From positions 1-64,000 of the forward strand of contig JAZDKB010000029.1 in NCBI GenBank assembly GCA_043803405.1: a DNA stretch of 64,000 nt, given 5' to 3'. The first letter of the stretch is position 1, and each line of letters opens with the position of its first letter. Position numbers and translations under genes: made by a program. The notes beneath the pieces are model-generated. The model saw nothing but the letters and a program-made list of their open reading frames with translations. It did not search any database and was not told where the DNA came from. Positions 1 through 64,000 of this stretch are shown piece by piece. The DNA comes from Spirochaetota bacterium (GTDB taxonomy: Bacteria > Spirochaetota > UBA4802 > JAFGDQ01).

Positions 1-68
1 AAGTATAAATATATTTATCATAATATAAAGGTTTAATTGAAATAAATGCGAGGATTCAAATATAAAAA

Positions 69-788
69 TTGAAAAGATTGTTGAGTAATTTATTTATTGA
101 TAGAAAATTTCGACTACCTCGAATCTGGTCTAATACTGAATTAAAGAAATTTGCCCATATGTTTGCAGGTGACGTTGTAAATGTAAGTGGATGGGTTGAT
201 ATTGATAAAGAAGGAAGTCATTATAAAGATTATTTTTCTAATGCTAAAAGTTATACTGTTACAAATTATAAAAGTGAATTTTGTGGATATCAGGGATTAT
301 CAAATGAAATATTTCTTAACTTAGAAGAAGAATTACCAGACGAATTAATAAATAGATTTGATGTTGTTTTTAATCATACTGTTTTAGAACACATATTCGA
401 AATTGAAAAAGCTTTTAAAAATTTATGTTTATTGAGCAAAGATGTTGTAATACTAGTAGTTCCATTTTTACAGCAAATGCATACGAATTATGGAGACTAT
501 TTTAGATTTAGCCCATTATCAATCGAAAGAATGTTTGTTAAAAATAATATGCAATTACTTTATTTAAATTTTAACTCACATAAAAATTCTTCAGTATATA
601 TTTTTGCGATTGCCACTAAGCATCCTGAAAATTGGAAGAATTCAATTCCAACCGTTATAAAAAATATTGAAAGTAAAAAACCAGACGATAATTTTGATGC
701 CTATATAGGGTGTCATGCTATTCAGAATAGATTGTTTAGTTTAATGTTGAGAATTAAAAAAATATTTAAAATGCAATTGATAAATTAA
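69..788 (+). CDS. Class I SAM-dependent methyltransferase-like protein (polysaccharide locus)
   Basis: FDVVFNHTVLEH, VVPF and DYFRF motifs of Methyltransf_11-type proteins; shares DxDKEG..YK.YF with the next ORF. Confidence 0.7.
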   Translation: MKRLLSNLFIDRKFRLPRIWSNTELKKFAHMFAGDVVNVSGWVDIDKEGSHYKDYFSNAKSYTVTNYKSEFCGYQGLSNEIFLNLEEELPDELINRFDVVFNHTVLEHIFEIEKAFKNLCLLSKDVVILVVPFLQQMHTNYGDYFRFSPLSIERMFVKNNMQLLYLNFNSHKNSSVYIFAIATKHPENWKNSIPTVIKNIESKKPDDNFDAYIGCHAIQNRLFSLMLRIKKIFKMQLIN

Positions 789-828
789 AATAAAAGAAGC
801 GTAGCGTACGTAGGGGATATAAAAATCA

Positions 829-1419
829 ATGAATAATAATATACAAGTTTGTGGAGATCATAAAGTAAGTATTTTTCGAAAATTTCAAAATGATAATTTA
901 AAAAGTATATTATCAATTTATGAAAATATAAATTCTGTTTTAAATATAGGTGCACTTCCAAATGATGGAGATAAGGAAGGTAATTATTATAAAAATTATT
1001 TTAGCAGATGTGATTATTATACCTTGGATAAAAATAAAAATCAAGATGTACCAAAGCATTATAATTTTGATTTGCATGATTTATCAAAAATTAATAAAAA
1101 ATTTGATCTGGTTTTATTAATGAGTGTTTTGGAACATTTAGAGAATCCATTTATATGTTCAAAAGAAATTTATAATATTATCTCAACTAATGGATATTTG
1201 TATATTGCTGCTCCTTTTTTTTATCCAATACATAAAGAAAAAGCATATAGCGATTACTGGAGATTTACAGATGAAGGTATTCGTACTTTGTTTAAAGATT
1301 TAACTGAAATCTGGATAAGAAAAATGGATTCAGTAATTCTTTCAGTTGAAGATCGTAATAGATATTGGGATACAGATTCAACCCCAGCAGGGTATTGTGC
1401 ACTATTTAGAAAAGAATGA
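829..1419 (+). CDS. Class I SAM-dependent methyltransferase
   Basis: VLNIGA motif I, FDLVLLMSVLEHL, APFFYPIH, DYWRFT. Confidence 0.8.
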   Translation: MNNNIQVCGDHKVSIFRKFQNDNLKSILSIYENINSVLNIGALPNDGDKEGNYYKNYFSRCDYYTLDKNKNQDVPKHYNFDLHDLSKINKKFDLVLLMSVLEHLENPFICSKEIYNIISTNGYLYIAAPFFYPIHKEKAYSDYWRFTDEGIRTLFKDLTEIWIRKMDSVILSVEDRNRYWDTDSTPAGYCALFRKE

Positions 1420-1502
1420 TCGATTACTTGAATATTGTATTCTCAGGTAATAATAACATTATAATTATATAATCAAGTCGTAAATTTTAATGATTAAATA
1501 AT

Positions 1503-3875
1503 ATGAAAAAAAATAATCTTCTATGCATATTACGTACTCAGAATGAAAGGACTGAAAATTTAAGTCGTCTATTACTTGAGAACGAAGTTGGAAAAGAAAA
1601 TGTAATCGTTATTCATGAAGCCCCTTTTGCTCAAGCCGTTATAAGGTCTTTTGAGCTAGGGATTGACTCGGGATCAGAATGGACATTCTGTTTTGATGGG
1701 GATGTTTTAGTAGTTCCAGAAGCAATAAATAAGTGCATTGAAGATTTGGATCAAGTTTTACCGAAAGTATTTAAAATTCAACCAAGATTGATAAGTAAAA
1801 TACATGGTGCAAAAATTGCAGCAGGTTTTCATATTTATAGAACAAGTCTTTTAAATGAAGCATTGAAATATATTAAACCAGATATTAATTCATTGAGACC
1901 TGAAACATTTGTATTGAGGGAAATGATAAAAAATGGTTATTCTATTTCACATCTTGATAAAATTGTTGGTATACATGAATATGAACTATATTATTCAGAC
2001 ATTTATAGAAGAATGAGACTTCGTGGAACAAAAGGAGGGAAAGAGGAACTAGAATATTTGAGGAAAAGACTTATAAAAATGCAAGATATTGATCCAGACT
2101 TTCGAGTAGCTTTAAAAGGAATAGATGATTCATTATTAAAGCCTATCCATCAACACTCTATAAATAGTATAGATAGTATCGAGATTCAGTCTGTTTTAAA
2201 TGACCTTGGATTAAAAGAAAAAAGTAGAATATCAGATTCAATAAACGGTGACTTTGTAATTGATATTGTAAAGTCCTTTAGTCCAGATTCAGATGCATTG
2301 GCTTTTACACAAAAATTTGAATCTCTTAATTTCCCCAAAAAGGGTATAAAAATATTGCTTATTAGCTCTGCTTCTGTTGGTCCTCTATATATTAGTACAT
2401 TATTAAAAAATAATAATCACGAAGTGAAAAGATTGTATCAAGGTTATGAGGATTATTTGGGTGAACCAAGCGCTCCATTCAATCCTCCTTATAGAGAGGA
2501 AGAATTATTGGAGTATTCTCCTGATGTTATTGGTTTTTCAGTTGAATCCTCCACTTTTAAAAAAGCTGAGTTAATGGCCTCGAAGATAAAAAGAATTCTG
2601 CCAAATTGCTTTATCATATTTGGTGGAGCACATGCGACTGATTGTCCTGAGGAGATAATTAAGTACGAATCTATTGATGCAATATGTATTGGGGAAGGCG
2701 AATACCCAATGTTGGAAGTTTGTAATGAGTTAAATATTGGACGTTTTCCTTTGAAAGTAAAAAATATATGGATTAAACATAATGGAGAAATAATTCGAAA
2801 TGATCTTCGTCCTTACATACAAGATTTGGATACTATACCAATGGATAGGGATAATATTTGGTATGGAGGTTTATTTACGGGTAGAGGCTGTGTTGGAAGA
2901 TGTTCTTTCTGTAATATTCCCGCGTTTAGAAAACATGGGCCAAAGGGTAAGTTTTTTCGGAAACTAACAATTGAATCAGCGATGAAGGAAGTTGAAATTG
3001 TTTACAGAGGAACAATTGAAAAAGTTCTTTCTGTTAAACAAACACCATTACTTTATAAAGTTTTGTCAAAAATATTTAGCTCTTCAATTTTAAGTAAATT
3101 CTACAATACTTCGATTTGGGTTCTTCCACAAGGAACATATAGGAGAGAAAAAGAATATGAATCGGTGATAGATAAGATAAAAGGAAGAACGAAATGGATA
3201 GATCCAGTAAGATTTAAAGATGATACATTTTTAGCAGATAAAAAATGGTTTTTAGAGTTTGCAAAAAGGTTAAACGATAAATTTCCTAATATGAAGTATA
3301 TTTGTCAGGCAAGAGCAAATGAAATTGATGAAGAGGTTGCTCTTTGGTTATCAAGAAGTGGTTGCGTTCGAGTTTCATTAGGATTTGAAACAGGTAATGA
3401 AAAGTTAAGGAATGAGGTAATTAAAAAAAATATTAAAGACAGTCAAATATACTTTGCCTGTGAATTGCTTCGTAAAAATAATATAGAGATAATGGGGCAA
3501 TGGATGTATGGTTTGCCAGATGAAAGATTAGAAGATACAATTAAAACATTAATTATGTCTACTGAAATAGGAGATATTTCTCAGTTACATTTTACAAGTC
3601 CGTTACCGAATACTGAATTATATAATTTAGCAGCCCAAAAAGGTCTAATAGACTATAAACATGAAAATAAAGGATTGTATAGTTATGATTTAATATTTCA
3701 TAATGAAATTGAAAGACTACATATATTATTGATTTCTCTTTTGCATGTATTGAAGGACGTTAGAATTCCAGTTGATTATAAATACATACGATACTTGGGC
3801 TCTGATAATAATTGGCGTGGAAAAACGATTGGTGAGGTATTTTCAATTGAACTTAAGTCGAAGATAAAATATTAA
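1503..3875 (+). CDS. Fusion: GT-A-like N-terminal domain + cobalamin-binding radical SAM enzyme
   Basis: N-terminal CFDGDV (DxD-like); B12-binding region PDVIGFS...IIFGGAHAT...IGEGE; CxxxCxxC in GRGCVGRCSFC; GFETG, YGLPDE. Confidence 0.8.
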   Translation: MKKNNLLCILRTQNERTENLSRLLLENEVGKENVIVIHEAPFAQAVIRSFELGIDSGSEWTFCFDGDVLVVPEAINKCIEDLDQVLPKVFKIQPRLISKIHGAKIAAGFHIYRTSLLNEALKYIKPDINSLRPETFVLREMIKNGYSISHLDKIVGIHEYELYYSDIYRRMRLRGTKGGKEELEYLRKRLIKMQDIDPDFRVALKGIDDSLLKPIHQHSINSIDSIEIQSVLNDLGLKEKSRISDSINGDFVIDIVKSFSPDSDALAFTQKFESLNFPKKGIKILLISSASVGPLYISTLLKNNNHEVKRLYQGYEDYLGEPSAPFNPPYREEELLEYSPDVIGFSVESSTFKKAELMASKIKRILPNCFIIFGGAHATDCPEEIIKYESIDAICIGEGEYPMLEVCNELNIGRFPLKVKNIWIKHNGEIIRNDLRPYIQDLDTIPMDRDNIWYGGLFTGRGCVGRCSFCNIPAFRKHGPKGKFFRKLTIESAMKEVEIVYRGTIEKVLSVKQTPLLYKVLSKIFSSSILSKFYNTSIWVLPQGTYRREKEYESVIDKIKGRTKWIDPVRFKDDTFLADKKWFLEFAKRLNDKFPNMKYICQARANEIDEEVALWLSRSGCVRVSLGFETGNEKLRNEVIKKNIKDSQIYFACELLRKNNIEIMGQWMYGLPDERLEDTIKTLIMSTEIGDISQLHFTSPLPNTELYNLAAQKGLIDYKHENKGLYSYDLIFHNEIERLHILLISLLHVLKDVRIPVDYKYIRYLGSDNNWRGKTIGEVFSIELKSKIKY

Positions 3876-3989
3876 GTGCATTTAGGAAAAATGTAATTAA
3901 ACGATTGAAGGCGCGTCACCAGAAAAAATACAACCGGTCATTATATAGAAAGTATGAATTATCGATTGTGGAAAAAAATTTAACAAATA

Positions 3990-4988
3990 ATGAAAATTAG
4001 CTTTATGTCTAAGAAGAGGATCGGTTTTGTTATTGAAAATCAACTTCCTTATTATGAAGCAACAGCTTCAACAAGATTGCGATGCTATGATATAATTAAA
4101 TTTTTAAATAAACATGGATATCTTGCTGAAATTTATACTTCTTCTTTAAAATATGATATTGTCATTTTTCAAAAATGCTTTAGAAAAAACCATATTGATT
4201 TAGCTGCCTCTTTAAAAGAGTCAGGTGTAATAGTTATATTAGATATTAATATTAATATTATCGAATTAGATGGCACAGTTGGTATCTTTAATGAGATTCA
4301 GGAAGCCGATCGAATAAATCAAAATGATGATATAAAAAAGATGATCAGGATTGTTGATCATATTCTTGTTTCTAGTCCTTCTCTTCTTAATATTTATTCT
4401 AAATATCATAAATCGGTTTTTTGTATAGAAGAAAATGTTACTGATGATTTCTTTAAATTTAATAAAAAGCACATAGCTGACAAACATATTAATATTTTAT
4501 ATCAAGGATATAGTATTAAGGCTGTTGAGGTATTATTGATTAAAGAAGTGCTATTAGAATTACGAAATGAATATGATATACAGCTATTGTTCATAACCGA
4601 TCTAGACCCTAAGATAGAGATAATTCCTTATAAATTCATAAAGTATAATCAAAAAATATTACCACAACTTTTATTAAATGCTGATATTAAAATTGCTCCT
4701 AGAAAACTTGATAATAGTTATAATTTAGGGCATTCGTTTAATAAAGTTGCTTATCCTATGTCTGTTGGAATTCCTGCGGTTGCATCTCCTGTACCTTCTT
4801 ATTTAAATAGAGAAGTAATTATTTGTTATAACAATGAAGATTGGTATAAGACACTAAAAAGTTTAATTTTTGATAGTAAATTAAGAAGTTATATTGGAAT
4901 GATAAGTAGAAATTTTGTGAAAACTAATTTTTCATCAAAAAAAATAGGTATGGAATATATCACATTTATTAAATTTATTATGGAATGA
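3990..4988 (+). CDS. Glycosyltransferase (GT-B fold)
   Basis: ASTRLR, IVIFQK, DIKIAP...KVAYPMSVGIPAVASP. Confidence 0.7.
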   Translation: MKISFMSKKRIGFVIENQLPYYEATASTRLRCYDIIKFLNKHGYLAEIYTSSLKYDIVIFQKCFRKNHIDLAASLKESGVIVILDININIIELDGTVGIFNEIQEADRINQNDDIKKMIRIVDHILVSSPSLLNIYSKYHKSVFCIEENVTDDFFKFNKKHIADKHINILYQGYSIKAVEVLLIKEVLLELRNEYDIQLLFITDLDPKIEIIPYKFIKYNQKILPQLLLNADIKIAPRKLDNSYNLGHSFNKVAYPMSVGIPAVASPVPSYLNREVIICYNNEDWYKTLKSLIFDSKLRSYIGMISRNFVKTNFSSKKIGMEYITFIKFIME

Positions 4989-5989
4989 AAAGAAATCATA
5001 TTAGTATGCGATTATACATTAATTATGAAACAACCGATGAACCATGGGGAGGAATAAATTCTTTTATTCGTAGCTTCAAGGAATATGTCTATAGTAATAG
5101 AAAAGATATTGAGCTTTTGCCTGACATGGATGCGAAAACAGATTTATTTTTCATGTCAGCGTCTTATTATGCTCCTGGAAAAGAAATAAGTACTGATTAT
5201 ATTAAACAAATTATTAAAAATAGAAAAAAAATATATAATAAAATTTTTAAAAAAAATCAAATAAAAATTATCCATAGATTAGATGGATTACGAGCCATAT
5301 ATAATGGTGAGTTTATTCCTAATGACCAGTTGCAAATTGATTTATCTCATTTAGCAGATAGAATTATTTTCCAAAGTAAATTCAGTCTGGAAAATTTTCA
5401 AAAATATGGGGAATACAATAAATATACAATAATTAATAATGGCGTAAATCAGGATATTTTTAATTCAAATGGAAAACAGTTTTATAAAAACGGGAAATTA
5501 AAAATTCTTTCCTCAAGCTGGTCAACTTCCTTAAATAAAGGATTTCAGACGATTGCAGATTTTTCTGAAAATCCGGAAATCGAAAGTATTTTTGTCGGGA
5601 GATGGAATGAAACGATAGGTAAAAAAAATGTTAAGATTATTCCCCCATCTAATAGATATGAACTTGCAAAATTATATAAAGAAGCAGATGTATTCCTCTT
5701 CCCGGCTAAAAATGATCCGTGTCCAAATGTTGTTTTAGAAGCCATGTCTTGTGGTCTTCCGGTTATTTATAATAATTCAGGCGGCACACCGGAGCTTGCA
5801 TCAAGTTACGGGATTCCACTGCCTCAAGAAATAAATACTGATTCAATAGATCATCTAATTGAATCTATAAAAAAGAAATACGATGAAATAGTACCAAAGA
5901 TATTGAATGATAATAAAAGGTTTTCTATCGCAACAATAGCTGAAAGGTATTTAGATTATTTTAGGAAGGTTCTAAAAAATGAAAATTGA
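4985..5989 (+). CDS. Glycosyltransferase family 4
   Basis: ADVFLFP...DPCPNVVLEAMSCGLPV. Confidence 0.9.
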   Translation: MKRNHISMRLYINYETTDEPWGGINSFIRSFKEYVYSNRKDIELLPDMDAKTDLFFMSASYYAPGKEISTDYIKQIIKNRKKIYNKIFKKNQIKIIHRLDGLRAIYNGEFIPNDQLQIDLSHLADRIIFQSKFSLENFQKYGEYNKYTIINNGVNQDIFNSNGKQFYKNGKLKILSSSWSTSLNKGFQTIADFSENPEIESIFVGRWNETIGKKNVKIIPPSNRYELAKLYKEADVFLFPAKNDPCPNVVLEAMSCGLPVIYNNSGGTPELASSYGIPLPQEINTDSIDHLIESIKKKYDEIVPKILNDNKRFSIATIAERYLDYFRKVLKNEN

Positions 5990-7073
5990 GGTGTCGTGGG
6001 TAAAGGATATTAAACCGGCAATTAAAATTTTTTTAAATAAAATGTCTAATAATGATTATTCATACTTCAAATATTCATATTCGGGAGATTTATTTGATAT
6101 TTCTGAAAGATGGGGACTTGGTAATATTGTTTTTGCAACAAAAATATTATTTATAACTGGTTTGTTGGATGAACTGGAAAGTGTTTATGTTAATAATTTA
6201 TATAAAGGTATTATTAAATTTTCTGATTTTAATGGATATATCCATGATCCTAAAGTTACGTACTTGCCACTAAAAGATAAAATATACAACTATATTCAAA
6301 GAACAGATATGAATAACAACAAAGATATTGAAAATACAATGCGTGCTGAAACTCGGCAGTCATTTGTAGCATTATCTTTGCTTAATAAACGGCCACAAAA
6401 GGCATTCCGGTTTATTCCATATTCCGAGAATGGCATTGAGGATTATTTATCATCATTTAACTGGCAATTCCCTTGGCATGCCGGCAGTCATTTCAGTCAT
6501 CTCCTTTTTTTTCTAAATATGAACTCAAAATTATTTCACTATAAACAGGAAGAGTATAAAACATTAATTGCTTTTTCCTGCAACTGGATTTCAAAACTTC
6601 AGTCAAAAGATAATGGCTGTTGGTATTCTGGAGACAATACATCCCTAAGTGAGAAGATAAACGGCGCATTAAAGGTTCTAACAGGTTTGCACGCAGCCGA
6701 TATATATGATTTTCCTTATCCGGAAAAATTAATTGATACTGCTTTAGCAGGAATAAATGATTCAGAAGCATGCAGTAATTTTAATATATCATATGTACTA
6801 TATAGTGCAAATAAAATATGCCCAAAGTACAGGAAAACAGAGATAGAAGACTTTTTATTAAATCGGGTAAACATTTATAAAGACTTTTATTTTCCAGAGT
6901 ATGGTGGCTTTTCATTTCATATTGGTAAAGCAAATGATGTTTATTATGGCAGAAAAATAACTAAAGGTAAACCAGAACCGGATATTCATGGCACCGCAAT
7001 GTTTGTTTTGGGACTGGCGATAATTAATAGTGTAATTAATTTAGGACTTGAATGGAAAGTCCCGCTAAATTGA
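5979..7073 (+). CDS. Hypothetical protein, possibly (alpha/alpha)-toroid / prenyltransferase-repeat-like
   Basis: Long ORF overlapping the upstream GT stop; QSKDNGCW and YGGFSF segments resemble QW-like repeats; function not recognised. Confidence 0.5.
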   Translation: MKIEVSWVKDIKPAIKIFLNKMSNNDYSYFKYSYSGDLFDISERWGLGNIVFATKILFITGLLDELESVYVNNLYKGIIKFSDFNGYIHDPKVTYLPLKDKIYNYIQRTDMNNNKDIENTMRAETRQSFVALSLLNKRPQKAFRFIPYSENGIEDYLSSFNWQFPWHAGSHFSHLLFFLNMNSKLFHYKQEEYKTLIAFSCNWISKLQSKDNGCWYSGDNTSLSEKINGALKVLTGLHAADIYDFPYPEKLIDTALAGINDSEACSNFNISYVLYSANKICPKYRKTEIEDFLLNRVNIYKDFYFPEYGGFSFHIGKANDVYYGRKITKGKPEPDIHGTAMFVLGLAIINSVINLGLEWKVPLN

Positions 7074-7080
7074 ATAAATA

Positions 7081-7686
7081 ATGAATATTTTTTATACATA
7101 TTCAGATAATTCATTTTTATCTGTAATCACAAAACTAAGTAAATATGATATATGCATCGATTGCGGAGCCAACGTCGGTCACGTAACAGAACAGATGGCT
7201 CAAAATGGTGCAACAATATATTCATTTGAACCGAATCCTTTTGCCTTTGAAGAATTGAAGAAAAAGTTTAACGGTATACAGAACATTCATATTTTTAATA
7301 AAGGTGTTTGGGATAGAAACACCAAAATGAAATTATACATGCATGAAAATTCAGATGAAGATGAAGTAAAGTGGTCTGTAGGTTCTTCAATACTCGAATA
7401 TAAGGGAAATGTATTAAAAAATAAATATGTTGAGGTTGAAATAATTGATCTAGTTGACTTTATTAACAAGTTAGATAAAAAAGTTGCTATTTTAAAAATC
7501 GACATTGAAGGGGCGGAATGCGAATTACTCGGAAAATTAATTAATTCCAGAACCTATAAAAAAATTAAATATATTTTTGTTGAAACTCACGACCATAAAA
7601 TTCCGGAATTAAAAGAAAGAACCGATAATATTCGAAATATTATTAAACAAAGGAAAATTAATAATATTGATCTTAACTGGATTTAA
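7081..7686 (+). CDS. FkbM family methyltransferase
   Basis: IDCGANVG, SFEPNP, LKIDIEGAE. Confidence 0.92.
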   Translation: MNIFYTYSDNSFLSVITKLSKYDICIDCGANVGHVTEQMAQNGATIYSFEPNPFAFEELKKKFNGIQNIHIFNKGVWDRNTKMKLYMHENSDEDEVKWSVGSSILEYKGNVLKNKYVEVEIIDLVDFINKLDKKVAILKIDIEGAECELLGKLINSRTYKKIKYIFVETHDHKIPELKERTDNIRNIIKQRKINNIDLNWI

Positions 7687-7692
7687 ACCTTA

Positions 7693-9501
7693 ATGTCTAT
7701 AAACAACCTATATATCCCATTCCCATCCTCGTCTTCCATCGGCGGCCCTTCGACTTTCATGCATAACCTGAAGCAATTTCTGGACAATAACAAAATAAAA
7801 TATCTATCTTCACCAGAAAATGCTTCCGCGATTTTTTTCCCGATACAATATGATGAAAATGTAATAAAAGAAATTAAGAATAGAAACGGGAAAGTGATCC
7901 AGAGACTTGACGGCATATATTATCCTTCTAAACATGGGGATAAATATATTGAATTAAATAGTGAACTAAAAAAAATATATTTGAATTACTCAGACTATGT
8001 TATTTTCCAAAGTAAATACAGCAAGCAGCAATGCTATGCAATGCTGGGAGAAAAAACTGATAATCAATACAACATAATTCTTAATGGAGTTGATAAGAAA
8101 ATATTCCATCCATTAGATAATAATTTACCAGTGAAAATTGATAGAAGTATTAAATTTGTTACTACTGGTAATTTTAGAAATATAGACATGTTGGAACCAA
8201 TTATTAATGCATTAGATTATTTAAATGGAAAAATTGATTTTAAATTATCCATTGTGGGTCCGATTGTAAATGTTGATATTAATAATTATTTAGATAGAGA
8301 CTATATTATTTATTGTGGAAATAAGGATTTAAAAGGAGTAGCGAATATATTAAACGATAGTAATATTTTTATATATTCTCATCTAAACCCTCCTTGTCCC
8401 AACTCAGTTTTGGAAGCAATATCCTGCGGTCTCCCGGTTGTGGGTTTTAACAGCGGCGCCATGAGTGAACTTTGCTGGTTTTCCAAAGATCTGCTGGCAC
8501 CTGTTTCTGATGAAATTTTCCAAAGATATGAGGACTTCGACTATAAAAAACTAGCGGAAAAAATAATGTTAGCAGTTGAAAATTATGACAAATATAAAAA
8601 GATTGCCATGGATCATACACACCTTTATTCTTTTGAGGAATGTGGCAATAGCTATATTAATGTTTTTAATAATCTGTTAATGAATGGAACTGAGACATAT
8701 AAGGAAAAGCCGGCTAAATTCAATTTGGCAAAAAAATTATTTAATAAAATTACTAAAAAAAATAAATTAAGTTCAATAAATAATCCTGATATAGTAAAAA
8801 AAAGCTCTAATGATGTAGTTGATTATCTGCTTGATATTATTAGAAAAAAATCAGATATTCTTTCTCCTCCTGAATCATTGTGTTTTCTTTTTGATATCGA
8901 TAATAAATTATATGACCTTGAAGGACGTGCTTCCATAAGATATGGAGACGGTATTCATACAAAGCACAAGCATATCAAATACCATGATTTTTTTATTGAA
9001 AATACACCCGCAGGCAGCAAGGTGCTCGATATCGGTTGCGGAAACGGCGCATTGGCCTATGACATTGCTACTCATGTCCTGAAAGTTACAGTATATGGGA
9101 TCGATCTTAACCAGGATAATATTAGCGTTGCGAAAAATCGATTCATGAATGAAAATATTGTTTACGTGTGCGGTGACGCCTTAAAAGATCTCCCGAACGA
9201 TATTTTTGATGTTATTGTTTTATCGAATGTTCTCGAACATCTCGAAAACCGGGTTGAGTTTTTAAATGAAATAAAAACACGATATAATCCCAATAAATTT
9301 TTAATCAGGATCCCAATATTCGAGCGGGATTGGCGTGTGCCATTAAAGCGTGAACTTGGGATCGATTATCGATTGGATTCAACTCATTGTATCGAATACT
9401 CGCAAGATGAATTTTTTAACGAAATCGCACAGGCTGGCTTGCAGGTGGAAAGTTATAAGATCAACTGGGGAGAAATCTGGGCAGTTGTTGTAAAGAAATG
9501 A
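7693..9501 (+). CDS. Fusion: GT4 glycosyltransferase + class I SAM methyltransferase
   Basis: PCPNSVLEAISCGLPV, then VLDIGCGNG and FDVIVLSNVLEHL. Confidence 0.85.
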   Translation: MSINNLYIPFPSSSSIGGPSTFMHNLKQFLDNNKIKYLSSPENASAIFFPIQYDENVIKEIKNRNGKVIQRLDGIYYPSKHGDKYIELNSELKKIYLNYSDYVIFQSKYSKQQCYAMLGEKTDNQYNIILNGVDKKIFHPLDNNLPVKIDRSIKFVTTGNFRNIDMLEPIINALDYLNGKIDFKLSIVGPIVNVDINNYLDRDYIIYCGNKDLKGVANILNDSNIFIYSHLNPPCPNSVLEAISCGLPVVGFNSGAMSELCWFSKDLLAPVSDEIFQRYEDFDYKKLAEKIMLAVENYDKYKKIAMDHTHLYSFEECGNSYINVFNNLLMNGTETYKEKPAKFNLAKKLFNKITKKNKLSSINNPDIVKKSSNDVVDYLLDIIRKKSDILSPPESLCFLFDIDNKLYDLEGRASIRYGDGIHTKHKHIKYHDFFIENTPAGSKVLDIGCGNGALAYDIATHVLKVTVYGIDLNQDNISVAKNRFMNENIVYVCGDALKDLPNDIFDVIVLSNVLEHLENRVEFLNEIKTRYNPNKFLIRIPIFERDWRVPLKRELGIDYRLDSTHCIEYSQDEFFNEIAQAGLQVESYKINWGEIWAVVVKK

Positions 9502-9531
9502 TTATGTTTTTAAAAGTGTTAATTACTTTTT

Positions 9532-10566
9532 TTGTTTTATTTTGTAAAAGGAAAAAAATTTAATATTTGTATGTGTCCAATAATAAAAAGCGGTTATGAT
9601 GTTAATCCTAAAGTAACTGTTCTCATGTCTGTGTATAATGGAGATAGATATTTACGTGAAGCAATAGAGAGCATTCTAAGCCAGACCTTTACTGATTTTG
9701 AATTTTTAATAGTAAATGATGGAAGCACAGACTCATCAAAAGATATTATTCTAACATATAACGATTCAAGAATACGTTTAATTGATAATGGGCATAATCT
9801 TGGCTTGACTGCATCTTTGAATCATGGCCTCGATCTGGCAAAAGGGGAATACATTGCGCGGATGGATGCAGACGACATAAGCCTTCCAGAAAGGTTGGAA
9901 AAACAAGTAGCATTCATGGATGCAAATAATAATATTGCAGTATGTGGAACATGTGCAGAAATAATAAATGATAAAAAGGAAAGAGTTGGTGAGTTTACAA
10001 ATCCGGAGTTGCCGGATAATATAAAGACTGCATTGTTTTTTTTTAATCCCATTGCGCATCCAACTGTTTTAATGAGGAAAAATATAATAATTAAAGCTGG
10101 AAAATATAATACTGAATATTTAAGAACTCAGGATTATGAACTCTGGATCAGGCTTTTTTTAAGCGGGCATGAATTTTATAATTTACAGGAAAGACTAATT
10201 ATATATCGCAATCATGAAAACAATATCACAAACTCAGACTTGAATAATCAATTATTTTATGCTGAAAAAAGTTTGCAATATTTATACAAAACATACCTTA
10301 ATCAAAATAATTTTTCTTTTATTAAAATATTTATTCAATCACTGACTAGTCAGAGCATAAGTATAAGTATATGTATGTTCTTTAAATTTTTATTCTTATT
10401 AAGAAAATTAAAAGTACGTTTACAAATAGATGAAAAAATACATAATTTTTTATGGTTTAATCAGATTGTTGAGGTAATTATAAATAAAATAAAAAATGCA
10501 GAAGACAGTAATACTAGAAGATATTTAATGGATAGAATAATAATGGTTATAGGATTATACAGATGA
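9532..10566 (+). CDS. Glycosyltransferase family 2
   Basis: VTVLMSVYN, IVNDGSTD, ARMDADD, QDYELW; true start may be slightly downstream. Confidence 0.92.
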   Translation: MFYFVKGKKFNICMCPIIKSGYDVNPKVTVLMSVYNGDRYLREAIESILSQTFTDFEFLIVNDGSTDSSKDIILTYNDSRIRLIDNGHNLGLTASLNHGLDLAKGEYIARMDADDISLPERLEKQVAFMDANNNIAVCGTCAEIINDKKERVGEFTNPELPDNIKTALFFFNPIAHPTVLMRKNIIIKAGKYNTEYLRTQDYELWIRLFLSGHEFYNLQERLIIYRNHENNITNSDLNNQLFYAEKSLQYLYKTYLNQNNFSFIKIFIQSLTSQSISISICMFFKFLFLLRKLKVRLQIDEKIHNFLWFNQIVEVIINKIKNAEDSNTRRYLMDRIIMVIGLYR

Positions 10567-12722
10567 GGGTTCTATTAGTAAGTCATTTTTTTCCACCAGT
10601 TAGTTATTCTGGTACTGAAATTTATACATATAATCTTGCGCTTGCATTGATAAAACTAGGGCACGAAGTTTATGTTGTAAATCGCTCTCATTCGGATAAA
10701 TACAATAACTATACAATTCAAATTAAAAGTTATGATGACATCCCAATAATTTATATTAATAAATATTTGTATAAGGAAAGTTTTAAAAAGACATATTTTG
10801 ATGAACAAATTGACAAATTATTTACCAGGATTATTTATGCAGTTAATCCAGACTTGGTACATATTAATCATTTATCCTTTTTATCGATGGGGATAGTTGA
10901 TGTTATTAAAAAGTTAAATTTACCAATTGTAATGACTCTGCATGATTATTGGCTAATTTGCCCACAGTTCCATCTACATAAAAATTTTAAACTTTGCTAT
11001 TCAAAAAATGAAATAGATTGTTCTATATGCATTGAAAATCAACATTATCCTAAAGATGTTGATTTGATAAAAGAAAGAAATTTAATAGCTGCTGAAATTT
11101 TAAGTAAAATAGATGTGCTAATATCACCATCTGAATTTTTAAAAAATAAATATGTTGAATTTTTTAATATTGATCCGGAATCAATTCTTCATATCAAAAA
11201 TGGTATATCAGTATATTTTCAAGCAAATCGTAATGTTATTCAACAAAAATCGATAAATAAAACGATTTTGGGATTTTTTGGGAATATAATATGGACTAAA
11301 GGACTTCATGTTTTATTAGAAGCATTTGACAAACTCGATAAATGGAAATATGATTTATGTATTTACGGAAAGCTTGAAGCTTCCTATGGAGTTTTTCTGG
11401 ATGATAAATACCCATGGTGGCGAAAGTATTATCATGGGGAATATAAAAATTTTGAATCAATCAATTTGATGGCTGGTAGTATTGATATACTGATTTTCCC
11501 TTCAATTATTTATGAAAATTATCCGACGGTTGTTAATGAATCATTATGTGCAGGCATACCTGTTATATGCGTTAATAATGGCGGGGCACCGGAATTGATC
11601 CAGGAAAATTTAACCGGGTATTTTTTTAATAATCTTGATGTTGAGGATTTAATTAATAAAATTAAATTATTGGATCAAAATACATTAAACAACATAAAAC
11701 CTAATTTATTGAATTTTAAACCATATTCATTTGATGAGCATGCTATTAAAATTAATGAATTATATAGCACTTATAATACTCTTGTATCAAAGAAAAATGA
11801 TATGTTAATTTATAATAGTGTCAATACGTTATTGAGATTATTAGATTATACAGAAAGCAATTCATTTGTTTCAACACTTTTTTTGGATATGGGGAACGGA
11901 TTTAATGGCAATGAACTTATTCAGCAGATTTTAGTAGTAGCTGAAAATGATAAAATATCTGTTAATTTTAATTTAAAAAATTTTAAAAATATTCAGCGAG
12001 TTCGTTTTGATCCATTGGAAAATCAATTTTGTAAGTTAAAAATTAATAGAGTAATAGTTGAAAATTTAGAAGACAATAAAGAATTAATTTTCTCGGAATT
12101 TTTAGATAAAATAAGCTTTAACGGGAAATTACTTAAAAACGGATTAATCAATTTTGAGACCTTGGATCCACAAGTAGTATTGCCGATTTCTGGCGAAATT
12201 CAACAGTTAACAATAGATGGTGAATTACAATTATTTGATATAAGCACTAGAGCAACTGATTTGATAAGTCAGAAAGACAAAGAGATAAGTCAGAAAGACG
12301 AGTTATTAAAACAAAAAGAGAATGAAGCAAAAGGAAAAGAGGATATAATAAATGGAATATTAAATTCGAGAACCTGGAGATGGGGGAATAAAATTGATGT
12401 TTTTACTAGAAAATTGATGCCAAAAAATGGATTTGCGAGGACAATTGTAAGTATAGGTAAATTTCTTTTAATTGAATTAGGGCGCTGGTTAACAAGTCCA
12501 AAGTTTCAATTAAAGAGGTATTTCAGATGGATGGCTAGGGAAGCTAGACTTATTTATCATATAATACCTTTTAGCGACAAAATGAGGAACATACATAAAT
12601 TATTTTTAACAAAATATGCTCCATCAATTTTACGTGCTGCTAACATCAATCCTTTAATAGTTAGATCACATTTTATACATAAAGACAACAAATCAAACCT
12701 TTTTGGAAAAAGAAATAAATAA
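10563..12722 (+). CDS. GT4 glycosyltransferase with C-terminal accessory and coiled-coil domains
   Basis: MRVLLVSHFFPP, TLHDYWLICP, ENYPTVVNE; RFDP...DPQ domain; ISQKDKE coiled coil and NSRTWR motif. Confidence 0.85.
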   Translation: MRVLLVSHFFPPVSYSGTEIYTYNLALALIKLGHEVYVVNRSHSDKYNNYTIQIKSYDDIPIIYINKYLYKESFKKTYFDEQIDKLFTRIIYAVNPDLVHINHLSFLSMGIVDVIKKLNLPIVMTLHDYWLICPQFHLHKNFKLCYSKNEIDCSICIENQHYPKDVDLIKERNLIAAEILSKIDVLISPSEFLKNKYVEFFNIDPESILHIKNGISVYFQANRNVIQQKSINKTILGFFGNIIWTKGLHVLLEAFDKLDKWKYDLCIYGKLEASYGVFLDDKYPWWRKYYHGEYKNFESINLMAGSIDILIFPSIIYENYPTVVNESLCAGIPVICVNNGGAPELIQENLTGYFFNNLDVEDLINKIKLLDQNTLNNIKPNLLNFKPYSFDEHAIKINELYSTYNTLVSKKNDMLIYNSVNTLLRLLDYTESNSFVSTLFLDMGNGFNGNELIQQILVVAENDKISVNFNLKNFKNIQRVRFDPLENQFCKLKINRVIVENLEDNKELIFSEFLDKISFNGKLLKNGLINFETLDPQVVLPISGEIQQLTIDGELQLFDISTRATDLISQKDKEISQKDELLKQKENEAKGKEDIINGILNSRTWRWGNKIDVFTRKLMPKNGFARTIVSIGKFLLIELGRWLTSPKFQLKRYFRWMAREARLIYHIIPFSDKMRNIHKLFLTKYAPSILRAANINPLIVRSHFIHKDNKSNLFGKRNK
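12263..12299 (+). repeat. 21-bp-period tandem repeat (GATAAGTCAGAAAGAC x2) encoding coiled-coil heptads
   Basis: Copies at 12263-12278 and 12284-12299. Confidence 0.8.
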
Positions 12723-12831
12723 CAAAAATTTTTATGGACAAATATTTGATTCTTATTTTATTGATATAGGCGTTCCTGAGGATTATGAGAGATCAAAAAT
12801 AGAACTAGAAGCCATCTCAAAATTGTCTTAA
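12700..12831 (+). pseudogene. C-terminal remnant of a sugar-phosphate nucleotidyltransferase (HddC-like)
   Basis: Translates to FLEKEINNKNFYGQIFDSYFIDIGVPEDYERSKIELEAISKLS*; YFIDIGxPEDY is the NTP-transferase C-terminal motif; no start codon. Confidence 0.75.
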
Positions 12832-12902
12832 AATAATAATATACCCTAATAAGACCAAGGAATAGAGCATATGGATATTTTTACTTTGGATGGTGCACAT
12901 AA

Positions 12903-13958
12903 ATGAAAAATTTTTACCCGTTGGTTTCGATTGTAATTCCGGTATATAACGGCTCCAATTTTTTACGTGAGGCAATAGACAGTGCACTTGCGCAGACCTA
13001 TCAAAATTTAGAAATAATTGTCGTGAATGACGGCTCTTACGATGATACGGAGAACATTGCACTTTCGTACGGGGATAAGATCCGATACATAGCTAAAAAG
13101 AATGGTGGAACCTCCACAGCGTTAAATTTAGGTATTGAGAATATGCGTGGAGAGTATTTTTCGTGGTTAAGCCATGACGACTTGTACTATCCCCAAAAAA
13201 TAGCGAGGGCAGTGGAAGAGTTATCTAAGTTAGATAATAAAGACACGATTATTATCTCCGATGTTGATGGCATGAACGAGGATTATACAAGAACTTTTCC
13301 TACTGCACTATATCAAGCGCACAGAGATGCGTATCCGAAGAGGAATTCTTCTTATTTATACCCTGTTGTTTACAATAAAACACATGGCTGCACGCACTTG
13401 ATTTCAAAGAAAGTTTTCGAAACAGTCGGGTTATTTGATGTAAAAGAGTTAGTCGCTCATGATTTCGAGTTTTATTACAGAGCATTTGCAAAGTTTCCGC
13501 ACCTGTACATAGATGAAGTGCTGGTTACAGCCCGTGAGTCCTCCAGCAGACAAGGCAAACGATCGCATACTCGTGGAAATGTTGAGTATAGTCTGCTCTA
13601 TATAGACATTTTAGAGCATCTCAGCGAAGAAGAAATATTTGACATGGCTCCCACAATGGATGAATTTTTACGTGACATGGAATCCTTCTTTTTCTACGCA
13701 GATTACTCTATTGCACTTGACTATCTTGAGGTGGTGGCAGAAGGGAAGGGTATTAAAACAAAATATGGGAGACGAAAACTAAACGGAGTTACTGTTCTGA
13801 GCGAAAGCAATGTGCCTTCTGAATCCAACCATGAATCACCGCGCCAAATATCACGCTATAATATCCCTGTCAGAATTGTGAGAGCAATAAAACGACACGG
13901 ATTGGTTGGAGTGCTCAGAATAATATCTACCAAGCTTAGAGCCAAGATAGCTTCATGA
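12903..13958 (+). CDS. Glycosyltransferase family 2
   Basis: PLVSIVIPVYNG, VVNDGS, SWLSHDD. Confidence 0.92.
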   Translation: MKNFYPLVSIVIPVYNGSNFLREAIDSALAQTYQNLEIIVVNDGSYDDTENIALSYGDKIRYIAKKNGGTSTALNLGIENMRGEYFSWLSHDDLYYPQKIARAVEELSKLDNKDTIIISDVDGMNEDYTRTFPTALYQAHRDAYPKRNSSYLYPVVYNKTHGCTHLISKKVFETVGLFDVKELVAHDFEFYYRAFAKFPHLYIDEVLVTARESSSRQGKRSHTRGNVEYSLLYIDILEHLSEEEIFDMAPTMDEFLRDMESFFFYADYSIALDYLEVVAEGKGIKTKYGRRKLNGVTVLSESNVPSESNHESPRQISRYNIPVRIVRAIKRHGLVGVLRIISTKLRAKIAS

Positions 13959-14005
13959 TTATCCCTTGATTGAGTCGAACAAAGACCTGGATAAGCGATG
14001 AACAG

Positions 14006-14098
14006 GCTGAAATAGAACTTGGTTGGTAGAGAGAAGTGTCATTTGACGAATTGGATAAACGAATAGTGCATAATAACGAGAGCACGATGTCCAAATGA
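14006..14098 (+). pseudogene. C-terminal remnant of GDP-mannose 4,6-dehydratase or related SDR epimerase
   Basis: Translates to AEIELGW*REVSFDELDKRIVHNNESTMSK*, resembling the Gmd tail A..ELGW...VSF.EL..RMV; internal TAG at 14027. Confidence 0.55.
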
Positions 14099-14113
14099 GA
14101 ATATGGTGCGTGT

Positions 14114-15358
14114 ATGAAAATGATCTTATATATTTTGCGTCTTATTAAGCGGATTATCAAAGCAATTTTGCCGCGTGAGATCTGCGAAAAATTACGTAAT
14201 TGGTTTGACAGAAATTTTATTTCACGCAACAAAAAAGTGAAATTAAGTCGGCGTTGTTCCACAAAACTACCGAGGGGTGTAAATCTTTTTGCACACTGCT
14301 TAGAAAACAGTGCAGGTGTGAAAGCTCGCTTACTGCAACAAGCGTTAGAAGCCGCAGGAATCCCGTATCATATAATTGATTTAAGTAATCCTCAAATATC
14401 CAAATCCGAGTTGAAAGATAAAAAATTATATAATGCAAACATAGTCTCCTGCCATGCCGCCTCTGTAACGCCGATGAATATACTTTTATTTGGCATTGAC
14501 TTGAAAAATCACTACAATATCGGTTTCTGGGCGTGGGAATTGGCCCAACTCCCCAACACTTTTTGTTCAGGACTTAATATGTTTCAGGAAGTGTGGACGA
14601 TTTCTGGTTTTTGTACAAACGCGATTGAGAAAAAAGTGTCGGTTCCAACATTGACCGTCCCTCTTTATGCGGAACCTAATAGGACGGTTATGGAAAACGG
14701 CAGAGTTCATTTTAATATTGAAAAAGATGTGTTCCTGTTTTTGTTTGCGTATGACTGCACCAGTTATGTGTCTCGGAAAAATCCGCAGGCTGCCGTACAG
14801 GCATTTCTGAAGGCTTTTTCACCCGAAGACCGCCATGTTGGATTGGTGCTTAAACTGAATTATCCTGAGAATTACAAGGGGCATATTGAAGAACTGCAGA
14901 AAATCCTGTCTCCCTATCCTCATGTTTACAGTATCGCGAATTATTTGACAGATTATGAAATGAGAACATTAGTACATATATCAGATGCAGTTGTATCTCT
15001 GCACCGTTCTGAGGGATTCGGCCTGCTTCCGTTGGAAGCTATGTCGCTTGGTACGCCTGTAATTTCAACGGCGTGGTCAGGCAATATGGAATATATGAAT
15101 CATATGAACACCGCGTTAGTGGGTTATAATATGATTCCGGTGAATGGCCAGTATTGCGGATCAACGCCTGGAGACGATTTAGTCTGGGCAGACCCCGATA
15201 TTGATGAAGCGGCTGCACACATGCGTCGTCTAGTTTCCGATAAGAGTTGGAGAGAAAAACTGATAGCCAATGGCAAATATACAGCAGATGAATGTTATAA
15301 TGTAACGACCGTCGGTAAGATAATCCGTAACAGATTAGAGTTTTTAAAGCTGATTTAG
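14114..15358 (+). CDS. Glycosyltransferase family 4
   Basis: IGFWAWEL, RKNP, SLHRSEGFGLLPLEAM, WADPD. Confidence 0.9.
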   Translation: MKMILYILRLIKRIIKAILPREICEKLRNWFDRNFISRNKKVKLSRRCSTKLPRGVNLFAHCLENSAGVKARLLQQALEAAGIPYHIIDLSNPQISKSELKDKKLYNANIVSCHAASVTPMNILLFGIDLKNHYNIGFWAWELAQLPNTFCSGLNMFQEVWTISGFCTNAIEKKVSVPTLTVPLYAEPNRTVMENGRVHFNIEKDVFLFLFAYDCTSYVSRKNPQAAVQAFLKAFSPEDRHVGLVLKLNYPENYKGHIEELQKILSPYPHVYSIANYLTDYEMRTLVHISDAVVSLHRSEGFGLLPLEAMSLGTPVISTAWSGNMEYMNHMNTALVGYNMIPVNGQYCGSTPGDDLVWADPDIDEAAAHMRRLVSDKSWREKLIANGKYTADECYNVTTVGKIIRNRLEFLKLI

Positions 15359-15620
15359 CAGGATTAAAACCATTCTGAGAGGTATTGAAAATGAAATGGA
15401 TAAATCCCGGCCACTAACTGGATAAGTTGGGAGAGCGGTATCTTAAAGTCATATATATATGGCATCGATGAAAGGTGGTTTTTGTTCTTATTTTGGGGTA
15501 TGTCATAAGGGCGTTAATATTGAGAATTTCAAAGAGCAAGTTACGATGCAAAAAGTAGCTGTTGCCGTACAGATGCAAAGGTATCTAAAGAGTAGAAAGC
15601 GACAAGTCAAGGATGTATAA

Positions 15621-17036
15621 ATGAATAATTTGGTATCTATTTGTGTTCCCATTTACAATGCTGAGAAGTATTTAAAGCGCTGTGTAGACAGCCTTCTCAA
15701 TCAAACATATCGAAATTTGGAGATTGTTTTGGTAAATGACGGTTCAACCGATAGCTGCGGCTTGATTTGTGACGGATATGCCCGGCTTGATTCAAGAGTT
15801 GTCGTCGTGCATAAGGATAACGGTGGTGAAGCATCCGCTCGTAATGCAGGATTGCGTGCCGCTAAAGGCGATTATATCATGTTCATTGATAATGATGATG
15901 AATATCTACCTAATGCTGTCGAGCTTATGATAGAAGCCGTAAAGTCAGATGAAGTGGATTTGGTGATTGGAGGGTGCCTTGAAAGACGTGGGCAAATAGA
16001 ACACTTTGCCACTGGGCATCTGCGGAAATATTCTGCCAAGGAGGCAGCTCATGGTTATCTGTACTCTGATTGTAACTACGGTATAATCTATATAATATCA
16101 ACAGTCTGGGCTAAGTTGTTTCGGCACGAAATAATCTGTGCCAATAGTATTTCGTTTGATGAGCGGTTTGTGGTGGGAAATGATATGGTTTTTATCTGTG
16201 AATATCTGAAACACGCGCGAGCTGTATACGATGTGTTCGCGCCGATTTATGTGTACTACAAGTTTCATCCATCAGAGAGGGTTCAGGGGATGACATGGTT
16301 TTACCCGGATGCCTTTTTTTTGTTCGCATATGTGGCGGATAAAATGATAAAGATTGCACAACCAGATGAAAATGAGTTTAAACAAATCACCATAAAACAA
16401 TATAAAGACTTACTTTACGGCTTAGTGAATGCGACCGCTAATAAAGAACATTTCAAGAATGGTCTGATGCCGTATTTAACCTCTTTCTGTAATGAAATTG
16501 ATTTGTTACAAACAGGTGCGAGGTTAGACCTGGCTGAGGATTATATTAAAAAAGAAGAGGGCGCTCTCCCAATCAGGTTAATCTCTTATTTGATTGTTAA
16601 CAAACATTTCAGTGAATTGTATGAAATGCTTCAGGCAATTGGCAGAGCAAGAAAAATAATCCCTTTCAAGGGCGAGCAAGTGCGCCAAATGATACAAGTA
16701 GGGGGCACAAGTAGCGGGAATCAAAGTGAATCAAGCTCAGCTAGCCTGATTCCGGTGAATGCAGCTCTTCTTTCAGGTCATTTCAATTTTACCGATGATA
16801 AATTGTTGGTTGAACAGCTGAATGAACTGGTTACAACCATCACAGCGCTCCAGCAGCAGATAGCTGCCTACGAAGCAAAAGTTCAAGGTTACGAAGCCAG
16901 AGTCCATGATTACGAAGCCAGAATCAGTGTTTACGAAGCAAAAATAAACAATTATATTCGGTCGTACAGTTGGCGAATTACAAAGCCTTTACGCGCAACC
17001 AAGCGATGGTTGAAAAAAATAATTAAGACTTCTTAG
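15621..17036 (+). CDS. Glycosyltransferase family 2 with C-terminal coiled coil
   Basis: VSICVPIYN, VNDGSTD, FIDNDD; YEAK/YEAR heptads and SYSWRITKPLR. Confidence 0.9.
   Translation: MNNLVSICVPIYNAEKYLKRCVDSLLNQTYRNLEIVLVNDGSTDSCGLICDGYARLDSRVVVVHKDNGGEASARNAGLRAAKGDYIMFIDNDDEYLPNAVELMIEAVKSDEVDLVIGGCLERRGQIEHFATGHLRKYSAKEAAHGYLYSDCNYGIIYIISTVWAKLFRHEIICANSISFDERFVVGNDMVFICEYLKHARAVYDVFAPIYVYYKFHPSERVQGMTWFYPDAFFLFAYVADKMIKIAQPDENEFKQITIKQYKDLLYGLVNATANKEHFKNGLMPYLTSFCNEIDLLQTGARLDLAEDYIKKEEGALPIRLISYLIVNKHFSELYEMLQAIGRARKIIPFKGEQVRQMIQVGGTSSGNQSESSSASLIPVNAALLSGHFNFTDDKLLVEQLNELVTTITALQQQIAAYEAKVQGYEARVHDYEARISVYEAKINNYIRSYSWRITKPLRATKRWLKKIIKTS
16869..16945 (+). repeat. Four 21-bp tandem units starting TACGAAGC (coiled-coil heptads)
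   Basis: Units start at 16869, 16890, 16911 and 16932. Confidence 0.85.
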
Positions 17037-17063
17037 TTTCAGAATATTGACGAACGGTGGTAT

Positions 17064-18509
17064 GTGATCATGGTTTTCTCTTCTTCATTATTTTTATTTT
17101 TATTTATTCCAATTTTTTTTAGTATATATTTTTTAACTATAAAAAAATATAGAAATATTACTGCATTATTAGGTAGTATGTTTTTTTATTTTTGGGGTGG
17201 TTCAACTTTTATCTTTATTTTATTAGTTTCTTTACTTATTGACTGGCATGTTGCAAAAATTATTTATAAAGAGAAAAAAAAAGAATTAAAAATGTTTTAT
17301 TTTATTTCTATTATAGCTTCAGACATTTTTTTACTTGCCTACTTTAAATACTCTAATTTCTTTATTGCAAATTTTAACACAGTACTTTCTAAACTGCATT
17401 TTGCACATATTCAGTGGACAAATGTTTTATTGCCAATTGGTATTTCATTTATTGTATTCCATAAAATCAGCTACATGATAGAAGTCTATAAAGACACCAA
17501 AAAACCAACTGAAAAAATGAGGGATTATTTTTTATACATAATGCTATTTCCTATGGCAATTGCTGGACCTATCATAAAATATAACGACATTGCTGATCAA
17601 TTAACAAATAGAGATTCCAAATTCGAAGATATTTTATATGGTTTATTTAGGTTTTCTATTGGTATGGCTAAAAAAGTTTTGCTTGCTGATAATGTTGCAT
17701 TAATGGCTGACCGAGTTTTTAGTACACAGCCAGAGCATATTGGACTATTGTTTTCCTGGTTGGGTATTTTGTGTTATGCACTTCAAATATACTTTGACTT
17801 TTCAGGATATGCAGATATGGCTATTGGCTTAAGTAGAATTATGGGCTTTAAAATTGCAGAAAACTTTAATATGCCCTATGTTTCAAAAAACATATCACAA
17901 TTTTGGAAAAGATGGCATATCTCACTTACAAATTGGATGAGAAGCTATATATATATACCTTTAGGTGGCAGTAGATGTTCTAAAACTCGAAATTACTTTA
18001 ATTTGTGGGTAGTATTTTTAATTTCCGGTTTCTGGCATGGTGCAAATTGGACGTTTATGATTTGGGGTATTATTCATGGAGTCTATATTTTAATAGACAA
18101 ATTATTCTGGATCGATTTTTCAAAAAAATTGCCTAAAGGAGTTAATATTGCAATAACTTATTTCCTAGTACTTATTGCTTGGGTATTCTTCCGATCTGAG
18201 TCATATACTTATGCCTTAGGTTATATTCAATCGATGTTTAACTTTCATTTACTAATCGGTAAAGATGTAATACTTTCACAAGATAAACCGGTGTTTTATA
18301 TTTCTAACGTAATTATTACAGCTTTCATCGTTTCATTGTTCATAACTTTCTTACCAGCATTTAAATTTTTTGAAACGTTAAAAAGTAAATATTTGAAAGT
18401 TATAAGTTCTGAAAGTTTTATGATGATCTCGACTATGCTTCTTTTAAGTATTTCGATTACAGTATGTGTTTCATCATCATTTAGCCCTTTTATTTACTTT
18501 AGATTTTAA
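17064..18509 (+). CDS. algI: MBOAT family O-acyltransferase (AlgI/PatA-like)
   Basis: MVFSS start, LPIGISF, QIYFDFSGYADMAIG, FWKRWHISL, GFWHGANW, PFIYFRF end. Confidence 0.92.
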   Translation: MIMVFSSSLFLFLFIPIFFSIYFLTIKKYRNITALLGSMFFYFWGGSTFIFILLVSLLIDWHVAKIIYKEKKKELKMFYFISIIASDIFLLAYFKYSNFFIANFNTVLSKLHFAHIQWTNVLLPIGISFIVFHKISYMIEVYKDTKKPTEKMRDYFLYIMLFPMAIAGPIIKYNDIADQLTNRDSKFEDILYGLFRFSIGMAKKVLLADNVALMADRVFSTQPEHIGLLFSWLGILCYALQIYFDFSGYADMAIGLSRIMGFKIAENFNMPYVSKNISQFWKRWHISLTNWMRSYIYIPLGGSRCSKTRNYFNLWVVFLISGFWHGANWTFMIWGIIHGVYILIDKLFWIDFSKKLPKGVNIAITYFLVLIAWVFFRSESYTYALGYIQSMFNFHLLIGKDVILSQDKPVFYISNVIITAFIVSLFITFLPAFKFFETLKSKYLKVISSESFMMISTMLLLSISITVCVSSSFSPFIYFRF

Positions 18510-18515
18510 TTTTGG

Positions 18516-20057
18516 GTGTGGGTTATGAAACGTTATTTTTCTAGAGCAACATTTATTAGTTTTATTATTATTATTTTTTACTTTCCATTGGCACAAATGA
18601 AGCTAAATATAATAAAAAGTGGGTCTTTAAATGGGGTTATATTCCAAGTACAATATCCAGAACTAAACTTGACAGATTTATTATCTGGTAAATATCAAAG
18701 CCAATTCAATGATTGGTGGAATCAGAATTTTGGTTTAAGAGCAGAGTTTACAAAAACATGTAATCAATTTTATTATGCCATGTTTCATGAAACACGTACG
18801 GGTTCTGATGTTTTTGTCGAACGAGATAAACAGCTAATCGAACATGCTTATCTTGACGTGTATTTTCAAAATCTAACTAGTACACAAGAAAGCCAATTAG
18901 AGCAATATGTAATCGAACTTAAAAAGGCTCAAGATCTACTAAAGCAACGTGGTAAAGCCTTATTGCTTGTTATTGCTCCAGTCAAATCATTTATTTATCC
19001 AGAATATATACCTCATCGTCTAACTATTTTTGGGGACAAAGCAGTTAAAAATGGCTATGATGTTTTAATACCCTTACTAGGCAAATATGGAGTAAATTAC
19101 GTAGATGGTGATAAAATAACTCGAGAACACAAACAAACTGATAACTTCCCTATGTTTTCACATGGTAGTGTGCATTGGAACCATATAGCAGCTGACTACA
19201 CTACGATAGCTATGTATAAAAAAATTGGTGTGCTTTTAAATAAAAGCGTACCACAAATTTCAATCAAAAGTATCGTAGGTTCTTCAGCAGAAGGTGACGA
19301 CATTGACTTAGCACGTTTACTCAATGTTTGGCATCCACCAATAAACTACTTAGCTCCACAAGTTCAAATTAATGTAAATGAAAATGCATTTAAACCTTCA
19401 ATTGTTATAAATGGTGATAGTTTTTTTACGAATATGATTTACACTTTAAATAAATATAACCTGTTTAACTATTTAGACTTTTACTTTTACTACTCAACTC
19501 ATATTCAATATATGGATGGTGTGGTTAACAATTTAGGTAATTCAGGAAAAATGGATTGGAATAGTGTTCTTAGCCATGACGCCGTAGTTATTGAAATTCG
19601 CGAAGGTATGCCTTTACAAATTGGCGATGGCTTTATACATGATCTTTTAACACAACTTGAGCCGAAAAAACTAAATTTTTCTCATATAAATACTGATTAT
19701 GTTACAAAAGTACAAGATGGAGATTCCGAAAAATTTATTTTTAAAAAAGGAGCCCGTGCATCTGATACTCTTTATCTTGATACGGATACACTCAGCCTAG
19801 GGCCTGGCAAAAAATATACTTTAAGTTATACAGCAAACGGTTTTAGCACTTTGGTTTCTGACTTATATCATGATGATTTACCAAAATATCGCAATACAAA
19901 TATTACAGATACTCCGACCGGATTTTCTTTTGATTTTACGTCAGATAGTCCTAATATGAAAAATGCAAAATTAAGGTTTTTTATCAATGGCCTGGCGCAA
20001 TTTACTGATAAAGATACTATAATTTATGATATTAAGCTAACAGAACGGACTAAATAA
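18516..20057 (+). CDS. AlgJ/AlgX-like periplasmic O-acetyltransferase with C-terminal beta domain
   Basis: N-terminal TM segment; NFGLR, APVKSFIYPEYIP, HWN, GDSF; directly downstream of the MBOAT gene. Confidence 0.8.
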   Translation: MWVMKRYFSRATFISFIIIIFYFPLAQMKLNIIKSGSLNGVIFQVQYPELNLTDLLSGKYQSQFNDWWNQNFGLRAEFTKTCNQFYYAMFHETRTGSDVFVERDKQLIEHAYLDVYFQNLTSTQESQLEQYVIELKKAQDLLKQRGKALLLVIAPVKSFIYPEYIPHRLTIFGDKAVKNGYDVLIPLLGKYGVNYVDGDKITREHKQTDNFPMFSHGSVHWNHIAADYTTIAMYKKIGVLLNKSVPQISIKSIVGSSAEGDDIDLARLLNVWHPPINYLAPQVQINVNENAFKPSIVINGDSFFTNMIYTLNKYNLFNYLDFYFYYSTHIQYMDGVVNNLGNSGKMDWNSVLSHDAVVIEIREGMPLQIGDGFIHDLLTQLEPKKLNFSHINTDYVTKVQDGDSEKFIFKKGARASDTLYLDTDTLSLGPGKKYTLSYTANGFSTLVSDLYHDDLPKYRNTNITDTPTGFSFDFTSDSPNMKNAKLRFFINGLAQFTDKDTIIYDIKLTERTK

Positions 20058-20134
20058 AAATACATAATTATTTTAAGTATCATAAATTTTTTGCAGTTAA
20101 AATGAATTAGTTTTATAAAAATCTAAAGGTAAAA

Positions 20135-22363
20135 ATGAAGGGTTTCAATCCATTAGTTTCAATTGTAATGCCTGTATATAACGGTTCGGATTATATGCGG
20201 GAAGCAATTGACAGTGCAATAAATCAGACTTACAAAAATATTGAGATAATTGTTGTTAATGACGGCTCCAAAGATAACACAGAAGAAATAGCTTTAAGTT
20301 ACGGGAATAAGATAAGATATATAAAAAAAGAGAATGGCGGCACTTCAACAGCATTGAATGTTGGCATTAAAAATATGAAGGGGGATTACTTTTCATGGCT
20401 CAGTCATGATGACATGTATACCCCCGATAAAATCAAAAGACAGGTTGATGAACTGTCAAAATTGAATAATAAAAATACGGTAATAAGAGCCTCACTAAGT
20501 GTTATAAATGAAAAATATGAAACAATTTATTGTACTAACTTTATTGAACATCAACAGGCATACCCATCCAGAGGAAGATCAAAATATTATCCGGTAATTT
20601 TTAGTCAGGTGCAAGGTTGTGAATTACTGATCCCTAAAGTCGCTTTTCATGTTGTAGGTTTATTTGACGAGAAAGTGTTAGTCGCACAGGATTATGAATT
20701 TTTTTACAGACTTTTTCTTGAATTTCCCCAACAATTGATACCGGAAAGACTTGTCATTGCGAGACAAAGAAGTCAGGGGCAAGGACAGATTAAAGCTCAA
20801 TTGAGGATTGAAGAATATAGTAAATTGTTTATTTCTATATTGGAGCGATTAACGGTGGAAGATATCAAGTTATTAGCTCCATCCAAGTTGGAATTTTATC
20901 GAGAATTAGCAGAAATTTTATCAAACTCAGGCCATAATATTGCTGTTGATTATATACATAATAAAACATTATTAAATCTTCAGATTTGTTTTAAAGATTT
21001 GGTCGGCAATAAATTTAATGGCTATGATATGCACCATTACCTGAGAGCAAAAGATATTGATTCAAAAATGCTGGTCCAAAATAAGTTTTCAAATGATGAC
21101 ACCGTGCTTGAGTATAACTTTGATGATCACAACTCAACTCGTAATTTATTAAGAAATAAATTATTTTTAAATTCAGTTATTGTTCATTTGCATTTGATTC
21201 ATAGCATCATTCATAATAACTCTTTTGATTTAAATTATTTACCAATCATTACAAAACTAAAACCTGTAATTATTACATTGCATGATTCATATTTTTTAGG
21301 CGCACACTGTATACATCATTTTGATTGCACCAAATGGCAGTCCCATTGTTTTGATTGCCAATACTTAGATAAGTCTTTCGTAATCAATGACGATGATACA
21401 GCTTTAAGATTTGAATTGCTAAAACAGATAATTCAAAATTCTGCTATTACTGCACTTGTAGCTTCAAAATGGATGGAGGATAAAGTAAAATTATCTCCAG
21501 TCTGGAAAGGGAAAAGGATTTATAAAGTTCCATTCGGGATAGATCAGATGCTGTTTAAGCCTGAAAAGATATCTGTTGCGAAGAAAAGGCTCGGAATTCA
21601 TCCTGATTCTGTTACTTTTATGTTTAGGGCTATCCCAGATATGTACGAGGGGCTAGATATAATTATCAATGCGTTTCAAAAGTTAAAAACGAATACTAAG
21701 TGCACAATTATTACAGTTGAGGGAACCGGCTTTCTGAATGGGCTTAAAGATAAATATAACATTATTGAATCCGGTTGTTTAAATAATGATAATAAGCTTG
21801 TTGAATTGTATCAGGCTTGCGATTTGTTTTTAATGCCCTCTAAACAGGAAACATTCGGAATGATGGCAATTGAGGCAATGAGTTGCGGTAAAATGATTTT
21901 ATCTCTGGCAACCACGGGAAGTGCCTTACCTGAAGTAATAAATGCTCCTGATTGCGGGATAGCAGTTGATGAGAGTGAATACTCATCGGAACTGCAGCGC
22001 CTGATAGATAATCCAGAAGAAATCGAAGAACGCGGCAGAAAGTCGCTCGAGTTTGCAAAAAAAAATTACGACAAAGATATATATTTAGATCGAATAATAG
22101 AAATATATAAAGAGGTGATTGCTAATCATAAAATCGATGAAAGCGTTAAATTGATAATACAACAGTTGCTAAAGCATTCAAACAGAGGCGCTTTCCCGAA
22201 AGATTCACGCTTTGCTGCATTATTTCATAAACTAATTAGGTATCGTCTTTTTAAGTACATCTGGCCTAAAATACGACCGCTGGTACTGGTCTATTATGTT
22301 TTTATTAACAAGTTACGTAATAGTCTCAAAACCTGTTCTCGGAGAGATTCATCATTATTTTAG
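20135..22363 (+). CDS. Bifunctional GT2 + GT4 glycosyltransferase
   Basis: N-terminal GT2 paralogous to 12903; C-terminal TLHD, HC..C..W..C..C, ETFGMMAIEAM. Confidence 0.9.
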   Translation: MKGFNPLVSIVMPVYNGSDYMREAIDSAINQTYKNIEIIVVNDGSKDNTEEIALSYGNKIRYIKKENGGTSTALNVGIKNMKGDYFSWLSHDDMYTPDKIKRQVDELSKLNNKNTVIRASLSVINEKYETIYCTNFIEHQQAYPSRGRSKYYPVIFSQVQGCELLIPKVAFHVVGLFDEKVLVAQDYEFFYRLFLEFPQQLIPERLVIARQRSQGQGQIKAQLRIEEYSKLFISILERLTVEDIKLLAPSKLEFYRELAEILSNSGHNIAVDYIHNKTLLNLQICFKDLVGNKFNGYDMHHYLRAKDIDSKMLVQNKFSNDDTVLEYNFDDHNSTRNLLRNKLFLNSVIVHLHLIHSIIHNNSFDLNYLPIITKLKPVIITLHDSYFLGAHCIHHFDCTKWQSHCFDCQYLDKSFVINDDDTALRFELLKQIIQNSAITALVASKWMEDKVKLSPVWKGKRIYKVPFGIDQMLFKPEKISVAKKRLGIHPDSVTFMFRAIPDMYEGLDIIINAFQKLKTNTKCTIITVEGTGFLNGLKDKYNIIESGCLNNDNKLVELYQACDLFLMPSKQETFGMMAIEAMSCGKMILSLATTGSALPEVINAPDCGIAVDESEYSSELQRLIDNPEEIEERGRKSLEFAKKNYDKDIYLDRIIEIYKEVIANHKIDESVKLIIQQLLKHSNRGAFPKDSRFAALFHKLIRYRLFKYIWPKIRPLVLVYYVFINKLRNSLKTCSRRDSSLF

Positions 22364-22581
22364 AAATGCGCATAAAAAATGAACTGTTTATATTTTTCAC
22401 CTCTACGTGATATAGCTTTTACCTCCCAGTTTATGAGCTGTTACGAGACCACTTGTAAAGGTTAAAAAATTGTCTTGACGATGGAGTACGGTTCCAAGTT
22501 AATATTAATATTTTATTTTATTGAAATTCGATAAAAGAATAATAAAAATTATTTTAAATAATAAAAGGAATAAAATTTGTA

Positions 22582-23478
22582 GTGGGAGTAACTAATAAAA
22601 AAATTCTTATTCTTGGCGCTTCGGGTATGCTCGGGCATACTTTGTTATATGAATTGTTGAATAAAGGTTTTACTGTTTATGGAACCGTCAGGGATATGTC
22701 AAGTGTCCGTAATCATTTTCCTAATAACATGCTCGACAAGATAATTAATAATGTTAATGCAGGTAATATCAATTTGATTAAAGAAGTAATTGATAATCTT
22801 GATCCGGATATTGTAATAAATTGCATAGGTATAATCAAGCAAATTCCTGTCTCAAAAGAGCCGTTGCCAGTAATTGCAGTAAATTCTCTTTTCCCTCACC
22901 AAATCGCCTCAATCTGTAAAGAAAAAAATCGCAAAATGATCCACATAAGTACAGACTGCGTTTTTGATGGTAGAAAAGGTTTGTATACAGAAGATGATAG
23001 ATTATCTGCAGAAGATTTATATGGAATATCAAAGTATATGGGGGAAGTTAAATATGACCATACCCTAACCATAAGAACATCTATAATAGGACATGAACTT
23101 AATTCTAAACTAAGTCTCATAGAATGGTTTCTTTCTCAAAATACAGCAATTAATGGATATACGAAAGCCATATATACTGGTTTTCCAACGGTAGAAATAG
23201 CTAACATTATTGCAGATTATGTTATTCCTGATCAAAACCTTTCTGGGTTATATCATGTTTCATCTAACCCTATATCAAAATATGAACTGTTGAAAATTGT
23301 TTCAAAATTCTATGGAAAGAAGATTGAAATTAAGCAATATGATGATTTTTATGATAACAAATCTCTAGTTTCTGAAAGATTTAAATTAAAAACCGGGTAT
23401 AAACCGCCAGACTGGAATATTCTTATAGAAAAAATGTATGAAAATTTTAAACAATTTGGATATAAAAGAAATTTTTAA
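22582..23478 (+). CDS. RmlD-like (dTDP-4-dehydrorhamnose reductase family) SDR, probably a UDP-4-keto-HexNAc reductase
   Basis: GASGMLG, HISTDCVFDG, YGISK; adjacent to fnlA/fnlC. Confidence 0.85.
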   Translation: MGVTNKKILILGASGMLGHTLLYELLNKGFTVYGTVRDMSSVRNHFPNNMLDKIINNVNAGNINLIKEVIDNLDPDIVINCIGIIKQIPVSKEPLPVIAVNSLFPHQIASICKEKNRKMIHISTDCVFDGRKGLYTEDDRLSAEDLYGISKYMGEVKYDHTLTIRTSIIGHELNSKLSLIEWFLSQNTAINGYTKAIYTGFPTVEIANIIADYVIPDQNLSGLYHVSSNPISKYELLKIVSKFYGKKIEIKQYDDFYDNKSLVSERFKLKTGYKPPDWNILIEKMYENFKQFGYKRNF

Positions 23479-23492
23479 TTTATCGAGGGGAT

Positions 23493-24518
23493 ATGTTCAA
23501 AGGAAAAACTTTATTAATAACAGGTGGTACGGGCTCATTTGGGAATGCTGTTCTTAATCGCTTTTTGCACACAGATATAAAGGAAATTCGTATTTTCAGC
23601 AGGGATGAGAAAAAACAAGAGGATATGCGGATTAGACTTAACAACGATAAGGTAAAGTTTTATATAGGAGATGTACGGGATTATAATAGTGTGAATTTCG
23701 CTATGCCTGAAGTCGATTATATATTTCATGCGGCGGCTTTAAAGCAGGTTCCATCTTGTGAATTTTATCCTTTGGAAGCAGTGCGTACAAATATTCTTGG
23801 TACGGAAAATGTTCTAAATGCAGCTGTAGCAAATAAGGTTAGAAGAGTGATTGTATTAAGTACAGATAAAGCAGTATATCCAATTAATGCCATGGGTCTA
23901 ACAAAAGCTCTTCTTGAAAAGGTCATGATTGCAAAATCAAGAATAGTTGGCGGAACAGAAACGATTTTATGCGGGACCAGATATGGGAATGTTATGGCAT
24001 CTCGAGGTTCAGTTATACCTCTTTTTATAGATCAAATAATGAATAAAAAGCCAATAACAATTACAGATCCTAATATGACACGCTTTTTAATGTCAATTGA
24101 TAATGCAGTTGATCTTGTATTGTATGCTTTTCAACACGGTAAACAGGGAGATATGTTTATACAGAAATCCCCAGCTTCTACTATTAAAGATCTTGCAACG
24201 GCGATAGTTGAAATTTTAGGTATTAAAAATGAAATTAAAATAATTGGTACGAGACACGGGGAAAAATTATACGAAACCCTTGTCACCAGAGAAGAGATGG
24301 TTAGAGCTGTAGATCTTGGAGGTTACTATAGGGTTCCAGCTGATAATAGAGACCTTAATTATAACAAATACTTTGTTGAAGGTGAAATTAAAGTATCCGG
24401 ACAAGAGGATTACAACTCCCATAATACTCATAGGTTGGATGTTGAGGGAGTAAAAAATTTGTTATTAACCCTTGAAGAAGTCCAGGATGCATTAAAAGAA
24501 ATCGGGAAAAAACAATGA
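23493..24518 (+). CDS. fnlA: UDP-GlcNAc 4,6-dehydratase/5-epimerase (FnlA/CapE/WbjB)
   Basis: GGTGSFGN, HAAALKQVPSCEF, LSTDKAVYPIN, RDLNY, YNSHNT. Confidence 0.93.
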   Translation: MFKGKTLLITGGTGSFGNAVLNRFLHTDIKEIRIFSRDEKKQEDMRIRLNNDKVKFYIGDVRDYNSVNFAMPEVDYIFHAAALKQVPSCEFYPLEAVRTNILGTENVLNAAVANKVRRVIVLSTDKAVYPINAMGLTKALLEKVMIAKSRIVGGTETILCGTRYGNVMASRGSVIPLFIDQIMNKKPITITDPNMTRFLMSIDNAVDLVLYAFQHGKQGDMFIQKSPASTIKDLATAIVEILGIKNEIKIIGTRHGEKLYETLVTREEMVRAVDLGGYYRVPADNRDLNYNKYFVEGEIKVSGQEDYNSHNTHRLDVEGVKNLLLTLEEVQDALKEIGKKQ

Positions 24519-25639
24519 AAGTGATGACTGTTGTGGGAACAAGACCTGAAATAATCAGGCTTTCCCGTGTAATTGCCAAACTGGATAAATATACGAATCA
24601 TATTCTTGTTCACAGTGGGCAGAACTATGATTATGAATTAAATAAAATTTTTTTTGATGATCTGGATATTAGAAAACCGGATTATTTTTTGGATGCAGCT
24701 GCTTCATCTCTTGCTCAAACAATAGGGAACATAATTATTAAAATAGATGAAGTTTTTGAAAAGGAAAAACCTGACGTATTTCTTGTTCTTGGTGATACTA
24801 ATAGCTGCCTGTCTGTGATATCTGCTAAAAGAAGGAAAATCCCGATCTTCCATATGGAAGCCGGTAATAGATGCTTTGACCAGAGAGTTCCTGAAGAAAC
24901 TAACAGAAAAATTGTCGATAGTATATCTGACATTAATATGCCCTATAGCTCAATTGCCCGTGAATATTTAATATCAGAAGGTTTTCCTCCAGAACGGATC
25001 ATTAAAACAGGAAGTCCTATGTTTGAAGTGATTGAATTTTATCGCGATAAGATTGAGAAATGTGATATAGTCGAAAGACTTGGACTTGAAAAACATAAGT
25101 ATTTTGTAGTAAGTTCCCATAGAGAAGAAAATGTTGATGATAATTTAAGAATTCAAAAAATTGCTGAAATTTTGAATTCAATCTGCAAAAATTATAAGTT
25201 TCCGGTAATTTTTTCAACACACCCTAGAACGAGAAAAAGGATCGATAACTATTCAATCAAATTCCATAAACTCATCAGATCAATAAAACCTCTTGGTTTT
25301 ATTGATTATATAAAGCTTCAACAGAATGCTTATTGTGTAATTTCGGATAGTGGAACAATTACCGAAGAATCCTCCATAATGAATTTTCCGGCTTTAAATT
25401 TAAGAGAATCACATGAAAGGCCAGAAGGTATGGAAGAGGGAGCTGTAATTATGACAGGGCTTAGTAAAACAAGAGTTTTAGAATCCATACCTTTAGCTAT
25501 ATGTCAACCGCGTGGTTTAGAACGATCATTTAAAATGGTTGGTGATTACAATGTTTCCAATGTATCTGAGAAAGTATTAAGAATAATAACAAGTTATACA
25601 GATTATGTGAAGCGTAGGGTATGGAATATAAATGATTAA
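24515..25639 (+). CDS. fnlC: UDP-N-acetylhexosamine 2-epimerase, non-hydrolysing (FnlC/WbjD type)
   Basis: VGTRPEIIRLS, HMEAGNRCFD, SDSGTITEE, HERPEGM. Confidence 0.9.
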   Translation: MKVMTVVGTRPEIIRLSRVIAKLDKYTNHILVHSGQNYDYELNKIFFDDLDIRKPDYFLDAAASSLAQTIGNIIIKIDEVFEKEKPDVFLVLGDTNSCLSVISAKRRKIPIFHMEAGNRCFDQRVPEETNRKIVDSISDINMPYSSIAREYLISEGFPPERIIKTGSPMFEVIEFYRDKIEKCDIVERLGLEKHKYFVVSSHREENVDDNLRIQKIAEILNSICKNYKFPVIFSTHPRTRKRIDNYSIKFHKLIRSIKPLGFIDYIKLQQNAYCVISDSGTITEESSIMNFPALNLRESHERPEGMEEGAVIMTGLSKTRVLESIPLAICQPRGLERSFKMVGDYNVSNVSEKVLRIITSYTDYVKRRVWNIND

Positions 25640-25683
25640 TGATCCTGTCAATCCACTCGTGTCTATTGTAATCCCTGTTTATA
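25632..25683 (+). pseudogene. N-terminal remnant of a GT2 glycosyltransferase
   Basis: MINDPVNPLVSIVIPVY matches the N-termini of ORFs 12903 and 20135, then breaks into unrelated sequence; overlaps the fnlC stop. Confidence 0.8.
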
Positions 25684-25907
25684 TGCCCGTGTTGATCAAA
25701 AAAATTTTTATATTTAGGCATTTACTTTTCTTTAAAAGAAAGCTGTTCTGCATCTGGTCGTTCTCCGGCTTTTCAGTAATCATCGTCTATTTTGTTTACT
25801 TTAGGCTTTTCTGTTAAGTATGTTGTTGCTTTTAGATTCGTTTATATTTGAGATACTGTTAAGTAAAAGAAAAACACAGTAAGTCGGCGCTAAATAATAT
25901 TCCGTTT

Positions 25908-25930
25908 TCTGATTGACATAACTAATCAGA
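25908..25930 (+). promoter_or_regulatory. Palindrome TCTGATT-N9-AATCAGA overlapping a TTGACA -35 hexamer
   Basis: TTGACA at 25913-25918 overlaps the left arm; upstream of the DUF1566-like gene. Confidence 0.4.
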
Positions 25931-26034
25931 CCTGGACTTAATTTATAGACAGTACTCTGAATTTATTAATGAAAGTATAGAAAAGCACCTAAGAATCACA
26001 AACCTTTACATTTTCGGCAAAAACTGGGCTTGAG

Positions 26035-27000
26035 TTGGTATTTAATAAAGAGCCCGCGTCTGTGCAGGCTTATGAAAGGTTACTGAAGACAGTATTATCT
26101 TTAAAAATACTTTTTTTAGAGGTTTTCAAAATCAATTCTAAAACGAGATACATTGTTTTTTGTGTTGCATTAGCATGTGCACTTCTACTGGTGGATTTCG
26201 GTTGTACACACGATGGAGTCACGACAACAGCGGTCGTATTCCAGGATGCCGTTCAAACCGGCGGGACATCGGGCATAGCCGACTCAACAGCTCTGATTCT
26301 TACCTTTGATGTTGACCCGACTACATTGGCAGTCAGCGACATCATGGTAACCGGAGCAACTAAGGGTTCTTTAAGTGGGACGGGTACAACAAGAACACTT
26401 GCTATATTTAACATAACGGTAGCCAACGGTGCAACTGTGTCTATTGCTATATCAAAGAGTGGTTTTACGATCACAGGTTCGCCTCAGACAGCGGTGGTGT
26501 ATCGAGCACTAACTATCGGTATGGCTTATCAGGGTGGAATTATTGCCTATATCTTGCAATACGGTGATCCGGGTTATTTATCAGGTCAAACTCACGGACT
26601 TATAGCATCAACGACTGATTTAAGTACCGGAATTCAATGGTATAATAATAATTATATAGCCATAGGAGTAACAAGGACAGAACTGGGCACTGGTCAATCA
26701 AATACTACAGCAATTGTAAATAGGCAGGGAGCGGGAAGCTATGCAGCACAACTTTGTGATGATTATACAAATGAAGACAACGGAACAGGCATTTACTCTG
26801 ACTGGTATTTGCCGTCAAAAGATGAGCTGAACAAACTCTATCTAAATAAAACGGCTGTTGGTGGATTTGTCAATGGTTACCATTGGTCGTCGTCCGAGTA
26901 CGATTATATCAAGGTGTGGCTCCAGGGCTTCGCCGATGGTTACCAGGACCCCTACGCTAAGTACTATCTCCTTAAGGTTCGGGCTGTCCGGACTTTTTAA
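26035..27000 (+). CDS. DUF1566/Lcl-type (C-type lectin fold) putative lipoprotein with a Thr-rich Ig-like domain; candidate DGR target
   Basis: IG..YQGGIIAY, GTGQSNT.AI, DWYLPSKDEL, WSSSE...W...F..G.Q....K.....VRAVR.F; hydrophobic stretch ending LVDFG-C. Confidence 0.8.
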   Translation: MVFNKEPASVQAYERLLKTVLSLKILFLEVFKINSKTRYIVFCVALACALLLVDFGCTHDGVTTTAVVFQDAVQTGGTSGIADSTALILTFDVDPTTLAVSDIMVTGATKGSLSGTGTTRTLAIFNITVANGATVSIAISKSGFTITGSPQTAVVYRALTIGMAYQGGIIAYILQYGDPGYLSGQTHGLIASTTDLSTGIQWYNNNYIAIGVTRTELGTGQSNTTAIVNRQGAGSYAAQLCDDYTNEDNGTGIYSDWYLPSKDELNKLYLNKTAVGGFVNGYHWSSSEYDYIKVWLQGFADGYQDPYAKYYLLKVRAVRTF

Positions 27001-27326
27001 CTATTTAATCTTTTAACAATTAGGGATTATAAGAAACTTACTCTCTTAGTTGTAAATGGTAATATATTTAGATATTAAATAGCACATTCCTGATCAGTAT
27101 AGAGCTCATAAAAAAATTTATAATATTTAAAAAGGAGGACGGCATCTTTTTTTAATTCCTTTTTTACATGCCGATTATTTTGATAAAAATTTTGCTGTAA
27201 TAGAGAAAATAAGCAATACAAAGTTTCTTACAATACCAATTTACCATAGAGACCCTATTGGAACAGAAAGAGCACTTTTTTTAATATTTTTTCTCTTAGA
27301 ATGTTAATAAAATTGAAAGAAATCAG

Positions 27327-27497
27327 ATTCACTATAAAAGCTCAACCACTGGACATTTCAGTGACCGGGAAACAAGGGATGCGGAAGCAATACATTTCAG
27401 GAAGAAGTGGATGCATGTAATTAACAAAGGTGATCTATATTATAATCCAAACCTTGCAGATGACTTTACAGTAAAGACTAATACATTCAGTGATTAA
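27327..27497 (+). pseudogene. C-terminal remnant of a GT2 glycosyltransferase
   Basis: Translates to IHYKSSTTGHFSDRETRDAEAIHFRKKWMHVINKGDLYYNPNLADDFTVKTNTFSD*, resembling the H.ES..G...KW...DPYYNPNL tail of O-antigen GT2s. Confidence 0.7.
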
Positions 27498-27554
27498 ATA
27501 TTTTTGAAGTTTACAATAACAGGCTATTTTACATATGTATAAATGAACAGTTTA

Positions 27555-28406
27555 CTATGGTTTCTTGCATCGAAAGGCAAGGATAAAGCAATGTTCGGCA
27601 TCCTCATATAATCCGGCATTATGTAATAGTTCAGATTCTATATAGCTATGCTCTTCACAAGATTGTGGGACCCAGCCAATACCTTTAGTATCAATTATCT
27701 CAAATCCAACGCCACTGAGAAGAACTGTCATTTCTGTTTTTGAATACTCATACTTGTGATCAGGATCTACGAAACCGCGCTGTTTCAGTCTTGCTACAGA
27801 AGAATTAACTGTATCAAGGCACAGTATTCCTCCAGGTCGGAGGATACGGTATGCCTCTTTTAGTGCTAGGCGTGCTTCTTCCTTGGATACGTGCTCTATT
27901 GATTGACCTGATTGAATCATGTCAGCCCAATTATCGGCTATGCTGTTTATCTTATGCATTGGGGTATATAAATAACGAATAATACCTTTTTTAAAAGGAA
28001 TAGGTTCTTCATATGTCTGGTACCCTGATTGATATAGCTCATGACGATCAGTGATAGGCAAATCAACAATAATTAATTCTGAAAAATCATATGGATATCC
28101 CATTGCTACAAGTCCGCCAAATTTATTATCTCGGGCTGCACCTCCAAGGTCAACTATCCTCGATGCTTTTGGGAATGTTTTAACGAGCATTATTCTGCTG
28201 AAATGTAATGCATAACCATGCCTGGCAAAAGGCCAGGTTCCTGCTGCCATGTATGAAATTAACTCATTTTCTTTATGTAAAGAATGCTGAATAGGGATGA
28301 GTTGATCTGCGAGGGATATAGCAAAATGTCGTTTGATAGATTCTGTCATTTTTGGCATCAGCATCTTAAACATTTTCCATAGGAGCATAATAATTTTGAT
28401 TATCAT
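27555..28406 (-). CDS. Class I SAM-dependent methyltransferase
   Basis: IVDLGGA, GQSIEHV, AYRILRPGG, HKYEY. Confidence 0.85.
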   Translation of the reverse strand: MIIKIIMLLWKMFKMLMPKMTESIKRHFAISLADQLIPIQHSLHKENELISYMAAGTWPFARHGYALHFSRIMLVKTFPKASRIVDLGGAARDNKFGGLVAMGYPYDFSELIIVDLPITDRHELYQSGYQTYEEPIPFKKGIIRYLYTPMHKINSIADNWADMIQSGQSIEHVSKEEARLALKEAYRILRPGGILCLDTVNSSVARLKQRGFVDPDHKYEYSKTEMTVLLSGVGFEIIDTKGIGWVPQSCEEHSYIESELLHNAGLYEDAEHCFILAFRCKKP

Positions 28407-28492
28407 AATTTAAAGTATCGATTCTTATTAGAAAAGTAATTATACTGTGAAATACAAAATTAACAATAAATAACTCGAGTTATTCATATTAA

Positions 28493-28551
28493 GAGCCTGT
28501 TTAAAATCTTTTTTCAATAAAAACTACAAAAGCAAGTACCACCATTTGCAA
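28493..28551 (-). mobile_element. IS5-family transposase 3' end plus terminal inverted repeat (remnant)
   Basis: Minus strand reads LQMVVLAFVVFIEKRF* followed directly by ACAGGCTC; on + strand GAGCCTGTTTAAAATC preceded by TAA. Confidence 0.6.
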
Positions 28552-28891
28552 ACAGCCCATTTTGGCATTGTATCTGAAACTATAGATTATTCCAAAAGTT
28601 TTGCGACTTTTCATATAAACGTTCAATTAGCAATAAAGCGAACATAAGACAAATATCTTTTTAAAAGTTTTATTCAAAGTACATTCTAAAAATAAGTTCT
28701 TCATCGCTGTACGATTTTGTAAAGAAATAAAATAGTGGAGTAAAAGAAAAACTTCCAACTTATTTTCCCGTTGACAATTTAAATGTCCTTAATTTATTTT
28801 ATTGCGAAGATAACATGGGGAGTTTTGTATTAGAAATAGTTTCGAAATTTCTGACAATATTTATTTTTCATTATCAGAGCAGGATATTTTA

Positions 28892-29980
28892 ATGCAAATT
28901 GTAATTTCAACTATTGCCCTTGCTCAGGGTGACGCTACAGGCAACGATATCTATTACGAATATCAAACCCTCAAAGAAGAAGGTTTTGATGTATGCTTAT
29001 ACGCAGAACAATATGACAGTTTTTATGCTTCATTTATAATAAGTCCCAAAAAGCTAAATGAGATTATATCTTTTAAAGAAAATTTGCTTATATATCATCA
29101 TGGGATTTACTGGGAACAGGGCGGGCAAATAATTAATAATGCCGGCTGCAAAGTGATAATGAAATATCACAATATTACACCAGCCGATTTTTTTAAAGAA
29201 TACAATACAGTTTATTATAATGATTCATTTCTGGGAAGAAAGCAAACAGAGCAGTTTGCAGGCAATAATAAATTTAACTTGTTTTTAGCAGATTCAGAAT
29301 ACAATGCCGGGGAAATAGAAGATTATAGAGTTCCAAAAGAAAAAATTTTCGTATTGCCTCCATTTAATAAAATACATGATTTCGACTCAGTAAAATTAAA
29401 CCTGAAGCTACTTGAAAAATTACAGGATGGGGAAATAAATTTATTATTTGTAAGCCGGGTTTTACCGCATAAAGGTCTTCATCATATTATTGAAGTACTT
29501 AAACAATATATCAATTATTATGGTGATGCGATACGACTGAATATAATTGGAGGTATCGATACAGAATTAAATAAATATATGAATGAGCTTGAAGAACTCA
29601 TTTGTCAAAATCATTTAGAGGAATATGTCTTCTTCCGTGGCAAAGTCAGCTTTAGCGAATTAAAGACATATTATGCATCCTCGAATGTTCTGCTGGTCAT
29701 GTCCGAACACGAAGGCTTTTGCCTGCCAATCATAGAAGCGCAATATAATAAATTGCCTGTTATAGCTCTGGACAGATGCGCTGTTAAGGATACGCTTGGC
29801 AAAGAGCAGCTTGTGTTTCAAGATATTGATTATAAATTGTTTGCATCTGCAATTCATATCATTGTGAAAAATAATCATATACGAAATTATCTTTCAGATT
29901 CTGGATATAAGAATTACTTAATATACAATAAAATAAATTTATCAAAAAAATTTTTAGATATTATTAATGAGATCTTCTAA
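28892..29980 (+). CDS. Glycosyltransferase family 4
   Basis: GDATGN, YHNITP, SEHEGFCLPIIEA. Confidence 0.92.
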   Translation: MQIVISTIALAQGDATGNDIYYEYQTLKEEGFDVCLYAEQYDSFYASFIISPKKLNEIISFKENLLIYHHGIYWEQGGQIINNAGCKVIMKYHNITPADFFKEYNTVYYNDSFLGRKQTEQFAGNNKFNLFLADSEYNAGEIEDYRVPKEKIFVLPPFNKIHDFDSVKLNLKLLEKLQDGEINLLFVSRVLPHKGLHHIIEVLKQYINYYGDAIRLNIIGGIDTELNKYMNELEELICQNHLEEYVFFRGKVSFSELKTYYASSNVLLVMSEHEGFCLPIIEAQYNKLPVIALDRCAVKDTLGKEQLVFQDIDYKLFASAIHIIVKNNHIRNYLSDSGYKNYLIYNKINLSKKFLDIINEIF

Positions 29981-31193
29981 ACAAAAAATAGCTCTTATAG
30001 TACAACGATCAGGTGAAAATATTATAGGAGGGTCTGAAGGATATACCCTATCAATGTCTAATATTTTAACTGATTCATTTGATATTGATATTATCACAAC
30101 AACTGCAAAGGATTATCTAACATGGGAAAATGTCTATCCTGAAGGTGTATTCAAAATATCAGATTCTCTCAGGATAATAAGATTTAAGGCAGAATTTAAG
30201 CGTGAACCTTACTGGTATGAGCTTGATAAAATAATTACAAAAAATATTCACCTCGGTATTTTTGAAAAATTAAGTTCTCAGGAACAGAAATCTTTTATCC
30301 AATATACGCACAAACTTCCATTGGGAGTTGGAGAAGAATGGATTAAATATAATGGCCCATATTCACCCGATCTTCTTCAATATTTATCTGAGAATGAGGA
30401 TCATTATAATTATTTCATTTTTATGACATATTTGTTTGCGACAACATATTTCGGAATCGATCGGATCAAAAATACCGAGAAGATTTATTTTGTCCCGACT
30501 TATCACAATGAACCGTCTGCCTATTTACCAAATTTTTTAAAATATAATATGTATCATCATCTTTTTCTTACAAATGCTGAAAAGAATATTGCTGAACAAT
30601 TTATATATAGCAACTCAGTAAAAAATAATGTTATTGGGTTTGGCATTATGGATAGGCTGGATGAATTTTCCGCTAATTTTGAAAATATAAATGGCCAGTA
30701 TATCCTTTATGCCGGGAGGCTTGAGGAAGGGAAAGGGCTGATAAATTTATTCAAGATGTTTGAAACATATTCGGAAGAAAATAGATTCTTAAAACTTTTT
30801 TTAATTGGCGAAGGTAATTTAAAAAATTATAAGCATAAAAATATTATTTATAAAGGATTTGTCAGTGAAAAAGAAAAATTTTCATTAATGAAAAATGCGC
30901 TTGCTTTTGTTCATCCATCTGCTTTTGAGAGTCTTGGTATTGTGCTGCTTGAATCCTTTATGATGGGTACGCCTGCCATTGTAAACAGAAAGTCGGACGT
31001 TTTAAATGAACATATAATCAATTCAAAAGCCGGCTATTCGTATGATAACTACGATGAATTCAGGGATAGCTTAAATCAATTGATTAAAGATAAAGATGCT
31101 TATGAAACCCTAAGTAAAAATGCTAGGGATTATTTTATTCAAAACTACTCCATAAAGGCTTATAAAAATAGATTACTTAATATTATTAGATAA
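29967..31193 (+). CDS. Glycosyltransferase family 4
   Basis: VQR.G..IIGGSE, GRLEEGKG, PSAFESLGIVLLES. Confidence 0.92.
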   Translation: MRSSKQKIALIVQRSGENIIGGSEGYTLSMSNILTDSFDIDIITTTAKDYLTWENVYPEGVFKISDSLRIIRFKAEFKREPYWYELDKIITKNIHLGIFEKLSSQEQKSFIQYTHKLPLGVGEEWIKYNGPYSPDLLQYLSENEDHYNYFIFMTYLFATTYFGIDRIKNTEKIYFVPTYHNEPSAYLPNFLKYNMYHHLFLTNAEKNIAEQFIYSNSVKNNVIGFGIMDRLDEFSANFENINGQYILYAGRLEEGKGLINLFKMFETYSEENRFLKLFLIGEGNLKNYKHKNIIYKGFVSEKEKFSLMKNALAFVHPSAFESLGIVLLESFMMGTPAIVNRKSDVLNEHIINSKAGYSYDNYDEFRDSLNQLIKDKDAYETLSKNARDYFIQNYSIKAYKNRLLNIIR

Positions 31194-31252
31194 ATCTATT
31201 CTTATTTATCTTATATTATTTAAAAACATTTTATACATAAAATTGATTATAA

Positions 31253-33478
31253 ATGAATAAAAAATATATTAATTTGATAGCCGCTGTTGCTGTTGTTGCG
31301 ATATTTATTTGTTTGGGTTTATGGAAATTCCATGACGTGCTCGTTAATCCTAATCTCTCTTTAACAAATCAGGGTGATGGGCTTTGGTATATAAGCGCTG
31401 TTCATGCTTTTAATGAATTTGTTCGTGAAGGAAACTACTCGGCTCTCTTTGGAGATAAATTTCAATATGATATTTTAAGTTTATCCCTTACCGAACCGCT
31501 TTCTTCGAGTATATACTGGAAATGGAACTGGTATATTTTAGGCTCGTTTTTATCGCCAATAAAAGTATATGATATTAACGCCTTAATTGCGTTTGTATTG
31601 ATAGGAATAGCCGGATACGTGCTGGCACGTGAATTGGGCGCGAATTTTATTATTTCGCTATTATCGGCTTTTCTCTTGAGCCATCTCGATGTTTTTTATC
31701 AACGGATGGACGGACATCTATTAGGTCTTGGAACATACTATGCTCCAATTTTTTTAACATGGAGTGCAATACGCGCTGGTAAAAAAGCGATTTTATCGCG
31801 AATGTTAATATTTATTCTACTACTAATATTCAATTTTACTGTAAATGAATATTATGGTTATTTTGGTTTTTTCTTTGGCTGTTTATTATTCGCAGGCTAT
31901 ATTTTTGTTTATAATAAAAATTGGATTATACCCCGAAAAATTATTATCAGAAATATCTGCATTTCAATATTATTGTTCCTGGTACTTATGTGCATAATTT
32001 ATCCGCATTATATTGGATCCAAATTAATTGGTGTTTTTAATTCGTATCTGAATATTTCTCCTGATCATCATTTTGCCTGGAATGAATTCATAGCGTACAG
32101 TCTATGGAATCCGGCTACATTATTTATCCCGGGTTTTAATTTTTTAAGATTGTTTTTATGCAACATTAGTTTATATAATAGGCCGGTATTTCAAAATACT
32201 GTTGGAGAAATGACTTTTAGAATAGGAATTATTATTCCAGTTATTACATTAATTTCTTGTATTTATTATTTTATTAAATTCTATTCAAAAAAAATTAAAT
32301 CAGATATATTTATTCATAATGAGTTTATTATTTGGGTTTATGCTGCTGTAATAATGGTCATTTTTTGCCTTAATCCAAGATATATTTTTTCTTTTGTTCC
32401 ATTAACATTTAAAATAGCGCCCATGTTCCGTGTTGGGGTAAGGTCTTTACTGTATTTTGACATTGCAATTATTGCTATGTTTATACTTTTTATGCAGAAA
32501 ATAGTAAATGATTTAATACAGCGAGTAAACTTATTACCTCAGGATTTACATACTAAACGAATTTATAAAAGTACATTTGTCCTATCTTGTTTGATAATAA
32601 GTTATTTCGCTTTAGCGGATGTTTCAAACAACAACTTTTTGAATAAGTTTTATTCTGTATCCCTTCCTGTCACAAAATCATATAGTATTTTAAAAGATAA
32701 ACCAAACGGTTTTCTTGTTGAGCTTCCGGTTTTTTCTCCGGTAATCACACCTCCGGAAGAAAACTACATTTATTTATATAACCGTATTTTTCATGGAAAG
32801 CCTATATTAAATACTGTCTATACCGGTTCCGAAAATGTTATCTTTAGAGAAGCTCTACACAAACTTTCCACACAAATGAATGCGCCGGATTCTAAATTGC
32901 TGAATAAATTGAAAAGAGCGGGAGTTCAATATATTGTGGCAAATAAAAATTCTAAATTTGATTTTTCATATCTCAGCAGGACGGATTTACTTGAAAAAAT
33001 AGCTCAGGATGATTGGCGAATTATTTATCAGTTTAAAAGAGAGAAGCCTGTAAATATCGATATAAATTCAGCCAGGGAATCATTTCTTGAACAATTTATT
33101 TTTGATGGGACTGCCATTGCTGTATTATCAAAAGGATGCGGGCCAATAGTTAATATTGATAATGCATCTTTACGATCATGCGAGCAAAATGCGCTTATAC
33201 AGCTTAAGAGTTATTATACAAGACCTGTACAACTGGAGTTATGTTTAGTAATTGAACCACTGGTTAGCAGCATTTCAGCATTGAATATAAGCAGTAAGTA
33301 TTTTTCCGAAGAAGTAGAGCTTAAAACCAAAAAGGTGGTGTATAAAAAAAATATTACAATTCTATCTAACGAGAATATAGTATTGAAATTGAAAACTAAT
33401 AGAGATAGCATTTCATACGATAAAGAAAAAAATATTTATTCGTATTGGATTAAGACTATAAATTTAAAATTATTATAA
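31253..33478 (+). CDS. Multi-pass membrane protein, probable GT-C (YfhO-like) glycosyltransferase
   Basis: About 11-13 hydrophobic segments, a QGDG acidic loop after TM1, PMFRVGVR, soluble C-terminal domain with GVQYIV. Confidence 0.6.
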   Translation: MNKKYINLIAAVAVVAIFICLGLWKFHDVLVNPNLSLTNQGDGLWYISAVHAFNEFVREGNYSALFGDKFQYDILSLSLTEPLSSSIYWKWNWYILGSFLSPIKVYDINALIAFVLIGIAGYVLARELGANFIISLLSAFLLSHLDVFYQRMDGHLLGLGTYYAPIFLTWSAIRAGKKAILSRMLIFILLLIFNFTVNEYYGYFGFFFGCLLFAGYIFVYNKNWIIPRKIIIRNICISILLFLVLMCIIYPHYIGSKLIGVFNSYLNISPDHHFAWNEFIAYSLWNPATLFIPGFNFLRLFLCNISLYNRPVFQNTVGEMTFRIGIIIPVITLISCIYYFIKFYSKKIKSDIFIHNEFIIWVYAAVIMVIFCLNPRYIFSFVPLTFKIAPMFRVGVRSLLYFDIAIIAMFILFMQKIVNDLIQRVNLLPQDLHTKRIYKSTFVLSCLIISYFALADVSNNNFLNKFYSVSLPVTKSYSILKDKPNGFLVELPVFSPVITPPEENYIYLYNRIFHGKPILNTVYTGSENVIFREALHKLSTQMNAPDSKLLNKLKRAGVQYIVANKNSKFDFSYLSRTDLLEKIAQDDWRIIYQFKREKPVNIDINSARESFLEQFIFDGTAIAVLSKGCGPIVNIDNASLRSCEQNALIQLKSYYTRPVQLELCLVIEPLVSSISALNISSKYFSEEVELKTKKVVYKKNITILSNENIVLKLKTNRDSISYDKEKNIYSYWIKTINLKLL

Positions 33479-33581
33479 TAATTTATTACTGAGATTTATA
33501 AATAATATTAGTTTTGTTGTCCCAACTTATAATTAATAAGGAAGCATCAATTATTTATTTTTTATCATATTGCTTTTCTTC

Positions 33582-33908
33582 TTAACCTAGTAATAAATAA
33601 ATCGAAAAAATACCCAAAAATATTCCTATTGATTGCTTTAATGTAATTGTTTCCTTGAATAAAAGTATGCTTGATCCAATAACAAGAATCATTGTTCCAA
33701 TCGTCATTATTGGGCTAATTTTACTCAATGCAAAGTATTTTAAAATATACGCATATAATCCAAATGATAGGATATAACAGATACCTGCAAGGCTAAAAAA
33801 CAAATAAAAAGAAAAATCCTTTATCCCCCAAAAGCTTGATTTTTTAATCATCACTTGTGCAGTTGCACTGAATATGATACCAAAAACTATTAAAGTATAT
33901 TTAATCAT
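33582..33908 (-). CDS. SMR/EamA-like small 4-TM transporter (ArnE/ArnF-type flippase)
   Basis: 108 aa, four TMs, AQVMIK, LSKISP, FKETIT...IG. Confidence 0.75.
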   Translation of the reverse strand: MIKYTLIVFGIIFSATAQVMIKKSSFWGIKDFSFYLFFSLAGICYILSFGLYAYILKYFALSKISPIMTIGTMILVIGSSILLFKETITLKQSIGIFLGIFSIYLLLG

Positions 33909-34833
33909 TGCTTTTCTCCTTTATTATGTAATTCGGCCGGCATTTTTGGGACATAAAGAGTCTGCCAAGGTATTCGCCAATAATACCAATCATTATAAGT
34001 TGAATACCACCAATAAAGGATATTACAATAAGTAATGATGTCCAGCCTTCTATTGCTTTATTCGTAAATAATCCGATATAGAGTGCGAACAAACCATAAC
34101 AGAATGAAAGAAAAGCAATAATCGTTCCTATTTTTGTTGAAAAATGTAATGGCTTTACACTAAAACTGGTAATTCCAGAAATAGCAAAACTAAACATTTT
34201 CCTAAAAGAATATTTTGTTTTTCCCCAAAATCTTTCTTCAGGCATATATTCAACACCGTATTGTTTAAAGCCGAGCCAACGAATAATTCCTCTAAAAAAT
34301 AAAGGGCTTTCATGTAAAGGACGTATTACTTCAACAACAGAGCGATCAACTAATCTGAAATCTGCGCTTCCATGTTCTATTTTAATATCAGACAAAAAGT
34401 TGGATAATTTATAAAATATTTTAGCTGTTATTTTTTTAATAGTTCCAGTTTTAGGGTCATCTTTTCGTAAGGTATATACAATATCATATCCTTCTTGCCA
34501 TTTTTCAATTAGCTGAGGGATCAATTCTGGTGGATGCTGTAAATCACCATCCATGGAAATTACACAATCGCCTTTTGCATAATCCAGTCCTGCTTTTAAA
34601 GCGTTTTGGTGACCAAAATTTTTTGAAAAAGATAAATATTTAATGTTGGCATCGTTCGAATTGAGTTTTTTTATTACTTCAAATGTTCCATCTGTTGATC
34701 CATCATCAATAAAAATAATCTCGTAATTTGAGTAAATTTTCAATACTTCATATAATTTTTTTATTAATAAAGTGATGTTGCCCTCTTCATTCATTATGGG
34801 TATAACTACAGATAATTTAAAATCTTTATTCAT
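33901..34833 (-). CDS. Polyprenyl-phosphate glycosyltransferase (GtrB/ArnC/DPM1-like GT2)
   Basis: IDDGSTD, NFGHQNA, MDGDLQHPP, ADFRL, two C-terminal TMs, GEYLGR. Confidence 0.92.
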   Translation of the reverse strand: MNKDFKLSVVIPIMNEEGNITLLIKKLYEVLKIYSNYEIIFIDDGSTDGTFEVIKKLNSNDANIKYLSFSKNFGHQNALKAGLDYAKGDCVISMDGDLQHPPELIPQLIEKWQEGYDIVYTLRKDDPKTGTIKKITAKIFYKLSNFLSDIKIEHGSADFRLVDRSVVEVIRPLHESPLFFRGIIRWLGFKQYGVEYMPEERFWGKTKYSFRKMFSFAISGITSFSVKPLHFSTKIGTIIAFLSFCYGLFALYIGLFTNKAIEGWTSLLIVISFIGGIQLIMIGIIGEYLGRLFMSQKCRPNYIIKEKSND

Positions 34834-35226
34834 ATCTATTCACCTTATTGTGATTATTTTCGCTTTATTCGCCTTGATTTATTTTATAATGCAATTAAAA
34901 AAATATTTACTAAAACGTTAGTTTTTTGGATTATAAAGTAAATAAAAAATTTTTGGGATTGGACAAAAAGTAGTAATAATTTAACGAAGCTTTTTGATAT
35001 TTTTACCACGTGACGCAAAAAAGAGAATCAAAAAGCTCACAAACCTTAATTCAATTGTCAGTTCCTGATTGACTTTTTCAGGATAAATGTTTCATTGATG
35101 TTATTTGCGTTATATTATATCCAATTTAGAATTTTTTCTTTATATAAAAAAGTAATTTATAAGTAAAAGGCTACCTTTACTTAACTTGTTAAACCTGATG
35201 TTGTGACTTAAACGGACGGAGTTTTC

Positions 35227-35961
35227 ATGTTTAATAACTTTCCAAAAATGCGACCTTCTTTACCAAAAAAAATTGAAGACATTTACCTGGAACATTATAT
35301 TGCGAATCGGGAAGGTCGGACTGCTGCTTCTTTTGTAGCAAAAAAAATGGAATCCTGGCTGCATAGACAAGTTGCCAGTGACGTTGAGAATTTACAGAAT
35401 ACATCATTGGCCACATTAGAAATAGGAGCCGGCACTCTTAATCAGCTGCTGTATGAACCAATTAATAATAAATATGATATAGTTGAACCTTTTAGTGATT
35501 TATATAATAAATCATCTTTACTAGAAAATATTAGAAATATATATTGTGATATATCTGAAATACCCAAAGATAATAGATATAACAGGATCACTTCAGTGGC
35601 TGTCCTTGAACATGTTTGCAATTTGCCGGAAGTAATAGCGCGAAGTTGTCTTTTATTGTCAGAAAACGGTGTATTCCGATCAAGTATTCCCAGTGAAGGC
35701 ACATTTTTATGGGGTTTATGCTGGAAATTGTCTTCCGGCCTGGAGTTTAAATTAAAATTTGGCCTTGATTACAGTATGCTTATGAAGCATGAACATATAA
35801 ATACTGCAAAAGAAATTGATGATGGCTTAAACTATTTTTTTGAAAAGGTTAAATGTAAAGTTTTTGGATTATCAAAGTCGATTTCCATTTACCGGTATTA
35901 TGAATGCCGTATACCAAATATTAAAAGATGTGAAGAGTATTTGAAAACTCTTTCTAAATAA
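35227..35961 (+). CDS. Class I SAM-dependent methyltransferase
   Basis: TLEIGAGT, AVLEHV, IPSEG. Confidence 0.8.
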   Translation: MFNNFPKMRPSLPKKIEDIYLEHYIANREGRTAASFVAKKMESWLHRQVASDVENLQNTSLATLEIGAGTLNQLLYEPINNKYDIVEPFSDLYNKSSLLENIRNIYCDISEIPKDNRYNRITSVAVLEHVCNLPEVIARSCLLLSENGVFRSSIPSEGTFLWGLCWKLSSGLEFKLKFGLDYSMLMKHEHINTAKEIDDGLNYFFEKVKCKVFGLSKSISIYRYYECRIPNIKRCEEYLKTLSK

Positions 35962-36047
35962 AAAATTGTTTTTAAAGAATACAATTAATTGCTTTTTTTT
36001 ATAAATTATAAAGAAATAATCATAATTACAACTAAGGCAGCTAATAT

Positions 36048-37016
36048 ATGAAAAAAGCACTAATAACAGGCATTGCCGGCCAGGACGGTTCCTACCTGGC
36101 GGAGCTGCTCTTGTCAAAAGGATATGCGGTATATGGCATTGACCAGCAGTCTGTCATTGATGGCGGCGAAAAATATTTAAAGAATATTAATCCTATAATA
36201 AATAAAATCGATCTTTCTGTTGATTCTCTGCAAAGTATTTTTTCTGTTAGCAAAATAATTAAAACAGTTGCACCTGACGAATGCTATCATCTGGCGGCAT
36301 CGACTTTTGTGGGTTACGCGTTTAAAGAAGAATTTGCTGTATTAAACAATAATATCAACAGCACGCATTTTTTACTTTCTTCGGTTAAGGAACATGCTCC
36401 ATTATGCAGATTTTTTTTCGCGGCCAGCAGCGAGTTGTTCGGAAATGCAGCGCATTCTCCTCAGAATGAGCATACCCCTTTTAATCCGCGTTCGATATAC
36501 GGTATTTCAAAACTCACCGGGTATAACCTTGTAAAGTATTACCGGGAGCAGCATGGATTATTCGCGTGCTCGGGCATACTTTATAATCACGAATCTCCCC
36601 GTCGGGGGAATAATTTTGTCACAAAAAAAGTTGTGAGTAAGGCAGTTAAGATTAAACTGGGTATAGAAGATGAATTGCTGCTCGGTAATATGGACGCGAA
36701 GCGCGACTGGGGTTACGCGCCGGATTATGTTAATGCCATGCATCTTATGCTGCAGACGGAGAAACCGGACGACTACGTAATAGCGAGCGGAGAAGTTCAC
36801 AGCATTAATGAACTTACGGAGATAGTATTCTCGCATCTTGGGCTTGACTATAAAAATTACGTAAAGACTGATCCGGCTTTGCTAAGACCTGCTGAGGAAC
36901 TCCTGTTATGCGGGAATTCGGTTAAAGCAATGAAGAATCTAAACTGGAGACGGACAAAATCCTTCAAAGAAATAATTATCGAAATGATTGACAGCGAAAT
37001 GAAATTATACAAATAA
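36048..37016 (+). CDS. gmd: GDP-mannose 4,6-dehydratase
   Basis: ALITGIAGQDGSYLAE, YGISK, NHESPRRG, RDWGYA. Confidence 0.92.
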   Translation: MKKALITGIAGQDGSYLAELLLSKGYAVYGIDQQSVIDGGEKYLKNINPIINKIDLSVDSLQSIFSVSKIIKTVAPDECYHLAASTFVGYAFKEEFAVLNNNINSTHFLLSSVKEHAPLCRFFFAASSELFGNAAHSPQNEHTPFNPRSIYGISKLTGYNLVKYYREQHGLFACSGILYNHESPRRGNNFVTKKVVSKAVKIKLGIEDELLLGNMDAKRDWGYAPDYVNAMHLMLQTEKPDDYVIASGEVHSINELTEIVFSHLGLDYKNYVKTDPALLRPAEELLLCGNSVKAMKNLNWRRTKSFKEIIIEMIDSEMKLYK

Positions 37017-37089
37017 AGTTTTAAGAATCACTCGTGTTTTTTCTTGGGTAAAATATTTCTGAGGCGTATCACAAATTCCATTTTAAGCT

Positions 37090-38214
37090 ATGATAAAAAT
37101 CGGCGTAGACGGCAGAGCATTAACAAATGACAGTCCCGCAGGTGTAACCAGTTTTTTAATTGCTGCTCTGAATAATTTACCCGAATATCTTCCTGATGTA
37201 CTTTTTCTTGTATTTTCCCATAAACATGTTTCAAAGGTAGCAAAACAAAGACTGAAGTCTTTTAACAATGTTAAATATATTCTGGAAGAGTTTGCATTTT
37301 TCTCTGAAATTGGAGTAGTATGGTTCCAGTTTAAACTTCCTTTTATATTAAAAAAATATAATGTAGATTATTTCTGGGGAGCGGGTCAGGTAATACCATT
37401 TTTTCTTCCTGATAAACTAAGAACAATAGTAACTATTTATGATGTCGTATTTTTGAAATATAAAAATACAATGTCGCTTCCAACATTGCTTGAAAGCATA
37501 ATCTGGATCAGGAAGAGCATTAATAATTCGGATATTATATGGGCAATATCCGAATACACAAAATATGAACTTGAGAATGCTTTTCCTGAAAGAAAGTGTA
37601 AAGAGATTTTCGTCGGATTATCTATTGAGCAGGATTGTTTTAGAAAAATTAAAGTTACTAAAAATGAAAAAAATGACTTACTTGTTAAAAATAAAGTGAC
37701 TCATCCTTTTATTATATTTGTAGGCACTCTTGAACCAAGAAAAAATCTTCAGTTTCTTCTTTCCTTAATGCCGGAGCTTGCAATGAAGGGAATAAGTTTG
37801 CTTGTGATTGGCGGGAGAGGATGGAAACAGGCAAAGGTAATTTCCGGAATATTAAATCAGCCAAATTTTCCTAAAGAGAAAGTAATTTTTGCAGGATATG
37901 TTTCATTAACTGAATTAATTAAGCTTTATAATGTTGCAGACCTGCTTGTTTCTGTTTCGTTGAATGAAGGTTACGGCCTTCCGTTGAAGGAAGCAATGTC
38001 GTGCGGCTGTCCGGTAATCTGCCCCGATAATTCCGCGATGAGAGAAGTTGTTAAGGATCCAAAAATGAAGATAACCGGCTGGGACAGGCAGGAATGGACA
38101 AATAATATAACACGGCAAATTTTTTCAGGACAGAGATTGAAGAATAGTTCTTCCGGAATAAATGAGTGGAAAAACATCTCGAATGGTTTTAAAAAACGAT
38201 TATGCGAATATTGA
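37090..38214 (+). CDS. GT4 glycosyltransferase (mannosyltransferase-like)
   Basis: VGTLEPRKN, EGYGLPLKEAM. Confidence 0.9.
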   Translation: MIKIGVDGRALTNDSPAGVTSFLIAALNNLPEYLPDVLFLVFSHKHVSKVAKQRLKSFNNVKYILEEFAFFSEIGVVWFQFKLPFILKKYNVDYFWGAGQVIPFFLPDKLRTIVTIYDVVFLKYKNTMSLPTLLESIIWIRKSINNSDIIWAISEYTKYELENAFPERKCKEIFVGLSIEQDCFRKIKVTKNEKNDLLVKNKVTHPFIIFVGTLEPRKNLQFLLSLMPELAMKGISLLVIGGRGWKQAKVISGILNQPNFPKEKVIFAGYVSLTELIKLYNVADLLVSVSLNEGYGLPLKEAMSCGCPVICPDNSAMREVVKDPKMKITGWDRQEWTNNITRQIFSGQRLKNSSSGINEWKNISNGFKKRLCEY

Positions 38215-39347
38215 TTGATTATACACAGATCCCTGTTGAAAGACTGGGTGTAGGGAATTATGCTTATAACTTAATATTAGAGTTATTAAATATTGATAAA
38301 GTAAATAAATATTTTGTAATTATTCAGGATGATGAAAACTCATTTAATAACATAGCGAACAGCAATTTTCATTTAATTAAAGTTAATCATTTATTATTCA
38401 GAAGGCTATTGTTCAGGTTTTTTCTGGAGCAGCTTTATATTCCTTTTTTAATTTTTATGAGCAAAATCGATATTGTCCATTCGCTGCATTACTCTTTCCC
38501 GCTTTTTAAATTTAAAGCAAAGAGGGTTGTGAATATATATGATTTAACTTTTTATTTATTTCCATATGTCCATCAGGTTTTTAAAAGGTACTATTTCCGT
38601 TTTTTTATAAAGCTTGCTGCATTGTTAAATAACAGGATTATATGTATTTCAAATTCGACATTGGACGATTTGATTAATATTACAGGTGCAAACAGCAAAG
38701 AGTGCAGTGTTGTATATTTAGGTAAGTCGGGCATTTACAAGCCATCTCGAAACATTAAGAAAATTAAAGAAATTAAACGTAAATATAATATCAATGGAAA
38801 TTATTTATTATTCATTGGCACAATCGAGCCAAGAAAAAATATTGAATCATTAATTATGGCATTTAATAAAGTTTTTAAAAATAAAGACCCGGAAATTTCA
38901 TTAGTAATTGCCGGGAAAAAGGGATGGTATTATAACGAAATTTTTGAATTAGTAAAAAAATTAAATATTAAGGATAAGGTAATCTTTACCGGATATGTTC
39001 TCGAAGAAGAAAAGCCATTATTGATAAACGGGTGTAAAATTTTTATTTATCCTTCAATATATGAAGGTTTCGGTTTACCGGTGCTGGAAGCAATGGCCTG
39101 CGGTGCACCTGTAATAACGAGCAATATTTCATCAATGCCGGAAGTTGCCGGCAATGGGGCGTTATTATTGAATAATCCAAAGGACGTAAACGAGATTGCT
39201 TCCAGTATTGAATCGCTCTTAACTAATAAAAAGGAATTGGCAAAATACAGAGCATTGGGATTAAAGCAGTCTGCAAAGTTCAACTGGAAATATACTGCGT
39301 TAAAGACATTGGAGATTTATAAAACAGTAAATTCTCAAGAGCAATAG
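38202..39347 (+). CDS. GT4 glycosyltransferase (mannosyltransferase-like)
   Basis: [27 protein letters not shown]. Confidence 0.92.
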
Positions 39348-39382
39348 ACTTTCAATTCTAATTTATCAAAAATAACTGCTGA

Positions 39383-40219
39383 ATGCAAAGAATAAAAATA
39401 ACAGCATCGGTTGTAATTTATAAAAATGAACCTGAGCAAATCAGGTTACTGCTCTCATGCCTGCTGGACACAAAGATTATCAGCAGAATTTATCTTATTG
39501 ATAATTCACCTGATAAAATCTCTGCTTCTACATTAAAGTTGCCACAAAAATGCGAATATATTTTTACAGGCTCAAATATCGGGTATGGGGCAGGGCATAA
39601 CATAGCGATCAGGAAGTCACTGGCGTTAAACAGTAAATATCATCTTGTTGTGAATCCCGATATTAGCTTTAAAAAGGGAACGCTTGAGAAGGTACTAAAA
39701 TATATGGACGAGCATCCGGATACAGGGTTGCTTATGCCAAAGATACTGTATCCGGATGGCAGCACTCAATACCTGTGCAAGCTATTACCTACACCGTTTG
39801 ACTGGATATTCAGACGGTTTTTACCGATAAAAAAATATGTAGAAAAAAGAAATAATTTATTTGAATTAAGATTTTCCGGTTATGATAAAATTATGGTTGT
39901 GCCGTATCTTTCCGGATGTTTTATGTGTTTCCGTACAGATGCTTTAAAAGAAACCGGGCTATTCGATGAAAAAATTTTCATGTACGGTGAGGATACGGAC
40001 ATTACCCGGCGTATTTATCAATATTATAAAACGATTTATTATCCTTTTGCTGAAGCAGTTCATGAGTTCCATAAGGAGTCATATAAAAATATTAAACTAT
40101 TACTGGTCCATATAAAATCCGCCATATATTATTTTATTAAATGGGGATGGTTTTTTGACAGAGAAAGGCGGGAAATAAACAAAGAAGTTCTTGAGAAGAT
40201 TAAGAATAATATTCAGTAA
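39383..40219 (+). CDS. GT2 glycosyltransferase (rhamnosyltransferase-like)
   Basis: NIGYGAGHN, VNPD, SGCFM, FDEKIFMYGEDTD. Confidence 0.9.
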   Translation: MQRIKITASVVIYKNEPEQIRLLLSCLLDTKIISRIYLIDNSPDKISASTLKLPQKCEYIFTGSNIGYGAGHNIAIRKSLALNSKYHLVVNPDISFKKGTLEKVLKYMDEHPDTGLLMPKILYPDGSTQYLCKLLPTPFDWIFRRFLPIKKYVEKRNNLFELRFSGYDKIMVVPYLSGCFMCFRTDALKETGLFDEKIFMYGEDTDITRRIYQYYKTIYYPFAEAVHEFHKESYKNIKLLLVHIKSAIYYFIKWGWFFDRERREINKEVLEKIKNNIQ

Positions 40220-40225
40220 ACAATT

Positions 40226-41584
40226 ATGCTGACAACGATCAATAAGCGCTATAAATATTTTTTTTTAATATACGATATTACTCTCATAGTAGTTACAATT
40301 TTTCTGGCTCCGTTTATCAGATTAAACGACTTCTTCAATGACTATATCACATTTAACCAGCCGCAATTATATTTAATCGTATTTATATATATCTTTATTT
40401 TTTATGTTTTTGATCTTTATGCGATTAAAATTTATAAAACAAAATGGAGTTTTATTGCTAATTATACTTATGCTTTTGCGTTTATTGGTTTTTCTATCGC
40501 GGCATTCTTTTATTTATTTTCAAACTTAAAATATGGAAGAGGAATCTGGATTATTCAAATAGGACTGGCTTATATAATTCTTGCTCTTGGCAGAATAGGC
40601 GTAATCAACTACATCAACCGGAGGGTGCCTAAAAAAAGAATATTGATACTGGGCAACAGCATAGGCGAACATATAATAGCTGAGGAACTGGATGACGCTT
40701 ACTGCGATTTTTTAGGATACCTTGGAGAAAAAAAGCCGCATTCTCATTATAAGCATCTGGGAAGTTTTAAAATAATTGATGATATTATAAACAAATTAAA
40801 TCCTGATGCAATTGTCATTGCTGACAGAAGAATAATCAAAGGAGATGTGGAGCGTTCTATCCTTATGTCCAAGATGCGCGGAATTTATATTTATGATATG
40901 CCTGCGATTATTGAAGCTTTAAAAGGTAAAGTGCCGGTGCATCATATTGACGATTACTGGGTAATATATAATTCATTTGCAGGTTTGCATGCGAATCAGT
41001 ACAATATTAGGTTTAAGCGGTTTATGGATATTGTAATCTCTCTTGTTGGTCTTATTTTATCATCGCCAATACTTGCTGTCGCGGTTATTGTAATAAAATT
41101 TGAGTCAAAAGGCCCGGTATTTTACAGGCAGATTAGGATGGGGCTGAACGAGCATCCTTTTGAAATCATCAAGTTCAGATCCATGCATCACGAGGCTGAA
41201 GGTAACGGCGCTGTATGGGCTGCTAAGAACGACAGCAGAATAACCAGGGTTGGGAAGATAATACGGAAGCTGCGTGTTGATGAGCTGCCGCAGCTGATCA
41301 ATGTGCTTAAGGGAGAGATGACCGTGGTTGGCCCAAGGCCGGAAAGGCCGGAGTTTGTTGAAATGCTTAAGGAAAAAATCCCGTACTATTCACTGCGCCA
41401 TCTGATAAGGCCCGGCCTTACCGGCTGGGCGCAAATCAATTATCCTTATGGTGCGTCTATAAATGACACGCGCCATAAGCTGGAATATGATCTTTACTAT
41501 ATGCGTCACCTGACTTTAAAAATGGATATTGCAATAATTCTAAAAACGATTAAGATAATTCTGTTTGGCCAGGGAGCTCGTTAG
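40226..41584 (+). CDS. Priming polyprenyl phosphoglycosyl transferase (WbaP/WcaJ family)
   Basis: Four N-terminal TMs; KFRSM, RVDELPQLINVLKGEM, GPRPERP, PGLTGWAQ. Confidence 0.93.
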   Translation: MLTTINKRYKYFFLIYDITLIVVTIFLAPFIRLNDFFNDYITFNQPQLYLIVFIYIFIFYVFDLYAIKIYKTKWSFIANYTYAFAFIGFSIAAFFYLFSNLKYGRGIWIIQIGLAYIILALGRIGVINYINRRVPKKRILILGNSIGEHIIAEELDDAYCDFLGYLGEKKPHSHYKHLGSFKIIDDIINKLNPDAIVIADRRIIKGDVERSILMSKMRGIYIYDMPAIIEALKGKVPVHHIDDYWVIYNSFAGLHANQYNIRFKRFMDIVISLVGLILSSPILAVAVIVIKFESKGPVFYRQIRMGLNEHPFEIIKFRSMHHEAEGNGAVWAAKNDSRITRVGKIIRKLRVDELPQLINVLKGEMTVVGPRPERPEFVEMLKEKIPYYSLRHLIRPGLTGWAQINYPYGASINDTRHKLEYDLYYMRHLTLKMDIAIILKTIKIILFGQGAR

Positions 41585-41657
41585 TTTATTAGATGGTACG
41601 ATGTCAAACCATATTTAAAATCTTACGATTTTAAAAATAACTTCATTGTGAATATTT

Positions 41658-42413
41658 ATGAGCCGCTCTGAAAGAGAAAAACATGCCTATGATTCCGGTG
41701 CGCTAAAAAGATCGCGTTATGAAAAATATTTTCAGCGTTCTGTTTTCGATATAGAATATATCGATAGTATCATTCGGTCGCACATGTCTTATGCAGAGGA
41801 TAGAGTAGTACTTGAGCTCGGTTCCAATGCATGGATTGGATATTTACATTTAAAAAATATTCGTCCTAAAAAATTATATTGTATTAATATTTCACAAAAG
41901 GAACTGGATATCGGCATCCGGTATAAGAAAAATAATTCCATCGCGTTCCCGATTGAATTTTTTTTAATGGATGCGACCAGGCCTTCTTTTAATCCAAGTC
42001 AATTTGATTTGATTTTTGGAGGCGCCATTCTTCATCATCTTGACATTGGTATGACTATCAGGAACATTCAATCATTGCTAAATAACAATGGCAGAATTTT
42101 TTTTCATGAACCATTGGGGGCTAACCCAATAGCAAAGATTATTCGTTTCTTCACACCTTCGGCTAGGACAAAAGACGAGCGTCCTTTAACAAGAAAAGAT
42201 ATTGTTTATATAAATAATATCTTTACATGCACAAACTATGTGTTAGGCGGCATGTCTGTCGCAACAGCGGTAATTACAAATTTACTGGCAAACCGGACTG
42301 ATACTTTTATGGATAAATTTTCCGGCAGAATCGATATGCTAGTCTCGCATGCTCACTTTTTACATCCGCTATTTAGAGAAATTTTAATAAGCGGCATAAA
42401 AAGATGTAAATAA
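41658..42413 (+). CDS. Class I SAM-dependent methyltransferase
   Basis: VLELGS, MDA, FDLIFGGAILHHL, EP. Confidence 0.85.
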   Translation: MSRSEREKHAYDSGALKRSRYEKYFQRSVFDIEYIDSIIRSHMSYAEDRVVLELGSNAWIGYLHLKNIRPKKLYCINISQKELDIGIRYKKNNSIAFPIEFFLMDATRPSFNPSQFDLIFGGAILHHLDIGMTIRNIQSLLNNNGRIFFHEPLGANPIAKIIRFFTPSARTKDERPLTRKDIVYINNIFTCTNYVLGGMSVATAVITNLLANRTDTFMDKFSGRIDMLVSHAHFLHPLFREILISGIKRCK

Positions 42414-42505
42414 GAAATATGATTAAGCAAGATTTAACCCCTGGATATAATATAATTAAAAAGTCAATTCTGGTTGTTTAATTTCTATCAAATTAATTAA
42501 TTTAA

Positions 42506-43774
42506 ATGTCAAAACGCAAAGTAATAGTAATAGGAGCAGGCGCTTCCGGGCTTATGGCTGCAGGCCAGTCTGCTGAAGCCGGGGCTGATACGATCCTTAT
42601 AGAAAAAATGAACAGGCCTGCGATGAAGCTCCGCATAACAGGCAAAGGCAGGTGCAACATAACAAACATTGCTCCTGTTGCGGATTTCGTTTCTCATTTC
42701 GGTGCTAACGGTAAATTTCTGCGCCAGGCGTTCTCCAGATTTTTTAATTCTGATTTAATCGATTTTTACAGCAGGCTTGGGCTTAAAACGGTAACTGAGA
42801 GAGGCGGCCGCGTGTTCCCTGAAAGCGGGGAAGCAAATGAAGTCGTAAGCATAATGATTGACTGGATAAAGCGCGCAGGCGTTAAGATGAAAACCGGATC
42901 GCCTGTAAGCTCGCTTGTAATAGAAAACGGGTGCGTAACAGGCGTCCGTATCCGGCAGGTTAAAGGAAGCACGGACGAGGTTCTGCCTGCGGACGCTGTG
43001 ATAATAGCTACAGGGGGCGCTTCATATCCGGGCACAGGTTCAACAGGCGACGGCTATGCTCTCGCAGAAGCAGCAGGCCATACTGTAATTGAAACGCGTC
43101 CTGCGCTTGTCCCGCTCGACACGACAGGGGAAACAGCATCGCGTCTGGAGGGGCTAAGCCTTCGCAACGTAAAAGCGTCCGCGTGGGTAAACGGCAAAAA
43201 GGCATCCGAAGAATTCGGGGACATGCTTTTTACTGCTAACGGAGTATCGGGCCCCGTCATTCTCACATTAAGCGGACTTTGCGTAGACGCTTTGCGCGCA
43301 AAAAGCAAAGTTGTTATTTCAATCGACCTTAAGCCTGCGCTTGATCACAAAGTCCTTGACGAAAGGCTGATGCGCGACATTAAAAACTCACCGACTAAGA
43401 ATGCAAATAATCTGCTAAAAGGTCTTTTACCCGAAAGACTTATAGCTGTTTGCATTGAAAGCACAGGAATAAACGGAGAAAAGAAAAGTAATCAGATATC
43501 ATCGGATGAGCGTAAACGATTGCGTGTATGGCTGAAAGACTTTCGTCTGGATGTCACTGGACACAGGCCTATCGCAGAAGCAATAATTACTGCGGGCGGT
43601 GTAAGCACCAAAGAAGTGAATCCGCGCACAATGGAATCACGCATTGTTAAGGGACTGTATTTCTCCGGCGAGGTGCTGGACATTAATGCTGATACGGGCG
43701 GGTATAATCTGCAGGCTGCGTTTTCCACAGGCTGGCTCGCAGGGAGATCGGCAGCTGCAGGAGCAGAGGAATAA
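42506..43774 (+). CDS. HI0933/YhiN family flavoprotein (NAD(P)/FAD oxidoreductase)
   Basis: GAGASG, TGKGRCNITN, GSTGDG, TGGYNLQAAFSTG. Confidence 0.93.
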   Translation: MSKRKVIVIGAGASGLMAAGQSAEAGADTILIEKMNRPAMKLRITGKGRCNITNIAPVADFVSHFGANGKFLRQAFSRFFNSDLIDFYSRLGLKTVTERGGRVFPESGEANEVVSIMIDWIKRAGVKMKTGSPVSSLVIENGCVTGVRIRQVKGSTDEVLPADAVIIATGGASYPGTGSTGDGYALAEAAGHTVIETRPALVPLDTTGETASRLEGLSLRNVKASAWVNGKKASEEFGDMLFTANGVSGPVILTLSGLCVDALRAKSKVVISIDLKPALDHKVLDERLMRDIKNSPTKNANNLLKGLLPERLIAVCIESTGINGEKKSNQISSDERKRLRVWLKDFRLDVTGHRPIAEAIITAGGVSTKEVNPRTMESRIVKGLYFSGEVLDINADTGGYNLQAAFSTGWLAGRSAAAGAEE

Positions 43775-45426
43775 TGAAAAGTACAGGCTTTCTGCCCATT
43801 ACAAGAAAAGAGATGATCGATCGCGGATGGGACAGTGTTGACATTGTGCTTATAACAGGAGACGCGTACGTTGACCACCCGTCATTCGGAAGCGCTGTGA
43901 TTGGTCGGGTGCTGGAGAGCAAAGGCTTTCGGGTTGGCATAATCGCCATGCCAGACTGGCGCGATCCGGGATCGATAGACCTGTTCGGTAAACCAAATCT
44001 TTTCTTCGCTGTAACAGGCGGAGCAATTGACTCAATGCTGGCATGCTATACAGCATTCAAACGCAAAAGAAGCGACGACCCGTACGCGCCCGGGGGCAGA
44101 GGCAATAAACCTGAGCGGGCTGTTATTGTTTATTGCAATCTCATTAAAAAGCTTTATAAGGATGTGCCGATTGTCATAGGCGGGATTGAGGCCTCTATGA
44201 GGAGAATCGCGCACTATGACTTCTGGGACAACAAAGTCCGCCGCTCAATAATCGAAGATTCGCGCGCCGATATTCTTGTTTACGGCATGGGCGAGAAAGC
44301 AATTGCGGAAATAGCAGAGAGGCTCTCCTCGGATAAGGATATTGAAGGGATACCTGGAACAGCTGTGATGGCGAAAAATTATCCTGCCGGAGCTTTTATT
44401 CTGCCTGCCGAAGAGGATGCTGTAAAAAACAAATCAAGCTTTATAGATTTATATAAGCTTTTTTATTTGCACCAGCAGAAGACACTTGCCCAGCCCGCAG
44501 GTAAAAGATTTCTTGTGCATTATCCTGCTCCTGCGATGAGTTCAAAAGAGCTGGATGATGTTTATGCTCTTCCATATAAGCGCAGCCCTCATCCTTTGTA
44601 TAAAGAACCGGTACCCGCGTTTGATATGATAAAAAATTCCGTAACATGCCACAGGGGTTGCGTTTCCGGTTGCTCTTTCTGCTCCCTTTCCCTGCATCAG
44701 GGAAGAAGGATAATCAGCAGGAGCAGGGACTCTGTTCTTGGTGAAGTAAAGGCAATCGCCGATGCCAAAGATTTCAAAGGCCACATAACTGACATAGGCG
44801 GGCCGTCCGCGAATATGTACGGATTCAGATGCTCCAAGGGATGGAAGTGCGGGCGCGAAAGCTGTTTGTATCCGTCGGTTTGCCCAAACCTTTTATTAAG
44901 CGTAAAGAAGTGGATAGATTTACTGGCAGCTGCGGCGCACATTAAGGGCGTTAAAAGCGTTACGATCGGGTCCGGGATACGTTACGACATTTTCATGATG
45001 GACCCGGATCACAAAGCTGCGCTAAAGGCAATCGTGAAGTCGCATATCAGCGGGCAGCTGAAGATAGCGCCGGAGAGCACTTCTCCGCGGGTTTTACGCG
45101 CCATGAGGAAGATACCTGTTTTTGAGCTTATGGAATTTATAAGGCTTTTTAAGGATTGCAATTCAATGCTGGGTAAAAAGCAGTATTTAATTCCGTATTT
45201 TATGTCGTGCCACCCGGGAAGCCTTTACGAAGACATGAAAGCCACAAGGGAAGATGTTCTTGCATTGTTCGGGTTTGTGCCGGATCAGGTGCAGATGTTT
45301 ATACCGCTTCCGATGACATTGTCCTCGGTAATTTATTATACAGGCATTGATCCGGTAACAGGGGAGAGTTTTAAGTCTGTAGGGGCTATGCAGGAACGAA
45401 AAAAACAGCACGGAATATGGAAATAA
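43774..45426 (+). CDS. ygiQ: YgiQ family radical SAM protein
   Basis: GDAYVDHPSFG, RRIAHYD, HRGCVSGCSFC, DIGGPSANMY. Confidence 0.92.
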   Translation: MKSTGFLPITRKEMIDRGWDSVDIVLITGDAYVDHPSFGSAVIGRVLESKGFRVGIIAMPDWRDPGSIDLFGKPNLFFAVTGGAIDSMLACYTAFKRKRSDDPYAPGGRGNKPERAVIVYCNLIKKLYKDVPIVIGGIEASMRRIAHYDFWDNKVRRSIIEDSRADILVYGMGEKAIAEIAERLSSDKDIEGIPGTAVMAKNYPAGAFILPAEEDAVKNKSSFIDLYKLFYLHQQKTLAQPAGKRFLVHYPAPAMSSKELDDVYALPYKRSPHPLYKEPVPAFDMIKNSVTCHRGCVSGCSFCSLSLHQGRRIISRSRDSVLGEVKAIADAKDFKGHITDIGGPSANMYGFRCSKGWKCGRESCLYPSVCPNLLLSVKKWIDLLAAAAHIKGVKSVTIGSGIRYDIFMMDPDHKAALKAIVKSHISGQLKIAPESTSPRVLRAMRKIPVFELMEFIRLFKDCNSMLGKKQYLIPYFMSCHPGSLYEDMKATREDVLALFGFVPDQVQMFIPLPMTLSSVIYYTGIDPVTGESFKSVGAMQERKKQHGIWK

Positions 45427-45666
45427 TGCGCTTTCTTAACAGTTCTAAAATCATTTTAAACCCAACAAAAACACTGTAAAATAAAAAAATGGTTGTTAAA
45501 AATTCCTGTAATTATTAATCTGGGGTATTCTAAATAGGTTACTGTTTTTTAATCAAATGTAATTCTTCCATATTTAAATAATAAGGGATAATTACACGAT
45601 TTCTGTTTTTATTCAGACAGACTGGCATTAAAACAAAATTTTTTTCTTTAAACAAGGAGGAATAAG

Positions 45667-46776
45667 ATGTCATCAGTACCAACCACAATTAAAACATGGC
45701 AAATGGTTCAGCCAACTTCACGCAATAAAGACACAAAAGAAGTAACACCCGGAAAACTCGAATTAAAGGAAGTTCCTGTTCCGGCACTTAAGGAAGGCGA
45801 AGCACTTGTTGAAGTTGCAGGCTGCGGCGTATGCCATACAGACCTTGGATATTTTTATGATGGAGTACCTACAGTACAAAAACCGGCTTTAACATTAGGC
45901 CATGAAATAGCCGGAACTGTTGTTGCAGGAGACAAAGCATGGATCGGGAAAGAAGTTATTATTCCGGCTGTTATGCCTTGCAGACAGTGCATTATGTGTA
46001 AAACAGGAAGAGGAAACAGATGCCTCGCACAGAAGATGCCAGGCAACAGCCTTGGTATTTACGGCGGATTCTCCAGCCATATACCAGTTCCGAGCGTTGA
46101 CCTTTGCGAAGTTAAAAACCGCGGCGATGTGCCTCTAGCTCATCTTGCAGTTGTTGCTGATGCAGCTACTACTCCGTACCAGGCAGTAAAAAGAGCTAAT
46201 ATGCAGCCGGGCGACAATGTAATAGTTGTTGGCGCGACAGGCGGCGTTGGCCAGTATATGGTGCAGATGGCAAAAGCGCTGGGCGCAAAAACCGTTATAG
46301 GTATCGCAAGGAACCAGGAAAAACTGAACCGCCAGTTAAAATACGGTGCGGATCATGTTATAAGCTCACAGGATAAGGATGTTAAAGCAGTATCGGACGA
46401 GTTCAGAGCTATCTGCAAGTCAAAAGGACTTCCGAGCTTTGGATGGATAATATTTGAAGTATCGGGACAGAAAGCAGGACAGGATATCGCTCTTACTCTC
46501 TTGGGCTTTATCGGGAAACTGGTTGTTTTAGGATTCGGCATGGCAAAACTCGAATATATGTTCTCTAAACTGATGGCGTTTGATGCTGACGTAATGGGAA
46601 GCTGGGGATGTCTGCCTGAATATTATCCTATAGTAATGGATATGGTTCTAAACAAAAAAATCAATATTGCTGATTTCGTTCAGACAAGACCTATGAGCAC
46701 AATTGCAGCAGCATTTGAAGAAGCTCACAAGGTATCTCCTGACAGACGTATCGTTCTTACACCGGATTTTAAATAG
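45667..46776 (+). CDS. had: 6-hydroxycyclohex-1-ene-1-carbonyl-CoA dehydrogenase (Had/BamQ)
   Basis: Zn-ADH motifs GCGVCHTD, GHE and CxxCxxC-x7-C; family-typical QKMPGN, SKLMAFDA, GSWGC. Confidence 0.9.
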   Translation: MSSVPTTIKTWQMVQPTSRNKDTKEVTPGKLELKEVPVPALKEGEALVEVAGCGVCHTDLGYFYDGVPTVQKPALTLGHEIAGTVVAGDKAWIGKEVIIPAVMPCRQCIMCKTGRGNRCLAQKMPGNSLGIYGGFSSHIPVPSVDLCEVKNRGDVPLAHLAVVADAATTPYQAVKRANMQPGDNVIVVGATGGVGQYMVQMAKALGAKTVIGIARNQEKLNRQLKYGADHVISSQDKDVKAVSDEFRAICKSKGLPSFGWIIFEVSGQKAGQDIALTLLGFIGKLVVLGFGMAKLEYMFSKLMAFDADVMGSWGCLPEYYPIVMDMVLNKKINIADFVQTRPMSTIAAAFEEAHKVSPDRRIVLTPDFK

Positions 46777-46820
46777 ATATAAACATCAGGTGAAATAGAA
46801 ATATTCAATGGGGGATTTTA

Positions 46821-46906
46821 TACCGCAGAATCGCGGAGACATTAAAGAAACGGATTTTAAATACGAATTTATTAAATTAACTTTTTGTCTCTGTGCTTCT
46901 GCGGTA
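46821..46906 (+). repeat. 21-bp imperfect inverted repeat (stem-loop) between had and the cysteine hydrolase
   Basis: TACCGCAGAATCGCGGAGACA / TGTCTCTGTGCTTCTGCGGTA; two G-U pairs and one mismatch on the + strand. Confidence 0.75.
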
Positions 46907-46940
46907 AAGTTTTCCCATAAATAATAATAAGAAATTTTTA

Positions 46941-47519
46941 ATGGAAAACCCGAATACAGAAAAACCCGCCTTTCTTATCATCGATATGGTAAAAGATAAC
47001 TTTATCGAAGCAAGAAAGCTGCCTATTACTACTCTCGCAAAAAAAATAATTGATCCAATTAATAAATTCAGCGCTTTTTTCAGAAAAAAAGGCTGGCCGG
47101 TTATTTTTTCAACGGACGCATTTCATAAGGAAGACTTTATTTTTAAAAGCTCTATGACTCCGCATTCGCTTGCAGGCACCAAAGGAGCGGAAGTAATTGA
47201 CGAATTAGAACTCCTGGAAGGTGATCTATGGCTGCCAAAACCCAGGTTCTCCGCATTCTTTAATACCGGACTTGAAAAGCGGCTTAAAGAAATGGGTATT
47301 ACTCTTTGCGCTGTCGGAGGGATATCAACGCAATACTGCGTACTTACGACAATAATGGACGCGGTCTGCCATGATTTTAAGGCTGTCTTTATTGAAGACT
47401 GTACTACTGCCGCGACTGAAGCTTCACATAAACAGACTCTGGATCTTTACAGACGGAATCCGCTTTATCCTTTATTTAAGGTACAAACCTCAATAGACTT
47501 CATGAAAGAATTTCAGTAA
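46941..47519 (+). CDS. Isochorismatase-family cysteine hydrolase
   Basis: IIDM..D, KPRFSAF, GISTQYCV (Asp-Lys-Cys triad). Confidence 0.9.
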   Translation: MENPNTEKPAFLIIDMVKDNFIEARKLPITTLAKKIIDPINKFSAFFRKKGWPVIFSTDAFHKEDFIFKSSMTPHSLAGTKGAEVIDELELLEGDLWLPKPRFSAFFNTGLEKRLKEMGITLCAVGGISTQYCVLTTIMDAVCHDFKAVFIEDCTTAATEASHKQTLDLYRRNPLYPLFKVQTSIDFMKEFQ

Positions 47520-47525
47520 ATGTGG

Positions 47526-50500
47526 TTATCCTTTAAGTGCTGTCCTTACTTTTTGCGAAAGAGCAGAAAGCGTAAACGGCTTCTGAATAAAATTAATATC
47601 TTCATCCAGTATGCCGTGCTGTCCTATAACCTTGCCGGTATAACCTGACATAAACACTACCTTTAGCTCCGGACTATCGTGTTTAAGAGTTTCATACAGC
47701 GCCTTGCCGTCTTTTTTCGGCATAATAACGTCCGTTAAAAGCAGGTCTATTGAACCGGTATACTGCCCGATTATTTCCATGCAATTATCCGCGTCTCTTG
47801 CCGGAAGCACCTTGTATCCAAGATCTTCCAGCATTTTACATGTCAGCGCCCGGACAGTATCATTATCTTCAACCAGAAGTATTGTTTCACTGCCGCGCTC
47901 AATTTGTTCCTGAATCTGCACCTTATCCTGTGCGATATCCCATTTCTCATTTACTCTTGGTAGATAGATTATAAATGTGCTGCCTTCGTTTTTTTCGGAA
48001 TATACTGAAATTGAACCTCCATGCTGTTTTACGATCCCGTAAACAGTGGACAGCCCCAACCCTGTTCCTCTGCCGAGTTCTTTTGTTGTAAAAAACGGTT
48101 CAAATATATGTCTTAGTATCTCTTTATCCATCCCAAAGCCGTTGTCGCTTACAGTCATCGTTACGTAATGGCCGGGCAATACTTCAGGATGTGAATATGT
48201 GTATGATTCATCCAGATCGGTGTTTGTTGCCTCAATAGTCAGTACACCCCCATCCGGCATTGCATCCTGGGCATTTACCGCTAAATTAAGCAGTGCCTGC
48301 TCAATTTGCCCGGTGTCGGCGTTTACAAAACCAATTTGCTGCGGTATTATAATTTTGATTTCAATATTCTCGCGTATTGTGCGGTTCAGTATCAGTTCAA
48401 ATTCATGGATAATATCTCCCATGTTAACGACTTTTAATTCAAGAACCTGCTTTCTGCTGAATACAAGAAGCCTCCTTGTTAAATTTTTCGCCAGGTCCGC
48501 GGCTTTATGTATCTGTTCAAGTTTAGAGCGTGCAGGATCATTCTCCGAAAGATCGTGCAGCATCATTTCGCTGTAACCGAGAATAGGCGTTAACAGATTG
48601 TTGAAATCGTGCGCAACGCCACCGGCCAGAAGCCCTACAGTCTCCATTTTCTGGGACTGGAAAAGCTGTTCCTTAAGCTCAGCCTGTTCTCTCTCCGCTA
48701 TCTTTTGCTCGGTAATGTCGCGGATAGTCTCTATTGCTCCGGAAATATTGCCCTTGCTGTCGTACAACCGCGCGATCATCCCCCAGAGATTACGGGGTTC
48801 TCCATTTAATGTCACTTTAGCTTCAGCAGTAAGAAAATCCCTTTCTCTCTTTACATAGTAATATTTTTTTTCAATCTCTTCATCGGATTCGAACGCGAGA
48901 TCGATCAGGATCGGGCGTCTCAACCCATAGAACGGGATTGCATATTCATAATTTCCTTTTCCCAGCATATCTTCCGGCTTGCTTCCGGTTAATTCTTCAA
49001 GCGCACGGTTCCATGCAATGATTTTTTTATCTTTATCTACAACAAATGTCGCGTCAGGTAGAAAGTTGAATATTTCGGACATTCTTTGTTTTGATTCCAG
49101 CAGCGCGTCCTCAGCCTGCTTGCGCTGACTAATATCGTTGAATACTCCTTCTACGCCCATTATGTTGCCGTCTTTATCGTAATAATAGTGGCTGCTTGTT
49201 GAGATGATAACAGGCTGTCCGTTATCAACGCGCTTCAGCGTGACCTCGTAATTTGTGACTTTGCCGTTTGTCTGCAGCTTCTTAAGCAGTTCCCCCCTTT
49301 CATCAGGATGGTAATAAAAATTTTGACTGATATTTTTTCCAATCATCCATTCTGCAGAAGGGCAGCCCAGCAGACGCGCTACCGACTGGCTGGCAAATGT
49401 AATGCTGCCTTTTAAATCGCTGCGGTAAACACAATCCTGCATATTTTCAATAAGAGTGCGGTATTTTTCTTCGCTTTCCCTTAGCGCATTTTCAATGCGT
49501 TTCCGACCGGTTATATCGCGGGCGACAGCATAAATCATTTTTCCCGAAGGGAAGGAGCGCCATTCGATCCAGCGATAGGAGCCGTCTTTGCATCTGTATC
49601 GGTTTTCAAAATTCAGAACCTGTTTTTGCGATTCAAGCTGCGAAATTACAGCTTTTGTCTTTTCAACATCATCCTCATGAACAAATTCGAGGAATTTTCT
49701 GCCTTTAAGTTCGGTAATGCTGTAGCCTAACGTTTTTTCCCATTCAGGATTTAATCGATGAAAATGTCCGTCAGTATCCGCAATACAAAGAAGGTCAAGG
49801 CTGGATGTAAAATAATAGTCGAGTTCAATTGTCTTTTCCCGTAAGGCTTCCTCAGTACGCTTTCGTTCTGTAATATCGATAATGATACCCTGATAGTGAA
49901 TGATCCTGCCATCGCTGCCGCGTTCTACACCGGTGCGGTCATCGACCCATAGTATATTGCCGTCTTTTGTAATAATCCTGTATTCCTGTTTAAATTCGTC
50001 CCTGCCTGCACGGGTATATTCACGGATTTCCGTGGCTACCCGCTGAAGGTCGTCCGGATGTATTATGGAAGAATATTTTATTTTTCCGGAAGTGAAATCT
50101 TCCGCAGTATAACCGAACTGGCTTACATTGTCGGATACGTATTTAACAGGCCAGCCTTCTTCAACCTTCCACAGGAAAAGCACTGCGGGACTGTTTTCTA
50201 TTACATGACGCACCATCCGGAGCGTTCTCTCAGCTTTTCTCCGGCGGATTATGCTTATACTTAAAAAGAGTGTAAAGCCGGTCAAACATACTGCAATAAT
50301 GCCAGCAGACCAGACAAAATATGTATGCCTCTGATAAAATGAATCAGGACGGTTTATTACAATTGAATTGTCGGGAAGTTTGTCTAAGGATATGCCGAAT
50401 CTTTTTAACTGCGCATAATCAAACATATAACGGTTGGCGTCTTTTGCATTTACAATGGGAATTGCACCCGCATTCTCGCCTCTCAGGATGCGCAAGGCGA

Positions 50501-51356
50501 GTTCGGCAGCAATCTCCCCCTGTTTGTGCCCGCTAATAAGCTGTCCCCCGATTATCCCGTGTCCAAAAAAAACATCCCATAACGAATACACCGGAACCGG
50601 GCTATGCCTGGAAACCCATTTTGTCGTTTCCCTGAACAGCATCTGTCTGCCGGTATCTTCCGCAATTAATCCGTTCAGGAATACGACGCTTTTATCATTG
50701 AGCGATTTCAATCTCGATGCCAGCTCGGTTTTTGAAAGATCATCCCAGAAGATTACCCGCAAATCCGGAGGAAGGCCGTGCAGAGAAGATTTGAAAGTAT
50801 CTTTATTGAGTTTATCTGCAGCTACTAAAGTACGTCCGATAACAATAATATCTTTTATTTTAGGATTGAATTTATATGCAATATTTACGGTTTCAATAAC
50901 GGATTCTTTTTCAATTACGCCGGATATGCCATGGCGGTTTGCGATAATACTTTCGTGAAAGTTGTTTATACCGCAGAATACAACAGGAACATCCGGGAAA
51001 AGGCCGCCTCTGTTGTTTAATATAAAAGTGAGCGCATCATTATCGGCAATAATAACAAGGTCGGGATTTACGTTTTGCAGTTTAAAAAGCAGAAAGCTTT
51101 CGATTCTCTTCCTGCTGTCGGGATCAACAAAGCGCCTTGCATCAAGGTATTCCGCACTCAACCGGATATCATTCCCGCTTTGGCCGAATATTGTTTTAAT
51201 CCCCTCGGTTATGGAATCGGTCCAGCTTAAACCGGAATTATAAGAATGAATAATAATAACCTTAAATGATTTTTGAGGTATTGCCTGCAAAGGCAGAGTT
51301 AATGAAAGCAGCAGAAAACCTGCCAGTATTATCTCAGGTAATTGATGGCGTTTCAA
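47526..51356 (-). CDS. Hybrid sensor histidine kinase (periplasmic binding-protein-like domain, 4 PAS, HisKA, HATPase, REC)
   Basis: HSY...WT periplasmic domain, TM, repeated DIT.RK PAS linkers, [26 protein letters not shown]. Confidence 0.93.
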
Positions 51357-51628
51357 TGTAGGATACCTTTAATAATTTCACAAAGGCTGAAAATATTTTT
51401 TTAATTATAACATATTAATATAATAAGTCACTAAATATATTAAAAGATAATGGAATGATTATTTCTGGAATATATTCTGATAATACAAAGTCGGCATAAA
51501 AAATTATAATTATTATAATAAAATAATGGAAAACTATATATTTGATTTTTATACTGGATACAAATTTGATTTTTTGTTTTTTAGGATAGCCTCATTAAAT
51601 ATTAAATAATTTTTAAAAGATAGTTAAC

Positions 51629-51964
51629 ATGAAAACAATAGATGAATTCGGTAAAGATCCGACAGTACAAAGAACACGAACTCTTTTTTCGCTTATGGAG
51701 AGGATGGATAAAGCTCTTCAGGAAGGCTTAAAATTATCAGCTTTTGACGCAAGACTTGGAACAATAAGGAGCATCAGGCAGCAGCTCTATGAGAGATGCT
51801 TTACCCGCGCTCTCCGCAAAGGCATTTATATGGACGAAGAAAAAGCTCTTGAGCTTTTCAGCCATTGCCAAAAGACGGCGGCTGCCCGATGCGGTTTCGC
51901 CTATCCTTATGAGGTTTCGGACGATCCGGAAATATTAATACTGATGAAGGAGGAAATCTCGTGA
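51629..51964 (+). CDS. Hypothetical protein
   Basis: 111-aa ORF whose stop overlaps the GTG start of the next gene. Confidence 0.65.
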   Translation: MKTIDEFGKDPTVQRTRTLFSLMERMDKALQEGLKLSAFDARLGTIRSIRQQLYERCFTRALRKGIYMDEEKALELFSHCQKTAAARCGFAYPYEVSDDPEILILMKEEIS

Positions 51965-52296
51965 TTAAACTGCGGCTATTCGGACGATGCAGGATTTACC
52001 ACGATCCGGTAAGCCCTGTTTTAAAAGAACCCGCACAGATCGGCTGGACAGCGTGGTTCAGGGACATAGAACTTGTGACGCCGAGACGCTTTAAAGGTAA
52101 AGAACTCCTCATGCGCACAAAAGGCTGGTGGACTGTTGATCCTGCGGGGATTGCCCCGGTTGTTGAAAAACACGGCGCCCTTGTTGTAGGGGAAAAAGGC
52201 GAATTAATGGTAGAGTTCGGAAGTGAAGAAGCAGTGCAGGCCCTTGCCAAAGATCTTGCGGACAACTTCGGTGAACAGGTTCTGCTTGCGCCATAA
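51961..52296 (+). CDS. Uncharacterised small protein (CxxxHDPV motif), paralog of 54213-54569
   Basis: AGGAGG RBS; gapless alignment to the 54569 protein. Confidence 0.8.
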   Translation: MIKLRLFGRCRIYHDPVSPVLKEPAQIGWTAWFRDIELVTPRRFKGKELLMRTKGWWTVDPAGIAPVVEKHGALVVGEKGELMVEFGSEEAVQALAKDLADNFGEQVLLAP

Positions 52297-52336
52297 GACG
52301 AATGCTTTTTACAAAAAGAAGTTAAAAATTAATCTG

Positions 52337-52684
52337 TTATTTCTCCCATGCCGGTGAAGCTACCACTAAAACAACAAGTTCTTCTTCGCCTGTATTAGCA
52401 AGGCTGTGGGGTAAGCCTGTAGGCAGCCATGTTGCATCTCCCGGCCCCACTTGCTTTTCTTCGTCGCCTACGCGCATTAGTCCTTTGCCGAACAGAACGA
52501 AATATATTTCTTCCATTGGGTCAACATGGCTCTCTATTATCTTGCCGGGATCAAGTCTCGCGATTGCAAGAAAACCGATCTCCTGCAGCACTCGCCGGTC
52601 AAGTATCATTTGAGCAATGGCGCCCCCGTGCGCTAAATAAGTTGTTTCCAGCACTTCTTTATCGTTTACATTTCTAACTATCAT
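52337..52684 (-). CDS. Cupin domain protein
   Basis: H.DPMEEIYFVL.GKG, GDATWLP.G.PH.L.N; AGGAG RBS. Confidence 0.88.
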   Translation of the reverse strand: MIVRNVNDKEVLETTYLAHGGAIAQMILDRRVLQEIGFLAIARLDPGKIIESHVDPMEEIYFVLFGKGLMRVGDEEKQVGPGDATWLPTGLPHSLANTGEEELVVLVVASPAWEK

Positions 52685-53001
52685 ACGAAAACTTCTCCTT
52701 TGTTATCTATTAATCTAGTAAAATAAAATACTCCGCCCGCCTGGTTGGCGTATCTGTTTGCGGTATAATTTATTATTGTAACTAAATTTATATTTGAAGG
52801 ATATTGTAAAGACTTTCTTTTAATTGACTAAAAATCCTTGCTTTTTTTAATAAGATATAGCTTTTAGAAGAAAGGCACTGGCGAAGCACTAGTAAACCGT
52901 CACATTAAATCCTACTACTCATAATTTAGAATGTGAAGGCGTACTAGCCTTTAATAAAAATAACACTATATATCATTATTAGTATTCAGCAGGTAAATTT
53001 T

Positions 53002-54198
53002 ATGGAACAGGTATTAACACCCGCAAAGGAAATCGAAAGCAGAGTAGCTGCAGTGCAGAAACTGCTTCAGGCATCCGACATGGAAGCTTTGTTTATAGTT
53101 CAGCGAATGGACTTGTTTTATTTTTCCGGCACAGCGCAGAACGGTTATCTTTATATCCCTGCCCAGGGAGAGCCTCTTTTAATGATAAAAAAATATTTCC
53201 CCAGAGCAAAAGAGGAGACCTCAATTAAACATATTGTACAAATAGATTCTGTTTCAGACATAAAGGCCAGGATTGTGGATTTTTACGGCCGCCTGCCGAA
53301 CGTTATCGGGTTTGAGTTTGACGTAATGCCTGTAAGCGATTTTTATTTTTTTCAGAAAGTATTAGACATAGCAAATTGCAGGGACGGATCGCCGCTTATT
53401 CATGCTGTGCGCGCGATCAAATCCGCATGGGAAATAAAACAAATTGAAACAGTCACAGAGCTGACTTATAAAACATTTAAATTTATAAATAAAGAACTCA
53501 GGCCTGGCCTTAGTGAAATGGAATTCGCAGGAATGTACGAAACATTTGAAAGGAGACATGGCCATCAGGGAAGGCTGCGCGCAAGGAATTATCTTTCCGA
53601 ACTGTATAACTGGCATTTGCTGAGCGGAGAAAGCGGCAGCATGCCGGGCCTGCTCGACTCTCCAGCAAGCGGCCAGGGCACCTCTCCTTCATTTCCAGTA
53701 GGCGCAGGAAGAAAGAAGCTGAAAAAGAACGAACCAATAATGATAGATATAGGTTTTGCTTTAAACGGCTACCATGTCGACGAGACGCGCATGTTTGCGA
53801 TGGGGAAAATGCCGGAGAAAGCACTGAAGACATGTGAAGCATCCATTGAGATACATAATTCCATAATAGAAATGGCAGGTCCAGGTGTCCCAATCGGTGA
53901 AGTTTACAAGTATGCAGTGGAAAAAGCAGAGGCGCTCGGATACAAAGATCAGTTCCTTGGAACTGAAGGGTATAAGGTTACATTTGTCGGCCACGGCATA
54001 GGCATTGAGCTTGTTGAACCGCCCATACTGGCACGGAACAGAAAAGAAGAACTGCAGCCCGGAATGGTTTTTGCACTGGAACCGAAATTCGTTTTCGAGA
54101 ACGAATTCATTGCAGGCGTGGAAAGCGTGTTTACTGTAACAGAGACCGGAGCAAGGCTGCTTAGTAAAGTGCCTGTTAAAGTCTTTGTGAAAAAATAA
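53002..54198 (+). CDS. M24 (Xaa-Pro peptidase/creatinase) family hydrolase
   Basis: Metal ligands in IDIG, GYHVDETR, GHGIG, LEPK, GVES. Confidence 0.9.
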   Translation: MEQVLTPAKEIESRVAAVQKLLQASDMEALFIVQRMDLFYFSGTAQNGYLYIPAQGEPLLMIKKYFPRAKEETSIKHIVQIDSVSDIKARIVDFYGRLPNVIGFEFDVMPVSDFYFFQKVLDIANCRDGSPLIHAVRAIKSAWEIKQIETVTELTYKTFKFINKELRPGLSEMEFAGMYETFERRHGHQGRLRARNYLSELYNWHLLSGESGSMPGLLDSPASGQGTSPSFPVGAGRKKLKKNEPIMIDIGFALNGYHVDETRMFAMGKMPEKALKTCEASIEIHNSIIEMAGPGVPIGEVYKYAVEKAEALGYKDQFLGTEGYKVTFVGHGIGIELVEPPILARNRKEELQPGMVFALEPKFVFENEFIAGVESVFTVTETGARLLSKVPVKVFVKK

Positions 54199-54212
54199 GA
54201 TTGCGGGCTTAT

Positions 54213-54569
54213 CTATTCCAGAACTTTTTTCTTGATGTGCTCAACCCAGACTTCTTCCCCGAATGCTTTCTTTAGTTCATCGGAAAGCGCCTGTAATGAT
54301 TTCATATCATTTGTTTCAACAATTAAATGATAATCGTCCAGGGTTTTCAGCGTACCATATTTGTTTACAATATCGGAAACCTTGTGCACGTCCGCAGTGA
54401 ACCAGCCTTTCATTTTGTGCAACATGTCTTCGCCTTTTAGAGGCCGTTCAATAATAAGGTCAACCTTGCGGTTTTTAGCTTCCCATCCTAGCGCTGCCTG
54501 CCTTCTTAAAACCGGGCGTACGGGATCGTGCATTGCCGCGCATTTAAACCATAACATGCCTCTTTCCAT
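54213..54569 (-). CDS. Uncharacterised small protein (CxxxHDPV motif), paralog of 51961-52296
   Basis: GAGG RBS; gapless alignment to the 51961 protein. Confidence 0.8.
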   Translation of the reverse strand: MERGMLWFKCAAMHDPVRPVLRRQAALGWEAKNRKVDLIIERPLKGEDMLHKMKGWFTADVHKVSDIVNKYGTLKTLDDYHLIVETNDMKSLQALSDELKKAFGEEVWVEHIKKKVLE

Positions 54570-54598
54570 AATTCCTCATTACTTAGACATAACAATAA

Positions 54599-54662
54599 AG
54601 CCGCTAAGACACAAAGGTTGTCCGGTCAGTTCCATTACCGGAAGCCCTGTGCCTTAGCGGCT
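54599..54662 (-). promoter_or_regulatory. Long GC-rich stem-loop in the leader of the 54569 gene
   Basis: AGCCGCTAAG/CTTAGCGGCT outer stem and TCCGGT/ACCGGA inner stem. Confidence 0.55.
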
Positions 54663-54676
54663 GTTTTATATATTAA

Positions 54677-54740
54677 GAGTGCGTCCCAAAATTTATAATT
54701 CGCAATAATCAAAGCTGCGTATAATTTTTGGGACGCACTC
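54677..54740. mobile_element. 64-bp MITE-like element with 15-bp perfect TIRs and TAA flanks
   Basis: GAGTGCGTCCCAAAA...TTTTGGGACGCACTC; TAA at 54674-54676 and 54741-54743. Confidence 0.7.
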
Positions 54741-55001
54741 TAACAATAACAGATCGCAGTTACCACATTATTTTTACAGCAAATTTGTGTCAAGTTTTAA
54801 TATCGAAAATTTTTTGATATTATTGAAAATTACCCTGTATGTATTTTTATGCGATTTAGTAAAAGTCTTAATGCTACTCCTGAAATATCCTCCTGATTAT
54901 TTTTTTCTATTTAAATAAATTTGCAACAGGTAATAAATACTGGACATTTAATGTATTTTTCAATAAATTGAAAATTCAGAATAACAACCGGAGAACAAAT
55001 C

Positions 55002-55655
55002 ATGGATATATTTACTGCAATGAGTGAAAGAAAAAGCGCGCGCGCGTATATTGATAAGCCTGTCCCGCGTAAAGATATAGAAGAAATAATAAAATACGCT
55101 GGTATGGCCCCGTCCGCTATAAATGTACAGCCATGGGAATATATCGTTACTTATGGCGAGGAAAAAGAAAGGCTCTCGCGGCGTCTGCAAAAAATACAGG
55201 AAGAACAAAGCGTTCCATGCGGGCCCGGCACATCGAGGCCTTTGCCGGATAAGTTTTTAGTTCGGAGCAGGGGCGCCTCCAAAGTAATGATGCCGGCAAT
55301 CGCGAAGACGAATATTCCGTTTAACAGGTTTGTTGAGCAGGGAAGCTGCTCTTTTTACGGTGCTCCTGTAGCAATTATAGCAGCAATAGATAAAGTATTC
55401 CCGCAATTGCGCCATCTGGATATAGGGTTAAGTATTTCGTATCTGCTCCTGGCAGCGCAGGCAAAAGGGCTTTCAACATGCCCCATAGGTCTCATTACAG
55501 CTTACTCCGAAGAAATTAAGGACATGCTGAATATCTCAAAAGAAAAGGATATCCTGCTGGGGATTGCGCTGGGCTATGCGGACGAAAAGGCAGATGTAAA
55601 CAATTTTAAAACAAGCAGGGCGGATTTGCCGGAGATCCTTTCATGGTATGAATAA
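55002..55655 (+). CDS. Nitroreductase family protein
   Basis: RKSARAY, APSAINVQPW, AQAKGLSTCP, LGYAD. Confidence 0.92.
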   Translation: MDIFTAMSERKSARAYIDKPVPRKDIEEIIKYAGMAPSAINVQPWEYIVTYGEEKERLSRRLQKIQEEQSVPCGPGTSRPLPDKFLVRSRGASKVMMPAIAKTNIPFNRFVEQGSCSFYGAPVAIIAAIDKVFPQLRHLDIGLSISYLLLAAQAKGLSTCPIGLITAYSEEIKDMLNISKEKDILLGIALGYADEKADVNNFKTSRADLPEILSWYE

Positions 55656-55712
55656 GGCTATGTACAATTGTACAATTTCAAATGCGGAAGTGCAGCAGTA
55701 AGAATTATTAAT

Positions 55713-55746
55713 AAAAAAAGGCAGAATTTTTGATTCTGCCTTTTTT
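55713..55746. terminator. Bidirectional Rho-independent terminator
   Basis: AAAAAAAGGCAGAAT-loop-ATTCTGCCTTTTTT between the convergent nitroreductase and oah genes. Confidence 0.85.
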
Positions 55747-55767
55747 GCAATAAATAGTATGTTATAA

Positions 55768-56910
55768 CTATTTCTTTGGTTTGCCCATAACTTCCGCAAA
55801 CATATCTTCAGTCCACATTCTTGAATTTGCAACATTCTGACGGAATTTAATGAAGTCAATGGTGTCTTTGCCAGTGATCTTCTTTGTGTTGAATGCGCCA
55901 AATCCGAGGAATGCTTCACCTGACATATTGGCAGCAAGCCAATGTCTGTGTTCGTTCTTTGTTGTATCCCAGAAGAATTTCTTTTTCTGTCTTATACCGT
56001 CGATTGATTTAATCAAACAGCCCGGGAACAGGTTAGCGAATGTCCAGAGGACTTTGTCTACTTCTTGATCGAGAAGCGTAAAGTCCGCATTTTTCTGATT
56101 TTCTTTTATAAATGCTCTTCCTTTGTCAAGTTCTTCGCCTGTTTTGTTTTCGCCGTAAACGATCTCACCGTCTTTTACGTATGTATCTGTAATAACGGTC
56201 GGGTTACGCACCCATTTGCCGCTGGCGTCTTTTAATACAGGAACAACTTTGCTGATCATGTTCTTTGCTTTCATTTTGTAAGCTGACCACATTTCGCATG
56301 ATACGCAGTTCCACATTGCATCTTCCATGCCGAGGAACCATGGTAAAAAGTCAGATGATCCGCCTGCCGGTGCAGAACCGTGTCTTGGACCAGCCTGTCC
56401 GTAAATTGCAAGGTCGGAGGAAATTGCTAAGTCGCAAGCAAGTCCTAATTCCTGGCCGCCGGCAACTCTCATTCCGTTAACTCTGCAAAGTACAGGTTTT
56501 TTGCAAGCTATAATTGCATCAACCATGTGATTGAAAAGTTCCATGTACTGGCCGTATTCGTCCGGTCTTGAGCTGTAATATTCGCTGTATTCTTTTGTGT
56601 TTCCACCTGTGCAGAATGCAAACGGGCCTGTGCCTGTAAATACAACTGCTATAACGCTTCTGTCCAGTGAAGAATTTTCAAAAGCAGCAATAACTCCCTT
56701 TGCCATTTCTGTAGTGTAAGAGTTGAATTGATCCGGATTGTTTAACCGGACGTATGCTACAAAAAGTCCGTCTACTACATTCCCTTTCGGGTCTTTTAAT
56801 GGCCGTTTTTCATATACTGTACACGGCGCTGTTGTCCCCCAATTTTTCTCGGTATGCAGCAAATGATTTTTTTGTGAACTTTCCCTAGGCATCCAATCTA
56901 ATGCACCCAT
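55768..56910 (-). CDS. oah: 6-oxocyclohex-1-ene-1-carbonyl-CoA hydrolase (Oah/BamA)
   Basis: Crotonase fold; NSYTT, FCTGGNTKEY, RVNGMRVAGGQE, GQAGPRHGSAP, NP..ITD...DGEIVYGE, EAFLGF.AFN. Confidence 0.92.
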   Translation of the reverse strand: MGALDWMPRESSQKNHLLHTEKNWGTTAPCTVYEKRPLKDPKGNVVDGLFVAYVRLNNPDQFNSYTTEMAKGVIAAFENSSLDRSVIAVVFTGTGPFAFCTGGNTKEYSEYYSSRPDEYGQYMELFNHMVDAIIACKKPVLCRVNGMRVAGGQELGLACDLAISSDLAIYGQAGPRHGSAPAGGSSDFLPWFLGMEDAMWNCVSCEMWSAYKMKAKNMISKVVPVLKDASGKWVRNPTVITDTYVKDGEIVYGENKTGEELDKGRAFIKENQKNADFTLLDQEVDKVLWTFANLFPGCLIKSIDGIRQKKKFFWDTTKNEHRHWLAANMSGEAFLGFGAFNTKKITGKDTIDFIKFRQNVANSRMWTEDMFAEVMGKPKK

Positions 56911-57383
56911 AACTTTTCCTCCTTTAACATTATTTTAATATTTTTTAAATTTATAATAATAAGGCCAATACATCTGGAGTAAAGATAAAAATCAACCAAA
57001 AAATCACTAAAACAAGCCTCCTTTTGTTTTTTTTGGATACATCGGATATGGAAAATACGAACTTGATTTCCAGCCGGCATAAAAAAACCGGCAGTAAAAT
57101 CAGGGGATATGAGACATAAAGCAGTTAAAATTGCCCGGATGCGGGGAGGGCTATCTCATACTAAAAATATACCGATTTGTTTATGATAATTGCAAAAATC
57201 ATAACCCCTTTATTTAAAAGGGGGTGGATCGTGAAGCGATCCGGGGGATTTTTCAGATGAAATAACAAATTAATACAGCAATAATTAACGTGAGGCAGCC
57301 TTTCGGATGCGGGTGGTCGTCCGGGATGAATGGTTATAGATTTATGTGCAAGCACTCAAATCGATAACGCCTTGAAACAAAGC

Positions 57384-57402
57384 ACCGGGGGCTTGCCCCG
57401 GT
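57384..57402 (-). terminator. Hairpin just downstream of the Zn-peptidase stop
   Basis: ACCGGGG-loop-CCCCGGT, followed on the minus strand by a weak T-rich tail. Confidence 0.55.
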
Positions 57403-57407
57403 TAATT

Positions 57408-58109
57408 TTATTCGTCCCTGCTGCCGCCCAAAAATCCGGCGCGTATCAGAAAATAAATTAGAGTCATTATGGATGAAGCTGCTGCTGCAACATAAGTCAT
57501 TGCTGCGGCCGAAAGGACGCTGTTTACGCCTGCGAGCTCGTTTGCGCTTACAATGCCCTGCGCCTGCAGTATCTCCTTTGCTTTTGCCGAAGCGTTAAAT
57601 TCAACAGGCAGCGTTATAAGCTGAAACACTACAACAATGCTGAATAGCACAATACCGAGTTTAATAAGCCCGAACATTCCGAACACGAATCCTACCATGA
57701 TGATAATCCACGACAGGTTGGACCCGATCGAAGCAGTGGGCGCAATTGCGTTACGCAGCATAAGCGGCCTGTAAGCATTTGCGTGCTGAATTGCATGGCC
57801 TGTTTCGTGGGCCGCAACCCCGACAGAAGCTATGGAGTTGCTGTTGAATACTTCCGGTGAAAGCCTTACGACTTTCTTTATAGGATCATAGTGATCCGAT
57901 AAAAATCCGTGTGTTTCCACAACATCAATATGGCCAAGGCCTTTCGAATGAAGAATACGGCGCGCGACTTCCGCTCCGGTAAGGCCTCTGCTTATTTTAT
58001 ATTTTGAGAATTTATTGAATGTGCTTTTTACTTTAAAAGATGCGTACAGTGAAAGGAGTAATACCGGCAGCATCATCATCCAGTATAACGGGTCAATTCC
58101 TAAAAACAT
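57408..58109 (-). CDS. Neutral zinc metallopeptidase (YugP-like membrane peptidase)
   Basis: LSDHYDP, AAHETGHA (HExxH), TLPVEFNAS, AAAMTYVAA. Confidence 0.92.
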   Translation of the reverse strand: MFLGIDPLYWMMMLPVLLLSLYASFKVKSTFNKFSKYKISRGLTGAEVARRILHSKGLGHIDVVETHGFLSDHYDPIKKVVRLSPEVFNSNSIASVGVAAHETGHAIQHANAYRPLMLRNAIAPTASIGSNLSWIIIMVGFVFGMFGLIKLGIVLFSIVVVFQLITLPVEFNASAKAKEILQAQGIVSANELAGVNSVLSAAAMTYVAAAASSIMTLIYFLIRAGFLGGSRDE

Positions 58110-58283
58110 TTGTTGCCTCCAAACATGTATTAATTGCTATTTATATTATAAAAATATGTAAAAAAAAGTGCAATATGTCAAGTTTTTTTGATATTCTATA
58201 AGGGGGATATGCTTATATATCTAAGAGGGAAAGTCGCACAAAGCATTAAAGATGCTTTATTCGATGATTTTTATTATTTAGAT

Positions 58284-58312
58284 TTGACAATCCCGGTAAA
58301 TATCATTAGTCT
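58284..58312 (+). promoter_or_regulatory. Putative sigma70 promoter for the TPR gene cluster
   Basis: TTGACA, 17-nt spacer, TAGTCT. Confidence 0.45.
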
Positions 58313-58380
58313 AATTATATTAAATAGTAGAAATGCAAATAAGCAGTTATTTTAAATTGTTGGAGAGTCGTTAAAACATT

Positions 58381-60270
58381 ATGAGAAAAATTTTTATTAT
58401 AATATTTGCAGGCGTTTTACTGCTTAATTGCGCGTCATTAAACAAGCAAGTTCCGCAAAGCGCGGCAAAGGATACGGCAAACCGGAATAAGGAACAGGAT
58501 GTTATCTTTACTGGCTGGTCATTGTACAGTAAAGGTCTTTATTACAAGTCAAAGGATGATTATTCAAATGCCATTAAGTATTTTATGGACGCAGCAGCTT
58601 TCAGAGAAAACCTGGGAAGGGTGTATTACCAGCTTTCCGAGTGCTATTTCAGTATTAATAATTTAGATAATGCGATCAATTATGCGGAAATGGCAATTAA
58701 AGCGGATAAAAAATATTCAAAACCTTATCTGTTATTAAATAAAATATATCTGGATATAAATGATAATAAAAAGGCAGTTGAGATCCTGGAGGAACTGATA
58801 ACTTTTTATCCTGAAATGATAAATATTCATTATACCATTGGGCTTATTTATTATAACAGGATAAAGGATAATGATAAAGCTCTTGTATCATTCAGGAACA
58901 TACTGGAACTCTCCAATGTAGTACCTGTAGAGGATTATTACAAGGAGAATGCGAATTATTATATCGCTCGTATTTATTACAGCCAGAATCTGTTTGAAAA
59001 ATCGACGGAATATCTTAAAAAAACTATAGAAATAAATTCGGACAATAAAGTTGCTTTGTACCTGTTATCGAATATATTTCTGGAATTGTACCAGCTCGAC
59101 GAAGCAAAAGAATATTCCCTGCAATATGTAAACAAGTTTGAAGCCAACGAGATCATATCCGCGAATCTGGGCAGGATCTATTATATAGAAAATAATCCGA
59201 AAGCAATGGAATATCTCCGCGGGGCAATGGGCGCAAACGATATATACGGCGCTCTCTGCAAATCGCTTTATTATGAACTAATGCACAAGGACAGAGAGGC
59301 CGAATCTCTTCTCAGGACGCTTAGCTCCGACAATTCGCTCCTGGTTTCTCCGCATATAGCGCTCGGCAGGATCGCTTTAAGGAAGGGCGATAAAAAGACC
59401 GCAACCAGCGAATTTTTTACAGCCGGAGTAATACTTTATAAATCCGGACAGTATAATATATCGAGAGCGCTTTTTACGGAAGTCCTATCGATAAACGATA
59501 AAATCCCGGAAGTTTATTTTTATCTCGGGAAGATATACGAAGAAACTCAAAATATAAATCTTTCCATAGTATATTTTAAAAGAACAAATAAAATGAGGCC
59601 CAGTCTTGAGCTTCAGATTCACATCGGCTATCTTTACAGCCTTGCCAATAATTTCGAAGACGCGGCAAAATATATCGACACTGCAATTAAACAGGAGCCC
59701 AACAATCCGAAGCCGTATTTTTTCAAAGGCCTTGCTCTTTCGCGCCACAACAATTTTCCTGAGGCTGAAAAATTATTCAAGAAAGCGATAGAGCTTAAAC
59801 AGGACGACGATACGTATTATTTTTACCTGGCGACTGTCCAGGAAAAGCAAAATAAAATCGAAGATACGATCAAATCGCTGAAGAAAGCCATAGAATATAA
59901 TCCTAAAAACGACATGGTGTTCAATTATCTCGGATATTTATACGCGGATATGAATATTAATATTGATGAGTCGATAGACCTTATCCAGAAAGCTCTGGCC
60001 CTTTCGCCTTCCAACGGAGCTTATCTCGATTCTCTCGGCTGGGCATATTACAGGAAAGGAGACATGAAGCAGGCTTTAAAAAAGCTGCTGCAGGCCGAGA
60101 AGCGCCTTGAAAAAGAAAAATCGCCCGATCCGGTTGTCTATGATCATATCGGCGATACGTATCAGAAAATAGGCGAATTAGATAAAGCTAATGAGTACTG
60201 GAAAAAATCTGTAAACCTGCAGAAGAATCCTAAAATCGAAGAAAAAATAAAAAATCCCTTGATTAAATAA
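58381..60270 (+). CDS. Tetratricopeptide-repeat lipoprotein
   Basis: LLLN-C lipobox; many TPR helices; NYLGY...YLDSLGWAYY...DHIGD C-terminus. Confidence 0.9.
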   Translation: MRKIFIIIFAGVLLLNCASLNKQVPQSAAKDTANRNKEQDVIFTGWSLYSKGLYYKSKDDYSNAIKYFMDAAAFRENLGRVYYQLSECYFSINNLDNAINYAEMAIKADKKYSKPYLLLNKIYLDINDNKKAVEILEELITFYPEMINIHYTIGLIYYNRIKDNDKALVSFRNILELSNVVPVEDYYKENANYYIARIYYSQNLFEKSTEYLKKTIEINSDNKVALYLLSNIFLELYQLDEAKEYSLQYVNKFEANEIISANLGRIYYIENNPKAMEYLRGAMGANDIYGALCKSLYYELMHKDREAESLLRTLSSDNSLLVSPHIALGRIALRKGDKKTATSEFFTAGVILYKSGQYNISRALFTEVLSINDKIPEVYFYLGKIYEETQNINLSIVYFKRTNKMRPSLELQIHIGYLYSLANNFEDAAKYIDTAIKQEPNNPKPYFFKGLALSRHNNFPEAEKLFKKAIELKQDDDTYYFYLATVQEKQNKIEDTIKSLKKAIEYNPKNDMVFNYLGYLYADMNINIDESIDLIQKALALSPSNGAYLDSLGWAYYRKGDMKQALKKLLQAEKRLEKEKSPDPVVYDHIGDTYQKIGELDKANEYWKKSVNLQKNPKIEEKIKNPLIK

Positions 60271-60293
60271 TATGTAATAATATTAATTAAAAG

Positions 60294-61151
60294 ATGAAAT
60301 TATTTAAACCAGGATTTGCGGCAATAGAAATAAAAATAAAAAAAGTAATTTTTTTCGGACTAATCGTTATTAGTATTGCGTCCGGATGCTTTACCGCGGA
60401 AAAGAAAAACGAAAGGGACTACACAACCGCCGACAAAAAAGATACAGCTTACCTGCTAAAATTAATCGAAAAAGCCAATACCGATTGCACACGGGCACTG
60501 GATGCTAATTTTGACATTGAAGGTCATTCCGGCAAGCAAAAGTTCAAAGCATCCGGCAACATTCAGTTTAATGATAATCCCAGAAAAGTAAAAATTGTTT
60601 TCCATGATGCGGTTTTTAAAACTCCTATCACGGAAATTATTCAGGACGGGTACGAAATTAAATTTTATTTTCCGTTTGATAAAATATTATATAATGATAA
60701 TATTAAGACAATTAATCTGAAAAATTATACAAATTTTGATATTGATTTTGATCTTGTTTCCGACCTGTCGACAGGCAAAATTCCGTTAATTAAGAATTAT
60801 TCAATAGTAAAAGGACTTGAACACGAGGACGCTTCCGGCAATGAAAATAATAAATTAATAATTATTAATAATAAAGAATATTATGAGACAATTTCGTTCA
60901 TGCGTGAAATTCCGGATAAAATATTATGGATGAATAAAACAACAAAAGAAAAGATAGAAGTGTATCTTTACGATCCCTTAAAAAGGGACAAGCTTTTATT
61001 TTACAAAACTATAAAGATTGTTTCATTGAGTTCCGATTTAAAAATAACAATCAGATTTAACTCCATAAAATTTAACCTGCCTGCAAACCCGGAAAATATA
61101 GTAAAGATAAAATTGGCAAAAGATACAAAAGTGATAAATATAAATAACTGA
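60294..61151 (+). CDS. Putative lipoprotein (LolA/LolB-like or DUF4292-like fold)
   Basis: IASG-C lipobox; beta-rich; directly after the TPR gene. Confidence 0.5.
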   Translation: MKLFKPGFAAIEIKIKKVIFFGLIVISIASGCFTAEKKNERDYTTADKKDTAYLLKLIEKANTDCTRALDANFDIEGHSGKQKFKASGNIQFNDNPRKVKIVFHDAVFKTPITEIIQDGYEIKFYFPFDKILYNDNIKTINLKNYTNFDIDFDLVSDLSTGKIPLIKNYSIVKGLEHEDASGNENNKLIIINNKEYYETISFMREIPDKILWMNKTTKEKIEVYLYDPLKRDKLLFYKTIKIVSLSSDLKITIRFNSIKFNLPANPENIVKIKLAKDTKVININN

Positions 61152-61201
61152 ACTCTGAAATATGTGCCGGGATTGCTTTTAAGAGAATTTAAAATATAAT
61201 T

Positions 61202-61546
61202 ATGACGTACAGAAGAGATAAAAGAAGAAGTGCTGGAAAAAAAGAAAAATTCGCTGAATATTTTTTTCAGGATGACAGCGGTATAAGCCGCGAGAAAGTA
61301 AAAGCCAGGAAGCTGCGCGACACTTCATGGTGGAGAAAAAAATGCGCTTCAGGCGTGTGCAGCTATTGCGGGCAGAAGATACCTCAGGGCGAATTGACTA
61401 TGGATCATGTAATCCCTCTTTCGAGGGGGGGTACATCCGAAAGGGTTAATATTGTGCCGGCATGCAAGGATTGCAATAATAAGAAGAAATATCTTTTACC
61501 AGTTGAATGGGAAGACTATTTGCAGAGCTTAAGTAAGCGTAAATAA
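61202..61546 (+). CDS. HNH endonuclease
   Basis: CSYC...TMDHVIPLSRGG...NIVPACKDCNNKK. Confidence 0.9.
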   Translation: MTYRRDKRRSAGKKEKFAEYFFQDDSGISREKVKARKLRDTSWWRKKCASGVCSYCGQKIPQGELTMDHVIPLSRGGTSERVNIVPACKDCNNKKKYLLPVEWEDYLQSLSKRK

Positions 61547-61594
61547 ATAAACAACATTGTGCAAAGATCGTATTTCAGATTACAGGAATAATTA

Positions 61595-64000
61595 ATGAGT
61601 CCGAATGAGAATAATAAAGAATTAGTCAAGGCAGGGGAAGTCCTTATGGTGCAGGGGAAGTCCTCAAAATTTATGTATTATCTGCATAGCGGTGCTGTTG
61701 AAATTCTTTCCGCCTCCAGAGAATACGAAGGACTTGATCCTGTAATTATTACTTCTAAAAGCAAAAGAGTAGGATTGATAAAGGATCAGATATATATTCC
61801 GCCCATGAATACGGTATTTACCGATCCCTGTTCGAAATCATTAAGAACTGTTGCGGATTCTTATGTTTCCAGATATCCGGTAAACAGGGAGATGCTGGAA
61901 GATGCGTCAAGGTCTGTCGCCATGCTCTCGCATTTGTTTAAAATGCTTGAGACGGCTATAGCCGATGATTCAAAATATACTAAATTTTATACTTATCTTT
62001 GTAAAATAACTGATAATATCTCTTTAATGTATCAGGAACTCCCCAAATCCGGTATTGTTGAAAAATTAAAGAATAAATCTGAAAGTCTTTATAATGCTTT
62101 TACTTCCAACAAAGGCAGGCTTCCTGATGTATTGGATGCGCAATTCCTTTTGTCCGACAACAGCGCTTTTATCAGGAAGAAGTACTCTTACCCCGGATTG
62201 CCTTTAAAATCAATAATTGATGAAAAGCAATGCAGTCATGTTAAAAAATTTTTACAAATGGATAAAAACGTATTTTCCAGCCTTGTAAAAGAAGATCCTT
62301 CGATTCTTCATAACATGATTGAGACGATCTCGGATAACCTGATTAAAGTTTTTGACAGAATTTTTGCCGTTCATACGGAAATCGATCTGGAGCTGGAAAC
62401 ATTATTCGGCTCCAAATCCAGCTGGTCTTTGTATCTTGCCGATAATTCCGGATTTGACAATTGGTGCGATTCCGGCAGACTTTCACCGGATTTTATTGCC
62501 GGTTTTCTGTCGCTTATCAAGAAACTGCATTCGTATTATCTCGAACTGACCGGGAAGAAACTTATAGAATTATTTCCGGGGCCTAAAAAGATACATGCAT
62601 ATTATGTTGCAAATAAAGATGGCCGGAAAAGAACTGAGCAGAACCAGGATGAGAAACAGGGAGTATCCGATAAAATAACAGGATTAAGTCACAAAAGCCA
62701 TAGCGCGGGAAAATATAAAAATTCATTACAGCAGATATTCGAGTTTGCGTTGATTGATAAGGAATTTCAAAAGGCGTTCATAAAGAATATAAATGATTTT
62801 AAATCCATGCACAATCCCTTTAATACTGAGATGGATGGAAGAAAAATAAGAAGGAATATAACAAAAAGTTATTGGGACCTTTTTGCCCAGGTGTTTATCA
62901 GGAAGCAAAAAGAATCGGTTGTTCCGCCTCCGGTAAAGCTGATGATGAAATTCGGATTCCTGGATGAGACTCTTGTTGACGAGAAACAGCTGGAAGCTCT
63001 TGAGGAGATCTCCGGCAATATCGAAGAAGTTAAAGATATTCCTATTATGTTCGAAGAGGAATTTTTATCAAGAATATATAACGGGAAAGAAAATCCAAGT
63101 ATAACCGAGATGGGGCTTTCTTACGAGGCCTTTTTAAGAGAAGAAGGGAAACGAAAAAGCTCTAAAGAAATAAATAAGTCAAATGCAGGCGGAGATAATA
63201 TCAATAAAAGCATTTATGAAATTGAGCACAGGCTGCTGCAGACAGTCGGAGTATGTTCAGGATCAACGTCAACAGCTTTTCCGATCCTTACGTCAATGAC
63301 GATGAAGATTAATCCTAAAAATATTTTTATGTCAAAAAGTAAAATCCTGTCGGTTGTCAGGGATTTAATGAACGTTGACTATTCCGTTTTTTATAGAGAA
63401 ACAACTTTAAAAATGGGAGATGCCAGGGAATTAATAGAAGAAGAAGTTATTCCTATTTTTATTCTTTTGCCCAGCTTCGGCACTAAAACCATGCTTTGGC
63501 AGGATCTGGACGGGACTAACAGAAGGACAAGAGGCAGGATTGTGCTGCCAATTTTTTTTATGGGCGATATAGTTAAAAGCATGGCTCATACCTTTGCGAG
63601 TTTCAGATGGGAGCTGAACAGAACAATAAAGGGCGGATTATGGGCAGACCCGGTGGAAGGAGGCATTACAGGCGTTTATTTTGATTATGTTAACTTCTAC
63701 AGTAAGAATTCAAAGCTGTCGCCTGAAATAAAGGACAAGATTGCAGAGAGATTTAAAAACATCAGAACAAACAGAGACCGGTTTGCGGACGATTATATCA
63801 ACTGGGTGCTGTACGAGAAAGACGGGGTAATGAGGCTCGATAGCGTTGTAAGGGAGATGTTTTTCAGGCATATTCCTTTTAAAAAGGAATTGCGCGCCAG
63901 ACTTGAGACAATGCCGGCGTTTGCGGAAATAGCGGTCAAGTTTAAAAATGTCACTTCAAAAGCAATTCAGGGTTATGAGAGGCGTTATAAAAAATACATG
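61595..64000 (+). CDS. Large cyclic-nucleotide-binding domain protein (spirochaete type), cut by the window end; missing from the ORF track
   Basis: ATG at 61595 after AGGA; frame appears open to 64000; N-terminal KAGEVLMVQG...MYYLHSGAVEI (cNMP-like); C-terminal FRWEL...GG.WADP...YFDY...FADDY. Confidence 0.8.
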   Translation, partial: MSPNENNKELVKAGEVLMVQGKSSKFMYYLHSGAVEILSASREYEGLDPVIITSKSKRVGLIKDQIYIPPMNTVFTDPCSKSLRTVADSYVSRYPVNREMLEDASRSVAMLSHLFKMLETAIADDSKYTKFYTYLCKITDNISLMYQELPKSGIVEKLKNKSESLYNAFTSNKGRLPDVLDAQFLLSDNSAFIRKKYSYPGLPLKSIIDEKQCSHVKKFLQMDKNVFSSLVKEDPSILHNMIETISDNLIKVFDRIFAVHTEIDLELETLFGSKSSWSLYLADNSGFDNWCDSGRLSPDFIAGFLSLIKKLHSYYLELTGKKLIELFPGPKKIHAYYVANKDGRKRTEQNQDEKQGVSDKITGLSHKSHSAGKYKNSLQQIFEFALIDKEFQKAFIKNINDFKSMHNPFNTEMDGRKIRRNITKSYWDLFAQVFIRKQKESVVPPPVKLMMKFGFLDETLVDEKQLEALEEISGNIEEVKDIPIMFEEEFLSRIYNGKENPSITEMGLSYEAFLREEGKRKSSKEINKSNAGGDNINKSIYEIEHRLLQTVGVCSGSTSTAFPILTSMTMKINPKNIFMSKSKILSVVRDLMNVDYSVFYRETTLKMGDARELIEEEVIPIFILLPSFGTKTMLWQDLDGTNRRTRGRIVLPIFFMGDIVKSMAHTFASFRWELNRTIKGGLWADPVEGGITGVYFDYVNFYSKNSKLSPEIKDKIAERFKNIRTNRDRFADDYINWVLYEKDGVMRLDSVVREMFFRHIPFKKELRARLETMPAFAEIAVKFKNVTSKAIQGYERRYKKYM

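Follow-up and report, generated by a model that had tools for sequence, protein, structure and literature searches.

The window, by which we mean the whole 64,000-nucleotide stretch analysed here (positions 1 to 64,000 of contig JAZDKB010000029.1, assembly GCA_043803405.1, from a Spirochaetota bacterium), carries a gene for a putative surface lectin whose 3' end is a DGR variable region (VR) that is likely a frozen relic, with a recent freeze as the most probable course. In a DGR, RT and Avd reverse-transcribe the RNA of a template (TR), making errors at adenines, and the resulting cDNA replaces the VR, giving rise to varied lectin binding loops. We consider the VR likely to be frozen because the TR, Avd and RT that wrote it are absent from the assembled genome. 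An unlikely but serious alternative is that the VR is still being rewritten in trans by an intact DGR, which would probably lie as a cassette in an unassembled part of the integron array of this genome and would rely on the IMH and the 8-bp repeats that follow the VR without a hairpin.

Codon pattern and template alignment

The VR lies at 26866..26997 of the forward strand, including its 3' constant, IMH-like codons. Its 44 codons end in C (16), G (13) or T (15) and never in A, compared to 76 A-ending codons out of 240 upstream in the same frame (P=5.3e-8), which bears out the observation in the initial annotation that such codons are frequent upstream and missing from the end of the gene. The run free of third-position adenines is exactly 44 codons long, with an A-ending GGA directly before 26866. 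Among the genome's 2023 ORFs that are 250 aa or longer, the gene is unique in having no A-ending codon in its last 44, and three others have one, including a paralogue at C18:36680-37561.

TRs from related complete DGRs align with the VR codon for codon, among them that of a complete DGR in G055, a genome of the same order. Relative to the best of these, 28 of 48 template adenines are changed as opposed to 10 of 78 other bases (p 9.5e-8), and an adenine-biased mismatch is seen with 10/10 heterologous TRs of the family (p 1e-7 to 0.003), this set being the 10 TRs that can be aligned in a fixed register, with G055, a metagenome scan (9 loci) and an RT scan (25 loci) as its sources. Eighteen sense codons (19 if the stop codon is counted) stand opposite AAC or AAT in the nearest TR, of which 17 are NNC or NNT; position 1 or 2 is changed in 16/18 and the third base of the template is retained in 16/18, as anticipated if these codons descend from AAC/AAT templates. 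The end of the VR differs at two positions from the family VR-end pattern, so that an IMH-type 3' end and cis repeats are both present. As judged from these sequences, the last 44 codons are a genuine DGR VR, shaped as proposed by adenine mutagenesis of AAC/AAT template codons.

It is very improbable that the gene has no DGR history and owes its codon pattern to amino-acid composition or to a GC-richer donor segment. The gene does have a GC content of 0.44 compared to 0.32 in its flanks, and is therefore foreign, but the codon-wise match to real TRs with their third bases kept refutes this explanation, and the bias against every one of the alignable TRs and the DGR-specific flanks on both sides speak against it as well.

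The lectin domain and its signal peptide

The target gene (26131..27000, forward strand) encodes 289 aa from an ATC codon, with a signal peptide containing a Cys, an Ig-like domain and a C-terminal C-type-lectin (Lcl_C) domain. A GAGG motif starts 12 nt before the ATC at 26131, and longer gene calls from TTG 26035 traverse a non-coding 5' element. Its two closest full-length homologues with available DNA are the core targets of two intact DGR loci, L071 and L072, with 68-69% identity. An HMM search recovers the predicted DUF1566 domain, known by that name in other sources and as Lcl_C in Pfam (PF07603), at residues 193-319 with an E-value of 6.9e-9, above the cut-off. In a structure model of the protein (pLDDT 90), a wide structural search matches the C-terminal domain to the Lcl C-terminal domain 8q4e (Z 15.7, rmsd 3.2, 128 aligned residues), with further matches to Bd2740 (Z 10.2) and the lectin 1egg (Z 8.0, rmsd 2.8, 100 aligned) and lower scores for the known DGR targets TvpA (Z 6.9) and Mtd (Z 6.5). 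The N-terminal domain is modelled as Ig-like and resembles an SbsC S-layer domain (Z 10.4, rmsd 2.7, 84 aligned). The VR is thus placed by the model on a C-type lectin fold, and together with the adenine-biased TR mismatch and the cis elements of the family this agrees with the earlier proposal of a DGR VR on a surface protein of that fold.

The proposed lipoprotein nature of the protein holds in part. A hydrophobic signal stretch followed by a Cys is present, but an ATC stands where homologues have their Met and an atypical Asp occupies position -3, which is found in 0 of the other 58 rows having the same Cys. These changes to the start codon and lipobox count for a frozen relic and against a target that is still being rewritten. 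The mature protein differs at 6/94 conserved sites (median 5), with a dN of 0.13-0.15 and a dS of 1.6-2.3, which rules out general pseudogene decay and counts against the relic reading. From these comparisons the mature protein looks normal and was under purifying selection. A promoter scan performed at chance level (5 found, 6.9 expected).

Flanks of the gene and its setting in a polysaccharide locus

The genes around the target encode a sugar epimerase/dehydratase, a methyltransferase, an MBOAT protein and glycosyltransferase-like ORFs, in keeping with the surface-glycan locus recognised in the initial annotation. Upstream of the target, at 25632..25682 on the forward strand, is a stub of a glycosyltransferase family-2 N-terminus, likely the remnant of an interrupted gene, in which 10/11 residues equal the start of the glycosyltransferase at 20135, a weak match (E 0.02-0.05 within the 2-kb region). 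Downstream, at 27330..27473 on the same strand, lies a remnant of a glycosyltransferase-like C-terminus that shares 39% identity over 54 aa with the C-terminus of a long glycosyltransferase-like ORF in G089 (E 6e-7 within the region; no Pfam match for the remnant alone). The presence of such remnants on both sides suggests insertion with deletion, and the position of the gene in the glycan locus looks like an insertion between glycosyltransferase remnants.

Between these remnants, collinearity of the window with L071 and L072 begins at 26010, takes in the gene, the VR and the 8-bp repeats, and ends at approximately 27080. The non-coding 5' end of the DGR cassette occupies 26010..26076 (forward strand), has ATT where intact cassettes have an attC-type GTT core and is the best match in the genome to a profile of three cassette 5' ends (E 7.2e-6). 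On the other side of the VR, the AT-rich run of 8-bp period that had been noted across the stop codon starts at 26996 and extends to 27021 (forward strand); it proves to be a cis element common to VR ends, and not TR ends, of this DGR family, with 86-90% identity over 29-37 nt to post-VR DNA of eight cassette loci, and this fit to the family favours a target that is still live. It is followed by a decayed GC-rich hairpin (27022..27050, forward strand), which agrees with the hairpin of G055 at 26/29 positions when bases are scored as purine or pyrimidine, the best of 2598 ORF ends, and whose decay counts for a frozen relic; its 70-nt fold has -1.5 kcal/mol, compared to -5.4 to -12.1 in nine cassette VRs. 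A possible but weak stump of an avd start (27056..27082, forward strand) consists of eight avd-like codons, the first of them an ATG, and a stop. Its ATG lies 55 nt past the target stop, a distance that is 57-67 nt in 8/9 cassettes, and it ranks 6-28 of 2592 with a 24-nt matrix and 42-156 with 27 nt.

Beyond the 8-bp repeats, local alignment was no better than with shuffled sequences (65-197/500 reached the score), nhmmer with three profiles found no avd remnant, and a search of 27061-27330 for the cassette 3' end gave nothing above shuffles (124-449/500) and no profile match. Upstream of 26010 the sequence does not fold as an attC remnant and no attC arm was found; for the window as a whole, the search returned neither an attC arm nor a cassette 3' end, with a matrix that misses this genome's own attC type too. 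Together with the weakness of the avd stump, the lack of these two ends in the window counts against a relic. Rfam gave no matches on the window locus, L071 or L072, and a DNA query for the homologous locus in two genomes of the same genus found none. Overall, collinearity with intact cassettes from their 5' end to about the start of avd gives the gene the look of a core target of former times.

Search for a template, Avd and RT

The genome comprises 3.98 Mb in 54 contigs and is 94.38% complete. The initial annotation had proposed that a DGR elsewhere in this genome diversifies the gene in trans and had suggested, as a check, a blastn search for a template repeat near an RT/avd pair. The proposal of such a DGR acting at present is not supported by the assembly: a cognate TR was found by none of blastn, an adenine-tolerant ungapped scan or a profile of 10 TRs, which returned only VR-type gene ends, and no match near the cut-off was obtained for Avd, the accessory type searched for, as distinct from others such as HRDC. 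No DGR RT was found, a family RT profile of 20 sequences giving no other match below an E-value of 0.5 than the sole RT of the assembly, that of a group II intron at C9:277583-279034. Although this RT is present, it is hardly conceivable that it or another unrecognised RT drives the variation, given its RVT_N and GIIM domains and the Rfam intron RNA domains (D1-D4, D5/6) around it, an identity to the family RT of 28% over a short stretch only, and the absence of Avd and TR nearby and of any TR in the genome.

These results argue against an intact DGR acting from elsewhere, as not even a fragment of a TR, spacer, Avd or RT was seen. The contig crosses the VR without a break, and two contigs obtained from other runs agree with it there (0 differences over 26896-27046 and 26940-27209, at a depth of 2-3, with 26866-26895 uncovered). 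Of the four runs compared, these two belong to one study, possibly the assembly's own source, while run X3 gave upstream DNA only and run X4 gave no contig. Also against it, a scaffold-pattern scan of viral, metagenome and genome collections, from which near kin may be absent, matched only the window, and a scan of 121 other genomes of the order gave no match. A protein search in viral contigs confirmed 0/4 candidates. In favour of a live target, and against a relic, are the incompleteness of the assembly and the break in the integron array at a place where a DGR cassette could have been lost; several related DGR cores are indeed found at contig ends.

Paralogues and VRs without a core across the phylum

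Four paralogues in this genome, three in tandem at C18:36680-40006 and a fourth at C44:2352-2957, carry ends resembling a VR in which 1, 4, 4 and 12 of the 44 codons end in A, a graded decay that counts for the relic reading. The freshest of these (C18:36680-37561) lacks the family repeats past its stop and fits a different TR type, that of L100, with 26/50 adenines and 11/76 other bases changed. Were the VR in the window still served by an intact DGR, two cores would thus have to be missing from the assembly.

The VR end described here occurs in 14 of the 401 phylum genomes searched. Among the 13 others, four have an RT 46-85% identical to that of the family, one has a distant split RT and the rest have none or a weak match. 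With a close RT in only 4/13, coreless VRs are therefore the usual state, and this too weighs against an active core acting on our gene. L127 and L131 fall outside the parsing of loci in these genomes, and fixed-register scores are invalid for VRs with indels. Three loci, L116 (G229), L117 (G162) and L129 (G015), retain the target and an intact or broken avd with no TR or RT, a pattern of recurrent loss in which the cassette's 3' half has gone.

A genome of the same phylum, G235, informs how far the condition of the flanks can be used to judge activity. Its core VR differs from the TR at 17/40 adenines and 0/72 other bases and is not followed by a GC-rich hairpin, while the three remote VRs of this genome depart from the resident TR at 2, 3 and 8 non-A sites. 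This pattern shows that neither hairpin loss nor four non-A changes proves inactivity, and a hairpin-less, adenine-only core VR accompanied by remote VRs supports the possibility that our gene is a live remote target. Across the G235 loci L132, L120, L130 and L133, two remote VRs have in-frame insertions relative to the TR. Separately, the close homologues P0020 and P0027 are probably two targets in one genome.

Timing of the VR relative to its flanks

Sites that were G or C in both L071 and L072 are changed in the window at 11/17 positions of the hairpin and 24/57 of the pooled flanks, whereas in the VR, taking the three nearest TRs as reference, 2/26 G/C third positions differ (p 1e-4 and 0.002 for hairpin and pooled flanks). 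Tested alone against the VR, the 5' element gave p 0.05 and the avd stump p 0.14. With flanks so much more decayed than the VR, it follows that the flanks had already been decaying for a good while when a template was used to overwrite the VR. The better preservation of its third positions is among the points favouring a target that is still live, and the very fresh state of the VR, with no A-ending codon and changes at 3/36 shared third positions, counts against a frozen relic.

Eight cognate TR/VR pairs have 0-2 non-A mismatches each, and of the bases invariant among TRs 4/46 are altered in our VR compared to 1/368 in the eight cognate VRs and 9/470 among TRs (p 0.0006 and 0.02); one of these changes produces a His where 58/60 rows have Tyr. 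Such changes at TR-invariant sites suggest, without proving it, a recent freeze.

Two courses of events could account for the timing: the VR may have been rewritten in trans after loss of the core, or the hairpin may have been dispensable and decayed in cis, and G235 makes both possible. The case for a step in trans is weakened because a hairpin that is dispensable, as in G235, could decay in cis. If the VR is indeed frozen, the sequence comparisons slightly favour an earlier phase of rewriting in trans. In the course of events that we envisage, the front part of a cassette type that is bounded by attC-like sites in its closest relative would have landed between glycosyltransferase remnants and lost avd, TR and RT, another copy would probably still have rewritten the VR in trans for a time, and the VR would then have frozen recently, leaving a surface lectin of fixed specificity that is maybe poorly expressed.

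Intact relatives at attC-like sites

In L071 and L072, the core target is followed by avd, TR and RT (Pfam assignments for L071). Integron gene cassettes are attC-bounded units, and the L071 DGR has this form: it spans 525-3561 (3037 bp) between two attC-like sites, with a GTT core at its start and the complementary sequence at its end. The L072 DGR (66-3098) shares these ends and is followed by an attC-like site. A matrix trained on eight attC sites from related loci, none of them flanking a DGR, detects both L071 sites (scores 32.8 and 23.8; stems 9/10 and 10/10) and a site on one side at L072, L073 and L094. It misses two sites identified by eye at L080, the locus of the G055 DGR, and found none flanking a DGR in the other 23/28 loci; its background in this genome is 26 matches, none with the full 10-base stem. 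On free folding, AAC/GTT cores are paired in 5/11 other candidate attC sites, and approximately 9 kb upstream of the G055 DGR is a broken integrase-like piece on the same strand, below the cut-off. On the basis of these ends, we predict that the intact relatives travel as integron gene cassettes.

Complete DGRs of approximately 3.0 kb at attC-like sites, with complementary ends, were also seen at L073 (from 2524 onward), L080 (4442-7264) and L094. L094, where the site lies upstream, comes from Bacteroidota, and the arrangement may thus extend beyond a single phylum. At L080:5755-7194 in G055, TR and RT share a reading frame, so that the translated template forms the start of a 479-aa ORF, which is probably incidental.

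The genome under study has an IntI of its own (453 bits) and a cassette array at C9:269625-282264 and C10:1-4200. The end of C9 and the start of C10 share a 141-bp sequence inside an attC-like site, from which it follows that part of the array is unassembled. This integron is a possible entry route for the cassette, and a live core could also have been lost from the assembly here. Two further features of the array were noted: in the C9 portion a group II intron has inserted at an attC-like site that follows a cassette, and the C10 piece is headed by a transposase that we take to be IS110-like.

Relation to known systems and implications

The target belongs with the CLec2 or category 'd' DGR targets that overlap DUF1566, such as Legionella LdtA (Wu et al. 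2018, PMC5758913), an assignment that rests on the DUF1566 overlap. Like LdtA, it has a C-terminal VR in a DUF1566/Lcl_C lectin domain, a candidate lipoprotein-type signal and adenine-biased differences, whereas unlike LdtA it has no TR, RT or Avd in its assembly and differs from the nearest known TR at approximately 13% of non-A positions; Wu et al. call a remote target only where the differences are A-to-N, with minor exceptions (PMC5758913).

A frozen VR is in itself ordinary, since such VRs are frequent in this phylum and have been published for Treponema denticola and Nanoarchaeota. Strains of T. denticola that lack the core DGR keep target genes, which Nimkulrat et al. (2016, PMC4891356) interpret as what remained once the DGR had been lost. 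Our gene resembles these leftovers in being a spirochaete target most similar to core targets, with a VR that differs mostly at adenines from TRs found elsewhere and with no RT or TR in the genome. It differs in its lectin family (a Z of 6.9 for TvpA) and in the accessory protein, Avd here and HRDC as named there (PMC4891356), and in that the decay of its flanks can be timed against the VR. Not all remote T. denticola targets have hairpins (PMC6602519). In Nanoarchaeota, partial DGRs or 'fossils' comprise a target, VR and cis elements without an RT (Paul et al. 2015, PMC4372165), and the same two readings, fossil or remote target, are offered there. However, complete DGRs are described in the same genome in that case (PMC4372165) and none was found in ours. 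An IMH followed by a short inverted repeat is also the arrangement of Bordetella phage BPP-1, whose hairpin is needed for retrohoming to be efficient (Guo et al. 2011, PMC3240598), whereas the one in the window is decayed and the adenine-only VR of G235 has none.

What is of interest beyond the frozen VR is the integron-cassette lead and the timing puzzle. The L071 DGR is like an integron cassette in its two attC-like sites and complementary ends. It is unlike a typical one in being a three-gene unit with a non-coding template as opposed to a single ORF, and the copy in the window is unlike a cassette in consisting of the 5' end only, outside any array. The definition of the integron cassette is also given in PMC5737381. 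DiGReF names phages, transposons and plasmids as DGR vehicles and gives integron co-option one speculative sentence (PMC3521204). We found no report of DGRs as integron cassettes, including in the available text of PMC4891356, PMC3521204, PMC5737381 and bioRxiv 2024.11.15.621889; subscription journals and supplements may hold one. If these elements are true integron cassettes, integrons would be a further DGR vehicle and gene shuffling would be coupled with targeted hypermutation. If the VR could be rewritten after its hairpin had decayed, it may be through the IMH and the 8-bp repeats that targets are recognised in this family, and such hairpin-free recognition, if true, would be relevant to DGR-based mutagenesis tools. 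A broader proposition, which we put forward tentatively and consider rather unlikely, is that whole DGRs of this family, carried on integrons as 3-kb attC cassettes, re-diversify stranded chromosomal copies of their targets in trans without the canonical hairpin, a hit-and-run hypermutation, in which case the gene in the window would have been rewritten long after loss of its core and possibly would be still.

As a minor observation on this genome, a dispersed palindromic repeat of approximately 80 or 170 bp with G/C-run ends is present in at least seven copies, for example at C3:8100, C3:27391, C4:91782, C18:29071, C19:193064, C33:5144 and C44:33939, and is a candidate REP- or MITE-like element.
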